A program made the position numbers and the translations under genes. DNA of 64,000 bases, from positions 160,001 through 224,000 of the IMG/VR virus record IMGVR_UViG_3300031420_000003. The stretch is one strand, 5' to 3'. This DNA is from a virus. Of the stretch, positions 1 through 64,000 are shown piece by piece (position 1 is the first letter of the stretch; each line of letters begins with the position of its first letter). The notes beneath the pieces are model-generated. The model did no database searches. It had not been told where the DNA came from and saw only the letters and a list, made by a program, of their open reading frames with translations.

Positions 1-563
1 AACTCAACGGTGGTGTCGTCATCGTAGTTGAACTCCGGCAGCTCTGCCGGTTTCGGATACAGTTCGTTATCGGTGTAGTTAAACAGGTCAACCTGCTCCT
101 CACCGTTCTCACGACGGATATCGTAGTCGGTGGTTTCTACCGAACGCATGTCAATACGTTTCAGGTAGTACGCCCAGTAATCGACCCCGCCAATGGTGAG
201 CTTGGTACGAAACGCGTAGTTGGCGCGTTGCGCATCGGTCAAGTCATTGTCCATGCGACGCAGCACAAACGGCATGGCTTTGTACATACCCGAGTACGAG
301 GCTTTCTTACCAAGTGGGACGAAGTCGTAGATGTCGTCATCTGCCAGTGAAGCCGTGTGGCCTTTGATACCGATGCACATGTACTTGATGGTCGGACGGG
401 CAGCGGGGTCTGGTACCTTGGCAGTCATCAGGTTGAGGTGTTCATTCAACGTGGACTTCTGCGGGTACTTAACCGGTGCACCGCAAAGCAGTGCAGACGT
501 CAAGCGCATGGCGCTGAGCGTCACCGTGTTAATCTTGCCGTCATAGACTTTACTGTTAGCCAT
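1..563 (-). CDS. Virion structural protein (probably baseplate/tail), 3'-truncated by window edge
   Basis: Hand translation from ATG at 563 (MANSKVYDGKINTV...KYMCIGIKGH...AMPFVLRR...YWAYYLKRID...) is open to position 1; overlaps the stop of the upstream gene; sits in a phiKZ-like virion operon. Not in the ORF track. Confidence 0.7.
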   Translation of the reverse strand, partial: MANSKVYDGKINTVTLSAMRLTSALLCGAPVKYPQKSTLNEHLNLMTAKVPDPAARPTIKYMCIGIKGHTASLADDDIYDFVPLGKKASYSGMYKAMPFVLRRMDNDLTDAQRANYAFRTKLTIGGVDYWAYYLKRIDMRSVETTDYDIRRENGEEQVDLFNYTDNELYPKPAELPEFNYDDDTTVE

Positions 564-1083
564 TTAATTCTCCTGGAAAGCTAAAACCATCAAGTTCGGT
601 TTTGGACACAAGCACTTTTAGCTTGCGTGGCGTGGGATCGACGAACTCAATAGCAATGGTACCCTTCAACGACAGATGACGTGGTATCAGACGCACCGTA
701 AAGTCGGTTGCATCCTCAGGGATAGGTTCAATCAGAATCTGATGCGGGTTAATGTTAACGCCGAGCTCGTCGAAGATATACGGCGCTAACTGTTCGCTGG
801 ACGTCACGGCCCCAAAGGGTACCGGCACCACAGCACCCCGCAACAGTTTGTTCAAATCACCACGGGTAAAGACGAAGTTCTGCGAACCGCTGTACCCGTT
901 TCGGTAGTACGCCGCTGCTTTCGATTCCACACCTTCACGGCGGGCTTCTTCTACACTCAGCGGCACTGCACCACGGGAATCAAAGGTGAGTTGATCTGGA
1001 GTATAAGATGTGCCAAACACGTAATTGATGCGGTTAATTAGAATCTCGGGTGCGGTTTTGGATAAATCCACACGGTACGTCAT
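556..1083 (-). CDS. Putative virion/baseplate protein, 175 aa
   Basis: Clean ORF with GAGG RBS, tightly packed between two virion genes. Confidence 0.65.
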   Translation of the reverse strand: MTYRVDLSKTAPEILINRINYVFGTSYTPDQLTFDSRGAVPLSVEEARREGVESKAAAYYRNGYSGSQNFVFTRGDLNKLLRGAVVPVPFGAVTSSEQLAPYIFDELGVNINPHQILIEPIPEDATDFTVRLIPRHLSLKGTIAIEFVDPTPRKLKVLVSKTELDGFSFPGELNG

Positions 1084-1090
1084 AAGCCTC

Positions 1091-3271
1091 TCACTCTAAG
1101 TTGTCGGTGGTGAATCCGGGCAGGTCACGATGGCGGACACGACGGGTCAAGGTCTTCTCACCGCTTTCCCATTCAGCATCGGTTACCTCAAGTGGCGGGT
1201 GTTCGATGTTGACACGGATGCTCGACTTCGTAGAGACCTGAATACCCATGAACACGTTCATCGTGGCACGGATGCGCGTCGGTACCGACGTCCTGATTGA
1301 CGGCGTCACATCCAGTACGGTATCGCAGTGCGCACGCGACTTCGACTTCACACTCACAACCGTGGCCGGGGTGTGGTCAACGTCAATGGTGCCTGCGCCC
1401 GCTAACAGCATGTCATCAATCAACGGGGTGATGGGGTCAGTGACATCAAAGGTATCGCTGGACATCCTTGCCGCAAAGTGCACGGTATAAGACGCAAGCT
1501 TCGATATCAGCTTCACCATCGACCGTTGGATTTCAGCCTGTGAGATGCTTGCACTGGACTCAAACGCGGTGCCGAGGTTAAAGGCATCCTTCGCAATATC
1601 CTGCCATGTCTCCTGCGATATCAACGTGTAGTCGATATTGTAAATCTTGAAGAACTCGTCGTAAGACTTGTAACTCAGATTCAGGGGACACTTGTAATCC
1701 CGGTAGAAGTATTGGAACAACAACTTACCAGCAGCATTCTCCGTGAGGACCTTGCGATTCCCCGCGAAGACCCAACGGCGTCGTTTGCCCTGCATGATGG
1801 TCTGTGCCACAGAATACATCTCTTCGGCGTTCTCAATTGGCGTGAGTTGCTCGTAGTGCGTATCTGCGAAGTAAGAAACCATGCGATCGTAACGACCGGG
1901 CCAGCTCGGAATCAGGTAGTTGTGCATCTCCTCAACCGACACCCAACGCTTAATCAGCACGCCCATAGCGTTGAAGTCAGGAATCGTCTTCAGTGCCACC
2001 CCACTGAACCCTTTGAAGCCTGCGTACAGATACAAGGCCAAGAGTTCTTTGGTAGATATTTTGATGGTGTCCCCGGTGGTTGGGTTCAACACCTCGTGCA
2101 TGGCGTTGTAGGTGCCGCGGGCGGTGTAGTGCAACCACTCATTGAACAGCAAGTGGGTGAACTCCCAACGCTCAATGGCTTCCGGGTCAATCGAGGTGAC
2201 TTCCACGAGTTTGGTGGGCTGTGCCGCATACAGCGTTAACCCTAAACGACTGTCGAGGTCGTCTTGGTATTCCTGCTGGTACTCGGCGTTGTCATACGCC
2301 AAGCCGTACTCTTTTTGAATCACATCCGTGGTCGGCAACAGATTCAAGTCACGACCCGAATCCCGCTCGGTGTAGTTCAAAGACTTCGAGTAGGCGATTG
2401 GAAGTGGGTTTACATCATCGTCACTACCTGTGGAAGGGTCGTGAATCTTCTGACTCACGGTGTAGGACACTGCCGGCATTGACCAACCGGTAAAGAAGGT
2501 GTCCACCATCCAGTCAAAGATTGTGGTCTTGCCCGAGTTACGTTCCCAGTTTCGGATGTTGCGATACAAGGTGAACTTCATCTTGTTCGTCAGGTAAGGC
2601 ATGAACTCATGCAGTTCCTGATGCGAGGCCAAGAACTCGGTGACGTGAAACGAGTGCGTCTCAACGGTGTGGATTTTATCTAAGCGCAAATCCATCAACG
2701 TCGCGGCAAACCGTGGGAACACTTTCAGGTAGAAGGCCAACACAAACGCGTCATTGTGTACCCGCCACCCTTCCGCCATCCAGCGGACGTGCACCATGTA
2801 AAGCCACTCTTCAAACCGGGTCATCAGGGACGTTTCCTGCGGCTCGACCAGTGACTTGTTGTAATAAAGGACGGCGCACTCTTGTGCATTCACAGAGACG
2901 GCCAAGGGAATGGGATTAAACACCCCGCGAATATACACCGCGTAATCCGGGTAGGTGCCAATCAGTCCATCGATATACGTGTCAGGGTCACCACGATAAG
3001 CATTCGAGGTTTTCTTATGTAACGCCATGTTAGCCGGCGTTAGTTCGATGTCCTTCTTCGTATCCAGTGACTTTATTAACAACGGCTTGTCTGTCTCATG
3101 ACGAATACCCGCAAGGTGTTGGTAATAACGCCATGTGAAACGGTCACCTAAGACCGTGCCGCCACTCTCTGTAATAGCCAGATTCATCTGCTGGGCGATA
3201 ATGTCGGATTTGAAAATCAACGACTTCGCCAGTGCGATATTCTGGTCACGAAATATATTGAACCTTTGCAT
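1091..3271 (-). CDS. Virion structural protein (phiKZ gp128-like), 726 aa
   Basis: Long ORF divergent from the portal gene, the arrangement of phiKZ gp128/gp129. Confidence 0.7.
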   Translation of the reverse strand: MQRFNIFRDQNIALAKSLIFKSDIIAQQMNLAITESGGTVLGDRFTWRYYQHLAGIRHETDKPLLIKSLDTKKDIELTPANMALHKKTSNAYRGDPDTYIDGLIGTYPDYAVYIRGVFNPIPLAVSVNAQECAVLYYNKSLVEPQETSLMTRFEEWLYMVHVRWMAEGWRVHNDAFVLAFYLKVFPRFAATLMDLRLDKIHTVETHSFHVTEFLASHQELHEFMPYLTNKMKFTLYRNIRNWERNSGKTTIFDWMVDTFFTGWSMPAVSYTVSQKIHDPSTGSDDDVNPLPIAYSKSLNYTERDSGRDLNLLPTTDVIQKEYGLAYDNAEYQQEYQDDLDSRLGLTLYAAQPTKLVEVTSIDPEAIERWEFTHLLFNEWLHYTARGTYNAMHEVLNPTTGDTIKISTKELLALYLYAGFKGFSGVALKTIPDFNAMGVLIKRWVSVEEMHNYLIPSWPGRYDRMVSYFADTHYEQLTPIENAEEMYSVAQTIMQGKRRRWVFAGNRKVLTENAAGKLLFQYFYRDYKCPLNLSYKSYDEFFKIYNIDYTLISQETWQDIAKDAFNLGTAFESSASISQAEIQRSMVKLISKLASYTVHFAARMSSDTFDVTDPITPLIDDMLLAGAGTIDVDHTPATVVSVKSKSRAHCDTVLDVTPSIRTSVPTRIRATMNVFMGIQVSTKSSIRVNIEHPPLEVTDAEWESGEKTLTRRVRHRDLPGFTTDNLE

Positions 3272-3283
3272 CCGGAGACCCCG

Positions 3284-6046
3284 ATGAGCGAGAATAAGAA
3301 GTTGGTAGAACGCGACCCGGCCGTTGAAGCGCTACTGCGCAAAACAACGAGCCCTAGCCAAGGCCAGCAGCGTGGCAAGCGTGAAGAGGGTGGTACAACA
3401 CCTACCCGTGCAGAACTCATGGGATTCGCGTCGTCACGTCTCCGTAGTGTTCGTAACTCAAAACAAATCTTTCAGGCGTTACCGGAGTTGGAAACGATTG
3501 TTACCATCGCCACCTCCTCTGTGCTGTCCACAAAAGACTTAATCAACACCACCATCATTTACGACAACGACGCCGACATTCCTCTGGACTTGCGTGCCGA
3601 TTTGATTGAAGTGGTGCGTGACTTTAACGACCGTGAACGTCAGCTGCCAAAGAAACTCTACAAGTGGTTGTACAATGCCAACCGCGACCAAGGTGCCACC
3701 CCGGTGCTGTTTATCTCCGATGTCGGCTTTGATGAACTGTTCAACCTGAAAGGTACCGATGCCAAAGTGGGCACCGAGTCCACCAAGGTCACCAACAAGT
3801 TCAAAGAAGTCTTTGAAAAGCAGCAGGGGCATTTAGGCAGCCTGAAACCGGAAGGTGATGCGAAGGTTGGCTTGGAGAGTATCCTCAGTCGCCGCCATAA
3901 AGTGCCAGACGGTCCACAGAAAATCAGCATCGACTTAAAGCCGCTGTTTACTGAACTCGGCCTGAAAGAAACGGATATCACCGGGACACGTAACACGATT
4001 GATATCGGCTTAACCGATAACAGCCGTATCCTTGTGGCCCACGAAACTATCCAGCGTGCGGCCCGTGAAGACAGCCGCAGCAGCTTGTACGGTCAGTTAG
4101 AAGAGGCCGCATATGAACAGGTCAAGGGCGGTCTGAACGGCCGTTTTGATGCGGATCAGTTTAAGGATGCCAACGAGCAAAAGAAAAACTGGCTTAACCT
4201 CGGTGACCTGAACGAGACCTACAATAAAACCCCTGAGCAGCAGATGTACGCCGAGATTCCGCGTATCAGCATGGCGGACAATAACCACCTTGAGTTCATC
4301 GAGCGTGAGTTACCGGCAGCCTCTACTCTCCCAGTCATTATTGCAGGCGATACCGCAAACCCGATTGGCTACCTGACCATCATTGATGAACTCGGTAACT
4401 TCGTGAACGAGAAGTCGTCCATGTACGGCGATGCAAGCTTCATGAACTACCTCAACAACGACGGTGCTACCGACTCTATCATTAACCGTGCGAACTTGGG
4501 CATGGGTAACGGTCAGTTAGTGACACCAGACATCTCCAATCGCCTTACCGCGCGTTTTGGTGAGTTAGCTGAGGGTCAGTTGGCTGAAGCGCTGTCACCG
4601 GCTCTGGGTGGCGTAGAACTCGATATCGGTATCACCGAAATGTTCGGTCGTGTGGTGTTAACTCGTCACTTGGCAAAACGTTATACGCAGGTTGTGTATA
4701 TCCCGGCTGAGAACCTGTGTTACTTCGCAACCGACTTTGATGACAACGGCATCGGTGTTTCTATCACGGAACGTTCGTTTGTTATCTCGACCATCCGTAT
4801 GGCCTTGCTGTTCGCGGGTATGAACGCCGCCGTTCTGAACTCGGCACGTCACCTCCAGTACGACATTACCCTGTCACCGGATGCGATGAACGGGAAAGAA
4901 GCGGTTGACCGTATCAAGTCCGATATCCTGAACGGCACCAACCGTCGTATGCCGATGTGGGGGAACATGTCGGATGTCTGGTCTATGGCGACCAACTCTG
5001 GCATTGCGTTTAACGTCGAAGGTAACGACCACTACTCGTCACACAAAATCTCGGTCTCTGATACCACGCCGGACTATAAAGCCCCGGACATGGAATTTGA
5101 CCAAGAGCTGCTGCGTCGTACCTGTCACTTGGCAGGGGTTGACCCAGACTTGGTGTTGACGCCAGAGAACCTTGAGTTTGCTTCACAGATTTACTCGAAG
5201 TCACTTCTGGTGACCCAGCAGATTGTGAAGAAGCAAGAGATTCTGGAAAAGCCGCTGAACCGCTACGTGACCAACGGTATTCAGTCCTCTCCTCGCCTGC
5301 AAGCGAAGATGATTGAAATCATTGCAAACTACCTGAGCGATTCTGAGCAGAAGACCGGCACCGAGCTGGTACAACGTATCAGTGAATACATGCGCGCCTT
5401 TATCAACGGCATGCAGACGCGTCTGCCACCACCGGACACATCGGCTGCGGCCTCGCAGATGGATCTGTTTGATAAGCGTATGGAGTTCTGGGATAAACTG
5501 GCTGACTTGGTGGTAACGGACGACCGTGTGAACGCACTGAACAATGCAGGCATTGCAATGGATGCCGGTGATGTGAAGAACATGGTGAAAACGTTCTACG
5601 CCCGTCAGTGGTTGCGTCAGCAGGGCATTGAGAATGAGATGTTTGACTTGGTGTACGATGACGATAAACGTCAGGACGTTATCAAGACTATCTCGGACGA
5701 AGAGCAGTCTGCAACCAAGATGCTGATGCAGTTGGCTGCCCGTGTGAAAGGCAAGCTGGATACCGTGGCGAAACAGTCCGGTGACCCAGATGCCGCAGGC
5801 GGCGGTTTCGGCAGTTCGCAGTTTGGTGGGGATGACGAGTCGGGTGACGACACTGGCGGTGGAGACGACATGTTCTCTGATGGCGGTGGAGACGAAGACG
5901 ACTTCGACATGGGTGATGAGTCTGACGAATCGGCTGATGGGGATAACCCGGACGACGACGGGGAAGATGACAACGGTGACATCACCCCGGGAACAGACGG
6001 CAATCCAGACCCGGATGCTCAGCCTGACCCAACGAAACCGGCGTAA
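3284..6046 (+). CDS. Portal protein (phiKZ gp129 / SPN3US gp81-like)
   Basis: ~920 aa; ATG at 3284 with GGAG RBS; N-terminal GTE-S/GLE-S protease-like sites; long acidic C-terminal tail; synteny. Confidence 0.75.
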   Translation: MSENKKLVERDPAVEALLRKTTSPSQGQQRGKREEGGTTPTRAELMGFASSRLRSVRNSKQIFQALPELETIVTIATSSVLSTKDLINTTIIYDNDADIPLDLRADLIEVVRDFNDRERQLPKKLYKWLYNANRDQGATPVLFISDVGFDELFNLKGTDAKVGTESTKVTNKFKEVFEKQQGHLGSLKPEGDAKVGLESILSRRHKVPDGPQKISIDLKPLFTELGLKETDITGTRNTIDIGLTDNSRILVAHETIQRAAREDSRSSLYGQLEEAAYEQVKGGLNGRFDADQFKDANEQKKNWLNLGDLNETYNKTPEQQMYAEIPRISMADNNHLEFIERELPAASTLPVIIAGDTANPIGYLTIIDELGNFVNEKSSMYGDASFMNYLNNDGATDSIINRANLGMGNGQLVTPDISNRLTARFGELAEGQLAEALSPALGGVELDIGITEMFGRVVLTRHLAKRYTQVVYIPAENLCYFATDFDDNGIGVSITERSFVISTIRMALLFAGMNAAVLNSARHLQYDITLSPDAMNGKEAVDRIKSDILNGTNRRMPMWGNMSDVWSMATNSGIAFNVEGNDHYSSHKISVSDTTPDYKAPDMEFDQELLRRTCHLAGVDPDLVLTPENLEFASQIYSKSLLVTQQIVKKQEILEKPLNRYVTNGIQSSPRLQAKMIEIIANYLSDSEQKTGTELVQRISEYMRAFINGMQTRLPPPDTSAAASQMDLFDKRMEFWDKLADLVVTDDRVNALNNAGIAMDAGDVKNMVKTFYARQWLRQQGIENEMFDLVYDDDKRQDVIKTISDEEQSATKMLMQLAARVKGKLDTVAKQSGDPDAAGGGFGSSQFGGDDESGDDTGGGDDMFSDGGGDEDDFDMGDESDESADGDNPDDDGEDDNGDITPGTDGNPDPDAQPDPTKPA

Positions 6047-6072
6047 CAAAAAAAAAGAAAGCAGTGGCAAGT

Positions 6073-6092
6073 ACCCACCCCTCGGGGTGGGT
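6073..6092. terminator. Bidirectional intrinsic terminator
   Basis: ACCCACCCC-TC-GGGGTGGGT between convergent genes, A-tract to the left and T-rich sequence to the right. Confidence 0.8.
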
Positions 6093-6096
6093 TACT

Positions 6097-6453
6097 TTAT
6101 TTTGTTTGCCCTTCTGGACGAACACCCAACATATCAGGCGTAAGACCACGTGCTTTGATTGTCGTGTCGCGTACAAGCATTTCCATTTCACTAATTTCCA
6201 TGTCGATATGTAAATCGGTGGCAATGTAAGGTTCGTATTGCTCGGTCATAAGCGGCTCCAAGTCAGCGATGGTGAAGCTGATATCGATAGTATCCGAATC
6301 ACGACGACGCACGGTGGATGCGCCAATGCGGCGGGTTTGCGATGCGATGTACGCATCCATATCCCGATGCCACTGGTCAGCACGTTTGGCAATGTTGCGG
6401 GCATCTATCCGACGGATGGCATTTTTCTTACAACGCCAGGGTGAATGCTTCAT
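6097..6453 (-). CDS. Hypothetical protein, 118 aa
   Basis: ORF coupled by ATGA overlap to the upstream small gene. Confidence 0.65.
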   Translation of the reverse strand: MKHSPWRCKKNAIRRIDARNIAKRADQWHRDMDAYIASQTRRIGASTVRRRDSDTIDISFTIADLEPLMTEQYEPYIATDLHIDMEISEMEMLVRDTTIKARGLTPDMLGVRPEGQTK

Positions 6454-6584
6454 TTCTTTTTGTCTCCGTGCACAAGTTTATCCAAGCGTCGTATCCAGCC
6501 GAGTTCCTGCCAGATAAAGAGCAGCCCCGCTGCGGCAAACAACACACAGAGTAAAATCAAAAAGAACTTCGTTACTGGGTCCAC
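6450..6584 (-). CDS. Small membrane protein, 44 aa (MDPVTKFFLILLCVLFAAAGLLFIWQELGW...)
   Basis: GTG start with AAGGAGTAAT RBS; one hydrophobic helix; below ORF-track cutoff, translated by hand. Confidence 0.7.
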   Translation of the reverse strand: MDPVTKFFLILLCVLFAAAGLLFIWQELGWIRRLDKLVHGDKKK

Positions 6585-6600
6585 AAATTACTCCTTGCTA

Positions 6601-6918
6601 TTATTTCCAGAAACCGGAACGCCACTTCATCCCGGTCATGTTTGTCATTTTACGAAAGGTCTGGGCCGCGTCACTGTTGTACTTGTCCTCCACCACTTCC
6701 CATTCGTCCCAGCAATCCCACGGGCGTTTATGGAGAAACTGCACCCACTCTTTGCGAACCGCGACAGCGAGATTACGCCCACGTCCGATCTCAATGCTGG
6801 TTTTGTAATAGAGGAAAAGTAGCTGGCCAATGGCCGAGAGGAAAATCCAGATGAGCATCGCGCAACCCATCGCGGCTGCTATCGTGTATGCCCAATCAAA
6901 CAGCGATGAGAGGCTCAC
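6601..6918 (-). CDS. Hypothetical membrane protein, 105 aa
   Basis: N-terminal hydrophobic segment; start overlaps the upstream stop. Confidence 0.65.
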   Translation of the reverse strand: MSLSSLFDWAYTIAAAMGCAMLIWIFLSAIGQLLFLYYKTSIEIGRGRNLAVAVRKEWVQFLHKRPWDCWDEWEVVEDKYNSDAAQTFRKMTNMTGMKWRSGFWK

Positions 6919-7340
6919 AGCAGGCCTCTTTCACGGTAGATTTGGCTACGCTTGTATTTAGCGGCGCGCTTCTTAGCGGCCTTCTCAGCGCGTCTCTGCT
7001 TGTGTGTCTTGGCAGGCTTGATCCACTGACCCTTTGCTGCGATCTCGGCTGCCTGTTCATGGCTGATCACGCTGCCTAAGCTATCCACCATTAACATACG
7101 TCCCGGCGGCAGTTGACGGGCGGCTTCACGGTAACCTTCTACCATTTTATTGGCCGCTTCACGATCCAACATATTGCCCATTTCAACGAGTTCATTTACG
7201 AACTCCTCGGCTTTCTCAGCATCGCCAGCGGTGTCGATGTGCAGCTTGGCCAGCAATTCTGCATTGGCCGGAACAGTTGCGCCGTCAACTATCATACGTG
7301 GTTCACCGCGCTCATTAAAACTTACCAGTTGATCTTTCAT
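6915..7340 (-). CDS. Hypothetical protein with basic C-terminus, 141 aa
   Basis: AGGGAGTAAT RBS; Lys/Arg-rich tail. Confidence 0.7.
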   Translation of the reverse strand: MKDQLVSFNERGEPRMIVDGATVPANAELLAKLHIDTAGDAEKAEEFVNELVEMGNMLDREAANKMVEGYREAARQLPPGRMLMVDSLGSVISHEQAAEIAAKGQWIKPAKTHKQRRAEKAAKKRAAKYKRSQIYRERGLL

Positions 7341-7372
7341 GCTTATTACTCCCTACGATTAAATAAAAGAAA

Positions 7373-7392
7373 AGGGAGACCGAAGTCTCCCT
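7373..7392 (-). terminator. Intrinsic terminator, C(UUCG)G loop
   Basis: AGGGAGAC-CGAA-GTCTCCCT with U-tract on the minus strand. Confidence 0.8.
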
Positions 7393-7399
7393 GTTTAAC

Positions 7400-9019
7400 T
7401 TAGTAACGGATTGCCGCACCCACACCGCCGCTGCTCAGCAGCAGGTGACGTGAGGTTGGGGTTTCCAGCACCACATTCATACCCGGCTTGTGCTTATACA
7501 ACTCTTCGTAAATCTCAGAGATTGCATCCGCCGTTGACGCCAGTGTGTGCGTACCGATGGTGTGTTCCTTTTCCACCGCGCCATACAGACCCGGGATAAC
7601 CACAGAGGCGATCGTGTGTGACAGCACCAGTACGGTACCTTCACCTTCACAACGCACAACGTGTTTACCGAGGGACAGCGCTACCATTTCCAGCAGCTCA
7701 CGGAACCAATCTTCTTCCGTGCTGGTCCCGTTATCCGCAACCGTTGATTCGTATACGTTCGTGGTGAAGTATTCGAGATCTTCTGCTTTGCGTTCCAGCG
7801 AAACGATACGTCCGTTTGGCAGTTTGGTACCACCCTGCGTCATGATAGACAGTGCGTTGTGCACATGGATGTCAATCAGGTACAGGTAGCTGTTAACAAA
7901 ACGACGCGCTTCGCCAGCCGTGGTGACGGTGGAGAATTTGCCTTCGTTGATTTTCTGATGCAGCCCGATAACGTTCTTACGCAGGTTCTGAATCACACCC
8001 TGCACAAGATCAATCAGCTTATCGATATCGTCCGTGGTCTGTGCTTTGGCCAGACGTGACATCTCATTACGGTGAGTTTCGAAGAAGCTGCGAATCATAT
8101 CGCGATCGCTTTCTTCATGGCCCACGTAGTAAGTCCGCACATCTTCATCCAGACGCACCAGAATATCCGCATCTTGGAAATACACAGCGCCTGCATCATT
8201 CTGTGTGATCTCAGCAAGTTCTTTGCTCCAGCTACCACCGTCGGTGAAGACCTTCACATCCGCATTGGCCTGCTTAGCGGGTTTCGATACTTGCTCAACC
8301 TTCACTTCTAATTCATGCGCTGCGTAGTTTTCCATGTTTTCATCCATCACGTTGAAGACGCTGTCGTTTAACTCACGGTTATCAGATTGTCCGGTCAGGA
8401 CGGCTAACTGTGCACCGTTCTGAGGAGAAGGGGCGGTTTGTGCTGTTGCCAGCAGTTCATGCCCAGACGGTTGTGGTGCAGCAGCTTGTGCCGGAGCCGG
8501 TACTGCGCCCGTGGTCAGTACAGACAGGCCTGCATCCGCGTTGGTGTTCGGTGCCGCAGACGGGGTAACCGTTAATGGGATTCCACCGCCGCCACCGCCC
8601 AGTGCCAGACTCACACCGCCGCCACTACCACCCGGGGCGCTCAGTAAGCTGGTTCCGGTATTACCACCGCCCAACAGGCCACCGTTGTTTGCAGCCTGAG
8701 ATTGCTTGATCAACGCGATCGCGTTATTAAACGTCGTGGTCAAGCTGTTGTGCAGATTCGCATCCGGGAAACGTTCGTTACGTTGAACCAGACCCTGATA
8801 CACCGCCGACTTAAACGCATCAACCAACGAGTTGATTGTGGTCGCTTCATCCACACCTTTACCCAGCGCGATAGAGGCGATTGCTTGTGCAATACGCGCA
8901 GCATCATTGAGCTGTAAACCTTTGGCCTCGGCTGCGCCCAAAAGTTTCGCCAGGACTGCATCCTTTGATTTTGCATCACGCAGGACGGCCTGAATTCTAT
9001 CCATTGGTACGTTCGACAT
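7400..9019 (-). CDS. Hypothetical protein with Gly/Ala/Pro-rich low-complexity linker, 539 aa
   Basis: Long ORF with AAGGAGTAA RBS, directly downstream of nvRNAP beta-N. Confidence 0.8.
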   Translation of the reverse strand: MSNVPMDRIQAVLRDAKSKDAVLAKLLGAAEAKGLQLNDAARIAQAIASIALGKGVDEATTINSLVDAFKSAVYQGLVQRNERFPDANLHNSLTTTFNNAIALIKQSQAANNGGLLGGGNTGTSLLSAPGGSGGGVSLALGGGGGGIPLTVTPSAAPNTNADAGLSVLTTGAVPAPAQAAAPQPSGHELLATAQTAPSPQNGAQLAVLTGQSDNRELNDSVFNVMDENMENYAAHELEVKVEQVSKPAKQANADVKVFTDGGSWSKELAEITQNDAGAVYFQDADILVRLDEDVRTYYVGHEESDRDMIRSFFETHRNEMSRLAKAQTTDDIDKLIDLVQGVIQNLRKNVIGLHQKINEGKFSTVTTAGEARRFVNSYLYLIDIHVHNALSIMTQGGTKLPNGRIVSLERKAEDLEYFTTNVYESTVADNGTSTEEDWFRELLEMVALSLGKHVVRCEGEGTVLVLSHTIASVVIPGLYGAVEKEHTIGTHTLASTADAISEIYEELYKHKPGMNVVLETPTSRHLLLSSGGVGAAIRY

Positions 9020-9051
9020 CTGTTACTCCTTGCAGTTTAAATTAGGTTTTG

Positions 9052-10821
9052 TTAGCGACCGATCTTCGAGATATCATCCTGCGTCTCACGAACGACAGGC
9101 TCAAGTTTCGGATTGTAGCCCATCACGAGATTACGTGAGGTCTGCATGTACTGGTTAAGGATACCGTACTTGTACGGGCTTGACTTCGGAATGTAGTAAA
9201 TGTTGCCACACACCGCATGAGAAGCACTCGCATGTTTGGTACGGTCATTAAGGTTAACTGTCTTACCACCTTTCTTCTTCTTGTTGTCCGTCTCTGTTTG
9301 GCTGATGGCGTGTGTGGACACGGCCAGTACCATGGATTCGGTTGACGCGTTGAAGAAACTGATGGCTCCGTTACTGGTGATACTGCGCGTAACGAGATTG
9401 TGGTTGATATCTTTGTTCAGGTGTCCTTTCACCGTGGTGCCGCAACTCTCAGATGACTTATCATCCAATCCTTCCAGCTTCCAACGGATACGGGATACCG
9501 TACTGGTAAAGCCCTGCGTGCCAAGCAACAGATAATCCACAACGGTCAGACGTTTGCCAAACATCGATGGGATGTCATCTTGGCGCGTCAGACGCGTACG
9601 AATCATGAGCTTGGTGGCGTACATCAAGAAGTCGAAGGTATCCATATCCGGATCGATGTCCGGGTCTGACACCATCAACTCACCACGGAACGTGTCGCTT
9701 AAGTAACGCGGACACTCGCCGAAGTGTGTCGCCATGCTGCGATGCAATTCCACATCGGATGTTTTGGTTCCCATGATACTGCGCCCCAGCACTTCTTTCC
9801 ACACACCGGGTGAGTTCAAGTTCGCCAGATCCTCTTCCTGCGAGAATTCATCGAGCTTTGTGAACAACGGCGTCAGTTGGCTTAAGCCACTGCGGCTGTT
9901 CTGTTTACTGGCGTAATAATGCGCGGCTTTAAAGAACGCCCCACACATCACCAGCAACGTGTGTTCATCCTGCTCCCAACGTGGCTTATCCATGTTCGGG
10001 AAAGCAGACACCGGCACTTGCAGCGCGTATTGAATCGTACGAGACACACGCGGGTCAGCACCCGAAGAGATAATGACGTTCTCTTCTAAGTCCACTTCCG
10101 GCACTTTATAAGCTGGGATGATTTTCACATCCACGCCGGTATAACGTTTGATGGCTTCAGTGAAACCGTACTTACCGAACAGCCAGTACACCAGCGGTTT
10201 TTCATCCGCATCGTGACCGGTAGGATTCTTCGGTGTATACAGGTTCGATGTGCCCGGAATGTACAACTCTTCCTTGCGACCATTCACCAGTATCTTCACA
10301 GGGTGCTTGCCGAACTTCAGAGACACCTTGCGGGTGAAGTCGAAGTTTACAAACAGACCGTTATGCTCTTGGCAGATCCCGGGTTGGTGGATAACCGGTG
10401 CAACATGGTAGCTTGTGCCCCAGTAATTCATCAACCCACCGCGACGGATAAACGGCAGATACATCGGACGAGTCAAGACTTTGCTCTCTCCCGGAATACG
10501 GAAGCGTGCGCCAATCATGTACGTATCGGTTTCAGCAATCGGAATCGGTGCTTTACCACGGCCACTACGGCTGTCTTGTCGACTGATTTTAAAGATGAAT
10601 GATTCAAAAGGCGACATAAAGCGATAGCCAACATAACCTAACCCTTCTGGCAGACGCGGGTTGTTATCCCGGTCGTAGGTTAGTTCCCGTCGAAGAATAG
10701 TGTTCACACGCTCGTGTATCCCGTCCTTTGCTTGGGTGTAACCTACACCTTCTGCAACAGCACGGTTAAACGTCGCTATGCGCTTATCCTCCTGAAGTCG
10801 TCGTATGGCATCTTTAAACAC
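9052..10821 (-). CDS. Non-virion RNA polymerase beta subunit, N-terminal part (phiKZ gp123-like)
   Basis: rpoB-like segments (MYLPFIRRGG; PSMFGKRLTVVDYLL; HASASHAVCG...PKSSP...G); position near the capsid gene. Confidence 0.8.
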   Translation of the reverse strand: MFKDAIRRLQEDKRIATFNRAVAEGVGYTQAKDGIHERVNTILRRELTYDRDNNPRLPEGLGYVGYRFMSPFESFIFKISRQDSRSGRGKAPIPIAETDTYMIGARFRIPGESKVLTRPMYLPFIRRGGLMNYWGTSYHVAPVIHQPGICQEHNGLFVNFDFTRKVSLKFGKHPVKILVNGRKEELYIPGTSNLYTPKNPTGHDADEKPLVYWLFGKYGFTEAIKRYTGVDVKIIPAYKVPEVDLEENVIISSGADPRVSRTIQYALQVPVSAFPNMDKPRWEQDEHTLLVMCGAFFKAAHYYASKQNSRSGLSQLTPLFTKLDEFSQEEDLANLNSPGVWKEVLGRSIMGTKTSDVELHRSMATHFGECPRYLSDTFRGELMVSDPDIDPDMDTFDFLMYATKLMIRTRLTRQDDIPSMFGKRLTVVDYLLLGTQGFTSTVSRIRWKLEGLDDKSSESCGTTVKGHLNKDINHNLVTRSITSNGAISFFNASTESMVLAVSTHAISQTETDNKKKKGGKTVNLNDRTKHASASHAVCGNIYYIPKSSPYKYGILNQYMQTSRNLVMGYNPKLEPVVRETQDDISKIGR

Positions 10822-10832
10822 GCGTCACCTCG

Positions 10833-11837
10833 CTATAGTAGCAACCCCACTACCGTAAGCCCGGCGGCAAGGAATGCTGGTATCATTTTCAAAGTTTCGG
10901 AGCCGTCCTTGCGAACGAGGGAACGACTCTCGTAATGGTCTTTGCGCTCTTCTTGTTTCTGTTTGGTTTCTAGTTCTCGGTCGCGATAGTACGCAGCCAC
11001 CCTCTCTTTTTCGATAGCGAGATCATTCAAGCGGTTTTTGTGTTCAAGCTCCATGGCTTGTTTACGTTCGTCCATTTGCGATTGGTTCTCAAGCAACTGA
11101 GATTCCAACTGACGTTTCGCATCACGGATATCGGGCAGGGTGTCTTCCCAACGGAATGCTCGAGCTTCTTCACGAGTCTCAAAACACCGGAACGGTGAGA
11201 TAGCCTCATCAAAGCCAAAGCGCAACATACTGCCTTCCTCAACACACTCCCCACCTGAGATGGTCAGATACACGCCCTCTTCAAAGAAGCGTGAGCGCAT
11301 AGGTTCAACGGCGATGACAGTGGTGTAGTAACGCACGTGCCGAATGATTCTCGGGTCACCGTGCTTCTGAACGACCACTACCCCCAACACCAAACTTGAC
11401 TTGTTCCGCATTGATGTTCGCACTGGTGTCTTGTCGACATCCACAGGTTTGATAGAGAACCCCACACCGAGCTTCTTTACCAGTAACAACTCACCCCGCA
11501 GCAACGCATCAATTTCACCAATGGTGTACATCACTGTACACTCGCCCCGTCGTTTGAAATCCTCAACCATCATTTGTGCAATCTTTGGCGGTACGTCATC
11601 AAGCAAGCCTGATAAGTTACCACCCCCGTTTCTCACCCGATGCGTGACATACACCACAATGGAATCCATTGAGATGACATCAAGGTTCGGATGTATCACC
11701 ACATGGCTGCCTGTGGGGTCAGTCATGAAGATGGGCAAACCGGTGTTGTTAATGACAGTCATGGACTTCACTAAGCCCCCGACGTTGATAGGGGCAGGCA
11801 CGACGGTCGGCTCTACGTCTAAATCGATTCGATTCAT
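10833..11837 (-). CDS. Conserved hypothetical protein with coiled coil and C-terminal membrane anchor (phiKZ gp122-like position)
   Basis: Charged helical stretch followed by MIPAFLAAGLTVVGLLL at the very end. Confidence 0.75.
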   Translation of the reverse strand: MNRIDLDVEPTVVPAPINVGGLVKSMTVINNTGLPIFMTDPTGSHVVIHPNLDVISMDSIVVYVTHRVRNGGGNLSGLLDDVPPKIAQMMVEDFKRRGECTVMYTIGEIDALLRGELLLVKKLGVGFSIKPVDVDKTPVRTSMRNKSSLVLGVVVVQKHGDPRIIRHVRYYTTVIAVEPMRSRFFEEGVYLTISGGECVEEGSMLRFGFDEAISPFRCFETREEARAFRWEDTLPDIRDAKRQLESQLLENQSQMDERKQAMELEHKNRLNDLAIEKERVAAYYRDRELETKQKQEERKDHYESRSLVRKDGSETLKMIPAFLAAGLTVVGLLL

Positions 11838-11867
11838 CGGCTATCCAGTTAAATAATGCAACAGTAT

Positions 11868-11888
11868 CACCTAGATAAAATCTATCTC
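11868..11888 (-). promoter_or_regulatory. Putative early (virion RNAP) promoter
   Basis: Minus strand GAGATAGATTTTATCTAGGTG; copy of the motif repeated six times in the window. Confidence 0.7.
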
Positions 11889-11946
11889 ATTTTCTTTACA
11901 ACGTGAGCGCACATACAGTGTGCGCCTGATGTAAAAAAGAGAAGAA

Positions 11947-11969
11947 CCCCTAACCGCAAGGGTTAGGGG
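11947..11969 (-). terminator. Intrinsic terminator
   Basis: CCCCTAACC-GCAAG-GGTTAGGGG with U-rich tail on the minus strand. Confidence 0.75.
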
Positions 11970-11975
11970 GTAAAT

Positions 11976-12623
11976 CTACTTACGCGAGGTTAAGCTTTCT
12001 GCGATGTAGAGGAGCTCGGCGTTGGTAATCGCGCCCAGATCGCAGTGAATCCCATCCCCTTCGAAATAGAGCGCACCGTTCTTTACCAGCTCGGATTTAA
12101 AGATGTTGCGCAGTCTGCCAGCCAGTGCTGCGACGTTGCTAGGCGGCGTGGCATCCGAGAACTCCTGACGTAGATAGGCAAGTACGAAATCATTTGCCCG
12201 AGGAACAAGAGACCACTTTCCTTCGGTGGAAAGAAAGCCTCCGCTGGGCAGGCTGACAACCCGTGGGAAGTTATCTTCATTCGACCGACGGAGGATTTCA
12301 TCAGCCCACTTACGGTAGTTATCCACCGTGATGTCCTGCTCTTTGATCAAACCCCATGACGGGCAGACATCACCGAACGCCGATATCTGAATTTCACCGA
12401 GTGTTAGAGTACGCCACTCTGGGAACTTAACAATGATATCCGGGTCGTTCATGGCCTTTAAGAAAGTGTGGAGTGCATCTGCTTGGTCGCGGCTGATGAG
12501 GTGAATGGTGCCAGTGACTCGGTCCTCTTTTTCTGCATACTTCGGTTTAAGATAGATGCAATAACTGCCGCGTTCTTCACTACGACCGAATGAGTCGATA
12601 TATGGCAGTGCTACTTTTTTCAT
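11976..12623 (-). CDS. Hypothetical early protein, 215 aa
   Basis: ORF with ATGA coupling to the upstream gene. Confidence 0.75.
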   Translation of the reverse strand: MKKVALPYIDSFGRSEERGSYCIYLKPKYAEKEDRVTGTIHLISRDQADALHTFLKAMNDPDIIVKFPEWRTLTLGEIQISAFGDVCPSWGLIKEQDITVDNYRKWADEILRRSNEDNFPRVVSLPSGGFLSTEGKWSLVPRANDFVLAYLRQEFSDATPPSNVAALAGRLRNIFKSELVKNGALYFEGDGIHCDLGAITNAELLYIAESLTSRK

Positions 12624-13279
12624 TTCTTACCCCCCAGTAAACGACCCATCCCGAGGATGGCATTCTTATCCACACGAGCAACGGTTGCGTAGCCGGCGTC
12701 TATGCCGGTCTGGCCGTTACGCCAACGTAACTGCAGCTCGTAGTCCACCCGTGGGAACAGCGGTGACTCAGCGATGTTAATGAGTGTCTCTGCGATAGCT
12801 GGCAGATGACCCGTATCAACCAGCGGGCAAGCTGGCACGCGCTCCAGTGTGTAGTAAACGAACAGTCCGCTAACTCGATTGAAACCAAACCCAGCGTGGC
12901 GAGCTTCCCAAAACAGCTGGTCTTCTTGGCCATCTTGACAGATCCCGATACGTTCCCAACGATCTTGTTGGACAAAGACCCCGGTGACGACGCTTCGCAT
13001 GTGGGTTGAGTCATTAACCCCATTCTTAGTACGTATCCGAGCGGATTTGAGAATAACCCAATCCACATCAAACCCACGCACGGTTGTGTGGGGTTCCACA
13101 GTCGTTGAGATTTGTATCCAACCGCACAGTGCAATATATTCCAGTTCACTAATGACTAAGCGGTGCGTTCCCGGCATGTTGTTCTGCATGACCGCAGTGT
13201 CAATGAAATGTTGTTGTTTATCGCGATCGTAACCAATCTCACGGATTTGATTAGCATCAATTTCAAATAGCTGTTTCAT
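12620..13279 (-). CDS. Hypothetical early protein, 219 aa
   Basis: AAGGAGTAAT RBS. Confidence 0.75.
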   Translation of the reverse strand: MKQLFEIDANQIREIGYDRDKQQHFIDTAVMQNNMPGTHRLVISELEYIALCGWIQISTTVEPHTTVRGFDVDWVILKSARIRTKNGVNDSTHMRSVVTGVFVQQDRWERIGICQDGQEDQLFWEARHAGFGFNRVSGLFVYYTLERVPACPLVDTGHLPAIAETLINIAESPLFPRVDYELQLRWRNGQTGIDAGYATVARVDKNAILGMGRLLGGKK

Positions 13280-13290
13280 TTAATTACTCC

Positions 13291-13986
13291 TTATCGAATT
13301 AGGTCTTCTACAACTTCTGCCATGGCCAAGCGGTCGGTATTCTGAAGCAGGCTTATCTCGCCAATGCCGTTGCGTAACACAACATCGTAGCCGCTGTCAG
13401 GTGCGGTGTGCATTCCGATAATGCCCAACAGGCGGTCTGCAAGCGTTACTGCAGCGTGCGCCAACGGACGGTATACCTGATACTGCTCTAATGAATACGT
13501 AGTCGTCATGTAGCGGTGTTCATCGTTTACTGACTTATCTACCAGAAAATAACTGTCCTTTTCTTGGTTGGCCACTATCTGTATTCCGAGGTCGCGGTGG
13601 TAGAAACTATGGGCGTCGGGAACGAAAACGAACGGGTTATCATTATTGAAGCCAAGTGCCTTCATCGCATCGACCGCATTAGCACTGAGCGAGTTTTTGC
13701 CATAACTACTGTCATTGAGTTCGAAGACCACACCTGATAGTGTCAGTGTTACACGCCACCGGCCTTTGACCTCATCAGGGGTGTAAAGTGACACCCAAGC
13801 TTTGAGTGCCTCAACCTCTATGGCGCGCAGTCGTGGCGATTTCACCTGTCGACGGTACTCATCTCCTTCTATATACCTGACGGCTTCGAGATCCCCATTA
13901 AGCTCGAATACTCGTCCACCGCACAGTGGACGGATAGTGAGGCTCTTATTGAGCTGGAGTTTCAGTAGCGGACGTTCGTGTTTCAT
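13291..13986 (-). CDS. Hypothetical early protein, 231 aa
   Basis: TAAGGA RBS; first gene after the promoter motif. Confidence 0.75.
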   Translation of the reverse strand: MKHERPLLKLQLNKSLTIRPLCGGRVFELNGDLEAVRYIEGDEYRRQVKSPRLRAIEVEALKAWVSLYTPDEVKGRWRVTLTLSGVVFELNDSSYGKNSLSANAVDAMKALGFNNDNPFVFVPDAHSFYHRDLGIQIVANQEKDSYFLVDKSVNDEHRYMTTTYSLEQYQVYRPLAHAAVTLADRLLGIIGMHTAPDSGYDVVLRNGIGEISLLQNTDRLAMAEVVEDLIR

Positions 13987-14015
13987 GAAATAGATCCTTA
14001 GAAAATGTGGGTATG

Positions 14016-14036
14016 CACATTGATAATATCTATCTC
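14016..14036 (-). promoter_or_regulatory. Putative early promoter
   Basis: Minus strand GAGATAGATATTATCAATGTG. Confidence 0.75.
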
Positions 14037-14054
14037 TAAAAAAATAAAATAAAA

Positions 14055-14082
14055 AGACCTACCTCCCGAAGGAGGTAGGTCT
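14055..14082 (-). terminator. Strong terminator after the major capsid gene
   Basis: 12-bp stem AGACCTACCTCC-CGAA-GGAGGTAGGTCT, UUCG loop and U-tract on the minus strand. Confidence 0.85.
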
Positions 14083-14104
14083 CTTTTTACAGCTCAGCTA
14101 CTGA

Positions 14105-16426
14105 TTAAGAACCAGTGGCCGGAGCGGTAGTGTTGCTACCGGTTGCCGGAGCAGTGGTACCCGCGCCTACATCACCAGCGTTGTTGCCGCCAGTGGTGGT
14201 GGTGCCATCGTTGACCACGTTGACGAAGTACGCCAGACGCTCTTCAACGAATTTGGTGATACCTTTAACCCAGATAACGCCAGTGATCGGGCAGTGGCAG
14301 ATGTGCGCGTTGCGCGGCTGCACGGCCAGTTCTTTAGACGTTGAACCGTTACGCTGGATGTTGATGTTGGTAACCATGATTGGTGACCAGAAGTGGTTAC
14401 CCCAGTTCAGGACGCAGTAAGAACCGTCCTCAACGTTAGCAACCTTCAGCATCCACTGCAGACGACGAGTCCAGCTACCGTCTGCTTCGTTCTTCACACG
14501 CCAGCGGTCATCGTTGGTGGTGATTACTTCGAAGTCGTAACGGTCGCCCAGCAGACGGGTTTCACCGCTGCTCAGCAGCAGCATGGCTGCAGTTGGTTCG
14601 TCAGTCGCGATGATGACTTTCGGCAGTGCGTTCGGGTCAGCGGTCAGCAGGCGCAGAGCCGGCATGTAGCGGCTGTCCTGAATCGCACGAGTAACCTGAT
14701 CGCCCAGACGCTGCATCAGACCCTGACGGGCGTTAGTCAGCGCATCTTTAGTTTCCAGAGTCTGGATAACTTCAGAGACGTCGAAATCGCTTTCGTTGTA
14801 CCATGCACCGACCCAGTGACGGCCCAGACCACGGATAGCAGGTTTATCCCACTGAGTTACCATGGTTTTGAACACGTCGCGTACAGCTTCGGTGTAGTTC
14901 AGGGTCTGGGTGATGGCCAGCATTTCGTTACGGATGTTAACCGCAGAAACCAGGTCATCCAGACGCTCAGCGTCGTCGTACTCAACACCAACCGGTGATT
15001 TGGTCAGGATTGGGGAACCGTACTGCAGCTTGTAGTTCTCCTGTTCCCAAACTGGGTCCAGCAGCAAGCCCTGAGTTCTCCGGTTTTCGTTGGTACGAGT
15101 ACCATCGAAGCGCCAGCCGACCAGATCGATTTTGATGTTGTCGAGGATGGTTTTGACCGAGCCGCTGTCGATAGGCAGAGACATGCCGGTGCCATCAACA
15201 ACAGAGTCGATACGCAGAGTTTTACCAGTAACTTCAACCCAGCCAGAACGCTGTCCGTTAGTGAACAGGCTCATGGTGATGTTCACCACGTAGCGCAGGG
15301 TGTAGTCGTTCTGCTTCAGCGATTCCAGAGCAGGCATTGCTTTGCCCTGCCAATCCAGAGTTTCGCCGTTCATTGCGAACAGAGTGTGACGGAAGTTCAG
15401 GATCAGTTCACGACCTTCACCTTCAGAAGGACGCTGGAAGCTGGCGAACTGCATGTCGCGAGTGGTCAGCTTGAACAGTGAGCCGTCTTTAACGTCTTCG
15501 CCTGCTTTACGAACTGACAGCAGAATCTGGCCCAGTGCAGCACCCGGCGCGATTTCGTCAGTTTCGTCGTAGCCTTCAGCAACGATACCCGGATGCGCAG
15601 ACAGGCGGAACAGGTTCAGCTGTTGCTTGTCGAAGCTCAGGTAGTTAGTTGGGTACGCAGGTACGCGGCCCAGACGAACGGTTTCGTTGGCAATCACATC
15701 TTCCGATACGAAGTAGTCAGCGTTGCCGCCGTCTTCCATTACGTAAGGAACGATGCGGATGGCGTCATCCTGCAGCACTTTGTGGTTAGACAGTGCGTTA
15801 TGCAGCGGCTGACGGTCATCAACCACGCTGTCTTTCGCCAGCAGGGCGTTCAGGACACCGCGAGTTACCGTGGTCACTTTGGTACGCACGGTGATACCAA
15901 CATCGTTGCTTTCAACGGTGATGGTTGGGAACAGGGTTTCTGCGAACTTGGACTGGGTTTCCAGTGCACGGACGTTCAGAGTCCAGGTCAGACCGAGGTT
16001 TTTATCCAGATCTTTGTTGGTGTAGTATTCGGTACCAACGAATGGATTTTTGCCGTAGTCGTCGCCAGCAGCGCTACCCGGGTAAGCAACATCCATGAAG
16101 CTGTTATACTTCGGATTGCTTGATTCGGTAGCAACTTTGGTTGCGAACTCTTCTGGGTCAGAAGAAGCGGCCAGAATCATGTTTGAGGCAACCTGAGCAG
16201 CAAAGCCCATTTTCTTGCCCGGAACGACCGACTGGTATTTAACCTGTGCAGAGTCACGGGCAGTGGTGAACGCATCGTTCTGGGTGCGGCGGATAGACTC
16301 ACCGGCAACAACCTGCTTCCACATGTCAGTGGCGGCAGCGGTGCCTTTGTGCGACATTACCAGAGCATTGCCTGCGTCGATAAGCTGCTCCAGCTGGGCG
16401 ATTCGAGTATCTTTAATCATCTTCAC
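14105..16426 (-). CDS. Major capsid protein precursor (phiKZ gp120 / SPN3US gp75-like)
   Basis: 773 aa; strongly biased high-expression codons; ATE-S and GTE propeptide sites; FAETLFPTITV and QPRNAHICHCPI segments typical of this family; next to DnaB. Confidence 0.88.
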   Translation of the reverse strand: MKMIKDTRIAQLEQLIDAGNALVMSHKGTAAATDMWKQVVAGESIRRTQNDAFTTARDSAQVKYQSVVPGKKMGFAAQVASNMILAASSDPEEFATKVATESSNPKYNSFMDVAYPGSAAGDDYGKNPFVGTEYYTNKDLDKNLGLTWTLNVRALETQSKFAETLFPTITVESNDVGITVRTKVTTVTRGVLNALLAKDSVVDDRQPLHNALSNHKVLQDDAIRIVPYVMEDGGNADYFVSEDVIANETVRLGRVPAYPTNYLSFDKQQLNLFRLSAHPGIVAEGYDETDEIAPGAALGQILLSVRKAGEDVKDGSLFKLTTRDMQFASFQRPSEGEGRELILNFRHTLFAMNGETLDWQGKAMPALESLKQNDYTLRYVVNITMSLFTNGQRSGWVEVTGKTLRIDSVVDGTGMSLPIDSGSVKTILDNIKIDLVGWRFDGTRTNENRRTQGLLLDPVWEQENYKLQYGSPILTKSPVGVEYDDAERLDDLVSAVNIRNEMLAITQTLNYTEAVRDVFKTMVTQWDKPAIRGLGRHWVGAWYNESDFDVSEVIQTLETKDALTNARQGLMQRLGDQVTRAIQDSRYMPALRLLTADPNALPKVIIATDEPTAAMLLLSSGETRLLGDRYDFEVITTNDDRWRVKNEADGSWTRRLQWMLKVANVEDGSYCVLNWGNHFWSPIMVTNINIQRNGSTSKELAVQPRNAHICHCPITGVIWVKGITKFVEERLAYFVNVVNDGTTTTGGNNAGDVGAGTTAPATGSNTTAPATGS

Positions 16427-16432
16427 AATTCT

Positions 16433-16966
16433 CTAGTTGAATAAATGACATGCGTAAATTTGCGTCAGCACCTGATGTGTAGCAAACTGCGTTGAAGTGC
16501 TGAACGAATCATCCACGACGCGAGTCTTGGTACGCACATATTTAAAAAGTTCTGCGCAGAACGTCTTCTTTGCTGCCTTGTCGTCTTGAATCGAAAAACT
16601 CACATGTGAGTGGTGGGGTTTCGCTTCAGACAACGTGGCGACAATCATATCATTACGTTGGGAGAAGACCCAGCGTAACTCAGCGGAGCTCGTTAGCCCA
16701 TATAAATCGGCGAGCGAGCTTTCCGTACCTTTCTCAACCAAGTTCAGCACTTGGTCATAATATTTAGTGGGAGCAGGGTCTGCAGCCATAAACGATTTAA
16801 ACAATGCGACAGGAGACTGTTCCGGTAACAGCTTGGAACTAAACCCCTGAGGGCAGTCATATAACCAGTTAAAGAACTCCGCTTGTAGCTCTTCTAACTT
16901 TTTACTGGCCGCCGCATTATCTATGTTAGGTTGATCCACCCACGATGGGTAAAAACGAATTCGCAT
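16433..16966 (-). CDS. Virion/head-associated protein (phiKZ gp119-like position)
   Basis: ATG at 16966 (MRIRFYP) has a GGAG RBS; the longer track ORF would overlap dnaB. Confidence 0.65.
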   Translation of the reverse strand: MRIRFYPSWVDQPNIDNAAASKKLEELQAEFFNWLYDCPQGFSSKLLPEQSPVALFKSFMAADPAPTKYYDQVLNLVEKGTESSLADLYGLTSSAELRWVFSQRNDMIVATLSEAKPHHSHVSFSIQDDKAAKKTFCAELFKYVRTKTRVVDDSFSTSTQFATHQVLTQIYACHLFN

Positions 16967-16979
16967 TGAAGGATGCTCC

Positions 16980-18551
16980 ATGAATAGTAAAATGATGTTG
17001 ATAACAGCCTTAGCGACGCTACATGCGGAGAGCCTTCTTAACGACCCGGTCACTGACCACGACGTCATAAGAAGAATACTGCTAGAAGCTAGGTTACCTG
17101 ACTACGTCGAAGAGGGTGACGAAAGGTCTGCCCTAATCGAAATCAAGGATATCATCACATCTATCATTGACAGTGGGGTCGAATACGACCATAACCACGT
17201 CATGAAGCGTCTTCGTCTCGCCACAACACAAATGCGCCCTCTATACGATACAATAACCGACTTCTTCAAAGAAGAGGGTGAGGACGTGCCGGCGGAAGAA
17301 GAAGCGCTACAAGAGTATCGTCGTAAGCTTGTCGCCTCCTATTACTTTCAGATGCGTCAAGTTATCCAAGGGGTTGCACTCAAGCAACAACTGGGTCGTG
17401 CATGGGGTGCCGTGAATGGCACAGAAACCCGTATCGATGTTAGCACCGCACTGAGCGAACTTAAGAACTCGCTATCAGCGTTCGGTGAACGCGCTCATAA
17501 TAAGATTCCAAGCTTGGTCAATGAGCTCGTCACGAATAACACCGCGCCGTTCGTAAAAGTTTTTGGTAGCATCAACCGTAAAGCAGCCGGTAACGGACTG
17601 CGGACAGGTTGGCAAGATATCAACAACATGCTGGGTTGTAACAAGGGGATTACCGAAGAGCTGTGGTTACAGCCGGCCCTGCCGTTCAACTGTAAGTCGC
17701 TGTTCAGCTTGTTGACCTCACTGTCTATCCCTATTTTTAATGACCCGGGTTCAGTGATGATAGATGTGCCCGGTACCTTAACACCGGTGATTTTAGATTT
17801 GTCGTTTGAAAACGAATTGGATGTCAACATTGCCTACGGTTATCAGGCAGTGTACGGTCACTTCGAAGGTGTTGCCCCGTCGCTGATTATGCCGGAGACT
17901 GCAACAGACCTCGAGAAAGAAGCCCACACGCAAAGCATGTCTGACTACCTGTGTGGCAAGATGCGTCAGAACGGTTGGGATTACGTGTTCCAGAAACACA
18001 CCAACACAGACTTCAAAGTGCATTACCTCAATGACATTATCTCGGACCTGAAAACACGCGGGTTCCATGTCGTTGGGTTGCGTGGCGATTACTTCGGCAC
18101 GATTAACAAAGCTGGCCACGGTAACGGGATTGCCGGTACGGATATCAAAGAGATTTACCGTATCGTACGCAACATCATGGTTATCCGTCAGAAAGGCTTT
18201 GCATTAGCACCGCACCAAATTTCACCAGCGGGTAAACAAGCGAAAGCGCTTGACCCAGTAGGATTCTGTAAGAGTCTTCCAGGTCGTGGTCTCTACGACA
18301 ACTGTACCAGCCTTGATAACGAGGCTGACGGCGAAATGTTCTTCAACAAGCGTGTCGTCAACGGACACAGCTACCTCGAGGTGCAACGAGGCAAACACCG
18401 CACCATTATCGATACGCCTGAGAAGCATCACTATTGTGTGCTGCCCTTCCATGACGTTGGCATCCTTCCGTGGGATGTAGATAAAGAAAACAAAGTCTCC
18501 GCCTCCTCAATCAACCACTTCACCGGTGGCATGGGCGACGATTTGTTCTAA
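16980..18551 (+). CDS. dnaB: DnaB-like replicative helicase (phiKZ gp118-like)
   Basis: LRTGWQDINNML; atypical Walker A ALPFNCKS; LSFEN; DY; HQIS; LDNEAD...RGKHR motifs. Confidence 0.85.
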   Translation: MNSKMMLITALATLHAESLLNDPVTDHDVIRRILLEARLPDYVEEGDERSALIEIKDIITSIIDSGVEYDHNHVMKRLRLATTQMRPLYDTITDFFKEEGEDVPAEEEALQEYRRKLVASYYFQMRQVIQGVALKQQLGRAWGAVNGTETRIDVSTALSELKNSLSAFGERAHNKIPSLVNELVTNNTAPFVKVFGSINRKAAGNGLRTGWQDINNMLGCNKGITEELWLQPALPFNCKSLFSLLTSLSIPIFNDPGSVMIDVPGTLTPVILDLSFENELDVNIAYGYQAVYGHFEGVAPSLIMPETATDLEKEAHTQSMSDYLCGKMRQNGWDYVFQKHTNTDFKVHYLNDIISDLKTRGFHVVGLRGDYFGTINKAGHGNGIAGTDIKEIYRIVRNIMVIRQKGFALAPHQISPAGKQAKALDPVGFCKSLPGRGLYDNCTSLDNEADGEMFFNKRVVNGHSYLEVQRGKHRTIIDTPEKHHYCVLPFHDVGILPWDVDKENKVSASSINHFTGGMGDDLF

Positions 18552-18557
18552 CAGCTG

Positions 18558-18651
18558 CCCGAGAGCCTAGGCTCTCGGGTGGTTTAGATGTGCCGCCCTG
18601 ATAACCTAGGGCAAAAAAAAAAACAAAAAAAAAGAGCACCCCGCGGGGTGC
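18558..18651. terminator. Convergent termination zone with palindromes and long A-tract
   Basis: Perfect 22-bp palindrome 18558-18579; small hairpin ~18595-18612; A11-C-A9 tract; perfect 16-bp palindrome 18636-18651. Confidence 0.65.
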
Positions 18652-18657
18652 CTTTTG

Positions 18658-19356
18658 TTAGCGGTAACGACTAATCTGCGACAGCACAGATTTGTGGTCG
18701 TTCAACATCTTCTCAAGACCCGGACGCCAGTCTTGGCCGAACGGCACCGCGAAGTGGTTACGGATTTCTAAACCACGGCTTTCGTCGCTGAACTTGATTT
18801 CAAACTCGACACGAGGACCACCGAAGAAACTGGTGTGTGCTTTGTATGCCAAATCCCCGTCGGTGAACGTGAGGGGTGAAATGTTGTTACCGCGAAGTGA
18901 CTTCAGAATTCCGTGATAAAAGAAATCGTCACTGCGGTAGCGATCCGGATGTTGGGAGTGCGTAAGGAGCCATTCTTGAACGTTGTGTGGTGTTGTTCTT
19001 GAGCTGGTCGGCAGGTGTAACGCCAAATCGAAAACACTTTGGGTGAATGCGACGCGCTCTTCTTCGCTAACTGAAGTGACCGCCACGTATACCGCCACGT
19101 CACCAAGTAGGTCCCAAATGCGTTGGGGCGCATGCGGCTTGGCGGTATAGGCGATGGTGCCCGAAAAGCCGCCCGTAGAGAAATCGTTTCCGTCGTACTC
19201 AACGATAACTTGGCACATGTCTTTATTGCGGCCATCGGTATCTTCGAGAATCCAGACCTTTAACTTCCCGTCTTCTGTGCCGTAAGCCGGCGCACCTTCT
19301 TTTGGTAAAAGGCCACGGTCATTAGAAACAAGTTTAAATTTTTCAGTGTTGTTCAT
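18658..19356 (-). CDS. Hypothetical early protein, 232 aa (tandem paralog candidate)
   Basis: TAAGGAGTAAT RBS. Confidence 0.78.
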   Translation of the reverse strand: MNNTEKFKLVSNDRGLLPKEGAPAYGTEDGKLKVWILEDTDGRNKDMCQVIVEYDGNDFSTGGFSGTIAYTAKPHAPQRIWDLLGDVAVYVAVTSVSEEERVAFTQSVFDLALHLPTSSRTTPHNVQEWLLTHSQHPDRYRSDDFFYHGILKSLRGNNISPLTFTDGDLAYKAHTSFFGGPRVEFEIKFSDESRGLEIRNHFAVPFGQDWRPGLEKMLNDHKSVLSQISRYR

Positions 19357-19383
19357 CGTAATTACTCCTTACAGGTTTAAAAA

Positions 19384-19401
19384 GCATCCCCGAAGGGATG
19401 C
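19384..19401 (-). terminator. Intrinsic terminator, UUCG loop
   Basis: GCATCCC-CGAA-GGGATGC plus U-tract. Confidence 0.75.
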
Positions 19402-19415
19402 ATCGTTTATTTTAT

Positions 19416-20108
19416 TTACACCAACTTCCAGCCGAGCTTATCAACGCTCTCTTTAAACTCGGTAATGAGCTGCTGAAGGTCTTCTTCGTAATGCATGTAC
19501 CACGCGATGACTTTACGCCCTTGCAGGCTCAGGTCGTCGCGGAAGGCCATTGTCAGGACTTCGATTTGATGCTCGTCGTACATCGGACGCAGCAGGAAAA
19601 CCATTTGTCCGTTAGAGTATTGCACCGGTGGTAGAGAGTCCTCTTCCGGGAAGAACTTGCGAATATAGTGCGAGGCGTTCCAATAGATGCCATCGGGCGC
19701 GTAATCAACGTCATCACTCACAGGTTTAATGCGGCGCAGCAGCTCCTGTATTTCTTCATCTGGCGCGTTACGCTCAATCTGGCGCACAATGGTGAACAAA
19801 TCACGCAGGTAGTTATCACGGTCTTTGGCATCCCATGTCCCCAGCAGCGCACTGTGCATCGCGCCGGCAACGGTTGCGTAGCAGGCTTCCATCAGCTCAC
19901 GCCCTTCAATCGGGTTACCTTGGATAAGAAACTCGTAAACCGTTGTCCCTTCGAACGACACCGCCAGTGCGGTTAAGTTGTGCTCTTTGACGAAGCGGGC
20001 GTCGAGGTCGTAGTTTTCGCTCTCTGAAACGAACAGATTGTCGGTCTCATCGAAACTGTATTTAGTGGGTGTGGCCTGCCAGAACTTACTGAGGTTAAAA
20101 TCGTGCAT
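19416..20108 (-). CDS. Hypothetical early protein, 230 aa (tandem paralog candidate)
   Basis: TAAGGAGTAAT RBS. Confidence 0.78.
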   Translation of the reverse strand: MHDFNLSKFWQATPTKYSFDETDNLFVSESENYDLDARFVKEHNLTALAVSFEGTTVYEFLIQGNPIEGRELMEACYATVAGAMHSALLGTWDAKDRDNYLRDLFTIVRQIERNAPDEEIQELLRRIKPVSDDVDYAPDGIYWNASHYIRKFFPEEDSLPPVQYSNGQMVFLLRPMYDEHQIEVLTMAFRDDLSLQGRKVIAWYMHYEEDLQQLITEFKESVDKLGWKLV

Positions 20109-20134
20109 GCTATTACTCCTTACGAAAAGAAAGA

Positions 20135-20158
20135 ACCCCTACTCTTTCGGGTAGGGGT
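20135..20158 (-). terminator. Intrinsic terminator
   Basis: ACCCCTAC...GTAGGGGT stem with U-tract abutting the next RBS. Confidence 0.75.
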
Positions 20159-20170
20159 GGTTATTTTTTA

Positions 20171-21208
20171 TTACAGGCGAGAGAGCGCACCCTTTAACTG
20201 GCTGACTTCTTCATGACGCAGAATCATCTCATCAACCGTGCCTTCTGGCATGGCTTCCAGCTCACCCAATCGACCGAGAATGTCACGGCGAGTCTGGAAA
20301 AGCTCTTCCCCGCCCATCTTAGGATAAGCGTCTTCCACGTTCACGTTACGGGCCGCTTCCATCATCTCTTCACGCATGGCCGGTGGCAGGTCATTGGCGA
20401 AAGACTCTGCGGTGCGGCAATCAGAGGTCAGTGTGCTGTGCTTCAGACTCTGCTCAACGTTGTGCTGATGGTTGTGTGAAAAGTTACGACGGATACGTTC
20501 TTTGCGCAGACGCTCAATATCGATTGGCTGGAGGGTTACATCTTTACCCTTCACCCAGCCCAGCATTTCGAGATTGGTGTGGAAGTTATCCAGTGCATCG
20601 TTCGCCTGTGCGAAGATATCCGTTAACAGGTCGAATTTCTTGTTAACGATGAGGGTGTTGTCGTCTTGCTTCATCTCAAAGGTGAAGGCGATTTTCTGAA
20701 TACCCCACAGCAGACGTTGGGTAATCTTAATGCCTGCCTCACTGCGCCACGTATGGAGGTTATCCCCCGCCCAACCCATGCAGGTGTGGTACAGCTCGTC
20801 AGCACCCTCCAGAGGGTCTTCAAACGTCTTCTCTGCCCAGCTCTGCGCACGCCCTTGGTCTTGCAGGTCGATTGTGGCAATCACCTTACGGGCCAACACG
20901 TTCAGCCCTTCGAGGTCATTACGAATCGTCTGTGTATCACCGCCCCGGGCGACAACATACGCCTGTGCCAGTTGAATCGCACTGAGTGGCATGGTCTTAA
21001 CGCCAGTCTGTTCAAAGTTCCACTGATGATGGAACAGCTCACCCCGGTGGAAAATCGCCACACGTTCGTAGCCACGGTCATAAGCACGTTTGACTTCCCA
21101 CAGGTCAGGCTCGACCTTAGCGAGGCTTTTGTACTCCGAGCCCTCTCTTAAGCTCAGGTCAGGGGAGGTCAGTTTGAAGCCGGGAAACACGGTTGCAACG
21201 ATAGACAT
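20171..21208 (-). CDS. Hypothetical early protein, 345 aa (paralog candidate with C-terminal extension)
   Basis: TAAGGAGTAT RBS. Confidence 0.78.
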   Translation of the reverse strand: MSIVATVFPGFKLTSPDLSLREGSEYKSLAKVEPDLWEVKRAYDRGYERVAIFHRGELFHHQWNFEQTGVKTMPLSAIQLAQAYVVARGGDTQTIRNDLEGLNVLARKVIATIDLQDQGRAQSWAEKTFEDPLEGADELYHTCMGWAGDNLHTWRSEAGIKITQRLLWGIQKIAFTFEMKQDDNTLIVNKKFDLLTDIFAQANDALDNFHTNLEMLGWVKGKDVTLQPIDIERLRKERIRRNFSHNHQHNVEQSLKHSTLTSDCRTAESFANDLPPAMREEMMEAARNVNVEDAYPKMGGEELFQTRRDILGRLGELEAMPEGTVDEMILRHEEVSQLKGALSRL

Positions 21209-21235
21209 GTAATACTCCTTACGAGAAAAAAGAAA

Positions 21236-21251
21236 GCCACCCGAAGGTGGC
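21236..21251 (-). terminator. Intrinsic terminator, UUCG loop
   Basis: GCCACC-CGAA-GGTGGC plus U-tract. Confidence 0.75.
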
Positions 21252-21259
21252 CATTATGG

Positions 21260-21424
21260 TTACTTGTTCTTGCTGGCGAAATAACCAGCAAAACGTTTTT
21301 CGAGTTTGGCTAACTCAGAAGCACGTTTAGACGGCGGGTATTTCATTACCTGTGCTTTCGCATCGGCGTACGCCTGACCGTCCGACTTCGGTGTTTGCAG
21401 ATAGCTCCCAACAGATTCGCTCAC
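21260..21424 (-). CDS. Small hypothetical protein, 54 aa (MSESVGSYLQTPKSDGQAYADAK...)
   Basis: GTG start with GGAG RBS; fills the gap between a gene and a terminator; hand-translated. Confidence 0.65.
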   Translation of the reverse strand: MSESVGSYLQTPKSDGQAYADAKAQVMKYPPSKRASELAKLEKRFAGYFASKNK

Positions 21425-21435
21425 GTTACACTCCG

Positions 21436-21861
21436 TTACTTAGCAGCACGAGCGATAAGCCCGTTCATGACGTTACGATAGTTTCGGGTAGCCTGTGACT
21501 CCCGCTTCTTTGGACGGACCGGTGGAGTGAAGCGAATAGTAGGGTCGGCGAGACGGGCTTGCAACATTGCCGCTGCGAAAGCGTCGGCGTCCTGCTCAGT
21601 TTGAAGCTGAGCGAGGAAGCGCCCACGTGGGCCGAGCGTAAACGGTGTCTCATCCGTCAACAGCTTTTCCAACTCTGGAGTCGGTTTATCTGTCCCCTCA
21701 ACCTTGGACTGCTTCCACCAGTGCGGGTCAGATTCACCTTCAAGACCACGGGTTTCCATGTGTCCATGGAGGGTAAGATCCGCCGTCTGGCCGTCCGCGG
21801 TTTGTGGCAGCTCATTAACAGGGATTGTTTTCACGATAATGCCTTTGTCTTGTTCAGTCAT
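21436..21861 (-). CDS. Hypothetical protein, 141 aa
   Basis: GGAG RBS; overlaps the upstream stop. Confidence 0.7.
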   Translation of the reverse strand: MTEQDKGIIVKTIPVNELPQTADGQTADLTLHGHMETRGLEGESDPHWWKQSKVEGTDKPTPELEKLLTDETPFTLGPRGRFLAQLQTEQDADAFAAAMLQARLADPTIRFTPPVRPKKRESQATRNYRNVMNGLIARAAK

Positions 21862-22039
21862 TGTAATGCTCCAGTGGGCTCACGTTGCCCATCATGTCTA
21901 CGGCGAATACTTGCGCTGTCACGCGGACAGGCTGCTCTTCCTGCTGACGGTGTTTGGTACCGTTGGACAGGTTATCCCACTCGCGTTTGATGCGAGGGTT
22001 GTTCATGAACTCGTTGAACTGTGCGTCAGAGAAAGTCAT
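21854..22039 (-). CDS. Hypothetical protein, 61 aa
   Basis: Tightly packed in the early operon. Confidence 0.6.
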   Translation of the reverse strand: MTFSDAQFNEFMNNPRIKREWDNLSNGTKHRQQEEQPVRVTAQVFAVDMMGNVSPLEHYND

Positions 22040-22040
22040 C

Positions 22041-22184
22041 TTAGCCGCGTCCTGTGCACTGTGCTGCAGAATTACCTAAGTCAACGCAGTGGTTGTAATC
22101 TTTATTAACGGTGATGATAGAGCAAGCAACACCAACGAACAGGACGATACCGGCAATAGCTTTCAGATGGTTACGAGTTAACAT
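22041..22184 (-). CDS. Small membrane peptide, 47 aa (MLTRNHLKAIAGIVLFVGVACSIITVNKDYNHCVDLGNSAAQCTGRG)
   Basis: AGAGG RBS; one TM helix plus a Cys pair; hand-translated. Confidence 0.65.
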   Translation of the reverse strand: MLTRNHLKAIAGIVLFVGVACSIITVNKDYNHCVDLGNSAAQCTGRG

Positions 22185-22207
22185 AATGGGCCTCTTTGAA
22201 TAGTCGA

Positions 22208-22390
22208 TTATTTTAGTTCAGCAATCAGTGCAGCGATACGCGAGACTTCCGCCATATCGCCACGGGTTTTAGCTGCTGCCAGTTCAATGGTCAGCATGTT
22301 GATACGGGCTAGGATACGTGCATGACGCTCCTCAGGAGAGACACGCTTCGATTCGTAACCATAGCTTGAGCCTACTCCTGAGATTGTCAT
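22208..22390 (-). CDS. Hypothetical helical protein, 60 aa
   Basis: TAAGGA RBS. Confidence 0.65.
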   Translation of the reverse strand: MTISGVGSSYGYESKRVSPEERHARILARINMLTIELAAAKTRGDMAEVSRIAALIAELK

Positions 22391-22399
22391 AGCGTTTCC

Positions 22400-22804
22400 T
22401 TAGACGTTGGCGAAGCGTTCTTTCGCGATGGTGTAGTATTTGCGGGCAGGATACCCAGTACGTTCTTCTTCTGCACAAAGCAGCGGGGTTGCATCAACCC
22501 GTGCCAAGAACTCATCAATCATGCCGTGCAGGTCATTAGATTCAAACGGTTGATTGAAGTCCGGTTTGTAGATGACGGCAATCAGCTTTGCTTCTTTTGG
22601 GATATCAAAGCCGCCGTCGGCGACTTCCATCAAATCCGGCATGTGTGCCGCTTCCCATTCCTTGATGGCTTCAACAGACTCCTCGACACCGGACTCTTCA
22701 GCGCAAATCAGCATCATCAGATAGAACGGGGAAGACTTCACCAGTTCTTTCATTTCAGCAGAGATAACTTTAGCGTTGGTTTCGTTACGGATTTCAGTAG
22801 ACAT
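22400..22804 (-). CDS. Hypothetical early protein, 134 aa
   Basis: TAAGGA RBS; first gene after the promoter motif. Confidence 0.75.
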   Translation of the reverse strand: MSTEIRNETNAKVISAEMKELVKSSPFYLMMLICAEESGVEESVEAIKEWEAAHMPDLMEVADGGFDIPKEAKLIAVIYKPDFNQPFESNDLHGMIDEFLARVDATPLLCAEEERTGYPARKYYTIAKERFANV

Positions 22805-22855
22805 GATTATTCCTTACAGTTTTAATGGTCGATGTAAACGATTAATGTATTCGTT

Positions 22856-22876
22856 CACCTTAGTAATATCTATCTG
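22856..22876 (-). promoter_or_regulatory. Putative early promoter
   Basis: Minus strand CAGATAGATATTACTAAGGTG; core GATATTAC resembles the phiKZ early consensus TATATTAC. Confidence 0.75.
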
Positions 22877-23013
22877 AAATTTCATGCGTTCGAAGTAAGC
22901 CCGCTAGACGCTCTGTAACGCATTCTAAGCGATTTTACGGTTAATCCCTACGATGATTCGATTCGCACAGGTTATACTCGTACAATAACGCGTAGGCGTA
23001 AAAAATAAGGAAT

Positions 23014-23037
23014 CCTCCCTTCCCGAAGGAAAGGAGG
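23014..23037 (-). terminator. Intrinsic terminator, UUCG loop
   Basis: CCTCCCTTCC-CGAA-GGAAAGGAGG. Confidence 0.7.
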
Positions 23038-23043
23038 TAAACC

Positions 23044-23844
23044 TTAGCCGCCGAACGTCAGGGTTTGGAACTCTGGGTTCTGGTCAAGGCCGTTTTTCAC
23101 GGAGATGACAACGCGGTCTTTATCGTCGATCACTTCCACTGCTTCATCGCAGGTCAACCCGTAACGCTTCGCGGCTGGCAGAATGGACTCGTTATCGAAC
23201 GGGCCCAGAATCTGCGCATCAAACGGCACGTACGAGTTAAAGGTCACATACTGACCCACACGCACCACCGGATACACTTCACGGAAGTTGGTTGACACAT
23301 CCGCTGCACACGGCAGCGCGGTGTAGCGAATAACCGCACGCAGACCGGTTGTGTGTTCATCATCACGGGCTTCGCCAATCATGGTGAAACGGAACATGTC
23401 GTACTGCGCATCTTCCGTCATCATGTCAGGCTTGATACGATCAACGTAACGTGGGTAAGTAGTACCGTCGCCCGGCACCATCCCTTCTGCAAGTTTCTGA
23501 CCGAACGCGTAGGCGTAGCCAAAACCGTATTGCAGCGCCAGCGCCTGTGCACAGGTCGCCGTCGTCATGGCATGTAAGAACAACAGGTTGCCCAGTGAAC
23601 CCTTCTCAGAGATGGTCAGCTCTTTACCGCTCTCCACACCGTCGTGCGTGTGAACAATAACGATACGCTGATCAATCGAGGTTGCCATCACGTACATCAA
23701 CGCCACTTCGCCGGTCTTCGGCAGGACTTTGGTGATACGCTCCATCAGCTTAGAAGGTTTGGCAAAGTGACGGGCTTCGTAATCATCGATAGCCTGAATC
23801 ACCTGTCCTGACATACGCATGGAGTAGACGTTGTTGTTGCTCAT
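23044..23844 (-). CDS. Hypothetical protein, 266 aa
   Basis: TAAGGA RBS; clean ORF. Confidence 0.75.
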   Translation of the reverse strand: MSNNNVYSMRMSGQVIQAIDDYEARHFAKPSKLMERITKVLPKTGEVALMYVMATSIDQRIVIVHTHDGVESGKELTISEKGSLGNLLFLHAMTTATCAQALALQYGFGYAYAFGQKLAEGMVPGDGTTYPRYVDRIKPDMMTEDAQYDMFRFTMIGEARDDEHTTGLRAVIRYTALPCAADVSTNFREVYPVVRVGQYVTFNSYVPFDAQILGPFDNESILPAAKRYGLTCDEAVEVIDDKDRVVISVKNGLDQNPEFQTLTFGG

Positions 23845-23886
23845 GTTTCATCAATCCTTAAAGGGTGTTAGTTTCATAATAGAACA

Positions 23887-25191
23887 TCAGTTTGTTATTT
23901 TTGAGTTGGAGAGCCACAGCGTCAGTTCGGTCTGGCTGTTAAAGCGACCGGAGGCTAACGTCTGCCCATCCACCGAGGCGTGATACACCTCACCCAAAAC
24001 GGTACCAAACCGCGTGTACATACCAACGTCGTTGGCGTACATGAACTTCACGGGCATGCCCGGGTACACAATATTGGGCATCGACTGATTCCACGTCACC
24101 TTCACAATCATCCCATCGCGCATGGCAAGTTTGGAACGAATGTCTTTGTCGTGGTCAGCGTAATGCTTTTTCAGTACCGGGGCATTCACTAAGCCAGAAG
24201 CGTGTTTGTTGGGGGCCGCCTGCGAGACAAACTTATCCGAGGTGGTCTTAGAGACATCCCCCGGCGTAAACGAGCTAGAACGCCCGTCTAAGGCCCTGAC
24301 AGACCCGACCCGATAACCGGTGCCCTGATTGAGCGACAGCTGGTCCTGCTGGTCTTCTGTGAGCGTATCGCCGCCTGTGATGATATACCGCACACTGGCA
24401 TCACTGTGTAGCGTCCGGTCGATGTTAGCCGCACGCTCACGGGGCAGGTTCATCACCACCAGTTTTAAGCCGGCTTTGTTGAACTTGGTTTCATCGTAGG
24501 GCTTGAACAGGAACCAGTTATTGAAATACTGGAACACGCCCAAGCCTTTCGCATACACCCCATACTTTTCCTGAATGTAATCAAATACCTCCAAGAAGGT
24601 CACCGAGTCAGGGATGACCATGTCGCGATAAAGCTGTTGCTCTTCTGTCTCGTACTGAATCGAGTGCACGATACCGGCTTCGGCTTGCTGATTGGGCAAG
24701 GTGTCGACCAAGAGCTTACGCAGTAGCGTTAACCCGTCGGTGCCGTGGTACGTCCCGCCCACGTTCTTCAGGCGCTGGTACCACAGTGAAGCGGGCATCA
24801 ACTCCAGTGTGACGATAGCCACCGATTTATCATCCGACTCCCCAACAAACATCGTCTGGGATTCCATGTCGGGGTCACGGCTACTCACTACCACGCCGTT
24901 GTAGTTCACCGTGTTGAGGATTTTCTCCCCGGCCAAGGTTAACAGCTTGACGTTCATGTTCCCGTTAGCACGCGTCGTCAGTAAACGCATTTGGGAGGTG
25001 GGGACGGCCATCGTGATGTGCGTTATCGTTGAGACCGCCCCCACGAAGTTACTGCTGTGGATGACGTCCCGAACTTTCAGCACCTTGAGCGTGATGCCCT
25101 TGATGCTGACGATAGCACTGTAGTTGATGGCAGGTGCCCCAATTGCCCGACTGATGTGACTATTGACAATTGTCTGGAACCTATCAAACAT
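23887..25191 (-). CDS. Virion protein, probable baseplate hub (phiKZ gp101-like; T4 gp27/VgrG-N-like)
   Basis: C-terminal PNIVYPGMPVKF...GTVLGEVY...TELTL pattern like hub proteins; synteny. Confidence 0.6.
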   Translation of the reverse strand: MFDRFQTIVNSHISRAIGAPAINYSAIVSIKGITLKVLKVRDVIHSSNFVGAVSTITHITMAVPTSQMRLLTTRANGNMNVKLLTLAGEKILNTVNYNGVVVSSRDPDMESQTMFVGESDDKSVAIVTLELMPASLWYQRLKNVGGTYHGTDGLTLLRKLLVDTLPNQQAEAGIVHSIQYETEEQQLYRDMVIPDSVTFLEVFDYIQEKYGVYAKGLGVFQYFNNWFLFKPYDETKFNKAGLKLVVMNLPRERAANIDRTLHSDASVRYIITGGDTLTEDQQDQLSLNQGTGYRVGSVRALDGRSSSFTPGDVSKTTSDKFVSQAAPNKHASGLVNAPVLKKHYADHDKDIRSKLAMRDGMIVKVTWNQSMPNIVYPGMPVKFMYANDVGMYTRFGTVLGEVYHASVDGQTLASGRFNSQTELTLWLSNSKITN

Positions 25192-25736
25192 TATCGCGGT
25201 CCTCGAGATTGGAAGCGGGCTGCAGATTCCAAACGCCGGATCAGGGTATCGTTGAAGCGATGTTCATCTTTGGAGGCTTTCACCTCTAACCCAAAGAACG
25301 ACTGCAACGAATCTGACATGGTGACTTCGGCTTTACGGAAATAGCCATAGCGGTGCGCCACTGGAAAGAGTTTATTCGCAAGGTTGTTAAACTCACGCAT
25401 TCCTTCTATCGGGATACGGCGGCTAATCAGCGACGGGTTACTGGAAAAGGTTATCCAGTTTGCCATGTGCTCCATTATCCAGCCATACACCTTGATAGCA
25501 TCGGTTGGGTCATTGATGTCCAGCGGCATACCCTGCGACAGATACTCCGCAATTTCAAATGGACGGGCCATTATCATCTTACGGTCGTGCAGGATGGCGT
25601 TGGCCTTCTTCTTGTCTTCCGGCAAAAAGACACCGTGCTCTTGCAGGGCGTATTCGGTCAACGTTGCATAAGCCGGCACACGCCAGCTTACCCAGCTGTG
25701 AAACAAATGGAAGGCGGGGCTAAACTTCTTGGTCAT
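25191..25736 (-). CDS. Conserved hypothetical protein (phiKZ gp100-like position), 181 aa
   Basis: ATG at 25736 with GAGGT RBS, just after the upstream stop; the track's longer start overlaps the upstream gene. Confidence 0.7.
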   Translation of the reverse strand: MTKKFSPAFHLFHSWVSWRVPAYATLTEYALQEHGVFLPEDKKKANAILHDRKMIMARPFEIAEYLSQGMPLDINDPTDAIKVYGWIMEHMANWITFSSNPSLISRRIPIEGMREFNNLANKLFPVAHRYGYFRKAEVTMSDSLQSFFGLEVKASKDEHRFNDTLIRRLESAARFQSRGPR

Positions 25737-25738
25737 TA

Positions 25739-27064
25739 CTACCTCACGTAACGGAGGAGCACGTAAACCAGCGGGGTGTAGTAGAACTGCGCCGTCTTCG
25801 GCAGCGTCCGTAACATCTCCGCCAACAGGATAATTGGCATCGGGGATATCGGTTGCTGTTTGATAAAGAGGTGCAACGCCCACTCAAGCACGTTGGTGTA
25901 ACTGCCCTTGTAAAACGCCTCACTCAGGATATACGGAGTGAGTGTTGGAACACCGAAGGCCGGCAGGGATTCCCCGACGTTTCCACGGTAGTTAATGCTC
26001 TCAGGCACAAAGCCTGCAAAGCCCGGGAAGTTGTACGGGTAGGTGGCATACTTGTTATCGGCCGTGAAGAACAGGGTCGCTTGGAACTTTGACCAGCCGA
26101 TAGTGTTCATCATCTGCAACACCCGGAAAGTCTTCACCGAGAAACACGCACAGCGTCGGTTGTAGTCCTCAAGGAACGTTCCGCTCTGGTTGATAATCGC
26201 ATCCCAGAAAGTTTCGATATCGTTCGCCTGCTTCGGCGGGTGCGGATAGATACGGATGTCATGGCCCGGCATCGTCAGCCCAATGGCTCGCACGAACCGT
26301 GCCAAGAACACGTCGTATACCCGGTACTCATCTTCCGGGAACTTCAGGGTCTGGGTTTCATGGTCGTAGTAGCGTTTGACATACGTCTGCTCGATATCCA
26401 AAAGCAAACGTTCCACCCGCATGAACTCGTTCCACTCATCCGGCTTTAACAGCGTGTCCTCACCCCACCACGCACGTTCCCGCACGTAGTAATACTCGCG
26501 CACGGTACAGGCTTTGATAACCAGTGCCATCTGTGGCGTGACTTCATAGAGCATCGTGTACTCAATGTCGTAGGTCGCGATTTTGTTATCGGAGCCACGC
26601 ACGGAGGAGGTGATGTTAAAGAAGCCCAGACGCCCGCCATCCATCTCAGCCACAAAGCAGTCGTGCACGTTCGGCGGGATGGAGTTGACAAGCGTTGCGG
26701 CACCCGTAATGGTAAACGTCCGGTTGTCCGACTCCTGACTGCGCTGTAGGGCGGTGGTAACACGCAGCTCAAGGTTGTTGATTTTCTCAAGCTGCTGGGT
26801 TGGGTTATCGACCTTGGGGTCAAAGATAACTATTGGGTCGTTCTTGCCTTTCAGCAGATGGTAGAAGGTGACTGTCCACGACGAGCCGGTCACGTATTGC
26901 AACAGGTGCTGTTTAGACACACGCTGCAAATCCATCACCGTGGTACGCAGCGGTTCCGTGACGATATTGGACGCTTCCTTAACCCCGTCCTGTGCTTGTA
27001 CCAGCTCGGGGGCTGTGGGTTTGACAGGCTGCCAGTCGGCCCCTGACTTACTCGACTTCAGCAT
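25739..27064 (-). CDS. Virion structural protein (phiKZ gp99-like, possibly neck)
   Basis: 441 aa; AAGGAG RBS; PPNVHDCFVA...GFFNITS segment reminiscent of head-closure proteins. Confidence 0.65.
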   Translation of the reverse strand: MLKSSKSGADWQPVKPTAPELVQAQDGVKEASNIVTEPLRTTVMDLQRVSKQHLLQYVTGSSWTVTFYHLLKGKNDPIVIFDPKVDNPTQQLEKINNLELRVTTALQRSQESDNRTFTITGAATLVNSIPPNVHDCFVAEMDGGRLGFFNITSSVRGSDNKIATYDIEYTMLYEVTPQMALVIKACTVREYYYVRERAWWGEDTLLKPDEWNEFMRVERLLLDIEQTYVKRYYDHETQTLKFPEDEYRVYDVFLARFVRAIGLTMPGHDIRIYPHPPKQANDIETFWDAIINQSGTFLEDYNRRCACFSVKTFRVLQMMNTIGWSKFQATLFFTADNKYATYPYNFPGFAGFVPESINYRGNVGESLPAFGVPTLTPYILSEAFYKGSYTNVLEWALHLFIKQQPISPMPIILLAEMLRTLPKTAQFYYTPLVYVLLRYVR

Positions 27065-28550
27065 GCTCTACTCCTTCGATAGTCAGGATGCCGGTGTTAA
27101 AGATGGTCAGGTAGTAATCCCGGTCTTTGAGTTTGTCACGCGGAATCTTATCAATCACTGATGGGGGAAGACGCGGTAAGTCCCACCACCAATCCGGCGT
27201 GTTCCATTCAGGGAACAACCACTTGATTAAGACCTCAGCTGCACGCGGATACAGATGCAGCGGATACAAGTCCACGTTACGCCAATCAGACACCACCGTT
27301 TCCAACACGAAGTAGTTCTTGGTGACGTTCTGGCGACGCCGTAACTGGAAGTTACCGTCTTCCCAGTGATACAGCTTCGGCTCGATTAACGCCCCCTCTT
27401 CGAAGGCCAGGAAGCGGAACATCCCGGTCATGCCCGTGCGGTCAATACGGCGACAGTGGTCGATGTACGGCTGCAAGGCATCGTTCCAACGATACGGCAG
27501 GTCGGCTGTGTTAAACACCACCGGGTCAAGCATGTTATCTTCATCAAAGGCAACGTCGGTACCAAAGATAGGTAACAGGCTTTCCTTGCACGGATAGTGT
27601 AACCGTTGGAACTGTTCTTTCGGGGCCAGTAGGTAGGGAAGCTGAATCAGTGCCCGTTTTTCGTTGACCCACCACGTCCCGTCGAGGTTCTGCTGTTGCT
27701 GGGAACGGCGCACGTATTCCTCGTTGCTTACCCACGGCCCGTCGATGTCCGGCCACCAGACATCCGGTAATGGCGTTTGGTTAATAATGTACGGATACGA
27801 GACCACCACCTCTTCTGGCGGCTGGTAAAAGAACTTGATGGTGAAAGCGGCTTCATAGTGGTTTTCATCCTTATCCCACGTTGGGGGTTCAGTTGAATAC
27901 ACAAGCTCCACACGGGTTGGTGCAAAACGCACCGCCAGTGACTCCTGTCCACCGGCCACGTTCGAGATACGGGTGACTTCTTTACCAAAGTACGCTTTGA
28001 GGTACTCGGGGAAGCTCTCGTGCTTCGGCACACGGGTGTTTGCTGCGATGTAACACGCGTTCAGTAACTGCAGCGCTGTCTTAGGGATAATGTAATAGGC
28101 CTCAGACTCCGCCATCAGGCTGTAGCGGCCCATATCCTGTAAAGCGTTAAGACGGTTCACCCAGCGGTGTAACTCGTCCTCTGATTGATTGTGGCGCGTT
28201 AGGGTGACGGTGACGTCATAGCCACAGGTAGTAGGCGCAGCGTGGACTTGGTCGTCGCTGTTAGCAAAGAACGGGATATGAACGTTCATGCCGATTTGGC
28301 GATTGATCCGTGCGTACTCGTCGCGTTCTTCAACCACACCAATATAGACACGGTCGGTGCCTGCATAGGAGGCCGTGGTTTCCTCGCCCTCGGTAGACCC
28401 GACCTGATGGGTTGTCTTGAAGCGGTCATCATTGTAGATGATTTCTGCTTTCGCGATTCCCGATTCATTTAACGCACGATGAACAATACCGTCCACGATG
28501 GCTTTTCGAATGGTCTGGTCTAATGAAGGAATCTCAAAATACTGTTGCAT
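27048..28550 (-). CDS. Virion structural protein (phiKZ gp98-like)
   Basis: 500 aa; GAGGAG RBS; first gene of a late structural operon. Confidence 0.65.
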   Translation of the reverse strand: MQQYFEIPSLDQTIRKAIVDGIVHRALNESGIAKAEIIYNDDRFKTTHQVGSTEGEETTASYAGTDRVYIGVVEERDEYARINRQIGMNVHIPFFANSDDQVHAAPTTCGYDVTVTLTRHNQSEDELHRWVNRLNALQDMGRYSLMAESEAYYIIPKTALQLLNACYIAANTRVPKHESFPEYLKAYFGKEVTRISNVAGGQESLAVRFAPTRVELVYSTEPPTWDKDENHYEAAFTIKFFYQPPEEVVVSYPYIINQTPLPDVWWPDIDGPWVSNEEYVRRSQQQQNLDGTWWVNEKRALIQLPYLLAPKEQFQRLHYPCKESLLPIFGTDVAFDEDNMLDPVVFNTADLPYRWNDALQPYIDHCRRIDRTGMTGMFRFLAFEEGALIEPKLYHWEDGNFQLRRRQNVTKNYFVLETVVSDWRNVDLYPLHLYPRAAEVLIKWLFPEWNTPDWWWDLPRLPPSVIDKIPRDKLKDRDYYLTIFNTGILTIEGVEHAEVE

Positions 28551-28601
28551 TGGGGTGTCTCCTCATTAGCTCATAAAACTGGCTGGATACGCAAAAAAAA
28601 A

Positions 28602-28623
28602 ACAGGAGTCCGAAGACCCCTGT
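28602..28623 (-). terminator. Intrinsic terminator, UUCG loop
   Basis: ACAGGAGTC-CGAA-GACCCCTGT with U10 tract. Confidence 0.75.
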
Positions 28624-28627
28624 CTGT

Positions 28628-29248
28628 TTACAGTCCGAACCCGCGGGAAACGTACCGTTTAAACTCCTGTTCACCAACCGTGAAGGTGTCACCCTTCAGT
28701 GTCGCCACCACGTCATCTTTGATGAGTTGGGTTTTAGCGGCTTCGGCTACTAGCCACAACAACCGCATGTCGTGTTTCACGTCGAACACCTCACCCTGCT
28801 GTGGGTGCTCGGTTGTGGTTACCATCGCCTTCTCAAAGACATAGAAGCCCGTGACCTTAACAGCGTTGTGACCAATGTGCTCTTCGAGCTCTGGAGAGAG
28901 CCAGACCTTATAGCCGTGCAACGTTTGTGAATTTATCACCAGTGACTCGTTACGCATCTTGCGCAGTGTGCCCATGCGGATATCGCTTTCACAGGCAATC
29001 AGGACATCGCCGCGTGTTGCGCCCAGCGGCATCTCAATGTACACCCGCTCGGGTTGAATCTTCTGATACAGTTCCAGCCGTTCTAAGAGCTTCACGACGC
29101 GTGCGTTGAGGCTAAGCTTGCCGATGTTACACCCGCCGTCATATTGGCTGAACTCTTCATTGTCATCGCCGGTTATGTTGAGGTCGATGCCTTCGAACTC
29201 AGAGAGGTGTTTAATAAAGTCTTTACGCTTTAACATTTTCTTAGTCAT
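28628..29248 (-). CDS. Hypothetical protein, ~206 aa
   Basis: ATG at 29248 with GAAGGA RBS. Confidence 0.7.
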   Translation of the reverse strand: MTKKMLKRKDFIKHLSEFEGIDLNITGDDNEEFSQYDGGCNIGKLSLNARVVKLLERLELYQKIQPERVYIEMPLGATRGDVLIACESDIRMGTLRKMRNESLVINSQTLHGYKVWLSPELEEHIGHNAVKVTGFYVFEKAMVTTTEHPQQGEVFDVKHDMRLLWLVAEAAKTQLIKDDVVATLKGDTFTVGEQEFKRYVSRGFGL

Positions 29249-29272
29249 GGTCAATCCTTCCAAATAAAAAAG

Positions 29273-29290
29273 AGGGGACCGAAGTCCCCT
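29273..29290 (-). terminator. Intrinsic terminator, UUCG loop
   Basis: AGGGGAC-CGAA-GTCCCCT plus U-tract. Confidence 0.75.
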
Positions 29291-29293
29291 GTC

Positions 29294-29731
29294 TTAGTTG
29301 TCAACACCCACGAGTAAAATGTGCGCCAGTTTCGGATAGTGCCAGAGCTGCACTGTCTGACCTTGCTTGCGCCACTTCGTACCCCGTTCGTCCATGAGAT
29401 ACCATTTCTCACCCTTGCCGTACTCCTCATGTTGGCCTGCGGACACAGACACCAACACACCCGCCTTCACAAAGTCGTATAACCAGATGAACTTGCTTAA
29501 GTCCAATGGCACACCAACCATGATAGTCGGCCCATTACGGGGGATGGCTAAAGGTTTGCGGGTTTTCCCCTCGAGTATCAGTCGGAACCAGAGTGCGATA
29601 CACAGGTATTGCGCCTCGGTGAAATGCACCTGCGGTAGCGAGTTAAAGTGACGGACTAAATCCGTCCCCGTTCCCACTTCAATCATCAGGTGACTCAACG
29701 AGGTACCGAGTCCTTCTTCGGGTCGATACAT
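29294..29731 (-). CDS. Hypothetical protein, 145 aa
   Basis: AGAGGA RBS. Confidence 0.7.
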   Translation of the reverse strand: MYRPEEGLGTSLSHLMIEVGTGTDLVRHFNSLPQVHFTEAQYLCIALWFRLILEGKTRKPLAIPRNGPTIMVGVPLDLSKFIWLYDFVKAGVLVSVSAGQHEEYGKGEKWYLMDERGTKWRKQGQTVQLWHYPKLAHILLVGVDN

Positions 29732-29775
29732 GCGGTTGTCCTCTTGGCCAATGACATAGTATCAACCCGCCAGAA

Positions 29776-30075
29776 TCACCCTTCCACTTTTTCTTTAAAC
29801 GTATCGCGCAGATAGCCCATGGTTATCTTGCTGCACAGGTTACCCCACGTGAACTGGTGATTACCGTCAACCACCACCACTTCTTCCGGCTTAATGCCCA
29901 GCGGCCCCAGCCGGTTCTCAAGGAACTCCAGCACGGTGATGTCGTGACGGGATGCGCGCTTGTAAACAAATGATTCAATCCAGTCTTCGGGACGGCGACG
30001 GATAATAACGATGATGCCTTCGAGTTCTTGAATGGCGCGCTCAATGGCACCCGGATGCGATACGTTCAGTTCCAT
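29776..30075 (-). CDS. Hypothetical protein, 99 aa
   Basis: TAAGGA RBS directly after DHFR. Confidence 0.7.
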   Translation of the reverse strand: MELNVSHPGAIERAIQELEGIIVIIRRRPEDWIESFVYKRASRHDITVLEFLENRLGPLGIKPEEVVVVDGNHQFTWGNLCSKITMGYLRDTFKEKVEG

Positions 30076-30084
30076 GATTAATCC

Positions 30085-30609
30085 TTACTCAGTGATTTTA
30101 GTGTATTCAACGATGGTGAAGCTGTGGGCGTGTTTATCGTCGGCCTCGACGTGTAACAGGGTACGCTCTTTGTACGCCGTGACATCGAACTGCGGGAAGA
30201 TGGCATCAGCCCCACCCTCAATCTCGGTATCAACGTGCGTAATCAAAATGCGGTCAGCGTGCTCGAGGTACATCTCGTAGACCTCAGCCCCGCCAATGAT
30301 AACCACTTCTTTTTCATGCCAGCTATCAGCAATGAGTAAGAGTTCATCCGGCTTGGTGATAATCCCCACACCGTATTCGGTACCCTTCGCAGGCACCACG
30401 TTTTTGCTGTCGCGGGTAATCACCCAGTTACGGCGATTGGGCAGCGGCTTGGAACCAATCGACTCGAAAGTCTTGCGGCCCATCACCACCATCTTGCCCA
30501 TGGTCTGTTCTTTAAACCACTGGAAGTCACGCGGTAAACGCCACGCCAGTTTGTTGTCTTTGCCCAGACCCCAATGGCGGTCCACGGCAGCAATTACGGT
30601 TATTTTCAT
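30085..30609 (-). CDS. folA: Dihydrofolate reductase
   Basis: IAAVD..GLG...LAW.LPRDFQWF, VMGRKTFESI, PLPNRRN.V, IIGGAEVY, ADAIFP motifs. Confidence 0.97.
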   Translation of the reverse strand: MKITVIAAVDRHWGLGKDNKLAWRLPRDFQWFKEQTMGKMVVMGRKTFESIGSKPLPNRRNWVITRDSKNVVPAKGTEYGVGIITKPDELLLIADSWHEKEVVIIGGAEVYEMYLEHADRILITHVDTEIEGGADAIFPQFDVTAYKERTLLHVEADDKHAHSFTIVEYTKITE

Positions 30610-30948
30610 TTACAGGTTCCCTAATCCGGCACGCATGGCGCTCAGGAGATTACGACGTTCGATTTTGTGGACTTGCACAGTGTCACTGAAGTCAATGAAC
30701 TGCGCATAACGCGGTTCGACCTCAATGCTCAATGCATGGATTTCAATGTGCAGCAGACGACCCGTGCCGTGGGTGCTACGGTGCAGCTTCACGGTGAGTT
30801 GACCTTGGAAGTCTTTATCAGCGAGCTTCTCAATTGCCTCTCTGACAGATTCAACGTCCAAGTCGTAGTCGATGTCACCGAGTTTGAAAATCAACCCGTG
30901 AACGTTATACAAGGACTGAGCAGGGAACTCTAATACTGGGCGAGACAT
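30610..30948 (-). CDS. Hypothetical protein, 112 aa
   Basis: ATG at 30948 with TAAGGAGTAAT RBS (the track start lies inside a terminator). Confidence 0.7.
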   Translation of the reverse strand: MSRPVLEFPAQSLYNVHGLIFKLGDIDYDLDVESVREAIEKLADKDFQGQLTVKLHRSTHGTGRLLHIEIHALSIEVEPRYAQFIDFSDTVQVHKIERRNLLSAMRAGLGNL

Positions 30949-30974
30949 TTGATTACTCCTTACAAAAAAACTAA

Positions 30975-30990
30975 CCCCACCGAAGTGGGG
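30975..30990 (-). terminator. Intrinsic terminator, UUCG loop
   Basis: CCCCAC-CGAA-GTGGGG plus U7. Confidence 0.75.
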
Positions 30991-30998
30991 CATGTTGA

Positions 30999-31619
30999 TT
31001 AGAATTGAGACTGGACGGAGCTCTTACGGTGAATCACCAACTGTGGCAATGTCAACGGTTGAGCAGTAATCAGTCGTTCCTTCGCACTGGACAAATTCGT
31101 TACCCGAGCATGGGTGATACGTTCAGGCTCGATGGCACCGTTCGCTTCGTCCAACAGATGTTCATTCATCAGACGTTGTTCGATATCCAACGACATCTGC
31201 ATGTCGGCTTTATCGAACGAGAGTTCAGTTACCACGGTCAGATAACCGTCCATGACTTCCGGCACACGGGCAACGTGTTTGCGGTAGAAGTGTTCAAACT
31301 TACTGTAGTCACGGCTGGCGGTTTTGTGCATGTATTCCATACCGGCGGCAACGGCCCACTTGTAGAGTGGCTGTAAGCGCTTGTATGTTTCGAAGTCACA
31401 CTTCTGGTCCAGTGTGAAGGTACGGCTGTTGTAGTGGAGGGTAGCGCTCTCCGTGTTGCGAGCGTAGCAGGCTTGTACGAAAGAGGCGATGCCAAGCATA
31501 ACCGGACGCGGTACACGTAATGGTGCTTGATGTTCGAAATGCAACTCAAAGACTTTAGCATCACGCAGGTCTGCGGTGTTGCCCGTTACGTCGATTACAG
31601 AGAGCAGGTTATAGTTCAT
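30999..31619 (-). CDS. Hypothetical early protein, 206 aa
   Basis: AAGGAG RBS; follows the promoter motif. Confidence 0.75.
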   Translation of the reverse strand: MNYNLLSVIDVTGNTADLRDAKVFELHFEHQAPLRVPRPVMLGIASFVQACYARNTESATLHYNSRTFTLDQKCDFETYKRLQPLYKWAVAAGMEYMHKTASRDYSKFEHFYRKHVARVPEVMDGYLTVVTELSFDKADMQMSLDIEQRLMNEHLLDEANGAIEPERITHARVTNLSSAKERLITAQPLTLPQLVIHRKSSVQSQF

Positions 31620-31685
31620 GGGTTAAATCTCCTTGCGATTACATAATGGAATAGGTCTCGTGTAAAAAAGGTCATTGTGTTACCT

Positions 31686-31706
31686 CACCTAAATGATATC
31701 TATCTC
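31686..31706 (-). promoter_or_regulatory. Putative early promoter
   Basis: Minus strand GAGATAGATATCATTTAGGTG. Confidence 0.7.
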
Positions 31707-31732
31707 AGATTCGGTCGAATAAAAGAAAGAAT

Positions 31733-31752
31733 CCCCACTCCGAAGAGTGGGG
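31733..31752 (-). terminator. Intrinsic terminator, UUCG loop
   Basis: CCCCACTC-CGAA-GAGTGGGG after the head-protein pair. Confidence 0.8.
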
Positions 31753-31772
31753 TTTCCCGACACTAAAAGGGA

Positions 31773-33044
31773 TTAACCTTTTTCGTGTGCAGCGATACCA
31801 GAAGCGATATAGCCGTTCAGGCCAGCGCTCAGGTTTTTCTGGATCATGGCAATCGCACGCTCTGCAGAAGAGACGCTGGCGTTGATACCAGTGACGCCAC
31901 GGCGAACCATGCGGACTGCACGAGCCAGACCCGGCTTGTCGTCGATTTTAACATCGTCAACACGCTTAACCAGTTTGGTCAGTTCAGCTTCGAACTTAGC
32001 ACGCGCAGTGTCAACTTTGCGGTAGTTCTGAACCTGTTTCTCCAGCTCTACGCCCACTTTCTTGTAGAAGGTGTTAGCAGAGGCCAGCTGACCCGGGTTA
32101 GGAGTTGGAACAGACGCTTCGCCTTCAGCTTCAGACGCAACGTACGAAATAACGGTAGTTGCTTCGTCGCCTTCGCCTTCGGTCTTAACGACCATCTTGT
32201 TGCCGCCCAGCATCTCTTCTTCGCCAGTACCATGGTCGCGAACGATAGAGACCAGTTTCTTAGCAGAAGCCAGTGAAGCGGTTTCTGGGTTGGCAGCGCC
32301 TTCCAGCGAGCTAACCATTTCTTCACCGACCAGAGTCAGTTCAGCCAGCAGGTCAACCAGACTGGTGCAGACTTTCAGCTGCTCATCCAGCTTGGCAGTT
32401 TCGTTACCCACGAACTTGCCACCGACAGACAGTTGCTTAACGAAAGAACCAGAGATGGTGTCTTTCTTCTGCTTGCCCAGTGCGCGGATCTGCGCTTCGT
32501 ATTTCTTAGCGCGGCCCTGAATGGACTTGCCGACGTTGCTGAATTTCAGCCAACGATCTTTCAGTTTACGACCCTGCTCTTGCAGCCACTCGAGGATACG
32601 CTTCAGGAAACCTTTGATATCGGTCCACAGCGATTCACGAGCAACCTGACGACGGTTCGCAGCGCCATAGCTTTCGCGAGCTACAGACTGACGGTTGTCC
32701 AGACCCCAACGGCGACGAATAGACTCCTGCGCAACGTCCAGTGCTTCCGCAGCGGAGTCAGGCATGTCTTCTTCGGCTTCCATCTTTTCGTCTTCCGGCG
32801 TTTCGCTATCCGGATTGGCAGCATCAGCAGCAGCGTCGACATCGTCCAGCTGTGCATCAGTTTCATCAGCATCGCCTGCCAGTACAGCAGCGTCAGCGTC
32901 GTTACCGTCGATAACGCGGTCATCGTTGGCCAGATCAGCGAGGATACCCTCTACCGACTCAGCTGGCAGTTCCAGACCGTCTGGAACAACGGTACCGGTT
33001 CCTTCGATGGACTCACGAGCGAGTTTCTGTTGAATAAAGTTCAT
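31773..33044 (-). CDS. Abundant internal head/ejection protein (phiKZ gp93-family; SPN3US gp53/54-like), 423 aa
   Basis: Acidic propeptide with repeated ARE-S/AQE-S sites followed by amphipathic helix LWTDIKGFLKRILEWL. Confidence 0.85.
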   Translation of the reverse strand: MNFIQQKLARESIEGTGTVVPDGLELPAESVEGILADLANDDRVIDGNDADAAVLAGDADETDAQLDDVDAAADAANPDSETPEDEKMEAEEDMPDSAAEALDVAQESIRRRWGLDNRQSVARESYGAANRRQVARESLWTDIKGFLKRILEWLQEQGRKLKDRWLKFSNVGKSIQGRAKKYEAQIRALGKQKKDTISGSFVKQLSVGGKFVGNETAKLDEQLKVCTSLVDLLAELTLVGEEMVSSLEGAANPETASLASAKKLVSIVRDHGTGEEEMLGGNKMVVKTEGEGDEATTVISYVASEAEGEASVPTPNPGQLASANTFYKKVGVELEKQVQNYRKVDTARAKFEAELTKLVKRVDDVKIDDKPGLARAVRMVRRGVTGINASVSSAERAIAMIQKNLSAGLNGYIASGIAAHEKG

Positions 33045-33122
33045 CTTTTCTTTTCCTCTGGGGTGGGCAACGCCACCCCCTTTAATTTAGAAACTGGAAA
33101 GCCTTTTCGACGCTAAGGGGGA

Positions 33123-34394
33123 TTAGCCTTTAGCGTAAGCGCCGATGCCTGCACCGATGTAGCCATTCAGGCCGCTGATAACGGTGTTCGCAACGAAAGA
33201 CACTGCGCGATGCAGAGTCTGGTAGTTACGGACCGCTTGGTCAGCTGCAGAACGGGCTGCGCTCAGAGTTTTGTGCTCAGCGTTGTCGGCAGCAGAGTCG
33301 ATAGCTTTAGCCGCTGACTGTGCAGCGCTACGCAGTTTACCGATCTCGTCGTCGTAGCTGCGGAAATCTTTCAGCACGCCTTCGAAGCCTTTACCGATAA
33401 CATCCAGAGACTGAGCAGCAGAGTTCAGTTTCGCGATGTCCGGAGTCGCAACTTCTTTAGAGTCGCTACGGTCGCCAGTTGACAGGAAGCCAACAGCAGT
33501 GAAGTCGACGCCGTTAACGGCTTTCTTACCACACTGGATGTAGGCATTGCCCGGCAGCGCGTACAGACGCTGTGCTTCTTCGTTGTCGAACTGCGGAAGA
33601 TTCTTCATCTTCTTAGCCGCAGTACCGAACAGCTCAACAGTGTCGTAGAAACCAGAGGTTGCTACTGCATTGTCAGACTTAGACGCTTTGGTCACAACGG
33701 TTTCAGCAGAAGCCGCTTGGCCCTGCAGATGGCTGATCGCTGATTTCGCTTTACCACCGGTAACGTCTTTCGCCGCAGCAACAGACTGTTCCAGATTGAA
33801 CTGACCTTCGATGGAGAGCTTGCTAATGAAGCCGCCAGAGATCTGCTCTTTGTTCTTTTTGCCCAGCGTTTTAATCGCAGCCTGATACTTCTTGGCACGA
33901 CCCTGCGCGGTTTTACCCACGTTCAGGTATTTCAGCTTGGCATCTTTGATTTTGTCGATAACCATGTTGCAGAACTCGATGAAACGCTTCCACAGATCTT
34001 TCAGCGTTTCTTTCCAGCCTTCCTGCGCAGCGATGGTCATGCCACGGCCGCGACGGTAGCTTTCACGAGCCAGTTTCGGCTTGTCGATTGCCCAGCGACG
34101 ACGGATAGATTCCTGCGCCACTTCGGTTTTGCTGATGGTTTCTTCCGGCAGCTCTTCACCGTTTTCAACGGCTTCGCTCGCCTGCTCGATGGCATCTTCG
34201 GTACGATCGGTATCGACAGCCAGAGTTTCTTGGTCGCCGTCCAGACGGTCAAGCTGACCATCGATAGAAGCCACTTCGGTCAGTTGCACGTCGAGGTTAT
34301 CTTCAGAAGTCTCAACGTTGCTCAGGCCGTCAATTGCGCTTGGATCAGAGTTTTCCGCTGACTCACGCGCCAGTCGCTGTTGGATAAAGTTCAT
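33123..34394 (-). CDS. Abundant internal head/ejection protein, paralog of 31773-33044, 423 aa
   Basis: Same MNFIQQxLARES start, VAQESIRRRW block, LNGYI..GI.A..KG end. Confidence 0.85.
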   Translation of the reverse strand: MNFIQQRLARESAENSDPSAIDGLSNVETSEDNLDVQLTEVASIDGQLDRLDGDQETLAVDTDRTEDAIEQASEAVENGEELPEETISKTEVAQESIRRRWAIDKPKLARESYRRGRGMTIAAQEGWKETLKDLWKRFIEFCNMVIDKIKDAKLKYLNVGKTAQGRAKKYQAAIKTLGKKNKEQISGGFISKLSIEGQFNLEQSVAAAKDVTGGKAKSAISHLQGQAASAETVVTKASKSDNAVATSGFYDTVELFGTAAKKMKNLPQFDNEEAQRLYALPGNAYIQCGKKAVNGVDFTAVGFLSTGDRSDSKEVATPDIAKLNSAAQSLDVIGKGFEGVLKDFRSYDDEIGKLRSAAQSAAKAIDSAADNAEHKTLSAARSAADQAVRNYQTLHRAVSFVANTVISGLNGYIGAGIGAYAKG

Positions 34395-34452
34395 GCTTCA
34401 GTTCCTATTGGTTATAACCAAATACCCACACGCCCCTGAATAAGGGGCCCCC

Positions 34453-34995
34453 TCAGGGACGTGCGATCTTTAAAAATACTGCGAGCGAGGATACCATGTC
34501 AGACAATCCATTGACACGCGTAAGCCACTGCGCCAGCAGTTCGTGGTCTGCATAAGATAACAGACGGGTGTCCGGCTTCTGCGTTTGATGCGCATTACCC
34601 AGATTACGCACTTGCCCGGAGTCTCCGAACGAAGCAGCCATCATTCGACTACCGAGGCTACCAGTCTGACGCACGTATTTCGTACCATGAACATCGTTCA
34701 TATACTGTTGCATCAGAATGGAGTATTGCCCAACTGAAATTTCGCGGCGTTTTCCATCGAGAAGGAATTGAACCGTCTCATTATAGAACGTATTAAAGGT
34801 AAACCCGATTTGCGGGTATTCGTCATATAATACTTCCTGAACGCTTTGCAGCGCGCAGAGACGGAAACGTGCCAGAACCACAGCACAGGCCGGGAGCACG
34901 GCGTGAATCACCGCATCATCATGAACCAGCACCGCGTTCTGGCTAAGCAGGTCCATGTACTCTTTGATGGCCTGTTCGGCGTTATTGAAGTCCAT
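34453..34995 (-). CDS. Head protein (phiKZ gp91/92-like position), ~180 aa
   Basis: ATG at 34995 with GGAG RBS; synteny. Confidence 0.6.
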   Translation of the reverse strand: MDFNNAEQAIKEYMDLLSQNAVLVHDDAVIHAVLPACAVVLARFRLCALQSVQEVLYDEYPQIGFTFNTFYNETVQFLLDGKRREISVGQYSILMQQYMNDVHGTKYVRQTGSLGSRMMAASFGDSGQVRNLGNAHQTQKPDTRLLSYADHELLAQWLTRVNGLSDMVSSLAVFLKIARP

Positions 34996-35917
34996 ACTTC
35001 TTCTCCAGTTTCTCACGCTTGTACTTGAGGTCCATCAAGCGTTTTTCCTGGTCTTTGATCAGACGCTCAATAGCCGCATCGCCATTGCCTTCTGCCTGCT
35101 GTTTTTTCCACAGCAGAATACGCAGCTCTGCCGCTTTACCGGCCGCCACACATTCGTCGTAACGGTCCATCTGCCATTCAGCGAAGTTCAGACGAGCACG
35201 GTAGACCAGTGTCAGCGGGAACGGTACCGCGCTCATGCCGAGCGGGTCGGTTGTACCTGTACCGAAAGAGGCCACGAGGTCGTTGTAGGTATCTTCATCG
35301 AAGATAGCTTCCGGAATCTCAGCGTAGTCCGCTTTCAGTTTGTTGATAGGCGTACCTAGCACACGCAGCGCGATGCAGTAAACCATGTTCTGCGTTTTCA
35401 GATACTGCACATCGTTCGGGGCAACCGCACCACCGTCGATGTTTGACCCTTCAACCGCGTTCAGCTCAACGGCTGTCACGTAGTTCAGCAGGATGCTGCT
35501 GTACTTAACCGTGAAGTCGATGATGTCGAGCATCTGCAGCAGGGTCTGCTTGTTAAAGGTCAGCGACGAGGTCACCAGAGACTTACCGATGTCTTTGGTG
35601 ATGTGCTGCTCTAAGAAGCTGCGCAGGGTCAGGACGTTCTCTAATGAAGGAATGATGTATTCCAGCATCGAGGCCACACGCAGCCCTTTCACGTTCAGAT
35701 TACTGGTGCGCAGCGTCGAGACCATGTCTTCGCTCATGGCCTGCACATCGGCGTGTTTGAAAGGTTTCCCTTCCTGCGTCCCGACGACTTCTTGCAACGT
35801 TTGGAAACGTGGCAGCAGCGCTTCCCCAATCGCGTCACAGTTGGACGAGAGTTGGTTCTTCAGGTTAACGGACTCAAAGCTTGGCAGTAACATTGCCAGC
35901 ATGTTCGGAATAGGCAT
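34982..35917 (-). CDS. Internal head protein (phiKZ gp90-like)
   Basis: ATG at 35917 with TAAGGGG RBS; C-terminal coiled coil; synteny. Confidence 0.7.
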   Translation of the reverse strand: MPIPNMLAMLLPSFESVNLKNQLSSNCDAIGEALLPRFQTLQEVVGTQEGKPFKHADVQAMSEDMVSTLRTSNLNVKGLRVASMLEYIIPSLENVLTLRSFLEQHITKDIGKSLVTSSLTFNKQTLLQMLDIIDFTVKYSSILLNYVTAVELNAVEGSNIDGGAVAPNDVQYLKTQNMVYCIALRVLGTPINKLKADYAEIPEAIFDEDTYNDLVASFGTGTTDPLGMSAVPFPLTLVYRARLNFAEWQMDRYDECVAAGKAAELRILLWKKQQAEGNGDAAIERLIKDQEKRLMDLKYKREKLEKKYGLQ

Positions 35918-35927
35918 GAAAGACCCC

Positions 35928-37091
35928 TTAAAGCACCGGTTGAGCACCGGAGCGATACGCTTCGATGATTTTGTTCACGTCGGCAGAGCCAGCCTTCGCT
36001 TTGCTGAAATCGTTCTTATCCAGCTGCTGAGAACCGTTCTGACCGCGGGTGTAGATAGTGACACGACCCCATGTCTGGTCAACCACGACGTAGTACATGG
36101 TCAGGGTGTTTTCGAACACACGCTTGCGCACGTTGAAGTCGTCGAAGTCACCACCCAGACGCGCTTCTAAGCCGTCGATGGTTTCCTGCGAAACAATCAT
36201 CAGGGCCGAGGCGTTGTTGATGGACGGAGACAGGGTTAACATGCCAGACAGCCAGTTACCGTTTCTCTTCTCCATCATCTTAGAGTAATAGCCCGATTTG
36301 TCGCGGAAGCGATTCTTACGGTACTCATCGATAAGGTCGTTTGAGAACGCGATATCTTTTGCTGCACGGATTTTGTCAACCGCACCCGAACCACCGCTCT
36401 TGTTGGTCGAGACACGAATCCAACGCTCCCACATGCTACGGTTCTGTTCGCCGAGCAGGATGATGTTTTCGATTGAGGTCGTATCGGTTGAGCTGACTTC
36501 CAGACGCACACGCATCGGGACTTCCAGCTTGTTGCCATTACGCTCAAAGGTCACGCTGAACTGCTTACCAGACGACAGGCTTTCCTGCTCGCTCAGACGC
36601 TTCGCGAAATCGCTTTGCAGGGTAGCGCTGGTGCGCTCATTGCTTTTGCCATCGCGCGATTCACGTGCCACTTTACGGCGGGATGATTCACCGACCGCAA
36701 GGGCGAGGTTATCGTATGACGGCAGCGCAAAGCGACCCGGACGTGACGACTCGCCGATTGCCAATGCACCCAGTGCACTACCGGTACGAACCGCAGCATC
36801 CAACGCGCTACGTTTGGTGGAGATTTTGTCCAGTGTGCCGATAACGTCGACTTCCGGAACACCGGTCAGCAGTGACACGGCGGTCAGGGTTTGCCCCGCC
36901 AACAGCAGCTGCATCTTTTCCATAATGCCCGGCAGATAATCCAAGCCCAACAGGCTATCTTCTACCAGCGTGGTATAGTCATTCTGTAGAACGGAGTTGA
37001 ACTCCTCCAGCGAGTCCGCCCGCTGACGAAACAGCGAGGGGAAGGCAGCTAAGAACGTGATTACGCTTGACTCTACGGTTCTCTGTATCAT
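35928..37091 (-). CDS. Internal head protein (phiKZ gp89-like)
   Basis: Internal IGES/VGES/ARES protease-type sites; synteny. Confidence 0.7.
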   Translation of the reverse strand: MIQRTVESSVITFLAAFPSLFRQRADSLEEFNSVLQNDYTTLVEDSLLGLDYLPGIMEKMQLLLAGQTLTAVSLLTGVPEVDVIGTLDKISTKRSALDAAVRTGSALGALAIGESSRPGRFALPSYDNLALAVGESSRRKVARESRDGKSNERTSATLQSDFAKRLSEQESLSSGKQFSVTFERNGNKLEVPMRVRLEVSSTDTTSIENIILLGEQNRSMWERWIRVSTNKSGGSGAVDKIRAAKDIAFSNDLIDEYRKNRFRDKSGYYSKMMEKRNGNWLSGMLTLSPSINNASALMIVSQETIDGLEARLGGDFDDFNVRKRVFENTLTMYYVVVDQTWGRVTIYTRGQNGSQQLDKNDFSKAKAGSADVNKIIEAYRSGAQPVL

Positions 37092-37117
37092 CTTTTTTTC
37101 TAACTCCGGAGTTAATA

Positions 37118-38371
37118 ATGAGTAACGAGACTGAAAACGATCCGGGATATGATCCCAATACCCCGGAGGACTCCGGCTATAGCAACCCGAATAATGCGGA
37201 TGCCGTGCCCTCAGTCGCGGGATACATTGATGCGCGCCGGTCTACCGTTAACCCGAACAAAGCGTTTAACATCAATGATGAGTTAACGGCATGGACGTCC
37301 CGCTTACGTTTGCTTAGCGGCCAAGGGTTGGCTGCACAACGCATGACAAACCCCCTCATGGGTTTCAACCATAGAATGGCCTCCAGCCCTGTTCCCATTA
37401 ACAAGGAATACGGCGGACTGACATTCTTTACCCGACCGGATTGCAACTTCGAGTTTGACAATATTGCTAACTCGCGTCGCTTCTCGAACATGGCGGCACA
37501 ACCCAAGGGCTCGCTCGATTACTCGATACTGGCGGCACTCGACCCGGACTTTGAGCTCGGGTTTTCGGATGCTCCACGCAATGCTAATGGTCAGCGAAAA
37601 AACCGACTGGGGACACCTTTCCACCCAGACATTCCATTCGATAACCTACAGGCTTTCATACCATTACTCAGCACACAGCTAATGAGCCTCTCGGCCCCGC
37701 CGGATGAGTCGGTGGACGTGTGGACTTCGCAGGAAGGTTTGATGCGTGAGCAGTACGGGATGGTCGATTCCACCAACGAGGTGAACAACGCCTACACAGT
37801 GTCGGCCACCCTGAATAACCCGTACGGTGACCCGATAATGCGCATGATGTCGGTGTGGTTGGAATACATGGCAGGGGTGAAGATGGGCAAGTTCAAGCCC
37901 AAGATTCGCAACTCCATTCAACGTCGCATGGACTACTTCAGCCGCATCTACGGCATTCGCTACGACGCCTTGGGCAACATCTCCCGTTTTTGGACGATGT
38001 GTGTGGGCTTTCCAACGAACAACAATGCCGGTGCAATGGCTCAGGTCGATAACTCCAAACCGTCACTAGATGATGACACCACGGTCACCATTAACTGGCA
38101 GATGTTTGGGGCACGTTATAACGACCCGCTGTACATGGAGATGTTTAACCGCTCGGTGGCTATCTTCAACCCGGACATGACTCCTGACCCCCGTCAGGAG
38201 ACGTTCACCCCGCTTGGGGGTAACTCACTGGTGCCGATTCCGGCCGAGCTCTTGCCGCTGTTTAACTACTACGGCTATCCTTATCTTGACTCCGTACGCC
38301 GTCGCATCACTTGGTACGTTTACCAAGCCGACTACCGTACTGTGCTGACCAAAGCAGGAATCCTACGCTGA
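37118..38371 (+). CDS. Virion tail/baseplate protein (phiKZ gp88-like; possible tube-fold protein)
   Basis: ATG at 37118 with GGAG RBS; GLTFFTRPD, VWLEYM, VGFPT segments; divergent from head genes. Confidence 0.68.
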   Translation: MSNETENDPGYDPNTPEDSGYSNPNNADAVPSVAGYIDARRSTVNPNKAFNINDELTAWTSRLRLLSGQGLAAQRMTNPLMGFNHRMASSPVPINKEYGGLTFFTRPDCNFEFDNIANSRRFSNMAAQPKGSLDYSILAALDPDFELGFSDAPRNANGQRKNRLGTPFHPDIPFDNLQAFIPLLSTQLMSLSAPPDESVDVWTSQEGLMREQYGMVDSTNEVNNAYTVSATLNNPYGDPIMRMMSVWLEYMAGVKMGKFKPKIRNSIQRRMDYFSRIYGIRYDALGNISRFWTMCVGFPTNNNAGAMAQVDNSKPSLDDDTTVTINWQMFGARYNDPLYMEMFNRSVAIFNPDMTPDPRQETFTPLGGNSLVPIPAELLPLFNYYGYPYLDSVRRRITWYVYQADYRTVLTKAGILR

Positions 38372-41325
38372 TGGATACTTACGACACGCTTAAAAAGAAC
38401 ATGCTATTGCTGGCGCATAACCCCGCGGCGATGCAGACCTTGGCCTTAAACCAACTGGCGGCTGTTGAGGAGAACAACCAAATCGTTCTCATGGACCCAA
38501 CCGACCCGGTGGTGTTTATCGCTGAGATGGGTATCATGTTGGCCCACGCCAGTATCCAGAGTCAGCGTGAGCTGCTGCCCAAAGTCTACCCGTCCATGGC
38601 CAACGACTACGACGACCTGTTCCGTCACATGTCCGATGTGGACTACGTGGATGTCTTTGCCCAACCGTCCAGTGTGCCAATGTTACTGGTGCTGGATGTG
38701 GACTCGATTCTCTCTAAAGCCATGCCACTGGTTTCTGACGGGGTGCGCCGAGTCACCTTCCCGCGCGACACGGTCTTTAAAGTGGCGGGCTATGACTTTG
38801 CGATTCAGTACCCGATTGAGATTCGTGTGCTGCCCTACGGTACTGTTGAGCAACCGGCGTTTCAGGTGGTGTGGTTAACCGAGAACCAGTCACCGATTAC
38901 CCCGGTCTCAACGAATGCGCTGGATTGGATTCTGACCAGTGCCCCGAACACCACGTCGCAGCTGTTGGGTATCCGCATCCCGATGTTGCAATACTCGGTG
39001 TCGTCAGAGAACAACCACGATACCGTGGCCGGTAACAGTCAGTTCATCATGGACCGCACCTTTACCAATAACTTCTTCTACGCCCGTGTGTGGATGATGG
39101 CCTCGGGCAGCAAGACGTGGGTTGAGATTAAGCACACGCATTCCCGTGACGTGTACGACCCACAGGTGGCCACCGGGTTGATTCAGGTCAGTGGACAGAA
39201 CGTGCGTCTGACTATCCCGTCTATCTACTTACAGACGGGGTTAGTGTCCGGTGAGATTCGACTGGACATCTACACAACGTTGGGACCCCTCAGTGTGGAT
39301 ATCTCGTCCTACACCGGCGACCAGTTCACCTTTGGCCTGCGGGACTTTAACGGGGAGATCGATGAGACCTACACCAACCCCATCAAAGACTTCCAGATTC
39401 GCCAGCTCACTGCCGAGACCGGCTCTGTTACCACCGGGGGTCGTCTGCCGTTGACCTTTGCAGAACTGCGTGACCGTGTGGTGAACAACGCCGTGGGACA
39501 ACGCCAGCTTCCCGTGACCTTGGCACAGGCGAAATCGACAGCGAACGATTACGGTCTGGACTTGTCGGTGCCTATCGACTACGTGACGGGCCGTACGTTC
39601 CACTTGTCCTCTGCCCTGCCGGCTTCCACCGTGAAAGGGGTCAGTTCGCCGATTGGTGCCCTGACTGCCCCGCTGCTATTTAGCTGGGATGAGTTAGCAA
39701 ACCTCTCGACGGTGCGGGTGAACGATAACCGCCTGACGATTATGCCCTCGACCATCTACCGTTACACCAACGGGTCGATTACCGTCGATGCGCAGATGAC
39801 GGAGTTGGCCAAGAACCTCTCGCCTGATCAACTGATTAACCTCGCCAACGCCGTGCCGTACATGTTCACCCCGTTCCATTACGTGGTGGATATCAACAAC
39901 ACCGCGATTGATGTGCGTATCTATCAGCTGGACAGTCCACAGGTCACGGGGAAACGCTTTGTCTCCACCAACGTGTCTACCACGCTGAGTGTGGTGTCCG
40001 GTGATTACGAACTGGTGAGTACCGAGAAAGGGTTTGCGCTGCGCGTCACCACGAAGTCCGAAGCCTCGTATAAGGCGATTGCCGATGACCAGTGCTTTGC
40101 ACAAATCTCCTACGTCCCGCGTGGCTACACCGGCCAGTACGCGTACATCAACGGCACCCTGATTGGGTATCGTGACGATGAGCGTGTGTGGGAGTTCCCG
40201 CTGGAGACCAATCTCGATGTGGACCGTAACGATGAACTGGTGTTGACCAACACCCGTCTGGCCTCTGCCAATGCCACACCGGTACCGGTGGGACTGGAAG
40301 CGGAGTTCAACGTGTTCTTCGGTGTGACCGGTTACTACCCGGGAAACTACGAGCGTGCCTCCATGGATGCGATTCTCGTGCCTCCGACCCGTGATGCGAT
40401 TGGTGTGACGCAGGAGATTTATACCCTGCAACTTGGTAAGGCGCTCTCGGCGTATTGGCGTAAAGCCCGTCCACAAACGGATGGGATTAACTACAAATAC
40501 TACCAAGAGGACGTACTGGCGTTCTACGAGTCGGATATCCTGAAGTACAAGGACGGCACCGACTCGGTGCCAGAGTACACCTACGACCCGGCAACCAACA
40601 CCATCGAGTTCGTGTACGAGCACCGCAAGGGTGACCCGGTACTGGATGACAAAGGCAATCAGGTTATCCGCTTTAGTAAAGGTGACTTGATGCGTGATGC
40701 CAATAACCAACCGATTATTGACAAACCGCGTAGCCTTATCTTCCGCAGCGAAATGTCAGTTTACGATGCCCGGTATATGTTTGCCACCGACCCCACGGTG
40801 CAGGCGTATCTGCGCTCGGTGATTGACTACATCGTGAATGTGGTGACCGTGAAGATTCCTGCGATGGCAGGGAGCTTGCTTGACCAGACGGAAGCGTACT
40901 TCGTTCCCGTTACCACCATGGGTTACATCCAAGCGCGTACCGAGGACGGTACCGTGACCCCGATTCAGGCAGAGAACCGCTTCACCGTCAGTTACTACTT
41001 GACGGCCGCGAACCGTCAGAACACCGACCTGCTGAAAATCATCCGCAGCAAAACCTCGAAGGTCATCAACGATTACCTCATTGCCAACAAAACCGTTTCA
41101 GCGACCAAGCTGGGCGAGGCCTTGAAGTCAGAGTTGCTGGAGTCCGTGATTGCCGTGGAAATGGGTGGGATGGGGCCAGACAGCGATTGGCGTATCTTCA
41201 CCGTGGTGGGTGATGCTTCACAAGCCACCATTGGTAAAGTCCTGACGCTTGATGTTGACGGCACCATGAAACTCAAGGACGACATTGTCTTGGCCTTTAA
41301 CCGCCACGACACCGACGCCAAATAA
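38371..41325 (+). CDS. Baseplate wedge protein (phiKZ gp87-like; T4 gp6/baseplate J-like)
   Basis: TGATG coupling at 38369-38373; TGGRLPLTFAELRDRV resembles the J-family GG.D.E...LR.R motif. Confidence 0.7.
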   Translation: MDTYDTLKKNMLLLAHNPAAMQTLALNQLAAVEENNQIVLMDPTDPVVFIAEMGIMLAHASIQSQRELLPKVYPSMANDYDDLFRHMSDVDYVDVFAQPSSVPMLLVLDVDSILSKAMPLVSDGVRRVTFPRDTVFKVAGYDFAIQYPIEIRVLPYGTVEQPAFQVVWLTENQSPITPVSTNALDWILTSAPNTTSQLLGIRIPMLQYSVSSENNHDTVAGNSQFIMDRTFTNNFFYARVWMMASGSKTWVEIKHTHSRDVYDPQVATGLIQVSGQNVRLTIPSIYLQTGLVSGEIRLDIYTTLGPLSVDISSYTGDQFTFGLRDFNGEIDETYTNPIKDFQIRQLTAETGSVTTGGRLPLTFAELRDRVVNNAVGQRQLPVTLAQAKSTANDYGLDLSVPIDYVTGRTFHLSSALPASTVKGVSSPIGALTAPLLFSWDELANLSTVRVNDNRLTIMPSTIYRYTNGSITVDAQMTELAKNLSPDQLINLANAVPYMFTPFHYVVDINNTAIDVRIYQLDSPQVTGKRFVSTNVSTTLSVVSGDYELVSTEKGFALRVTTKSEASYKAIADDQCFAQISYVPRGYTGQYAYINGTLIGYRDDERVWEFPLETNLDVDRNDELVLTNTRLASANATPVPVGLEAEFNVFFGVTGYYPGNYERASMDAILVPPTRDAIGVTQEIYTLQLGKALSAYWRKARPQTDGINYKYYQEDVLAFYESDILKYKDGTDSVPEYTYDPATNTIEFVYEHRKGDPVLDDKGNQVIRFSKGDLMRDANNQPIIDKPRSLIFRSEMSVYDARYMFATDPTVQAYLRSVIDYIVNVVTVKIPAMAGSLLDQTEAYFVPVTTMGYIQARTEDGTVTPIQAENRFTVSYYLTAANRQNTDLLKIIRSKTSKVINDYLIANKTVSATKLGEALKSELLESVIAVEMGGMGPDSDWRIFTVVGDASQATIGKVLTLDVDGTMKLKDDIVLAFNRHDTDAK

Positions 41326-41334
41326 AATGAAGTA

Positions 41335-41358
41335 CCCACCTCCCGCAAAGGAGGTGGG
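41335..41358. terminator. Bidirectional terminator
   Basis: CCCACCTCC-CGCAAA-GGAGGTGGG between convergent genes. Confidence 0.8.
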
Positions 41359-41366
41359 ACTTTTCT

Positions 41367-43064
41367 TTATTTCGCCATCTTGTTGCGTGTGGAGGTATTC
41401 GCTACCGCCTGCAACGACGCCCCGGCGATACAGATGCGGCGGACCACATCCATGTTCGCGCGAAGCCCAGTCACAAAGTCATCGGACTTCATGTACACCA
41501 GAGACAGCTCACGCCCGTCACCGCTACCGCGTTTGCCTTGACCGACATCCCGCTGGATAGCATCCGCGAGGTATTTGAAGAAGTCCGGTTCGAGTTTGTT
41601 GACACCCTCGGCCCATTTCTCAAACACTTTCATGAACTGGTCAATCTGCTGGCGCAGTGCTGTGTAGTTACTCAGTGCACCCCGGTTAGCATCCTTGGTG
41701 TAACCCTCAGGATTCAGACACACCAGTGCGGCCAAGATACCACGGGCATCGGTTGCGGTGAGTTTGATTTTCTCACGCAGGGTTTGGAACGAGCTACGGG
41801 TAAAGTACGCCCCTTCTTGCGTGGTGTGCAGGCGAATGCCGTTCACCATGTCAATCCCTTCGTCGTAACCGACCAAGTCACGCGACTGTGCAGGACCGAT
41901 TAACACCGCAGGGCCCATGTCGAAGGAGAAGCCACGGGTGGCGTCATCGACGATGCCCATCGAGGCGTTGTTCAGCTGCTCCAGACCTTCTGAGAACAAC
42001 CCTACGGCGATATCACCGGCCGGGAATACCGAACGTTGGCCTTTGGTGAACACGCCGTGTGGGTCACGGTAGTTCTGCAACAGACTCTGCTTGTCCATGG
42101 CCGCAAACCCACGCATCATCACGTTAAAGTAATCGATGAGTTCTTTCACCGTGTTGCCATAACGCTTGTACACGAGCTCACAGGCGAACTTCATGCCGGT
42201 TGCCTGCACAGTCTTCGGCAGGCGGCTGTACGCTTCCTGAGACGTCCGTGAGTCGAACACCGCAGAGGTCACGCACATACCCAGCAGTGCATCGATGGCG
42301 TCGAACAGCACTTCGTTCTCGGCTTTCTTTCCGCCCTTGGCATATTCAGAGAACATGTTCATGAACGGTGACTTACCACCATTGGCTGCCGCGACCTTGT
42401 TCAGGAAGTCTTCCGCCTTGAGGTCAGTCAGCACTTTGTCAAGCTGTGCGGTGGAGAGGTTGTAGTGGTCGACAGACGAGGCATCTTTGGCATACGCCAG
42501 ATACGCGTCTTTCACTGCTGTGATGGTCAGTGAGCCCAGTACACTCTTGCCACCGACTTCAACGGCATCAACTTTCTCTTTGACTTTCTCAGCATACCCG
42601 CTCGCATCCACATCGCCCTTGCCCCCGAACGGTTTCCCGTTTTCAATAATCCATGACACCACTTTCAGCAGTGCGGTAATGGCCAGCACGATTAAACCCA
42701 TGCGCCCGGCTTTGGCCCACGACTCCAGCGCCACCAGTGTTTCTTTCTGGTGTGTGCGACTGTAGTTCGAGGTCAGGAGACGTTGTACGTTGGTCGGGAT
42801 AGTCCCGGGACGTATGGACTCGACGGCCACGGCTTGGTCACGGCTTAACCCCTGACGTTTCACCTGTTCGATAACCGCTTCAATCTGCGTCATCAAACGT
42901 GCACCGTACACGAGGTCGGCATCGTTGCGTTGCATGTACAAAGAGAGCTGGTCGACAGAATCGACCTTCTCTTCCATGCGGTCTTTTAACAAAGCGCCAA
43001 TTTCACCCAGACGCCATTTGGGGTGAACATTGACGGTGCCCGCAGGCCCAGTCATTGAAGTCAT
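41367..43064 (-). CDS. Head ejection protein (SPN3US gp47-like), 565 aa
   Basis: AVE-S and ALE-S sites followed by hydrophobic helix MGLIVLAITALLKVVSWII. Confidence 0.7.
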   Translation of the reverse strand: MTSMTGPAGTVNVHPKWRLGEIGALLKDRMEEKVDSVDQLSLYMQRNDADLVYGARLMTQIEAVIEQVKRQGLSRDQAVAVESIRPGTIPTNVQRLLTSNYSRTHQKETLVALESWAKAGRMGLIVLAITALLKVVSWIIENGKPFGGKGDVDASGYAEKVKEKVDAVEVGGKSVLGSLTITAVKDAYLAYAKDASSVDHYNLSTAQLDKVLTDLKAEDFLNKVAAANGGKSPFMNMFSEYAKGGKKAENEVLFDAIDALLGMCVTSAVFDSRTSQEAYSRLPKTVQATGMKFACELVYKRYGNTVKELIDYFNVMMRGFAAMDKQSLLQNYRDPHGVFTKGQRSVFPAGDIAVGLFSEGLEQLNNASMGIVDDATRGFSFDMGPAVLIGPAQSRDLVGYDEGIDMVNGIRLHTTQEGAYFTRSSFQTLREKIKLTATDARGILAALVCLNPEGYTKDANRGALSNYTALRQQIDQFMKVFEKWAEGVNKLEPDFFKYLADAIQRDVGQGKRGSGDGRELSLVYMKSDDFVTGLRANMDVVRRICIAGASLQAVANTSTRNKMAK

Positions 43065-43504
43065 GCTGCCTGTCCTTTCAGTTCTAACAGGTAGAAACCG
43101 ATCGCTTCCAAGAAACGGTCAGCCCACAGGGTTACAGTCGCCCAGACGTCTTCACCCACCGCATCATCAAAGATTTGCTTCACGGTGAAGGCTTCCAGTG
43201 CTTTGTAACGGCCCCACGCCGCGTCGTAGCGGTTCAGGTACAGGCCAGACGTCAGGTCTTGAATCGACCCTAAGTCAATCTGCATGATTTCGTTCACATC
43301 CGAGATGACAGGTGCCATCAGGGGACGCAGCAGCTGGTTAGCCGCTTCCAGTGAACCGTTCATGCCATTATCCGGTACCGGCGTGGAGAACGCGATAGAG
43401 AACGCCACCAGTGCAGTCAGGGCACGGGTCGCCTGTACGCCTTGGCCTTCGTTGGCACGTTTGAAATCGTAGACGAGTCCGCCTAAAGAAACTTTGTGTG
43501 TCAT
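43061..43504 (-). CDS. Head-associated protein, ~147 aa
   Basis: ATG at 43504 with AAGG RBS; ATGA overlap with the next gene. Confidence 0.65.
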   Translation of the reverse strand: MTHKVSLGGLVYDFKRANEGQGVQATRALTALVAFSIAFSTPVPDNGMNGSLEAANQLLRPLMAPVISDVNEIMQIDLGSIQDLTSGLYLNRYDAAWGRYKALEAFTVKQIFDDAVGEDVWATVTLWADRFLEAIGFYLLELKGQAA

Positions 43505-43541
43505 GATAATACCTTTAATCAAGTTGAGGGCGAACTGCTGC

Positions 43542-44897
43542 TTACGCTGAAGAAGCCTTCAGTTTGTTCATGGCAACAGTCAGGTCGTTAGACAGATACG
43601 ATTCCACATCGCGCTGGTAGTCCACCGCGTCACGTTCACGACGGCCAGACGGAATGAGGTTCTTGTAGATGTACGCATACAGGTTGTCTTTGTCTTTCAC
43701 GACTTTGAGCAACTCATCAATCTGCGCAATCCCATCCAGCACACGTTGACGGTGTGCGTTGGCGGCTTTGGTGTTGATACCGTCCAGCGTCTTGAGCTCT
43801 TCAACCAATGCACGACGCATGGTTTCAAAGCGCTCCTGCGGTGGATCGTAGATGGTCGCAGACGGGTCATTGGCCAGCAGACCAAAGGCGATAGAGGCAG
43901 TTGCCAGCAGCAAGCCCATCGGGTTGGTGGACCACAGAATCAGCAATGCCACACGGCCGAGTTCCAGCGTCAGGTGCACACCCATGTTCATGTACGAGGT
44001 GCCACGCAGCAGGTACATCGGCGCGGTTTCCAGTTTGTACAAACCAGTAGCCAGATGCGGGGCTGCACCAAAGCGGGCAGCGTAGTCATCCGCAGCACGT
44101 TCCCACGTACGGTTACCAAACCCTTCACCACCGGTAATGTTCGGACGCTCTAACAGCGTCGCGGTCACCAAGTGGATATAGATGTTCTCTTTTTTGAACT
44201 CACGCACAATGGTTTCAGGCTGGTCGATTTTGGTGTTCAGCATGCGCTCAACGTCTTTGACAACGCGCAGCTTCTCAACATCCGACTCCATGCCCATCAT
44301 GCGGTTAGCAGCCGCATCGGCAATCAGGTTCACCACCACCCCACGCATCAAACTGCGGAAGTAGTAATAGACGTGACCCACTTCGTGCAGGATGATGGCC
44401 GCGATTTCGTAGTCGGTCATTTCCAGACCGTGCATCAGAATCGGGGTCACGTACAGCGGGCTTGACACCTTGGACAGGTCACCTGTGATTTTGGCGTTGC
44501 TGTCATCAAACGTCCCGGCCAGTTCGTTCTCTTTGATGAACTTGGTGTACGCATCCAAGTCATTGTTGCCACGGTAATACTGGCGATGGAGATTAGAGAC
44601 GATCGGGTTGTTGGCATCGAGCTTCGGTGGCTCTACGCCGGCAAAGGCAAACGCCGCCAGACCAATCTCGGAACCGTTACGAAAAGCGATAGTAATTCCG
44701 CAGTTCTCGAACACCCACTTTTCAACACCGGAGTTTTCATACCCAGCAGGAGAGAAGTCACCGGCGCGCCGAAAGGCTTCAATCAATTCCGCCAGTGTTG
44801 CAAGCTTCTTTTTATCTTGGAATCGAATTGACTCCGCGGCGACGAGCTTTAGCTCAGCCACCGTCTTGGCGCGTTTAGCCCAGTAACCTTTCATCAT
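43542..44897 (-). CDS. Virion head protein with M48-like zinc metalloprotease motif and TM segments
   Basis: AIILHEVGH, ERAADDYA, hydrophobic hairpin, AAE-S site; ATG at 44897 has an AAGGA RBS. Confidence 0.78.
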   Translation of the reverse strand: MMKGYWAKRAKTVAELKLVAAESIRFQDKKKLATLAELIEAFRRAGDFSPAGYENSGVEKWVFENCGITIAFRNGSEIGLAAFAFAGVEPPKLDANNPIVSNLHRQYYRGNNDLDAYTKFIKENELAGTFDDSNAKITGDLSKVSSPLYVTPILMHGLEMTDYEIAAIILHEVGHVYYYFRSLMRGVVVNLIADAAANRMMGMESDVEKLRVVKDVERMLNTKIDQPETIVREFKKENIYIHLVTATLLERPNITGGEGFGNRTWERAADDYAARFGAAPHLATGLYKLETAPMYLLRGTSYMNMGVHLTLELGRVALLILWSTNPMGLLLATASIAFGLLANDPSATIYDPPQERFETMRRALVEELKTLDGINTKAANAHRQRVLDGIAQIDELLKVVKDKDNLYAYIYKNLIPSGRRERDAVDYQRDVESYLSNDLTVAMNKLKASSA

Positions 44898-44965
44898 CTT
44901 TCCTTCTAAGAAAATTACGTCTCCACTGGATGCTATAGAAGCCCTATATAGCTTGAGAGACACCC

Positions 44966-46738
44966 ATGGAACAAAATCACTATTACAGTCCCTCTGATAT
45001 CGCGGGACGTGAATGTAAAAACATTACGTACGCCACAGACGAAGAAAAAGAGAATGACTGTGTCCTCGTCAAAGAGGTCATCCATACTAATGATGGTCGG
45101 CAGATACCGGCTATCCGTATTGCTGAGAACGTGAAACGTCCCATCTACATTACTCAACCACAGCATCGTAACCATCAGGAAAAGAAAGAATACGAAGAGC
45201 GGGGCAAGTGTCAGGAACTGATGACGACCGATGTAAACATGGCGGCCACCATTCAGTTGGGACTCGGCTATCGGTTTGTGGACAAAAAGAAAAGTCTGCG
45301 TCAAGCGTGCAGCAGCCCTTACGTCTATTGGGCAGACTTAACACTTCCCACGTACATCAAAAACCAGTACCTCAAGAAGTGGTCACAGTTCGTTTCTGAA
45401 AACCGCATCTGCGTTATCGACGTGGAAACCAACGTGCGTGAAGGCCGTGACCGTGAACCGAATATCATGAGTTTCATCTTGGATGATGAGATTCACTTCT
45501 TTGGTGACAAGCCGTACATGGACCGTATTGGCAAAGACGCTGACCAGATTATTGCCAAGAAAGCCAAAGAGCTCTTAACCCGTGTGCCGTTCTTGGAAAA
45601 GGACAAAGCCACCGGTGAGGAGAAGTGGGTAGAGAAAGATGTGCTTGGCGATTTCAAACTCTTTGTCTACACCTGTGCAACCCCGGGTCAGTGTATCGTC
45701 TCGATGTTCCAGAAGATTCACCAACGACTGCCGGACTTGGTCGTGGCATGGAACCACCAGTTCGACCACAACTGTATCATCAACCAACTGGCACAAGAAG
45801 GTATTCCGGCTGAAGACGTTTACTGTCACCCTGACGTACCGGTTAAGTATCGTCGTTGCTGGTTTAAAGAAGACCAAGCCAACAAAAAGACCGAGTCAAA
45901 GTCACTGACCAAATCCCCAGCCGACCAGTGGCATGTGATGTACTGCATGGCCTCGTTCTACTGTGTGGATGCAATGTGCCTGTTTAAGAAAATCCGTACC
46001 CACGAAGGTAACCGTCCGAACTATAAACTCAGTTCGATTCTGGAAACCGAAATCGGTGTCGGCAAGTTAAACATTCCGGGGCTGGATTACACCGACAACC
46101 TCGGGTGGCACGAAAAGGCACAGACAGACTTCCCAGCTGAATATGCCGTCTACAACATCATGGATAACCTGTTGATACTCTTGCTGGACCAGAAGACCAA
46201 AGACTTAGCGTCGGCGTTCTCGGTACTGGCCGGTGTGTCAATGTTCGATATCTTCCCTTCACTGCCAAAGCGTATCTGTAATGCCTACACCTTCTACCTC
46301 TATGACCAGAATCTGGTGATTGGGGCAACCGGTAAGGAGATGCGTACCGACAAGGACGGTGAGGTTATCGGTACCGACGGATGGATTGTTACCCTGCCCG
46401 CGCACATGAACCAAGAGAACGGTTTGCGTAATATCTTGGCAGAGATTGGTGACTTCCATTCCGCGTTCCGTGGTCAAACGGCGGATGCGGACTTAACACA
46501 GGCCTATCCATCAGCAACGAATATGTTAAACCAATCACGTGAAACCACACTGATTGAGCTTATCTACGTTGACGGGGTAACCGAAGAAGTACGTCGTCGT
46601 GTTGGGGTGAACCTGACCGCCGGTCGTATCAATGCCATGGAAATTGCCACGGACTTCTTCTTGTTGCCAGACAAAGACACCGTACTTGAAACCTTCATGA
46701 AACGTATGGCCGATAACGCGGCACACGCTACCCATTAA
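44966..46738 (+). CDS. Split family-B DNA polymerase, exonuclease/N-terminal subunit (phiKZ gp82-like)
   Basis: ExoI VIDVET, ExoII AWNHQFD, ExoIII YNIMD, motif A DLTQAYPS; no motif B or C (YGDTDS). Confidence 0.88.
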   Translation: MEQNHYYSPSDIAGRECKNITYATDEEKENDCVLVKEVIHTNDGRQIPAIRIAENVKRPIYITQPQHRNHQEKKEYEERGKCQELMTTDVNMAATIQLGLGYRFVDKKKSLRQACSSPYVYWADLTLPTYIKNQYLKKWSQFVSENRICVIDVETNVREGRDREPNIMSFILDDEIHFFGDKPYMDRIGKDADQIIAKKAKELLTRVPFLEKDKATGEEKWVEKDVLGDFKLFVYTCATPGQCIVSMFQKIHQRLPDLVVAWNHQFDHNCIINQLAQEGIPAEDVYCHPDVPVKYRRCWFKEDQANKKTESKSLTKSPADQWHVMYCMASFYCVDAMCLFKKIRTHEGNRPNYKLSSILETEIGVGKLNIPGLDYTDNLGWHEKAQTDFPAEYAVYNIMDNLLILLLDQKTKDLASAFSVLAGVSMFDIFPSLPKRICNAYTFYLYDQNLVIGATGKEMRTDKDGEVIGTDGWIVTLPAHMNQENGLRNILAEIGDFHSAFRGQTADADLTQAYPSATNMLNQSRETTLIELIYVDGVTEEVRRRVGVNLTAGRINAMEIATDFFLLPDKDTVLETFMKRMADNAAHATH

Positions 46739-46750
46739 TCGGGAGGAGAT

Positions 46751-46951
46751 ATGTTTGCTATTCTGGAAACCACGCTGGGCATGGCTCAAGCAATTAATCC
46801 GCAACTGGCGCGGCGCACCGCGTCACGACCTGTCACGACTGTGCGAGAAGAACCGCGCACAGAAATCCGCGAGGAAGAGGAGGAGAAGGGCCCGAGCCAG
46901 GAAGTCCAGCTTACAGCGGCGTTCCTCATCGGACGACTAACCCGCAAATAA
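46751..46951 (+). CDS. Small hypothetical protein, 66 aa
   Basis: Strong GGAGGAG RBS; ends at a terminator. Confidence 0.65.
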   Translation: MFAILETTLGMAQAINPQLARRTASRPVTTVREEPRTEIREEEEEKGPSQEVQLTAAFLIGRLTRK

Positions 46952-46957
46952 AAGAAA

Positions 46958-46983
46958 CCCTACTACTCCTTCGAGTAGTAGGG
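46958..46983. terminator. Bidirectional terminator
   Basis: CCCTACTACTC-CTTC-GAGTAGTAGGG between convergent genes. Confidence 0.8.
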
Positions 46984-46993
46984 CCTTTACTTT

Positions 46994-47515
46994 TTAAATG
47001 ACGTTGAAAGCGTGGGCAACCAGCTGCTTCAGGTCATTGTCGATGATGCGACGAATCAGACGATCGATGTTGTTACGCTGACCGTAATCCGCTTTGTTCT
47101 GGGACTTCGCAAACCGCGCCACGTTGTTGATGAAGATAAGGTACACTTCACGCTCGGACTGGTCAGGGAAGGTTTCCATGAAACGGTTGATGGTGGTCAG
47201 GCTGAACAGACCCTTGTTGTATTTCGTGGCCGAGGTCACGAACACACCGAAGGCGTCCATAAACGCATCACCGCGCAGTTCCCACAGCTTACGCCATGCC
47301 TGTTGCACTTTGGCAATGGCCTGCTTCTCTTCCTGCGTACCCGTAGGCTTGCCCGGCGCAGTAGCTTTACCGGCTTCGTCCAGCAGTTCAGTGATAAGCT
47401 TGACTGCGTACTTCTCATCCTGCGTATAACCCGCATTGGACACGACATCTTTGTCGCGCTGTGGAGCATCAACGCGCACGGCGTTGGTGTTGGTATCGTT
47501 GCTAGCAGAACCCAT
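46994..47515 (-). CDS. Conserved protein next to vRNAP subunit (phiKZ gp81-like position)
   Basis: TAAGGA RBS; synteny. Confidence 0.7.
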   Translation of the reverse strand: MGSASNDTNTNAVRVDAPQRDKDVVSNAGYTQDEKYAVKLITELLDEAGKATAPGKPTGTQEEKQAIAKVQQAWRKLWELRGDAFMDAFGVFVTSATKYNKGLFSLTTINRFMETFPDQSEREVYLIFINNVARFAKSQNKADYGQRNNIDRLIRRIIDNDLKQLVAHAFNVI

Positions 47516-47525
47516 GATTCAGTCC

Positions 47526-48830
47526 TTACGTAATGTGGAGTAGGGGATCGTATTCTTCAACGACGGTTTCACGACCGTGCATCGCGCCCATGGCGTTCAA
47601 CATGATGTTGGACATCCCGGTGGCGATATCGGCGGCAATCGCGCGTTCTTCCTTTGCTTTATCGAGAGACGCACAAGCCGCGCAGCAGTCCACGTGCCCC
47701 CGTTGGCATAAAATAGGTCGACGAATACGAATCGTTTTACCGTTCATCCCTTTCAGGATGTCTATGCTCAGTGGTACGAGTTTGTTGTTCTCGACCATGT
47801 GCATACCGGTGTACATAAACTGGTTAGCGGGGGTGATGGTCACCGCATGGGTAAGCTTCGTCCCGCAGTCACCTTCAACGATACGGTGGTTCTGGAAAAT
47901 CATCTGGATGATTCGTACCTGCTCACCACCCTTCGCGGTTTCTGCACCACGCATGAAGGAACCTTCACGGGTCGAGTTGTACTTGTCAACCAGATACTCC
48001 ATGCCCGTCTTATCGACTTCCATCAGGGAGGTCGGAATCAGGGTGAAGTCCGCACCTTCTTTAAAGGCGGTCTCGATGCCGTACATCAGGAAAAGCTTAC
48101 GACGACGCATCCTCGATTTCTTGGAGGCGTAGAACTGAATCGACTGGTCACCCGACAACCATTCGGTATCCAGTGCATCCAACGCCTTCTCAATCTGCAC
48201 GATAACGGCCGGGTTATCCAGCTCGTCTTTGTGCTTGAGCAGCAGTGCGTCACGGACTTTGTAGGTGTCCGGGTGTACCGACAACGAACGCAGGGTACCG
48301 GTTGGGGCAATGGCAATGGTCATCGGGGCAATCTCGCTTAAGCCCTGAATGAACTTCCCTACCATGCTAGGACGAATCGCCTCGTCGTTCTCGGGGTCAT
48401 CGTCTTCATTATCCAGACAGCGTTTGTAAATCTCTGACTGGTAAACGAGGGCCGTTGGGGCATCCGCCAAATACGGCATGCGTGTCCCGAAAGCGTAATA
48501 GATGACAATCCAGTTAAAGACGTAACGCCCTACCCCGGTTTCAATCTTCCCTTCAAAACCCGGATAGTGTTCGGGTATCATCGTGAAGCGGTCTTCTGCG
48601 TAGAACAACTCTGCGTTCTTGTCCGCCCCCTCAATCTTAATCCATTCACCCGGACTGTCTTCATCCGGCTCTTCCCAGTAATGGGGATAGCCGTCGATGT
48701 AGTTCAGGTCGTACTGCGAGGGTTCTTGGTTAGCTGGAAACTGACAGACGTTGAAGACACTCAGTCGCCAAATCAATCGCCGCCATGCCCCGCTATTACA
48801 CGCCGCAATCAGGTAATCAAGCTTGTTCAT
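47526..48830 (-). CDS. Virion RNA polymerase beta' C-terminal subunit (phiKZ gp80-like)
   Basis: REGSFMRGAETAKGG bridge helix; DCGT; RRPILC...CCAAC Zn site; trigger-loop-like MGAMHG. Confidence 0.88.
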   Translation of the reverse strand: MNKLDYLIAACNSGAWRRLIWRLSVFNVCQFPANQEPSQYDLNYIDGYPHYWEEPDEDSPGEWIKIEGADKNAELFYAEDRFTMIPEHYPGFEGKIETGVGRYVFNWIVIYYAFGTRMPYLADAPTALVYQSEIYKRCLDNEDDDPENDEAIRPSMVGKFIQGLSEIAPMTIAIAPTGTLRSLSVHPDTYKVRDALLLKHKDELDNPAVIVQIEKALDALDTEWLSGDQSIQFYASKKSRMRRRKLFLMYGIETAFKEGADFTLIPTSLMEVDKTGMEYLVDKYNSTREGSFMRGAETAKGGEQVRIIQMIFQNHRIVEGDCGTKLTHAVTITPANQFMYTGMHMVENNKLVPLSIDILKGMNGKTIRIRRPILCQRGHVDCCAACASLDKAKEERAIAADIATGMSNIMLNAMGAMHGRETVVEEYDPLLHIT

Positions 48831-49662
48831 TTTCTGCCGTCACCCCGTATATGGTTTTAAGCGCCTGTAAGCCATCCTGAAGCGTTTGAGTAGACGGGTA
48901 CCCATCTGTATTCAACGCATCAAAAGACTTCTCTAACTGCGTGTAAGCGCTGTCAAAATCATCACACTGGGCAACACACAAGCCCACACTGTAGATGGCC
49001 AGTAATTCGGTAGCACTGACCCCGTTTTCATCCCCGAAGTCAAACTGCTGGATAAGGACTTTCTCATCGATAACCGCCGGCAGGTTCATAAAGACCCACG
49101 CACTTGGGTTCTGCGGGTAATAACGCAGGTAGGCTGCCACCCGCGACATCCGGTCATCGCTGTTGAGGTTGTTCTTCTCAATGGTCGCCGCAGAGAGGAA
49201 GTTTTGCAGCACCGTCATCACACGCTGTTCGACATTGATAATCAAATCTTCGATGTGCAGGTTGTCATCACCGAACACGTAGCGAATCAGGTTCTCCAGG
49301 ACAAAGACAGGCGGTTCACCTGACAGCACGATACCGTACAGGGTGTCGACATCTTCGTTGGCTTCAAAGCCTTCCAAGAGACCATGGAGAATCAACCCGG
49401 TTTCCTTGGGTTTGTGCCATGCCACCTGTGGGTTAAACGCGATGCCGCATTTCGAACCAAAGCTCTTGGCACAGCGAATGATAATCTCTTCGTAACGAAT
49501 GGTTTCTTCATTCGGGTCAGGAATGGGCTGATGGTAAATCTCGGTTAACGCCGGCTCATAGCCGTTGTCGAGCAAGATGGTGGTCAGGTCTAACATCGCC
49601 GCCGCACGGGTCTCATGGCGATACATGATGAGCTGATCAGCGACATCGTCGTAGATATTCAT
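48817..49662 (-). CDS. Conserved hypothetical/virion protein (phiKZ gp79-like)
   Basis: GAAGGA RBS; synteny. Confidence 0.7.
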   Translation of the reverse strand: MNIYDDVADQLIMYRHETRAAAMLDLTTILLDNGYEPALTEIYHQPIPDPNEETIRYEEIIIRCAKSFGSKCGIAFNPQVAWHKPKETGLILHGLLEGFEANEDVDTLYGIVLSGEPPVFVLENLIRYVFGDDNLHIEDLIINVEQRVMTVLQNFLSAATIEKNNLNSDDRMSRVAAYLRYYPQNPSAWVFMNLPAVIDEKVLIQQFDFGDENGVSATELLAIYSVGLCVAQCDDFDSAYTQLEKSFDALNTDGYPSTQTLQDGLQALKTIYGVTAENEQA

Positions 49663-49712
49663 GGTGTGTGTCCTTCGTAGGGTTCATAACATCGGCCAGA
49701 CAAAAAAAGAAA

Positions 49713-49728
49713 GGGGGCCGAAGCCCCC
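49713..49728 (-). terminator. Intrinsic terminator, UUCG loop
   Basis: GGGGGC-CGAA-GCCCCC plus U-tract. Confidence 0.8.
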
Positions 49729-49734
49729 ACGATG

Positions 49735-50217
49735 TTACGTGTTCCCGTGCAACTGTTGTTCCAACGAGTCAACATCTTTTCCGGCTTTATTGAGTTCCTT
49801 GGACACCACCGCGTTATAACGCCCCACGACATTTATCATGCGCATGATTTCATAACGGGGTCGGTCAAGGAATTCATCGAACGACAGGTTGAACCGTTCG
49901 CCAATACGTTCACGAATGTACGTGTCCAACCAGATGTCCAACAGAGAGCCGGTCAGCGGGTCTTCGAAGTCAGAGAAGAACACCGAGTTAGGCCCGGTGT
50001 CATGCTCCAGTGCATCGTCGAATGCTTCCAACAACGTATCATGGGCTTCCTGATACGTGATGGGCTTCCCTTTGCGTGCCTTAAAGAGCGATGAAGCATC
50101 GAGCTTCAAGGTCGCGATGATGGTCTCGGTTGAAACGTGCTCGCTGTCTAGCCAATATCGGCGTATTGACTGAGCCAGAGCCTCTGCATTGCGGACACCG
50201 CACGAGATAGCGCGAAA
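49735..50217 (-). CDS. -1 frame ORF, probably the frameshift extension of 50148-52136 (tail/hub assembly chaperone T-like part)
   Basis: Frame is open from ~50256 to the stop at 49735 with no credible start or RBS; contains FNLSFDEFLDRPRYE. Confidence 0.65.
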   Translation of the reverse strand, partial: FRAISCGVRNAEALAQSIRRYWLDSEHVSTETIIATLKLDASSLFKARKGKPITYQEAHDTLLEAFDDALEHDTGPNSVFFSDFEDPLTGSLLDIWLDTYIRERIGERFNLSFDEFLDRPRYEIMRMINVVGRYNAVVSKELNKAGKDVDSLEQQLHGNT

Positions 50218-52136
50218 AAAACCCGGTCCGGTGAAATGGTCACGATACCACGGAAGTCACCGTCCGCCTCACCCTGCGACTGCTGGCACTGTGGGCAACG
50301 TTTGCCCATGTAACCAAACACCGCCAGACGAGACATCTCCGTGAACTTCGTGACTGCCGCTTCAAACTCCTGTACGTACAGGCGGTCCGCTGACAGCTCG
50401 GCCAACATGGCTTTGAGTTCGCCACGCACGGTGGTTTTCGATACCTGTCCATCACCCTCATCAACCGAGATGGATTTGACCATGTGCAGGTAACGGGTCA
50501 GACGACGAGACTCTGCGTTCACACGCAGGTGGTTCTCACGGTCTTTCTCCGTGGCATAGTCAGTCAATGCACGCGTGGTGGTGTCATTGATTTCCTGCGC
50601 CCACTCATCCGTGACATCAAAGAAGTCACCCAGAGTTGCACGACCAAACTCCACAGTCAGGCCATCTTTCTCAAAGATAGCAGCGGCCACCGACTTATGC
50701 TGCTGACGGTACGTTGTCTGCTCTTCGTAAGTGATGGTGTTTTCTGACTCATCTTCGCTACGCTGACGGTAATACAGCTGGCGCTGTTCGTCTGCGAGCA
50801 AACCGGTTGCCATGCGAATTGCACGGGCCAGATTCAGACGCCCTTCTTCAACGTGGTCACACGTCGGGTTCAGGCAGCTTAAGCCCCACGGAATACCGGT
50901 TGGGAACTTCGCTGCCAGCAGGCCAACAATAATGAACCAGTAGTCATCTTTATCGATGCGATCGATAAGGGTGGTCTTCAGGTCATCACCGCCAAGTTCG
51001 AGTGAACAGCCTTCCACAAACAGCAGGCAGAACTCGATGATGTTACGCACGTAGATACCGGACGAGGCCGACATCAGTAAGCCGTACGAGTTCATCCCGA
51101 CACGCGCCGTTTCCAGTGCCATCTGAATATCGAAATCACAGAAGTCACGTTCGTGCGGTGCACGGAAGCTCAGGCAGAAACCCGAGGCCGGCAGGAACAC
51201 CGTGGACGGTGAACCCGACTTACGTTTACGACGCAGGGCTGCCAGTGCGCCTTTACCTTTGGTCTGCACACTGACCAGACCACGATACGCCTGACCGTCC
51301 TGCTGGATACCTTGGTTCCAGACGGTGTCATCACGGGCCATGGCCATGTCAAAGCTTGCATGACGTGTACCCGGAGCCGTAGGCGGGGTATTCGACAGCA
51401 CCGCTTGCAGGCGGGTAAAGGTGCGCTCTTCTTCTTCGCTACGGAACAGTGGCGCATTACTGCGCGGGTCACGCTCAAGACTGGAGAAGAACTGGTTCAC
51501 CTGCTTTTGCATTTCAGGCAGTGACTGCATCGGCCCCACCAAGTCACCCATGCCAAGCAGCATCAGGTCTTGGTCTTCAGCACCGATACTGTTGATTTCA
51601 CTGGTGGCCAGTGAACTGCCTAAACGCATACGCGGGGTTTCGGCTTTCGGGTAGTCCGGCACACGCTCTTCTTCTTTCTCCGGCATCAACGGTTCAGCCT
51701 GCGTAGGCGTCTGCGGTGAAGCCGGGGCAGGTTCTTCTACCGGAGGCAAAAAAGAAGGGGCAGCGGACTGTGCTTCTTTTACTGTCGCATCCATAATCGG
51801 AGACGACTTTATAAACGGTGCAATCGGTTGCACCTGCTCTTCCAGTGGTTTAGCAACCAGTGGCTCCGGCGGGGTTGGTTCAGCATGAACGTGCTGATGC
51901 GTGATATTCGACGGGGCGACATCCTCACGCTGTGGTTGTGGGGCAGACTGGCTCAGCGGTTGAGCGTTCTCCTGCTCTTCCTTTAAAGCCAGCCCACGTT
52001 GTTCGTCGAGCATCACCCGCGCCTGAGCAATGCCCAGATTCGGGTTAGCTTCCATGATGGCCATCAGTTCAGCGGCATCATTGTTCGCCGATGGCGCAAT
52101 GCGACCGGTGCCCGGACGCCCTTCATTGTTCGACAT
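50148..52136 (-). CDS. CxxC-containing protein (phiKZ gp77-like; T4 gp26-like hub/tail assembly chaperone), 662 aa
   Basis: Pro/Glu-rich disordered N-terminus; CLNPTC and CPQC pairs; FF just after the last CxxC. Confidence 0.72.
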   Translation of the reverse strand: MSNNEGRPGTGRIAPSANNDAAELMAIMEANPNLGIAQARVMLDEQRGLALKEEQENAQPLSQSAPQPQREDVAPSNITHQHVHAEPTPPEPLVAKPLEEQVQPIAPFIKSSPIMDATVKEAQSAAPSFLPPVEEPAPASPQTPTQAEPLMPEKEEERVPDYPKAETPRMRLGSSLATSEINSIGAEDQDLMLLGMGDLVGPMQSLPEMQKQVNQFFSSLERDPRSNAPLFRSEEEERTFTRLQAVLSNTPPTAPGTRHASFDMAMARDDTVWNQGIQQDGQAYRGLVSVQTKGKGALAALRRKRKSGSPSTVFLPASGFCLSFRAPHERDFCDFDIQMALETARVGMNSYGLLMSASSGIYVRNIIEFCLLFVEGCSLELGGDDLKTTLIDRIDKDDYWFIIVGLLAAKFPTGIPWGLSCLNPTCDHVEEGRLNLARAIRMATGLLADEQRQLYYRQRSEDESENTITYEEQTTYRQQHKSVAAAIFEKDGLTVEFGRATLGDFFDVTDEWAQEINDTTTRALTDYATEKDRENHLRVNAESRRLTRYLHMVKSISVDEGDGQVSKTTVRGELKAMLAELSADRLYVQEFEAAVTKFTEMSRLAVFGYMGKRCPQCQQSQGEADGDFRGIVTISPDRVFFALSRAVSAMQRLWLSQYADIG
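50214..50220 (-). other. Candidate programmed -1 ribosomal frameshift site T TTT TTC
   Basis: In-frame ...CGG GTT TTT TTC GCG; a -1 slip enters the downstream ORF. Confidence 0.65.
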
Positions 52137-52767
52137 GCGTTTCTTCCTTCAGCTCGGTGACTTGACCTTCTGGCTTAGCCAGCGTGTCGATTGCCTGCTG
52201 CTCAGCAGCGGCCTGACGCTCGGCTTCGGACTCTTTCGCGATGTTCTCTGCCAGACGCTGTTTAGCAATCTCAACAGTGGCACCCGCTTTCACTTCACGT
52301 TCCACGAATTCGAGGTTACGGAAGTAGTCCTGCATGATTTCCAGAATCAGCCCGGTGTATTTCTGGCCTTCAACAGCTGCCAGCGTCGATTGGTGTTCCA
52401 GTGCCAGCTCAGCGACGAACGCTGCGTCTTTCATTTCTTTCCATGGACGCACGCGCAGGTCTTCAACGACTTGACCAGCCAGACGATCGGCTTCAGTGAT
52501 GATAACCGACAGGTCTTTACTGACTTGGCTGATAAGGCCGATGTAGGCAGCTTTGGTGCGCTCAGTCTGCTCACGTTTGTACGCATCCAGTTCGGTGGTA
52601 CCGGTGAGCGCCTTGAGGTCTACATCCAAACGACCTGCCACTTTGCCCGACTCCGCCGTGAACATGTCCTGAACGTAGAAGATGCTAGCCATCAGCTTCT
52701 CTAAACGTTCACGAGCCAGTTTACGTGGGTTATAGGCGGGTTTCTTTTTGCGCTGGGACATTGTCAT
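52123..52767 (-). CDS. Hypothetical helical protein, ~214 aa
   Basis: TAAGGA RBS; overlaps the next start. Confidence 0.72.
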   Translation of the reverse strand: MTMSQRKKKPAYNPRKLARERLEKLMASIFYVQDMFTAESGKVAGRLDVDLKALTGTTELDAYKREQTERTKAAYIGLISQVSKDLSVIITEADRLAGQVVEDLRVRPWKEMKDAAFVAELALEHQSTLAAVEGQKYTGLILEIMQDYFRNLEFVEREVKAGATVEIAKQRLAENIAKESEAERQAAAEQQAIDTLAKPEGQVTELKEETHVEQ

Positions 52768-52819
52768 TCCTTACCGGGAGGTTGTGTGGTTTACACACCA
52801 TATACCCGTAACGTTTTTA

Positions 52820-53200
52820 TTAGATATCGTGCGGCACAGTCACCCAAGCATTCCACTCGCTGTCGAACAGACGATAGGCAATCTTGGGGTTCTGGTCCAC
52901 ATTTCCTGATGGGTCATCGCGATACAGCACGTAGCTGTACAGCTCGTAAGACGCCGTCCCCCGGATGGAGGACTGACGCGTTACGTAGTAGGTCTTGCCC
53001 CGCTGGAGAATCATCAGCCCGGCTTTGTGTTCCGTTACCATGTAGTAATGAAACGCCGGGCCAATCACAGGGTCAGTGCAGAGTGCTTTAGCGACGTCTT
53101 CTGCGCCGGGATACGCCCTTAGAACGTTTTGGAGAAAACTTGCTAAGTTCAATCCGGCGTACGGGGGTTTGGGAAGCGAAGGAGTAGGAGGTACTAGCAT
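52820..53200 (-). CDS. Hypothetical protein, 126 aa
   Basis: ATG at 53200 (MLVPPTP) with AGGAG RBS, located inside the helicase 3' end. Confidence 0.62.
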   Translation of the reverse strand: MLVPPTPSLPKPPYAGLNLASFLQNVLRAYPGAEDVAKALCTDPVIGPAFHYYMVTEHKAGLMILQRGKTYYVTRQSSIRGTASYELYSYVLYRDDPSGNVDQNPKIAYRLFDSEWNAWVTVPHDI

Positions 53201-54785
53201 TGCTGCTCCTGATAACGTAGGGCGAAAATGCGATTTGGAACGACTTGACTTTCTCACCCAGTGAATTCTTGCGTGAGCTTAAGTACGTCCCGTGTTTAGG
53301 GATATCATTGCAGTGCAGGAACCAGACACGCGGGTCAATCGGCCAGCGTGTTGTTGCGCGCGGACGACCGGCAATCTGCTCGTTGAGCTGCTGGTCATCA
53401 ATTGGGATTGTCACGAACGCGTGCATTAATCCCGGGATATCGATGGCGGTACCGGCTTTGCCCGGAGTTGATACGCCGATATCGGCTGCGATGAAGTCAT
53501 CATACGAATCCCCCGCATTATACTTAAACACCTGCAAGTAGTCCCACTCGGATGCCGCGAGCTTACGTTGCAAGAATTCAGTAAAGAACGCACACATGTC
53601 AACGGTGGCAAAGAACACCAGTGCCTTCTGACCCACCTCGTAGTTCTTGAGGTACGTCTTTTGCATCAAGTCCCACACCATCTCGGCGAAGGACTCATGT
53701 GCATTGTACTTGACAAACGCCTTCTCAAGCATCTTGTGGTTATACGGGGTCATCTTCGATCCGTACATCACAAGCTTCTTGTTCTCGATGCTGTAGTACA
53801 ATGCTCGCACATCCACAACCGGAATAAACGGCACCGACACACGACAGTTCATGGGGAAGCGCTCTAAGTAGCGTTCACCGATAAACTGCTTGCTGGCACC
53901 CGGCGTTAAGGTTGCTGACATCTCGACGGTTGCCGGCGGGTTCAACATGATCCCGGCCAGATACACCAGATAGAAATGTTCGTGCACCTCATCACAGCCA
54001 ACCAGACCCACACCCATTACGTCGTAGAACTTCTCTAAGCACACGGCGTTCGAGTGCGCGGTGCTGATGTACTCTTTGATGAACATCATCAGGGAGGTGG
54101 TTGAGAAGATGATGATCTTTATTCCCTTCGCGTCCAGCTCACCGTTTAACCCCATCTGGTAGGCTTCGTAAATCCCCTCTACTCCTTTACAAACGTGCAC
54201 GCCTTCGGCAGGTTCTTGCAGACCGGTTGGGTCCTCGCTACAGTCGAACTTCCACTTATCAACGTAAGAGGCTCGGTGAATCAACGCTGTCCTGACACCT
54301 TTTCTCACCATTACTTTCTGGAAGGTTTTGGTCTTACCCCGTCCGGTCTGTATCGCAAAGATGGTTTGCATCTGCCCGTCAGAACAGGCAGTCTCCACCA
54401 CTTCGTTTTGGTAAAAGAAACGTGAGGTCTCATCCGTCACCACCATGTCAAAACCGTAATTGGCGAATTCGCACTTATACGGCTCGGCACGGGGATAATG
54501 ATGTTCCCGGATTTCGTAGTCAACCTTATACTCTACACCCACGTGATTGAGGATGGACTGAATGCGATTCAAGAATGTTTTGTGAAAGATAAAGGTGTGA
54601 ATGGTTGGCATGTGGACATAAAAGCCATCCCCTTTCTCCGTCACTATCCTTCCGTGGTCTTTGCCCATCTTCGGGGCGTGCAGATTCGCCTGTGCCCAGT
54701 CCAGTATCGCCACTTCCATCTGGCGGACAGGCACCTCCACACGTATACCCATGCTCGTGTGGGTAATGTGAATCGTATAGCGCAT
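53088..54785 (-). CDS. SF2 (DEAD/H-like) helicase (phiKZ gp75-like)
   Basis: QTGRGKT, DEVH, SAT, GTAIDIPG, QIAGRPR motifs. Confidence 0.9.
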   Translation of the reverse strand: MRYTIHITHTSMGIRVEVPVRQMEVAILDWAQANLHAPKMGKDHGRIVTEKGDGFYVHMPTIHTFIFHKTFLNRIQSILNHVGVEYKVDYEIREHHYPRAEPYKCEFANYGFDMVVTDETSRFFYQNEVVETACSDGQMQTIFAIQTGRGKTKTFQKVMVRKGVRTALIHRASYVDKWKFDCSEDPTGLQEPAEGVHVCKGVEGIYEAYQMGLNGELDAKGIKIIIFSTTSLMMFIKEYISTAHSNAVCLEKFYDVMGVGLVGCDEVHEHFYLVYLAGIMLNPPATVEMSATLTPGASKQFIGERYLERFPMNCRVSVPFIPVVDVRALYYSIENKKLVMYGSKMTPYNHKMLEKAFVKYNAHESFAEMVWDLMQKTYLKNYEVGQKALVFFATVDMCAFFTEFLQRKLAASEWDYLQVFKYNAGDSYDDFIAADIGVSTPGKAGTAIDIPGLMHAFVTIPIDDQQLNEQIAGRPRATTRWPIDPRVWFLHCNDIPKHGTYLSSRKNSLGEKVKSFQIAFSPYVIRSSNASTSYSFASQTPVRRIELSKFSPKRSKGVSRRRRRR

Positions 54786-54805
54786 AAGGCCCCTCTGAGA
54801 AAAAA

Positions 54806-54825
54806 AGAGGGGCGGGTGCCCCTCT
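54806..54825 (-). terminator. Intrinsic terminator between nvRNAP beta' and helicase
   Basis: AGAGGGGC-GGGT-GCCCCTCT plus U7. Confidence 0.72.
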
Positions 54826-54832
54826 CTCTTAT

Positions 54833-56932
54833 TTACTTCGGTAGCGTAGGAAACGCCCCATCATAAAGACTGGCAGGACGCTTCTCATTGACCCAGAAGC
54901 CTACGTTGTTGAGATAGTCTTGCTGACCTTGGAACAGCAACATCGGTGCACCACTACGAATCCCAATCAGGGTGTTGTGATCCACGAAACGTTTGCCGCT
55001 CACCTCGTTAGCTTCTTCACGGTCAAAGCCCACCGCCGGGAATGAATCGGTTGGGGATTCAACACGTGACACCGCTAACATGATACCCACGTGACACATC
55101 GGTACGCCGTTAAGCTTACGCCCAATGTAACGGAAGGTATCAAACAACGCATACGTACACTGCCGCTCAGTAGCGCCACCCATCTCAACCAGCGTTAAGG
55201 TTTTCACCTTGCCTTTCTTGTTCATCTTCACTGAGTTGTCGACGCTGATAACGTCATCCGCCTCATCGTTCTTATCCGCCGCAACAGAACGCAGCTTGGT
55301 CTCAAGACCCGCAACGAACTCTGCCATGGATTCAGAACGGTTGGTGTAGATAAGCAAGGGTTGTGCGGTGTGCCACTCTTTCAGTGGAATGTGCACGAGC
55401 TTCTTCACGAAGCGCAGCTTGTCACGGTGCTTCAGGAAGTAACGTAAGAACGCCTTCGAGAAGTTACCGCAAACACCCATACGGGCATCGACTGATTCTT
55501 CAAACTGCAACTCACCTTCTTTGTCATAGCGCTGGAACGTGAGGTCGTTGATCTCCGGCAGTGCCGTCTCATCAACATCATCCATGTTCTCATGATACGC
55601 AATCTGGCTCAGCTCAGAATACAGCTTGTCGGAGATAACCAGTTCGTACTCATTCCATGCGCCTGTCAGCGGTTTACCTTTGAGCTTCAGGCCCTTCTGG
55701 GAATCCTTCTCGAACTTGTCCAGATACTGCTGCATAGGTGGCGTCAGAATTAACTTCAGCAACGCACGCAGGAAGTCTAAGTGCTTGGTCGAGAGAATAC
55801 CCTGAGAACCCTTCTCAGAGATAGAGGTAGACGCCAAGTGACCCGGCGAGGTATCTTCGGATAGGTTGAAGATAAGATCGCCCATACAGCCCGCACACAA
55901 GCCCTGCTTGGCTAAGTGGCGACAAGTCATGGCACTGCGGAACAACAGCGGGCGGTCTTTCACCTTTTCAAAGTCTTCAGGTTCAAACCGACGCCAAGGT
56001 CCGCCCTCATTCTCAAAGCGATAGCGCATGCCTTTCATGGCTTTGAACGCTTGCTTGTGATGCTCAAGTTCCGTAAAGGTAAACTCGTGCGCCTCTGTGG
56101 TGCCACAGTCGTCGTAGCTGAAGTTCATGAGCACGTTCGCTACCAACTGCAGCTTACGTGAACCGTACTCGGCTTCGGCGATGTTATCCGTGTTATACAG
56201 ATGCGACCGCGAGGTGGCTCCCGCTTCCTTAAGACGGGAAGCGAGTTTGTGCAGACCGTTGAAGAAACCTTCCCAGACCTGATTGGTGTACACACGTGAG
56301 TCAATCTCTGACGTTTTACCACGCACATACGCTTGCAGTATCTGGTTCATCTTCATAGTACCGTCTTTCACCGACATCGCCAACGGGTTCATGGCAAGGT
56401 TCGGATCGCGAAGCAGTATCCCTTCGATGATTTGATAGGCGTCTTCAACTTTGTCGTTGCCTTCCGAGTCGTAACCCGTCGGGTGCTCGACAGCCCAGCG
56501 CAGGATTATCTGGAAGTCCGGGTGGTCGTAGATATCCCGCATGGTGTCGATGTCAATCGTGGTGCAATACGGCAGCAGATGCTTAACGGTTAAGTTAAAG
56601 GCATCGGCATACACATGTTGCGACAGGATGTACCGCGTATCCCCCAAATCCACACCGGCCTCACGCGCCAATACCGCTGCAATCGACATGAAGTCAATGT
56701 GGCGGTCATCGGTAGACACATCCCCCGGCTTAAAGCACAGAGACGAGGGTGTCGAGACCTGCGGATAGTAGCGCGACAATGCCCAGTACGGCCAACTCAA
56801 CTTTACGTGTCGAGAGGAGACCGGCAACGTCACACCGTCATCGAATGTCACGTCGTAACGACCGCGCATCTTCCAGACTTTCTCCGCAGGTAACATCCTT
56901 AAATCACGAATGTGTACAGGACACCCATTCAT
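54833..56932 (-). CDS. Non-virion RNA polymerase beta' C-terminal subunit (phiKZ gp74-like)
   Basis: YGSRKLQ...DDCGT; RSAMTC...LCAGCMG; GHLASTSISEKGSQGILSTKH (rpoC QSIGEPGTQLTMRTFH equivalent). Confidence 0.9.
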   Translation of the reverse strand: MNGCPVHIRDLRMLPAEKVWKMRGRYDVTFDDGVTLPVSSRHVKLSWPYWALSRYYPQVSTPSSLCFKPGDVSTDDRHIDFMSIAAVLAREAGVDLGDTRYILSQHVYADAFNLTVKHLLPYCTTIDIDTMRDIYDHPDFQIILRWAVEHPTGYDSEGNDKVEDAYQIIEGILLRDPNLAMNPLAMSVKDGTMKMNQILQAYVRGKTSEIDSRVYTNQVWEGFFNGLHKLASRLKEAGATSRSHLYNTDNIAEAEYGSRKLQLVANVLMNFSYDDCGTTEAHEFTFTELEHHKQAFKAMKGMRYRFENEGGPWRRFEPEDFEKVKDRPLLFRSAMTCRHLAKQGLCAGCMGDLIFNLSEDTSPGHLASTSISEKGSQGILSTKHLDFLRALLKLILTPPMQQYLDKFEKDSQKGLKLKGKPLTGAWNEYELVISDKLYSELSQIAYHENMDDVDETALPEINDLTFQRYDKEGELQFEESVDARMGVCGNFSKAFLRYFLKHRDKLRFVKKLVHIPLKEWHTAQPLLIYTNRSESMAEFVAGLETKLRSVAADKNDEADDVISVDNSVKMNKKGKVKTLTLVEMGGATERQCTYALFDTFRYIGRKLNGVPMCHVGIMLAVSRVESPTDSFPAVGFDREEANEVSGKRFVDHNTLIGIRSGAPMLLFQGQQDYLNNVGFWVNEKRPASLYDGAFPTLPK

Positions 56933-59148
56933 TCTGCATCCTCCCGGACTGGTCTAATCAATTCAAAACCTTCGCAACGGTGAATGTTACGAATCATCTT
57001 GTCAACCTGAGACTCACCGAGTGGGAATTTCTTCCTGTCGATGATGTACCCCGGATTGGTCGGCGTATCAGATTCGTACATCGCCTCCACTACCGTACGG
57101 TGTACCACGTTTGAGTTTGCACGGTTGTGCACCTCATCCGCCAGATTACCGTAACCGGATAACAGTCGACGTTCGGACTCACCCATCCACTTCTTCGCAG
57201 AGAAGTTAATCGGATAGCCACCCCGTCCTGCATGAGACGCATCGATAGTCCCGAGGTAGTTCAAGTGCATCGAGGAGATACACGAGAACTCACGACCGGT
57301 CTTATCCAGACGAAGGGTTTCCACGTGACCCACGTAGAACTTGTTCTTCGTCCACTCCTGCACACCGTCGTAATTGGTGATAAGCAGCTCAGATTTCTCT
57401 GGTGCAAACTCACCGAGATTATGCACGATGTCCATGGGTGTGGTGTCGAGTTCGTGCGGAAGCCAGATACGGATAGTAAAGTCGAAGATCTCTTTGAAGA
57501 GTTCCACGCGCTTCACTTCTGTGTCATGCTCTTCCAGCATGTAGTTCGCCCAATCGATGTTGTAACGCGAGAGATAGTCGATGAGAATATCAAACGCTTC
57601 ATTCACCTGATCCTTTTCCAGCATCGGCTTGATACGCAGTTTCAGTTGTTCACTGGCTGCAGACCAATAGATGTGGAACAGGCCTGAATAGGTCGAGCGA
57701 CGTACCACGGCGTTCTGAGAACGAATGACGTGCACACGCTGACCGAGTTTGTTAATCGGCATCTGCTCATCAGGTAATACCCGACCCACGATACCTTTGG
57801 TGCCAGAACGGTCAGTGATTTTCGAGGAGACCGTCACCGGAATCGGATAGCGTACCACAATCTTCACGGTGTACGTGTTGATAGGGTCTTTCAGTGAACG
57901 CTGAACCGGCTCCTTTAAACGCTGCAGAATACGCGTGTCCGCTTGGTCACGTTTGTACTCGCCACGTTTAACGGCTTCATCAATCTCACGACGCATCTCA
58001 CGTTGGAACTCCGAATAGACTTCGTAGGTTTCCGAGGCGAATGCTTTATCCAGAAGCTCGGCTGCTTTAGGCGACCAGACGATGTTGTCGTCTTTGCTCA
58101 TGGTAAAGTAGAACCGCACCAGTTCCCGATAGAAGTCTTTCAGTGCACCGGCGTAGAGATCCAGTACGTTTTTGTTTTCCGTGGTACAACGGATATTGTT
58201 CTGTCCGTTGTTAATCGATGACTCGTCACGCCAGACCTGAATGTCAATCACGCGACTGCCATTGAATTCGGATGGACGCATGAAATGCTCCGGGTCCGCA
58301 TCCACGTACTCACAATGGTCAAAGAACGGACTGGCATGCATCGTCTCACCCAAGTGAGAATCAATCGCCGCGTACAGCGGGTCATGACGTCGCGCTGCAA
58401 TCACCAAACCATCGTCACGAATCGCCTGTCCGTATTCCGGGAAATACTGCGGACGACGCACACCGTTGACAAAGCTGCCATACGTGTCGAGCAGGTACTC
58501 GTCTTCACGCAGTGATAACATTATCTCACGATAACCCCAACCGTGCATCAGATGTGCCGCAGTCTGCGATATCGTGTACGAATCCTCGATAATGTCCGGG
58601 TGCGACATCGCAACCGTTGGCAGGGCCACACCATCGACCAGCTCACCGTCCTGTACTGCATTGAAATCGGTCAGGATGTCATCGCGTTGCAGGTCATTGA
58701 TTTCACCGCGTGCAATACCACGCAGTTTATCAGTGGGGCGCAGCTCTGAGGTGAAGATATGATCGTGGTGCGTGTAGTTACTGGTCATCGCCAAATCAAT
58801 CATCGTTTTGTGCTGCGTACTCGCATCACGTTGTTTACGACGAAAGAAGATGGCGTACTGCAAGACATTCGGATCGCCACGTTTTGCATGCCGTGCAAAC
58901 ACCGCACGACGTTGACGACCTTTATCGTTGAACGAGGCCACTTCGCCATCGTCTTCGATGATGTCATTGAACATGTACTTCGCGTACTCGGAGTCGGCTC
59001 CGGTGAAATGTGGGGAGGGGGTTGGATGGTCAATCGGTACGGCCGATTTCATATGACCACCGACCATTGCTGCGCGAGAACCAGAAACGTGATCGATTAA
59101 CGGTTCACGGTCTGCGGATACGCCCTTGTATTCGACATTCGACTGCAT
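56929..59148 (-). CDS. Non-virion RNA polymerase beta C-terminal subunit (phiKZ gp71-73-like), uninterrupted
   Basis: SRAAMVGGHMKSAVP, IEDS, SKITDRSGTKGIV, DEQMP, RLDKT, WMGESE motifs of the rpoB C-half. Confidence 0.9.
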   Translation of the reverse strand: MQSNVEYKGVSADREPLIDHVSGSRAAMVGGHMKSAVPIDHPTPSPHFTGADSEYAKYMFNDIIEDDGEVASFNDKGRQRRAVFARHAKRGDPNVLQYAIFFRRKQRDASTQHKTMIDLAMTSNYTHHDHIFTSELRPTDKLRGIARGEINDLQRDDILTDFNAVQDGELVDGVALPTVAMSHPDIIEDSYTISQTAAHLMHGWGYREIMLSLREDEYLLDTYGSFVNGVRRPQYFPEYGQAIRDDGLVIAARRHDPLYAAIDSHLGETMHASPFFDHCEYVDADPEHFMRPSEFNGSRVIDIQVWRDESSINNGQNNIRCTTENKNVLDLYAGALKDFYRELVRFYFTMSKDDNIVWSPKAAELLDKAFASETYEVYSEFQREMRREIDEAVKRGEYKRDQADTRILQRLKEPVQRSLKDPINTYTVKIVVRYPIPVTVSSKITDRSGTKGIVGRVLPDEQMPINKLGQRVHVIRSQNAVVRRSTYSGLFHIYWSAASEQLKLRIKPMLEKDQVNEAFDILIDYLSRYNIDWANYMLEEHDTEVKRVELFKEIFDFTIRIWLPHELDTTPMDIVHNLGEFAPEKSELLITNYDGVQEWTKNKFYVGHVETLRLDKTGREFSCISSMHLNYLGTIDASHAGRGGYPINFSAKKWMGESERRLLSGYGNLADEVHNRANSNVVHRTVVEAMYESDTPTNPGYIIDRKKFPLGESQVDKMIRNIHRCEGFELIRPVREDAE

Positions 59149-59175
59149 TTATGAATTACTCCTTTCGTGTAGCAT

Positions 59176-59196
59176 CATGAGGATAATATCTATCTC
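59176..59196 (-). promoter_or_regulatory. Putative early promoter for the nvRNAP operon
   Basis: Minus strand GAGATAGATATTATCCTCATG, 28 bp upstream of the ATG. Confidence 0.75.
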
Positions 59197-59219
59197 TAGT
59201 TTCTTTTAAGGAGACACCC

Positions 59220-59540
59220 GTGTTAGAATCGTTTATCACCCTTGGAAATATTATCCCGCCACCGGAGACAGATAGGAACCGTGTGTTGCGCGACCACGTC
59301 ACGTTTATGCGCAACCATGCGGAAACCACGGATATGCTGGTTGACCCTGCTCACAGCTACCCAGAGGTTCATTCCTTCTACACCTTCTGCAAAGCAGTTG
59401 GCTTAGAGGACATTCAAATCTATCCCACAATGTTATTGAACGGTATCACTAACCCGCTTGCTTTCACGCCTGAAAAGTACACGATGCTGAAAGTCCCCAG
59501 TGCACCACTGGTGAACTCCATTATCTCCACCATTCAATAA
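59220..59540 (+). CDS. Small protein with LysM/tail-X-like C-terminal pattern, 106 aa
   Basis: GTG with TAAGGAG RBS; TMLLNGITNPLAF...LKVP. Confidence 0.65.
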   Translation: MLESFITLGNIIPPPETDRNRVLRDHVTFMRNHAETTDMLVDPAHSYPEVHSFYTFCKAVGLEDIQIYPTMLLNGITNPLAFTPEKYTMLKVPSAPLVNSIISTIQ

Positions 59541-59546
59541 AAAAAG

Positions 59547-59567
59547 AAGGGGCCACTGCGACCCCTT
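59547..59567. terminator. Bidirectional terminator
   Basis: AAGGGG...CCCCTT stem flanked by an A-tract and a T-tract between convergent genes. Confidence 0.75.
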
Positions 59568-59580
59568 TATTTTTTTTTGC

Positions 59581-60915
59581 TTAGATGCCTAAGCCCCACA
59601 CGCCACCGTTGTTACCGCTCAGTAACGATCCACCGCTGTCACCGCCTAACAGTGAACCACTACCGCCACCCAGCAGAGAACCCCCGCCCAGCAAGCTGCC
59701 GGTGTTGGAGTTACCGCTCAATAAGCTGTTATTGTTACTGATGGTGGTATTGTTACCCACCGCCTGTGCCAACGACATGCCGCTGATGGTTTCGTTCTGT
59801 GCGTTCACACGACCGGTACGCTCGTACTCTGCCAACTGAACCGGCGTCATACGCGCTGGGTCCGGTGCGGCCAAGATAGAGTTGTTACCACGACGTGAGA
59901 CACCGTGACGGGAGAAGAATGCCATCGGGTCATCTTTGGCTGGCTCTTCTGCACTACTGGCAGTGGGCGCAGCTTTCTCGATGTGGCCATGAGACGGCTT
60001 CAGACGATATTCACGGGCAGAGGTATCCTGCTCGTTCTCCCCACGCGGGCCGACATTATACGGCAGCGTTTGGATTTTATCGTTATACTTCTCCAGCGAG
60101 TCCAGCTCTGAGATCCACGCATCGTCCAGCGGACGCAGCGGTGTGTGATCCTTTAAGCCACGCACAATCTGGTTGTAGTTGATGACATAGTTCGCCCAAC
60201 CACGTGACAGACAGCCGAAGTACGGACGGTCATCATTGGAACCCGTAACCGGTGGATACCAGCCAAAGATTGCCATCAGCAGGCGATGGATAATCACCTT
60301 ATCCTGCTTACGACGCAGGGTTGCACCAAAGTACGTTGCAGTTCCGTCTTCGCCTTCTTCTTCAAAGCAGTGACGGAAGTTTGCCGCACGCACGTACTTC
60401 ACGCCATCGATAACCAGATCCGTTGCAATGAACAACTGCAGACGTTTCTTTTCTTCGATGTTCTCACGCACGTAGTTCATGAGCGTCGTGAAGCTTTGCT
60501 GGAGCACCTTATCAAGCTTCGGGTCTTTAATCCCTTCGCAGATGCTGGCCAGCCAGTTGGTGTAACCGGCCAGACGAACCTTCTTACCTTCGGCAGCGGT
60601 ATCGAGTACGTACTCAATCAACTCGATGGAACGCGACCACAGTTGGTTCATGATGGCTTTCTTCATGAAGCGGTTGGTGCCTGACTCGCCGTACATTACA
60701 GATTCGCACAGCGGGTGATAGGCATGACACTCGGTGCCATCGTCATCTTCCATGCCCGCTTTGAGCATGGCCGTGGTTGGCAGCACCAGACGACGACGTA
60801 CTTTGTTGTACGTGAAATACGCCGGGGTCTTATCATCGCGGTAGACGAACTTGTCGCCATCGCGGTCAAAGCCCCACGATCCCATTTGACTGGTGTAGCA
60901 GTCTAAAATATTCAT
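59581..60915 (-). CDS. Conserved core protein (phiKZ gp70-like position) with C-terminal SLL(G/S)G repeats
   Basis: 444 aa; AAGGA RBS; synteny. Confidence 0.75.
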   Translation of the reverse strand: MNILDCYTSQMGSWGFDRDGDKFVYRDDKTPAYFTYNKVRRRLVLPTTAMLKAGMEDDDGTECHAYHPLCESVMYGESGTNRFMKKAIMNQLWSRSIELIEYVLDTAAEGKKVRLAGYTNWLASICEGIKDPKLDKVLQQSFTTLMNYVRENIEEKKRLQLFIATDLVIDGVKYVRAANFRHCFEEEGEDGTATYFGATLRRKQDKVIIHRLLMAIFGWYPPVTGSNDDRPYFGCLSRGWANYVINYNQIVRGLKDHTPLRPLDDAWISELDSLEKYNDKIQTLPYNVGPRGENEQDTSAREYRLKPSHGHIEKAAPTASSAEEPAKDDPMAFFSRHGVSRRGNNSILAAPDPARMTPVQLAEYERTGRVNAQNETISGMSLAQAVGNNTTISNNNSLLSGNSNTGSLLGGGSLLGGGSGSLLGGDSGGSLLSGNNGGVWGLGI

Positions 60916-60933
60916 CGGTTAATTGATCCTTGC

Positions 60934-62607
60934 TCAGAGTGTGAAGTTATCGTTATCGGAAGATAACCCCAAACCACCCAGTCCCAGACTGCCCGAACTT
61001 GGCGCATCAGGAATGTTGAATTGGAGATTGCTCTTACCTACCTTGCGCTCGTTATCGACGTATGCTTCGTCGATGCTTGAGAACAGGCGTTCGGTGTCTT
61101 TAGCCAATTGGCCGACGTATTTCAGGTCAGTGGTGTTACCCATGTGCAGACGGTTTGACATGAAGGAGGCGAAGGTGAAGAACTCTTTAACCAAGTCCCC
61201 ATCCATTCTGATCTCAACACGGTTGACCGTACCCAGACGTGCGATGATGAACACCTCAAAGCGAAGGCTGTTGTGCTTGCTCACGGTAATGAACAAACGC
61301 TTCAGATCCTGCATCAGCTGGTTGGCCAGTGCACCGGACAACTGCGTCTTCAGAAGACCTTCGACAGAATTCGGGTTGACCATCAGAGTCGGTTCGGTCA
61401 CGAAGTCTGTATTCAAGTTATCAAACGTGATAGCACACGCGCCCACTTTACTGCGGGCCATGACCTGTGACAGCTGCATTGCGATATCAAACGCAACCAG
61501 TGAAGCCGGCGTTGAATAGTCATTCATGGACAACCAGTCATCGGTCTTCTCGATGATACCGGTACGGTTCATGAACGCATCATGCAGTGACGTGATGATG
61601 TCCGTGTTCAGCTTCTCAGGGTTTGAGATTGCCGCACGGATATCCATCAGGCGGAAGTTCGCCTTCTGGGCATTACGCCACGCATCACTGCCTAGGCCGG
61701 TATTACGTTGCAGGGATTCACGCAGAGAACGGATGAACGGGAACGATGCAAAGCTGCGCATCACACCCATGCCATTCAGTTCACGCTGCACGCCGTTTGC
61801 GCCATCAGAGTCAAAGAACGAATCGACGGCCGTCAGCGTGTCGTCCTGACCACGAGACTTCAGGTAACTCGTTGACATCGCATTGACAAACTCACCCGGA
61901 CTGGTCAGACGCGAGGACATTAACTGCGCCTGCGTTGAAGCCACTGGTGAGAAGATGGTGGTGGAATCCGGCACGAATGCTTCGTTGGCACCCAGCTCAA
62001 TCTTGCGAACCATGTCCGCTGACTTCGCAATGGAAATCAGGTCGATGGTCGATTCTTGATAGGAGTCCACACTCAGTGCCTGAGACAACACGTAGTTGTC
62101 CACCATGCGCTCACTGCCCGGGATAACGTGACGCTGACCGAACAGATCCGGTGCACCGTACGTCTGCTGCATGCCGTATACGTCGTTGATATAAAGCACC
62201 ATGTCATCTGGCAGTAAGCCCGACAACGATTGCTCTCCACGACTGGTATAACCGGTGATGATAAATTGTGTTTCTTGGCTGCGTGTGTCATTGACAGGGT
62301 CAGCCACCAGAACAGCGATGAAGTTGTACACATCGGTATTGTCGCTGTTATAGTTGAAGCGGTCGACGATGTTACCTTCGCCCACGTTAACCAGTGGACG
62401 CTCAACACCGGTCGGTGTTGAGTCGAAGGAAACCACATCAGACAGCGCCTGTTGGTACAGGGGTGTTGAAGTCGCGTTACGGCCTTCACGCGACACGATC
62501 TCTTTCAGTTCATCCATCGCTGAGAGAGAAGAGCTATACGCCATACGACGACGAATCTGCTCAGGGATACCATAGACCGGGTACATCAACATGTTGACTA
62601 ATTTCAT
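60934..62607 (-). CDS. Probable phage-nucleus protein importer PicA/Imp1 (phiKZ gp69-like), 557 aa
   Basis: TAAGGAGTAAT RBS; identity inferred from size and position between the gp68- and gp70-like genes, not from a diagnostic motif. Confidence 0.6.
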   Translation of the reverse strand: MKLVNMLMYPVYGIPEQIRRRMAYSSSLSAMDELKEIVSREGRNATSTPLYQQALSDVVSFDSTPTGVERPLVNVGEGNIVDRFNYNSDNTDVYNFIAVLVADPVNDTRSQETQFIITGYTSRGEQSLSGLLPDDMVLYINDVYGMQQTYGAPDLFGQRHVIPGSERMVDNYVLSQALSVDSYQESTIDLISIAKSADMVRKIELGANEAFVPDSTTIFSPVASTQAQLMSSRLTSPGEFVNAMSTSYLKSRGQDDTLTAVDSFFDSDGANGVQRELNGMGVMRSFASFPFIRSLRESLQRNTGLGSDAWRNAQKANFRLMDIRAAISNPEKLNTDIITSLHDAFMNRTGIIEKTDDWLSMNDYSTPASLVAFDIAMQLSQVMARSKVGACAITFDNLNTDFVTEPTLMVNPNSVEGLLKTQLSGALANQLMQDLKRLFITVSKHNSLRFEVFIIARLGTVNRVEIRMDGDLVKEFFTFASFMSNRLHMGNTTDLKYVGQLAKDTERLFSSIDEAYVDNERKVGKSNLQFNIPDAPSSGSLGLGGLGLSSDNDNFTL

Positions 62608-62621
62608 TTATTAATTACTCC

Positions 62622-64000
62622 TTACGATACAAAGAAATCGACTTCATCCAGTTTTCTACGCGCTTGGATGGTCAAGAATTCGGCCAGTTGAGACTGGATG
62701 CGTCCACCCAGTTTCATGCGTTCCACCGTCGTGGAGTCGCTTTTCAACAGTACCCTGGCCTCTTCGGTACAGTTGAAGTTGAAGTAGTACGGCGCGATAT
62801 GCTGGTCTAACAACAGACGCAACGATTCACGAGCCGGACTCTCGCTGTTACCGCCACCTTTAACAGTGCGATAGTCATGAGGATAATATCTATCCATCTT
62901 AATTTTGATATCAGGTTCGATTGCATAGATGGGATGGCCCGACACATTGCCCGGCAACATCTGACAACTGAGTAACGCCGCCACTTCGTGCATGCCGTAA
63001 TGCAGATACACTGCCTGAGCAATACCCATGCCGTACTTGAATTCGACTTCGATATCTTTGTACGTTTGACGGTGTGCCTTCGAGTGCAGTGCTGCTGCCA
63101 CCAACCATTCATGCAGTTCGTAGATAGGCCCGGTGTGGTTGACCAGAATCGAATCAATCAACGTCTTCACCGTGGCCGGTGCGATGTCGATGTTCTTCAG
63201 CGTCTTGATAAACCGACGGTAATCTTTGAACGCAACCGCAGTTCGGACAAACTCCTTCACCGGTGCAGGGCTACGTGCCTGTACCAAGTCAATGGCGTTC
63301 GTCTTACCCTTCTCACCATTAAATACCGTGTTGCTCGGATGCTGCTTTAAGATAACCGATTGACCGGAAATCTTTGAAGCAAAGCCACCGTCCACTTCAC
63401 CACGAATCGCATAGAAGATTTGCGAGATGGTGTTGTTGTCGTTGAGATCCGCTGTCGCAAAGTCCGCACCCACCGGATGCAGGCCCAGTACGTAGACCAC
63501 GGTGTACGCCAGAAGATACTCTTCCAACATATCCGACCCATAGCCCCGAACCGATGCCAACACAGACAGGCTTGTGCCGCCCATGCCTTTGTTCGACTCA
63601 CGCTGGAACTTCTCAACCAGACAGTTCAGGAACACCCGCAGCTTATCAATGGCTGGCGAACGGGCTACTGCGGTATCCGAGATAACACTGAAGCAACGCA
63701 CCATGCTCAGCACCACTTTACGCTTGGTGTCTTGCGACAGACCTTTACCACCGATATACGCACCCAGCAGGTTAAACACCGGCAGGAACGGTTTGATGGC
63801 CAAGGTTTCAATCAACAGCTCGTAATACTCCGGGCGGATATAGGTCATCGCCTCAGGGTAGTTTGGCGGAAGTCCGTCAAAGTTCTCTTGGAGCTTCTCA
63901 GGAATCCACACCTTGTTCATGGGATACAACTGCTTGAACACCTCAGGTGGGTGTAAGCGGTCGATAACACGAATGACTTTTGGCAGATGCTCTTCTAATA
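62622..64000 (-). CDS. Probable nvRNAP fifth (promoter-specificity) subunit (phiKZ gp68-like), 5'-truncated
   Basis: Frame stays open from 63941 to the window end (LEEHLPKVIRVIDRLHPPEV); synteny. Confidence 0.6.
   Translation of the reverse strand, partial: LEEHLPKVIRVIDRLHPPEVFKQLYPMNKVWIPEKLQENFDGLPPNYPEAMTYIRPEYYELLIETLAIKPFLPVFNLLGAYIGGKGLSQDTKRKVVLSMVRCFSVISDTAVARSPAIDKLRVFLNCLVEKFQRESNKGMGGTSLSVLASVRGYGSDMLEEYLLAYTVVYVLGLHPVGADFATADLNDNNTISQIFYAIRGEVDGGFASKISGQSVILKQHPSNTVFNGEKGKTNAIDLVQARSPAPVKEFVRTAVAFKDYRRFIKTLKNIDIAPATVKTLIDSILVNHTGPIYELHEWLVAAALHSKAHRQTYKDIEVEFKYGMGIAQAVYLHYGMHEVAALLSCQMLPGNVSGHPIYAIEPDIKIKMDRYYPHDYRTVKGGGNSESPARESLRLLLDQHIAPYYFNFNCTEEARVLLKSDSTTVERMKLGGRIQSQLAEFLTIQARRKLDEVDFFVS
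62876..62895 (-). promoter_or_regulatory. Intragenic copy of the early-promoter motif
   Basis: 19-nt exact match (CATGAGGATAATATCTATC) to the 59176 promoter. Confidence 0.6.

Follow-up and report, generated by a model that had tools for sequence, protein, structure and literature searches.

Matching sticker motifs in the tails of gp70-family proteins and their PicA/Imp1 neighbours hint at co-assembly at the phage nucleus

A Wellington-like chimallivirus of Erwinia encodes an orthologue of phiKZ gp70 that ends in a nearly charge-free tail with five SLL(S/G)G units, and we found that, within a genome, the C-terminal tails of PicA/Imp1 and gp70 draw on one sticker motif. This likeness hints at mutual adhesion of gp70 and PicA at the point of entry to the phage nucleus. 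Our preferred reading, to which we assign a probability of roughly 0.45, is that the gp70 tail is a multivalent module for cohesion or docking by which gp70, PicA and a third protein are joined at the nuclear shell. The DNA analysed, referred to as the window, is a stretch of 64,000 nucleotides, and the features surrounding the gp70 gene are the following.

54833-56932, minus strand: nvRNAP beta' (phrog_3295 / phrog_3015), downstream of the gp70 block
56929-59148, minus strand: nvRNAP beta (phrog_3295 / phrog_3015), downstream of the gp70 block
59220-59540, plus strand: small conserved gene, 106 aa (phrog_3455), convergent with the gp70 orthologue
59547-59567, minus strand: terminator-like hairpin, nine pairs and then a T run, right after the stop of the gp70 orthologue and between the convergent genes
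59581-60915, minus strand: ORF of 444 aa assigned as the gp70 orthologue
59584-59775, minus strand: its uncharged G/S/N tail, residues 381-444, with five SLL(S/G)G and the tip VWGLGI (shuffles)
59776-60030, minus strand: its variable, partly charged linker, residues 296-380 (alignment A1, charge profile)
60031-60915, minus strand: its conserved globular N-terminal domain, residues 1-295 (alignments A1 and A2)
60934-62607, minus strand: assigned PicA/Imp1 (phiKZ gp69) orthologue, 557 aa (phrog_3141, gene order)
60937-61011, minus strand: C-terminal tail of PicA, last 25 residues, of the G/S/L type as in gp70, ...PDAPSSGSLGLGGLGLSSDNDNFTL
62622-63998, minus strand: phiKZ gp68 orthologue, an nvRNAP sigma-like subunit, truncated at its 5' end by the edge of the window (phrog_3209, gene order)

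The 444-aa protein ends in ...NNNSLLSGNSNTGSLLGGGSLLGGGSGSLLGGDSGGSLLSGNNGGVWGLGI. The 57 residues past SLAQAVG have the composition G18 S11 L11 N9 T3 I2 D1 V1 W1, that is, 41 of 57 are G, S, N or T and one is charged, which confirms the description in the sequence-only reading of five SLL(S/G)G units in a near charge-free G/S/N tail. The SLL units begin at residues 397, 407, 413, 421 and 430, and their codons (window positions 59719-59727, 59689-59697, 59671-59679, 59647-59655 and 59620-59628) are AGC TTA TTG, AGC TTG CTG, TCT CTG CTG, TCA CTG TTA and TCG TTA CTG, exactly as had been claimed. When the 57 tail residues were permuted 200,000 times, neither five SLL nor five SLL[GS]G was ever reached (0/200,000 each), and five LL occurred in 121 permutations. 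Tandem Repeats Finder (minimum score 30) detected no DNA repeat in 59400-61000, and the sole DNA repeat within the tail was a 15-nt pair of 93% identity (59611-59625 and 59710-59724) that corresponds to the first and last SLLSGN units. The differing SLL codons and the lack of a tandem DNA repeat in this interval thus indicate that the repeat is kept at the protein level and does not stem from recent slippage, in agreement with the earlier proposal. The window tail contains no phenylalanine and no repeated FG dipeptides (GLFG, SLFG, FxFG). It also has no acidic tip, and an SSB-like architecture for gp70 was dropped on this ground.

The assignment of the 444-aa protein as the orthologue of phiKZ gp70, PhiPA3 gp64, 201phi2-1 gp126 and Goslar gp173 relies on the profile phrog_3520, which it matches over residues 1-428 (E 4.2e-125) and which is likewise matched by phiKZ gp70 (4.1e-122), 201phi2-1 gp126 (3.8e-125) and Goslar gp173 (1.5e-63). 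Direct BLASTP comparison with phiKZ gp70 gave an E of 2e-7, with 23% identity in the N-terminal domain. The hallmark of the family is F/Y-H-P-x-x-E at residues 66-71 (window numbering); across 146 aligned sequences of the N-terminal domain, P68 and E71 are invariant and Y7, P46, F66, H67, S78, R176, P231, N248, N287 and G289 are at least 90% conserved. At E up to 1 this domain had no match in Pfam or NCBIfam; against PDB sequence profiles it gave a chance match only (E = 1), and in the ESM Atlas nothing usable. The linker carries short conserved motifs, DPxxFF and, at its end, ...ISxMSLAQAVG. To judge from their composition, the tails of the family are probably disordered.

The gene 18 nt upstream had been taken as probably that of the nuclear importer, and the profile check bears this out: the neighbour and phiKZ gp69, both 557 aa, match phrog_3141 with E 8.5e-129 and 2.7e-179, respectively, and occupy the same place in the gene order, so that we regard the neighbour as the PicA/Imp1 orthologue by profile and position. 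Pairwise BLASTP between the two was not significant (E 2.1), with collinearity over 495 aa. The order PicA/gp69, gp70, nvRNAP beta is kept in 22/22 annotated phage records and in the window, and the small opposite-strand gene is found at the same place in 21 of the 22, the exception being phiKZ. In Goslar, PicA is gp174 (preprint 10.64898/2026.10.01.755736), the gene for which adjoins that of gp173. Selective protein import by PicA/Imp1 is reported as established for phiKZ and PhiPA3 only (10.1101/2024.03.27.586873; PMC11087766). PhiPA3 gp64 has been described as an uncharacterised protein localised to the nuclear shell together with PicA (Enustun et al., 2023, PMC10643120), and the homologues named in that paper (phiKZ NP_803636, 201phi2-1 YP_001956850, Goslar YP_009820858, PA1C QBX32218) are the same genes that were matched here. 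The word 'disordered' is absent from its main text.

Retention of the tail by orthologues, which the sequence-only reading presupposed, held up well. The tail is present in 32/32 close homologues, and all 146 examined representatives carry an extension of at least 73 aa after the domain (range 73-287, median 154.5). These 146 come from an alignment of the best 150 of 943 family representatives, before which P0054, P0059, P0120 and P0146 (under 375 aa) and the scrambled-looking P0034 were dropped. What varies is the chemistry: 100 tails are uncharged (at most 12% charged residues among the last 60), 32 are Arg/Asp-rich and 14 are intermediate. The stickers of the uncharged tails are Y, M, F, L or W, with Y dominant in 39 of the 100, and some relatives have literal nucleoporin-type repeats, namely SLFG/GLFG (P0043), SMFG (P0045) and NPFG (P0048). 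At least four FG were found in 8/146 examined relatives, and at least two [GS]LFG in 2/146. The chemistry class has switched repeatedly, and the Arg/Asp class requires at least seven changes on well-supported branches. As a candidate family-wide tip, S-[IL]-x-D-[LF]-L is minor: it was matched in about 30 of the 149 sequences, at positions that vary.

We compared the tails of PicA and gp70 at 64 loci with both genes complete, which collapsed to 46 when identical gp70 sequences were merged. SLL occurs in both tails in L010, NSLLD/GNSIL in L011-14, SFG/FG in L015-18 and GGLGGG in Asesino and phiEaH2; both tails are of the F type in CR5, Derbicus and Phobos, and both are Arg/Asp-rich in L028, L029, Xoo-sp14, L058 and L062. 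The extreme tips match as well, as LGL[LVI] in 201phi2-1, Phabio and PA1C, SRRRI/GSRRI in L034, SRGF/GRGY in L038 and GFGLI/GFGNI in L033. The charge class of the two tails agrees in 42/46 genomes. In a permutation test on 32 lineages (at most 70% identical; 20,000 shuffles), the centred composition cosine was 0.461 versus 0.001 +/- 0.071 in shuffled pairs, the BLOSUM62 score of the last five residues +2.03 versus -3.96 +/- 1.05, and the number of shared 3-mers 2.12 versus 0.92 +/- 0.21, values that 0/20,000 shuffles reached in each case. The gp67/ChmC tail of the same genomes served as a control and gave no signal by the same three measures (e.g. 13,397/20,000). By eye, a low-complexity PicA tail is missing in at least 5 of the 32 lineages (Goslar, RAY, L026, L031, Proteus phage 10).

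Once phylogeny is taken into account, the match is supported only weakly. Binary tests on independent pairs, underpowered at 3-5 usable pairs, gave p >= 0.25. In 20 sister-pair contrasts, matched exceeded crossed pairings by 12 to 8 for composition (p 0.25), by 10 to 3 with 7 ties for tips (p 0.046, the best value obtained) and by 9 to 7 for 3-mers (p 0.40), and the gp67 control scored 11 to 8. That the tails are alike because gp70 and PicA are paralogues was rejected (hhalign profile-profile probability 0.4%), as was gene conversion as a general cause, since a DNA repeat between the tails was found in 1/6 loci only; this is L014, where a 23-nt stretch of 87% identity encodes GNSIL in both. 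The link to PicA that had been suggested from the window gains ground from these comparisons, in that the PicA tail carries the gp70-tail motif and changes with it, and from the joint shell localisation of PhiPA3 gp64 and PicA (PMC10643120). In the openly accessible papers and preprints searched, we found no description of the gp70 tail or of its match to PicA.

The same motif is present in another protein of the window, encoded next to a further nvRNAP gene.

7400-9019, minus strand: third protein, 539 aa (phrog_8185); its gene immediately follows that of the nvRNAP gp123 orthologue
8375-8707, minus strand: its internal uncharged stretch, residues ~105-215, with GGLLGGG and TSLLS, the gp70-tail motif
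9052-10821, minus strand: nvRNAP subunit gene, phiKZ gp123 orthologue (phrog_2943, matches PHIKZ123)

The third protein was found in the SPN3US-like clade only and is the positional counterpart of phiKZ gp124, to which it has no significant BLASTP match (E 0.51); a search for related loci with the single protein returned Wellington only. The gp70-tail motif was seen in it in 10/10 genomes looked at, and it shares 4.6 4-mers with gp70 versus 2.53 +/- 0.58 in shuffled pairs, a value reached by 20 of 20,000 shuffles. Searched genome-wide, NNPF-coding DNA gave four matches in CR5, two in the gp70 orthologue and two in the third protein, and ten in Phobos, four in each of these genes and two elsewhere. 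The third protein is thus an additional candidate partner of gp70 and PicA. We found no mention of it in the phage-nucleus literature searched. That it might be the chimallin was rejected; the chimallin of this genome, an orthologue of Asesino gp39, is at G000 230450-232258.

In the reading that we prefer, a sticker dialect common to the gp70 tail, the PicA tail and the internal, presumably disordered stretch of the third protein would link the three through weak like-with-like contacts or through one common motif receptor, and would keep them assembled together at PicA's place of action, the chimallin shell. Co-assembly would follow from the shared motif, and the assembly might have a role in transport. 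The published data on direct contact do not favour a simple pairing, as in E. coli phiKZ gp70-FLAG and His-Imp1 did not purify together (10.1101/2024.03.27.586873), and gp70 is not among the import factors named Imp1-Imp7 in the accounts consulted.

A rather unlikely alternative is that the tail is a flexible tether which presents linear motifs, the repeat unit and the extreme tip, to a pocket on a folded receptor, be it chimallin, PicA or another shell protein, with PicA and gp70 docking at the same pocket instead of their tails adhering to one another. It would account for the fact that the last five residues alone pass the sister-pair test, and chimallin tails are reported to mediate lattice contacts (PMC10643120). 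In the sublineage of the window, the C-termini of chimallin and PicA are indeed alike, ending in ...TTNSFTL and ...DNDNFTL in the window and in ...SSFNF and ...DSFNF in L010, where gp70 ends in ...GGFSF. The window gp70 tip VWGLGI is, however, unlike both, and the receptor is hypothetical. Over 11 genomes, moreover, the tip match between chimallin and PicA was not above shuffles (4,481/20,000) and that between chimallin and gp70 was absent (15,458/20,000), so mimicry of chimallin tails as a general rule is unsupported. The Pfam Phikzvirus chimallin model matched neither this genome nor any control genome. We hold it for quite improbable that gp70 instead serves transcription or replication within the phage nucleus, its tail concentrating polymerase or RNA as low-complexity domains do in eukaryotic transcription and RNA factors, and its relation to PicA being that of cargo to importer only. 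The gp70 gene does lie among nvRNAP subunit genes, the third protein gene follows the nvRNAP gp123 orthologue, and the family includes Arg/Asp mixed-charge tails (32/146 examined) and Q/N/Y/G/P tails, both of which resemble those of eukaryotic nuclear RNA-binding proteins. phiKZ gp70 has also been classed as a nuclear and not a shell protein (10.1101/2024.03.27.586873), whereas PhiPA3 gp64 was scored as shell-localised and not nucleoplasmic (PMC10643120). A role in transcription would leave the motif in the PicA tail unexplained, gp70 is not included in the five nvRNAP subunits given in a preprint (10.64898/2026.09.21.753271), and no nucleic-acid-binding family was detected with Pfam or NCBIfam.

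The matching tails could also be a by-product of lineage-specific mutational bias or of short DNA exchange between neighbouring genes, with selection for a spacer only. The mostly non-significant phylogeny-aware tests, the DNA stretch shared by the two tails in L014, the sister pairs in which the gp67 control was positive as well and the repeated class switches all fit this explanation, which we nevertheless consider very improbable: the gp67/ChmC tails of the same genomes do not follow, motif-coding DNA is concentrated in two genes ~46 kb apart in CR5 and Phobos (2/10 elsewhere in the latter), 5/6 loci have no DNA repeat between the tails, each SLL of the window uses different codons, and the tail was lost in 0/146 examined representatives. 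Even if co-assembly should prove wrong, the gp70 family would still be a clean natural series of disordered tails that persist while their chemistry moves between uncharged and Arg/Asp in both directions.

The cohesive-module reading has a wider form, speculative and in our estimate improbable, in which PicA/Imp1, gp70 and the third protein build a small cohesive, pore-like phase in the chimallin shell, with a lineage-specific and co-evolving sticker code of LL, FG, NPF, MM, Y or Arg/Asp. The import gating or condensate formation proposed in the sequence-only reading likewise stays speculative. The PicA paper reports no pore seen in the shell (PMC11087766), and a pore, a flippase or an unfoldase have been offered as options for import (10.1101/2024.03.27.586873). 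If true, then by convergence a bacterial virus would have evolved its own equivalent of the FG/YG permeability barriers found in the nuclear pores and peroxisomes of eukaryotes. A shell protein and an importer with a shared sticker motif provide a concrete hypothesis, testable by mutation, for how folded proteins cross the chimallin shell.

Among known systems, the GLFG nucleoporins Nup98, Nup100 and Nup116 combine charge-depleted N/S/G/T/Q spacers and regularly spaced hydrophobic stickers with a folded anchor domain, and FG nucleoporins are located at the boundary of a DNA compartment beside the import machinery. The nucleoporin likeness put forward in the sequence-only reading stands as far as the charge-depleted polar spacers between stickers are concerned (one charged residue in 57), and is literal in the relatives with SLFG/GLFG. 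It fails for the FG motif itself, as the window tail has no phenylalanine and resembles FG tails in its design and not in its motif, and for the Arg/Asp tails of 32/146 examined relatives; FG nucleoporin tails are also hundreds of residues long as compared to 57-64 aa with five stickers. We detected no homology to nucleoporin families (Pfam and NCBIfam at E up to 1; PDB profile search) and know of no transport receptors in phages. The Arg/Asp tails and the published negative pull-down of Imp1 with gp70 disfavour a strict FG analogy. The YG-rich phase of the peroxisomal importer PEX13, a pore-like phase for import outside the nucleus that is built from aromatic or hydrophobic stickers spaced by G-rich sequence, uses the sticker that is also the commonest in the gp70 family (Y, 39/100 uncharged tails), although PEX13 is a membrane-anchored eukaryotic protein with no sequence relation to the phage tails. 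PhiPA3 gp64 and phiKZ gp70 share phrog_3520 and the place between PicA and nvRNAP beta with the window protein, and phiKZ gp70 differs in having a Q/N/P/G tail with Met-Met as opposed to G/S/N with Leu-Leu. ChmC/Imp6 (phiKZ gp67, PhiPA3 gp61), a Whirly-fold RNA-binding shell protein (PMC11077065), differs from gp70 in family and fold (phiKZ gp67 is phrog_3284), in its G/N/Q/Y tail with an acidic-aromatic tip in every lineage checked, which does not follow the PicA/gp70 dialect, and in binding Imp1 directly, which gp70 did not (10.1101/2024.03.27.586873). Like gp70, it is encoded in the same conserved gene block, is early and shell-associated, and has an apparently disordered, uncharged C-terminal tail; since this N/G-rich tail is needed for condensates with RNA (PMC11077065), tails of this kind do drive condensation in this system.

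The 444-aa protein bearing the SLL repeats is encoded in a 248,416-bp phage genome (G000), and its closest relatives come from two Erwinia phages, Wellington and Kwan, with which it is ~95% identical at the protein level across residues 1-386, the BLAST alignment being stopped at the tail by the low-complexity filter. It matches phrog_3520 (E 4.2e-125), as do phiKZ gp70, 201phi2-1 gp126 and Goslar gp173, and is similar to phiKZ gp70 by BLASTP (E 2e-7). From sequence alone its neighbour had been taken for PicA, and indeed the upstream 557-aa protein and phiKZ gp69 (PicA/Imp1) match one and the same profile, phrog_3141; their pairwise BLASTP alignment is collinear, not significant. Goslar PicA is gp174 according to the available text of a preprint (10.64898/2026.10.01.755736), and gp174 adjoins gp173 in the annotated record. 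The gene order SbcD, gp66, gp67 (ChmC/Imp6), gp68 (nvRNAP sigma-like subunit), gp69 (PicA), gp70, nvRNAP beta, beta' and helicase is identical in all 22 annotated phage records fetched, and a small opposite-strand gene, labelled baseplate wedge protein in two records, lies 3' of gp70 in 21 of these 22 chimallivirus records. In the window 18 nt separate the genes for PicA and gp70; in several relatives the two overlap by a few to ~30 nt (26 nt in 201phi2-1; L001:5878-5903; also loci L034, L048, L052, L053 and L064), which is compatible with coupled translation of the two.

Features discussed in the text (window positions unless marked G000, the whole genome)
59581-60915, minus strand: ORF of the gp70 orthologue, 444 aa
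59220-59540, plus strand: 106-aa gene, phrog_3455, convergent with gp70
7400-9019, minus strand: third protein, 539 aa, phrog_8185, from the low-complexity scan
G000 224371-225066, just outside the window: ChmC/Imp6 orthologue (in Wellington, L003:1844-2548), tail rich in G/Q/N/Y
G000 230450-232258 (locus L082:1951-3759), minus strand, outside the window: chimallin, 602 aa, orthologue of Asesino gp39

Translation of the gp70 ORF gives the same C-terminal end as the sequence-only reading, and the five SLL units, starting at residues 397, 407, 413, 421 and 430, each use their own codon triplet, exactly as claimed there. The 57 residues past SLAQAVG (G18 S11 L11 N9 T3 I2 D1 V1 W1) reached five SLL in 0 of 200,000 shuffles and five LL in 121 of 200,000. 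Tandem Repeats Finder detected nothing at the DNA level in the tail region, where the sole short DNA repeat is a 15-nt pair spanning the first and last SLLSGN units. A terminator-like hairpin directly follows the stop codon.

A check of orthologues for similar tails had been proposed; every one of the 32 close homologues ends in a tail rich in G/S/N whose stickers are L or F. Among 1.84 billion representative proteins, a profile search found 943 relatives at E <= 0.001 (325 at E <= 1e-10), with the matches of the 943 falling on the N-terminal domain. In a 146-row alignment drawn from the 150 best representatives (leaving out P0054, P0059, P0120 and P0146, all <375 aa, and the scrambled-looking P0034), the post-domain segment measures 73-287 aa (median 154.5). 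Judged on the final 60 residues, 100 tails count as uncharged (<= 12% D/E/K/R), 32 as Arg/Asp-rich (>= 35%) and the remaining 14 as intermediate. Y is the top sticker residue of 39 uncharged tails, followed by M (36), F (10), L (9) and W (6). On the N-domain tree the Arg/Asp class must have changed 7 times or more along well-supported branches. The clade that includes the window (11 rows, support 99) has 10 uncharged tails and 1 intermediate. The tail, disordered as judged from composition, is thus retained in every case while its chemistry is repeatedly swapped. The best explanation for it is a multivalent module that is retained and evolves fast.

The Arg/Asp tails, about a fifth of the set (32/146), are dipeptide-rich and 50-77% charged (e.g. 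P0050, P0052, P0053, P0055, P0063 and P0067; loci include L028, L029, L031, L053, L058 and L062), and frequently end in S-[IL]-x-D-[LIM]-x-x-RR. A similar motif, S-[IL]-x-[DQ]-[ALF]-[LV], directly precedes the uncharged tail (MSLAQAVG in the window, SIQDLL in phiKZ). Three "hypothetical proteins" of Salmonella phages SPFM10, SPFM12 and SPFM14 (P0033-P0035) are made up of short, reshuffled fragments of the gp70 orthologue, with 15 separate stretches of P0034 matching the gp70 profile; these entries look like assembly or annotation artefacts.

Our analysis yielded one new result on PicA, namely that its C-terminal tail repeats the motif of the same genome's gp70 tail, genome after genome.

Motifs of the PicA and gp70 tails in the same genomes
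Window, Wellington: PicA GLGGLGL; gp70 SLLGG
L010: PicA SLL, ending SFNF; gp70 SLL, ending GFSF
L011-14: NSLLD / GNSIL in both
L015-18: PicA SFGSFG; gp70 SFGGGSSFGG
Asesino, phiEaH2: GGLGGG in both
CR5, Derbicus, Phobos: PicA GF / SF; gp70 NPF
L028, L029, Xoo-sp14, L058, L062: Arg/Asp-rich in both
201phi2-1, Phabio, PA1C, tips: PicA LGL[LV]; gp70 LGL[IV]
L034, tips: PicA SRRRI; gp70 GSRRI
L038, tips: PicA SRGF; gp70 GRGY

Charge class is the same for both tails in 42 of 46 genomes. Across 32 lineages, obtained by clustering at 70% N-domain identity, and ignoring shared descent, the centred composition cosine between the two tails was 0.461 vs 0.001 +/- 0.071 when shuffled, the BLOSUM score of the last five residues +2.03 vs -3.96 +/- 1.05, and the number of common 3-mers 2.12 vs 0.92 +/- 0.21, each reached in 0 of 20,000 shuffles. 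The gp67/ChmC tail of the same genomes matches neither PicA nor gp70 in this way (for composition, 13,397 and 5,843 of 20,000 shuffles), evidence against a genome-wide compositional bias. Unlike the PicA and gp70 tails, it has one form throughout the lineages examined, rich in G/Q/N/Y with an acidic-aromatic tip (e.g. ...PPDQSFDDIML). When descent is considered the signal is thinner: only 3-5 pairs were usable in binary independent-pairs tests, too few for significance. Of the 20 sister-pair contrasts, those with matched above crossed similarity numbered 12 against 8 for composition (p 0.25), 9 against 7 for 3-mers (p 0.40) and 11 against 8 for the gp67 control; for the tips the count was 10 against 3, with 7 ties (p 0.046). 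Each of the 8 pairs whose composition contrast exceeded 0.2 in size was positive, at a cut chosen post hoc with the data already seen. By eye, the PicA tail is without low complexity in at least five lineages. At L014 a 23-nt repeat of 87% identity (L014:6411-6433 and L014:7722-7744) encodes GNSIL in both tails; the other five of six loci tested had no DNA repeat between them. Kinship of gp70 and PicA was rejected, their profiles being unrelated.

A genome-wide scan for uncharged low-complexity stretches returned ~40 ORFs, of which only four cases looked repeat-like by eye: gp70, the ChmC orthologue, three overlapping Cys/Ser/Gly-repeat ORFs and the 539-aa protein. The Cys/Ser/Gly ORFs (115-142 aa, CSGGCSGTCSG...) lie outside the window at G000 103159-103985, plus strand. 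The motif [GSN]LL[GS]G occurs five times in gp70, once in the 539-aa protein and in one short antisense ORF inside the latter's gene, and nowhere else in the genome. This third protein has been seen in the SPN3US-like clade alone and is encoded directly downstream of the nvRNAP gp123 orthologue, where phiKZ has gp124 (E 0.51, homology not established). Its internal stretch of predicted disorder bears the local motif type in 10 of 10 genomes examined, including SGSLLGGG twice (L010), four NNPF(L/T) each in CR5 and Phobos, GGLGG / GGLLGG (SPN3US), LGGLGG (L014), NTFGG / NFG (L015, L016), GGGGLGGGG (Asesino) and RLGGLGG (L012). It has 4.6 4-mers in common with the gp70 tail vs 2.53 +/- 0.58 in shuffles, 20 of 20,000 of which reached this value. 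NNPF-coding DNA matched 4 times in CR5 (2 in the gp70 gene, 2 in the third-protein gene, none elsewhere) and 10 times in Phobos (4, 4 and two singletons). Internal M/Q/G/P(/Y) stretches of phiKZ gp124 and Goslar gp038 also appear to resemble their own phages' gp70 tails.

Chimallin provides a lead only. Its orthologue Asesino gp39 is the tagged ChmA in the available text of PMC11724907. In this genome chimallin ends in ...TTNSFTL and PicA in ...DNDNFTL (window 60937-60960), and the L010 ends are SSFNF (chimallin), DSFNF (PicA) and GGFSF (gp70). Over 11 genomes, the chimallin-PicA tip match did not exceed chance (4,481 of 20,000 shuffles) and there was no chimallin-gp70 match.

The matched motifs among PicA, gp70 and the third protein point to a model in which the three would co-assemble, or dock on a common receptor, at the nuclear shell. 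In the available text of Enustun et al. (PMC10643120), PhiPA3 gp64 is nuclear-shell-localised, belongs to early shell proteins without detectable homology to known proteins, and is present with gp63 in ChmB pull-downs; the homologues named there (phiKZ NP_803636, 201phi2-1 YP_001956850, Goslar YP_009820858 and PA1C QBX32218, among others) are the genes matched here as gp70 orthologues. The accessible part of the Imp1 preprint (10.1101/2024.03.27.586873) classes phiKZ gp70 with nuclear proteins and reports that gp70-FLAG did not co-purify with Imp1. As far as the available text of PMC11077065 goes, ChmC condensates with RNA require its N/G-rich disordered tail. We found no mention of the gp70 tail in the literature searched: "disordered" is absent from the available text of PMC10643120, as are "gp70", "disordered", "nucleoporin" and "condensate" from that of a recent review, and a search for "phage nucleus" with "nucleoporin" returned only unrelated papers.

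The proposed analogy to the nuclear pore holds for design, place and neighbour, and sits uneasily with the Arg/Asp tails and the negative pull-down; a pore-like function of the gp70 tail, argued by analogy, is unproven. Within the family, the likeness to nucleoporins is found in P0043, whose tail contains ...NNSLFGTSNNGGLFGSSGGGGSLFGN..., in P0045 with its SMFG repeats, and in P0048 and P0049 with NPFG or NPFA.
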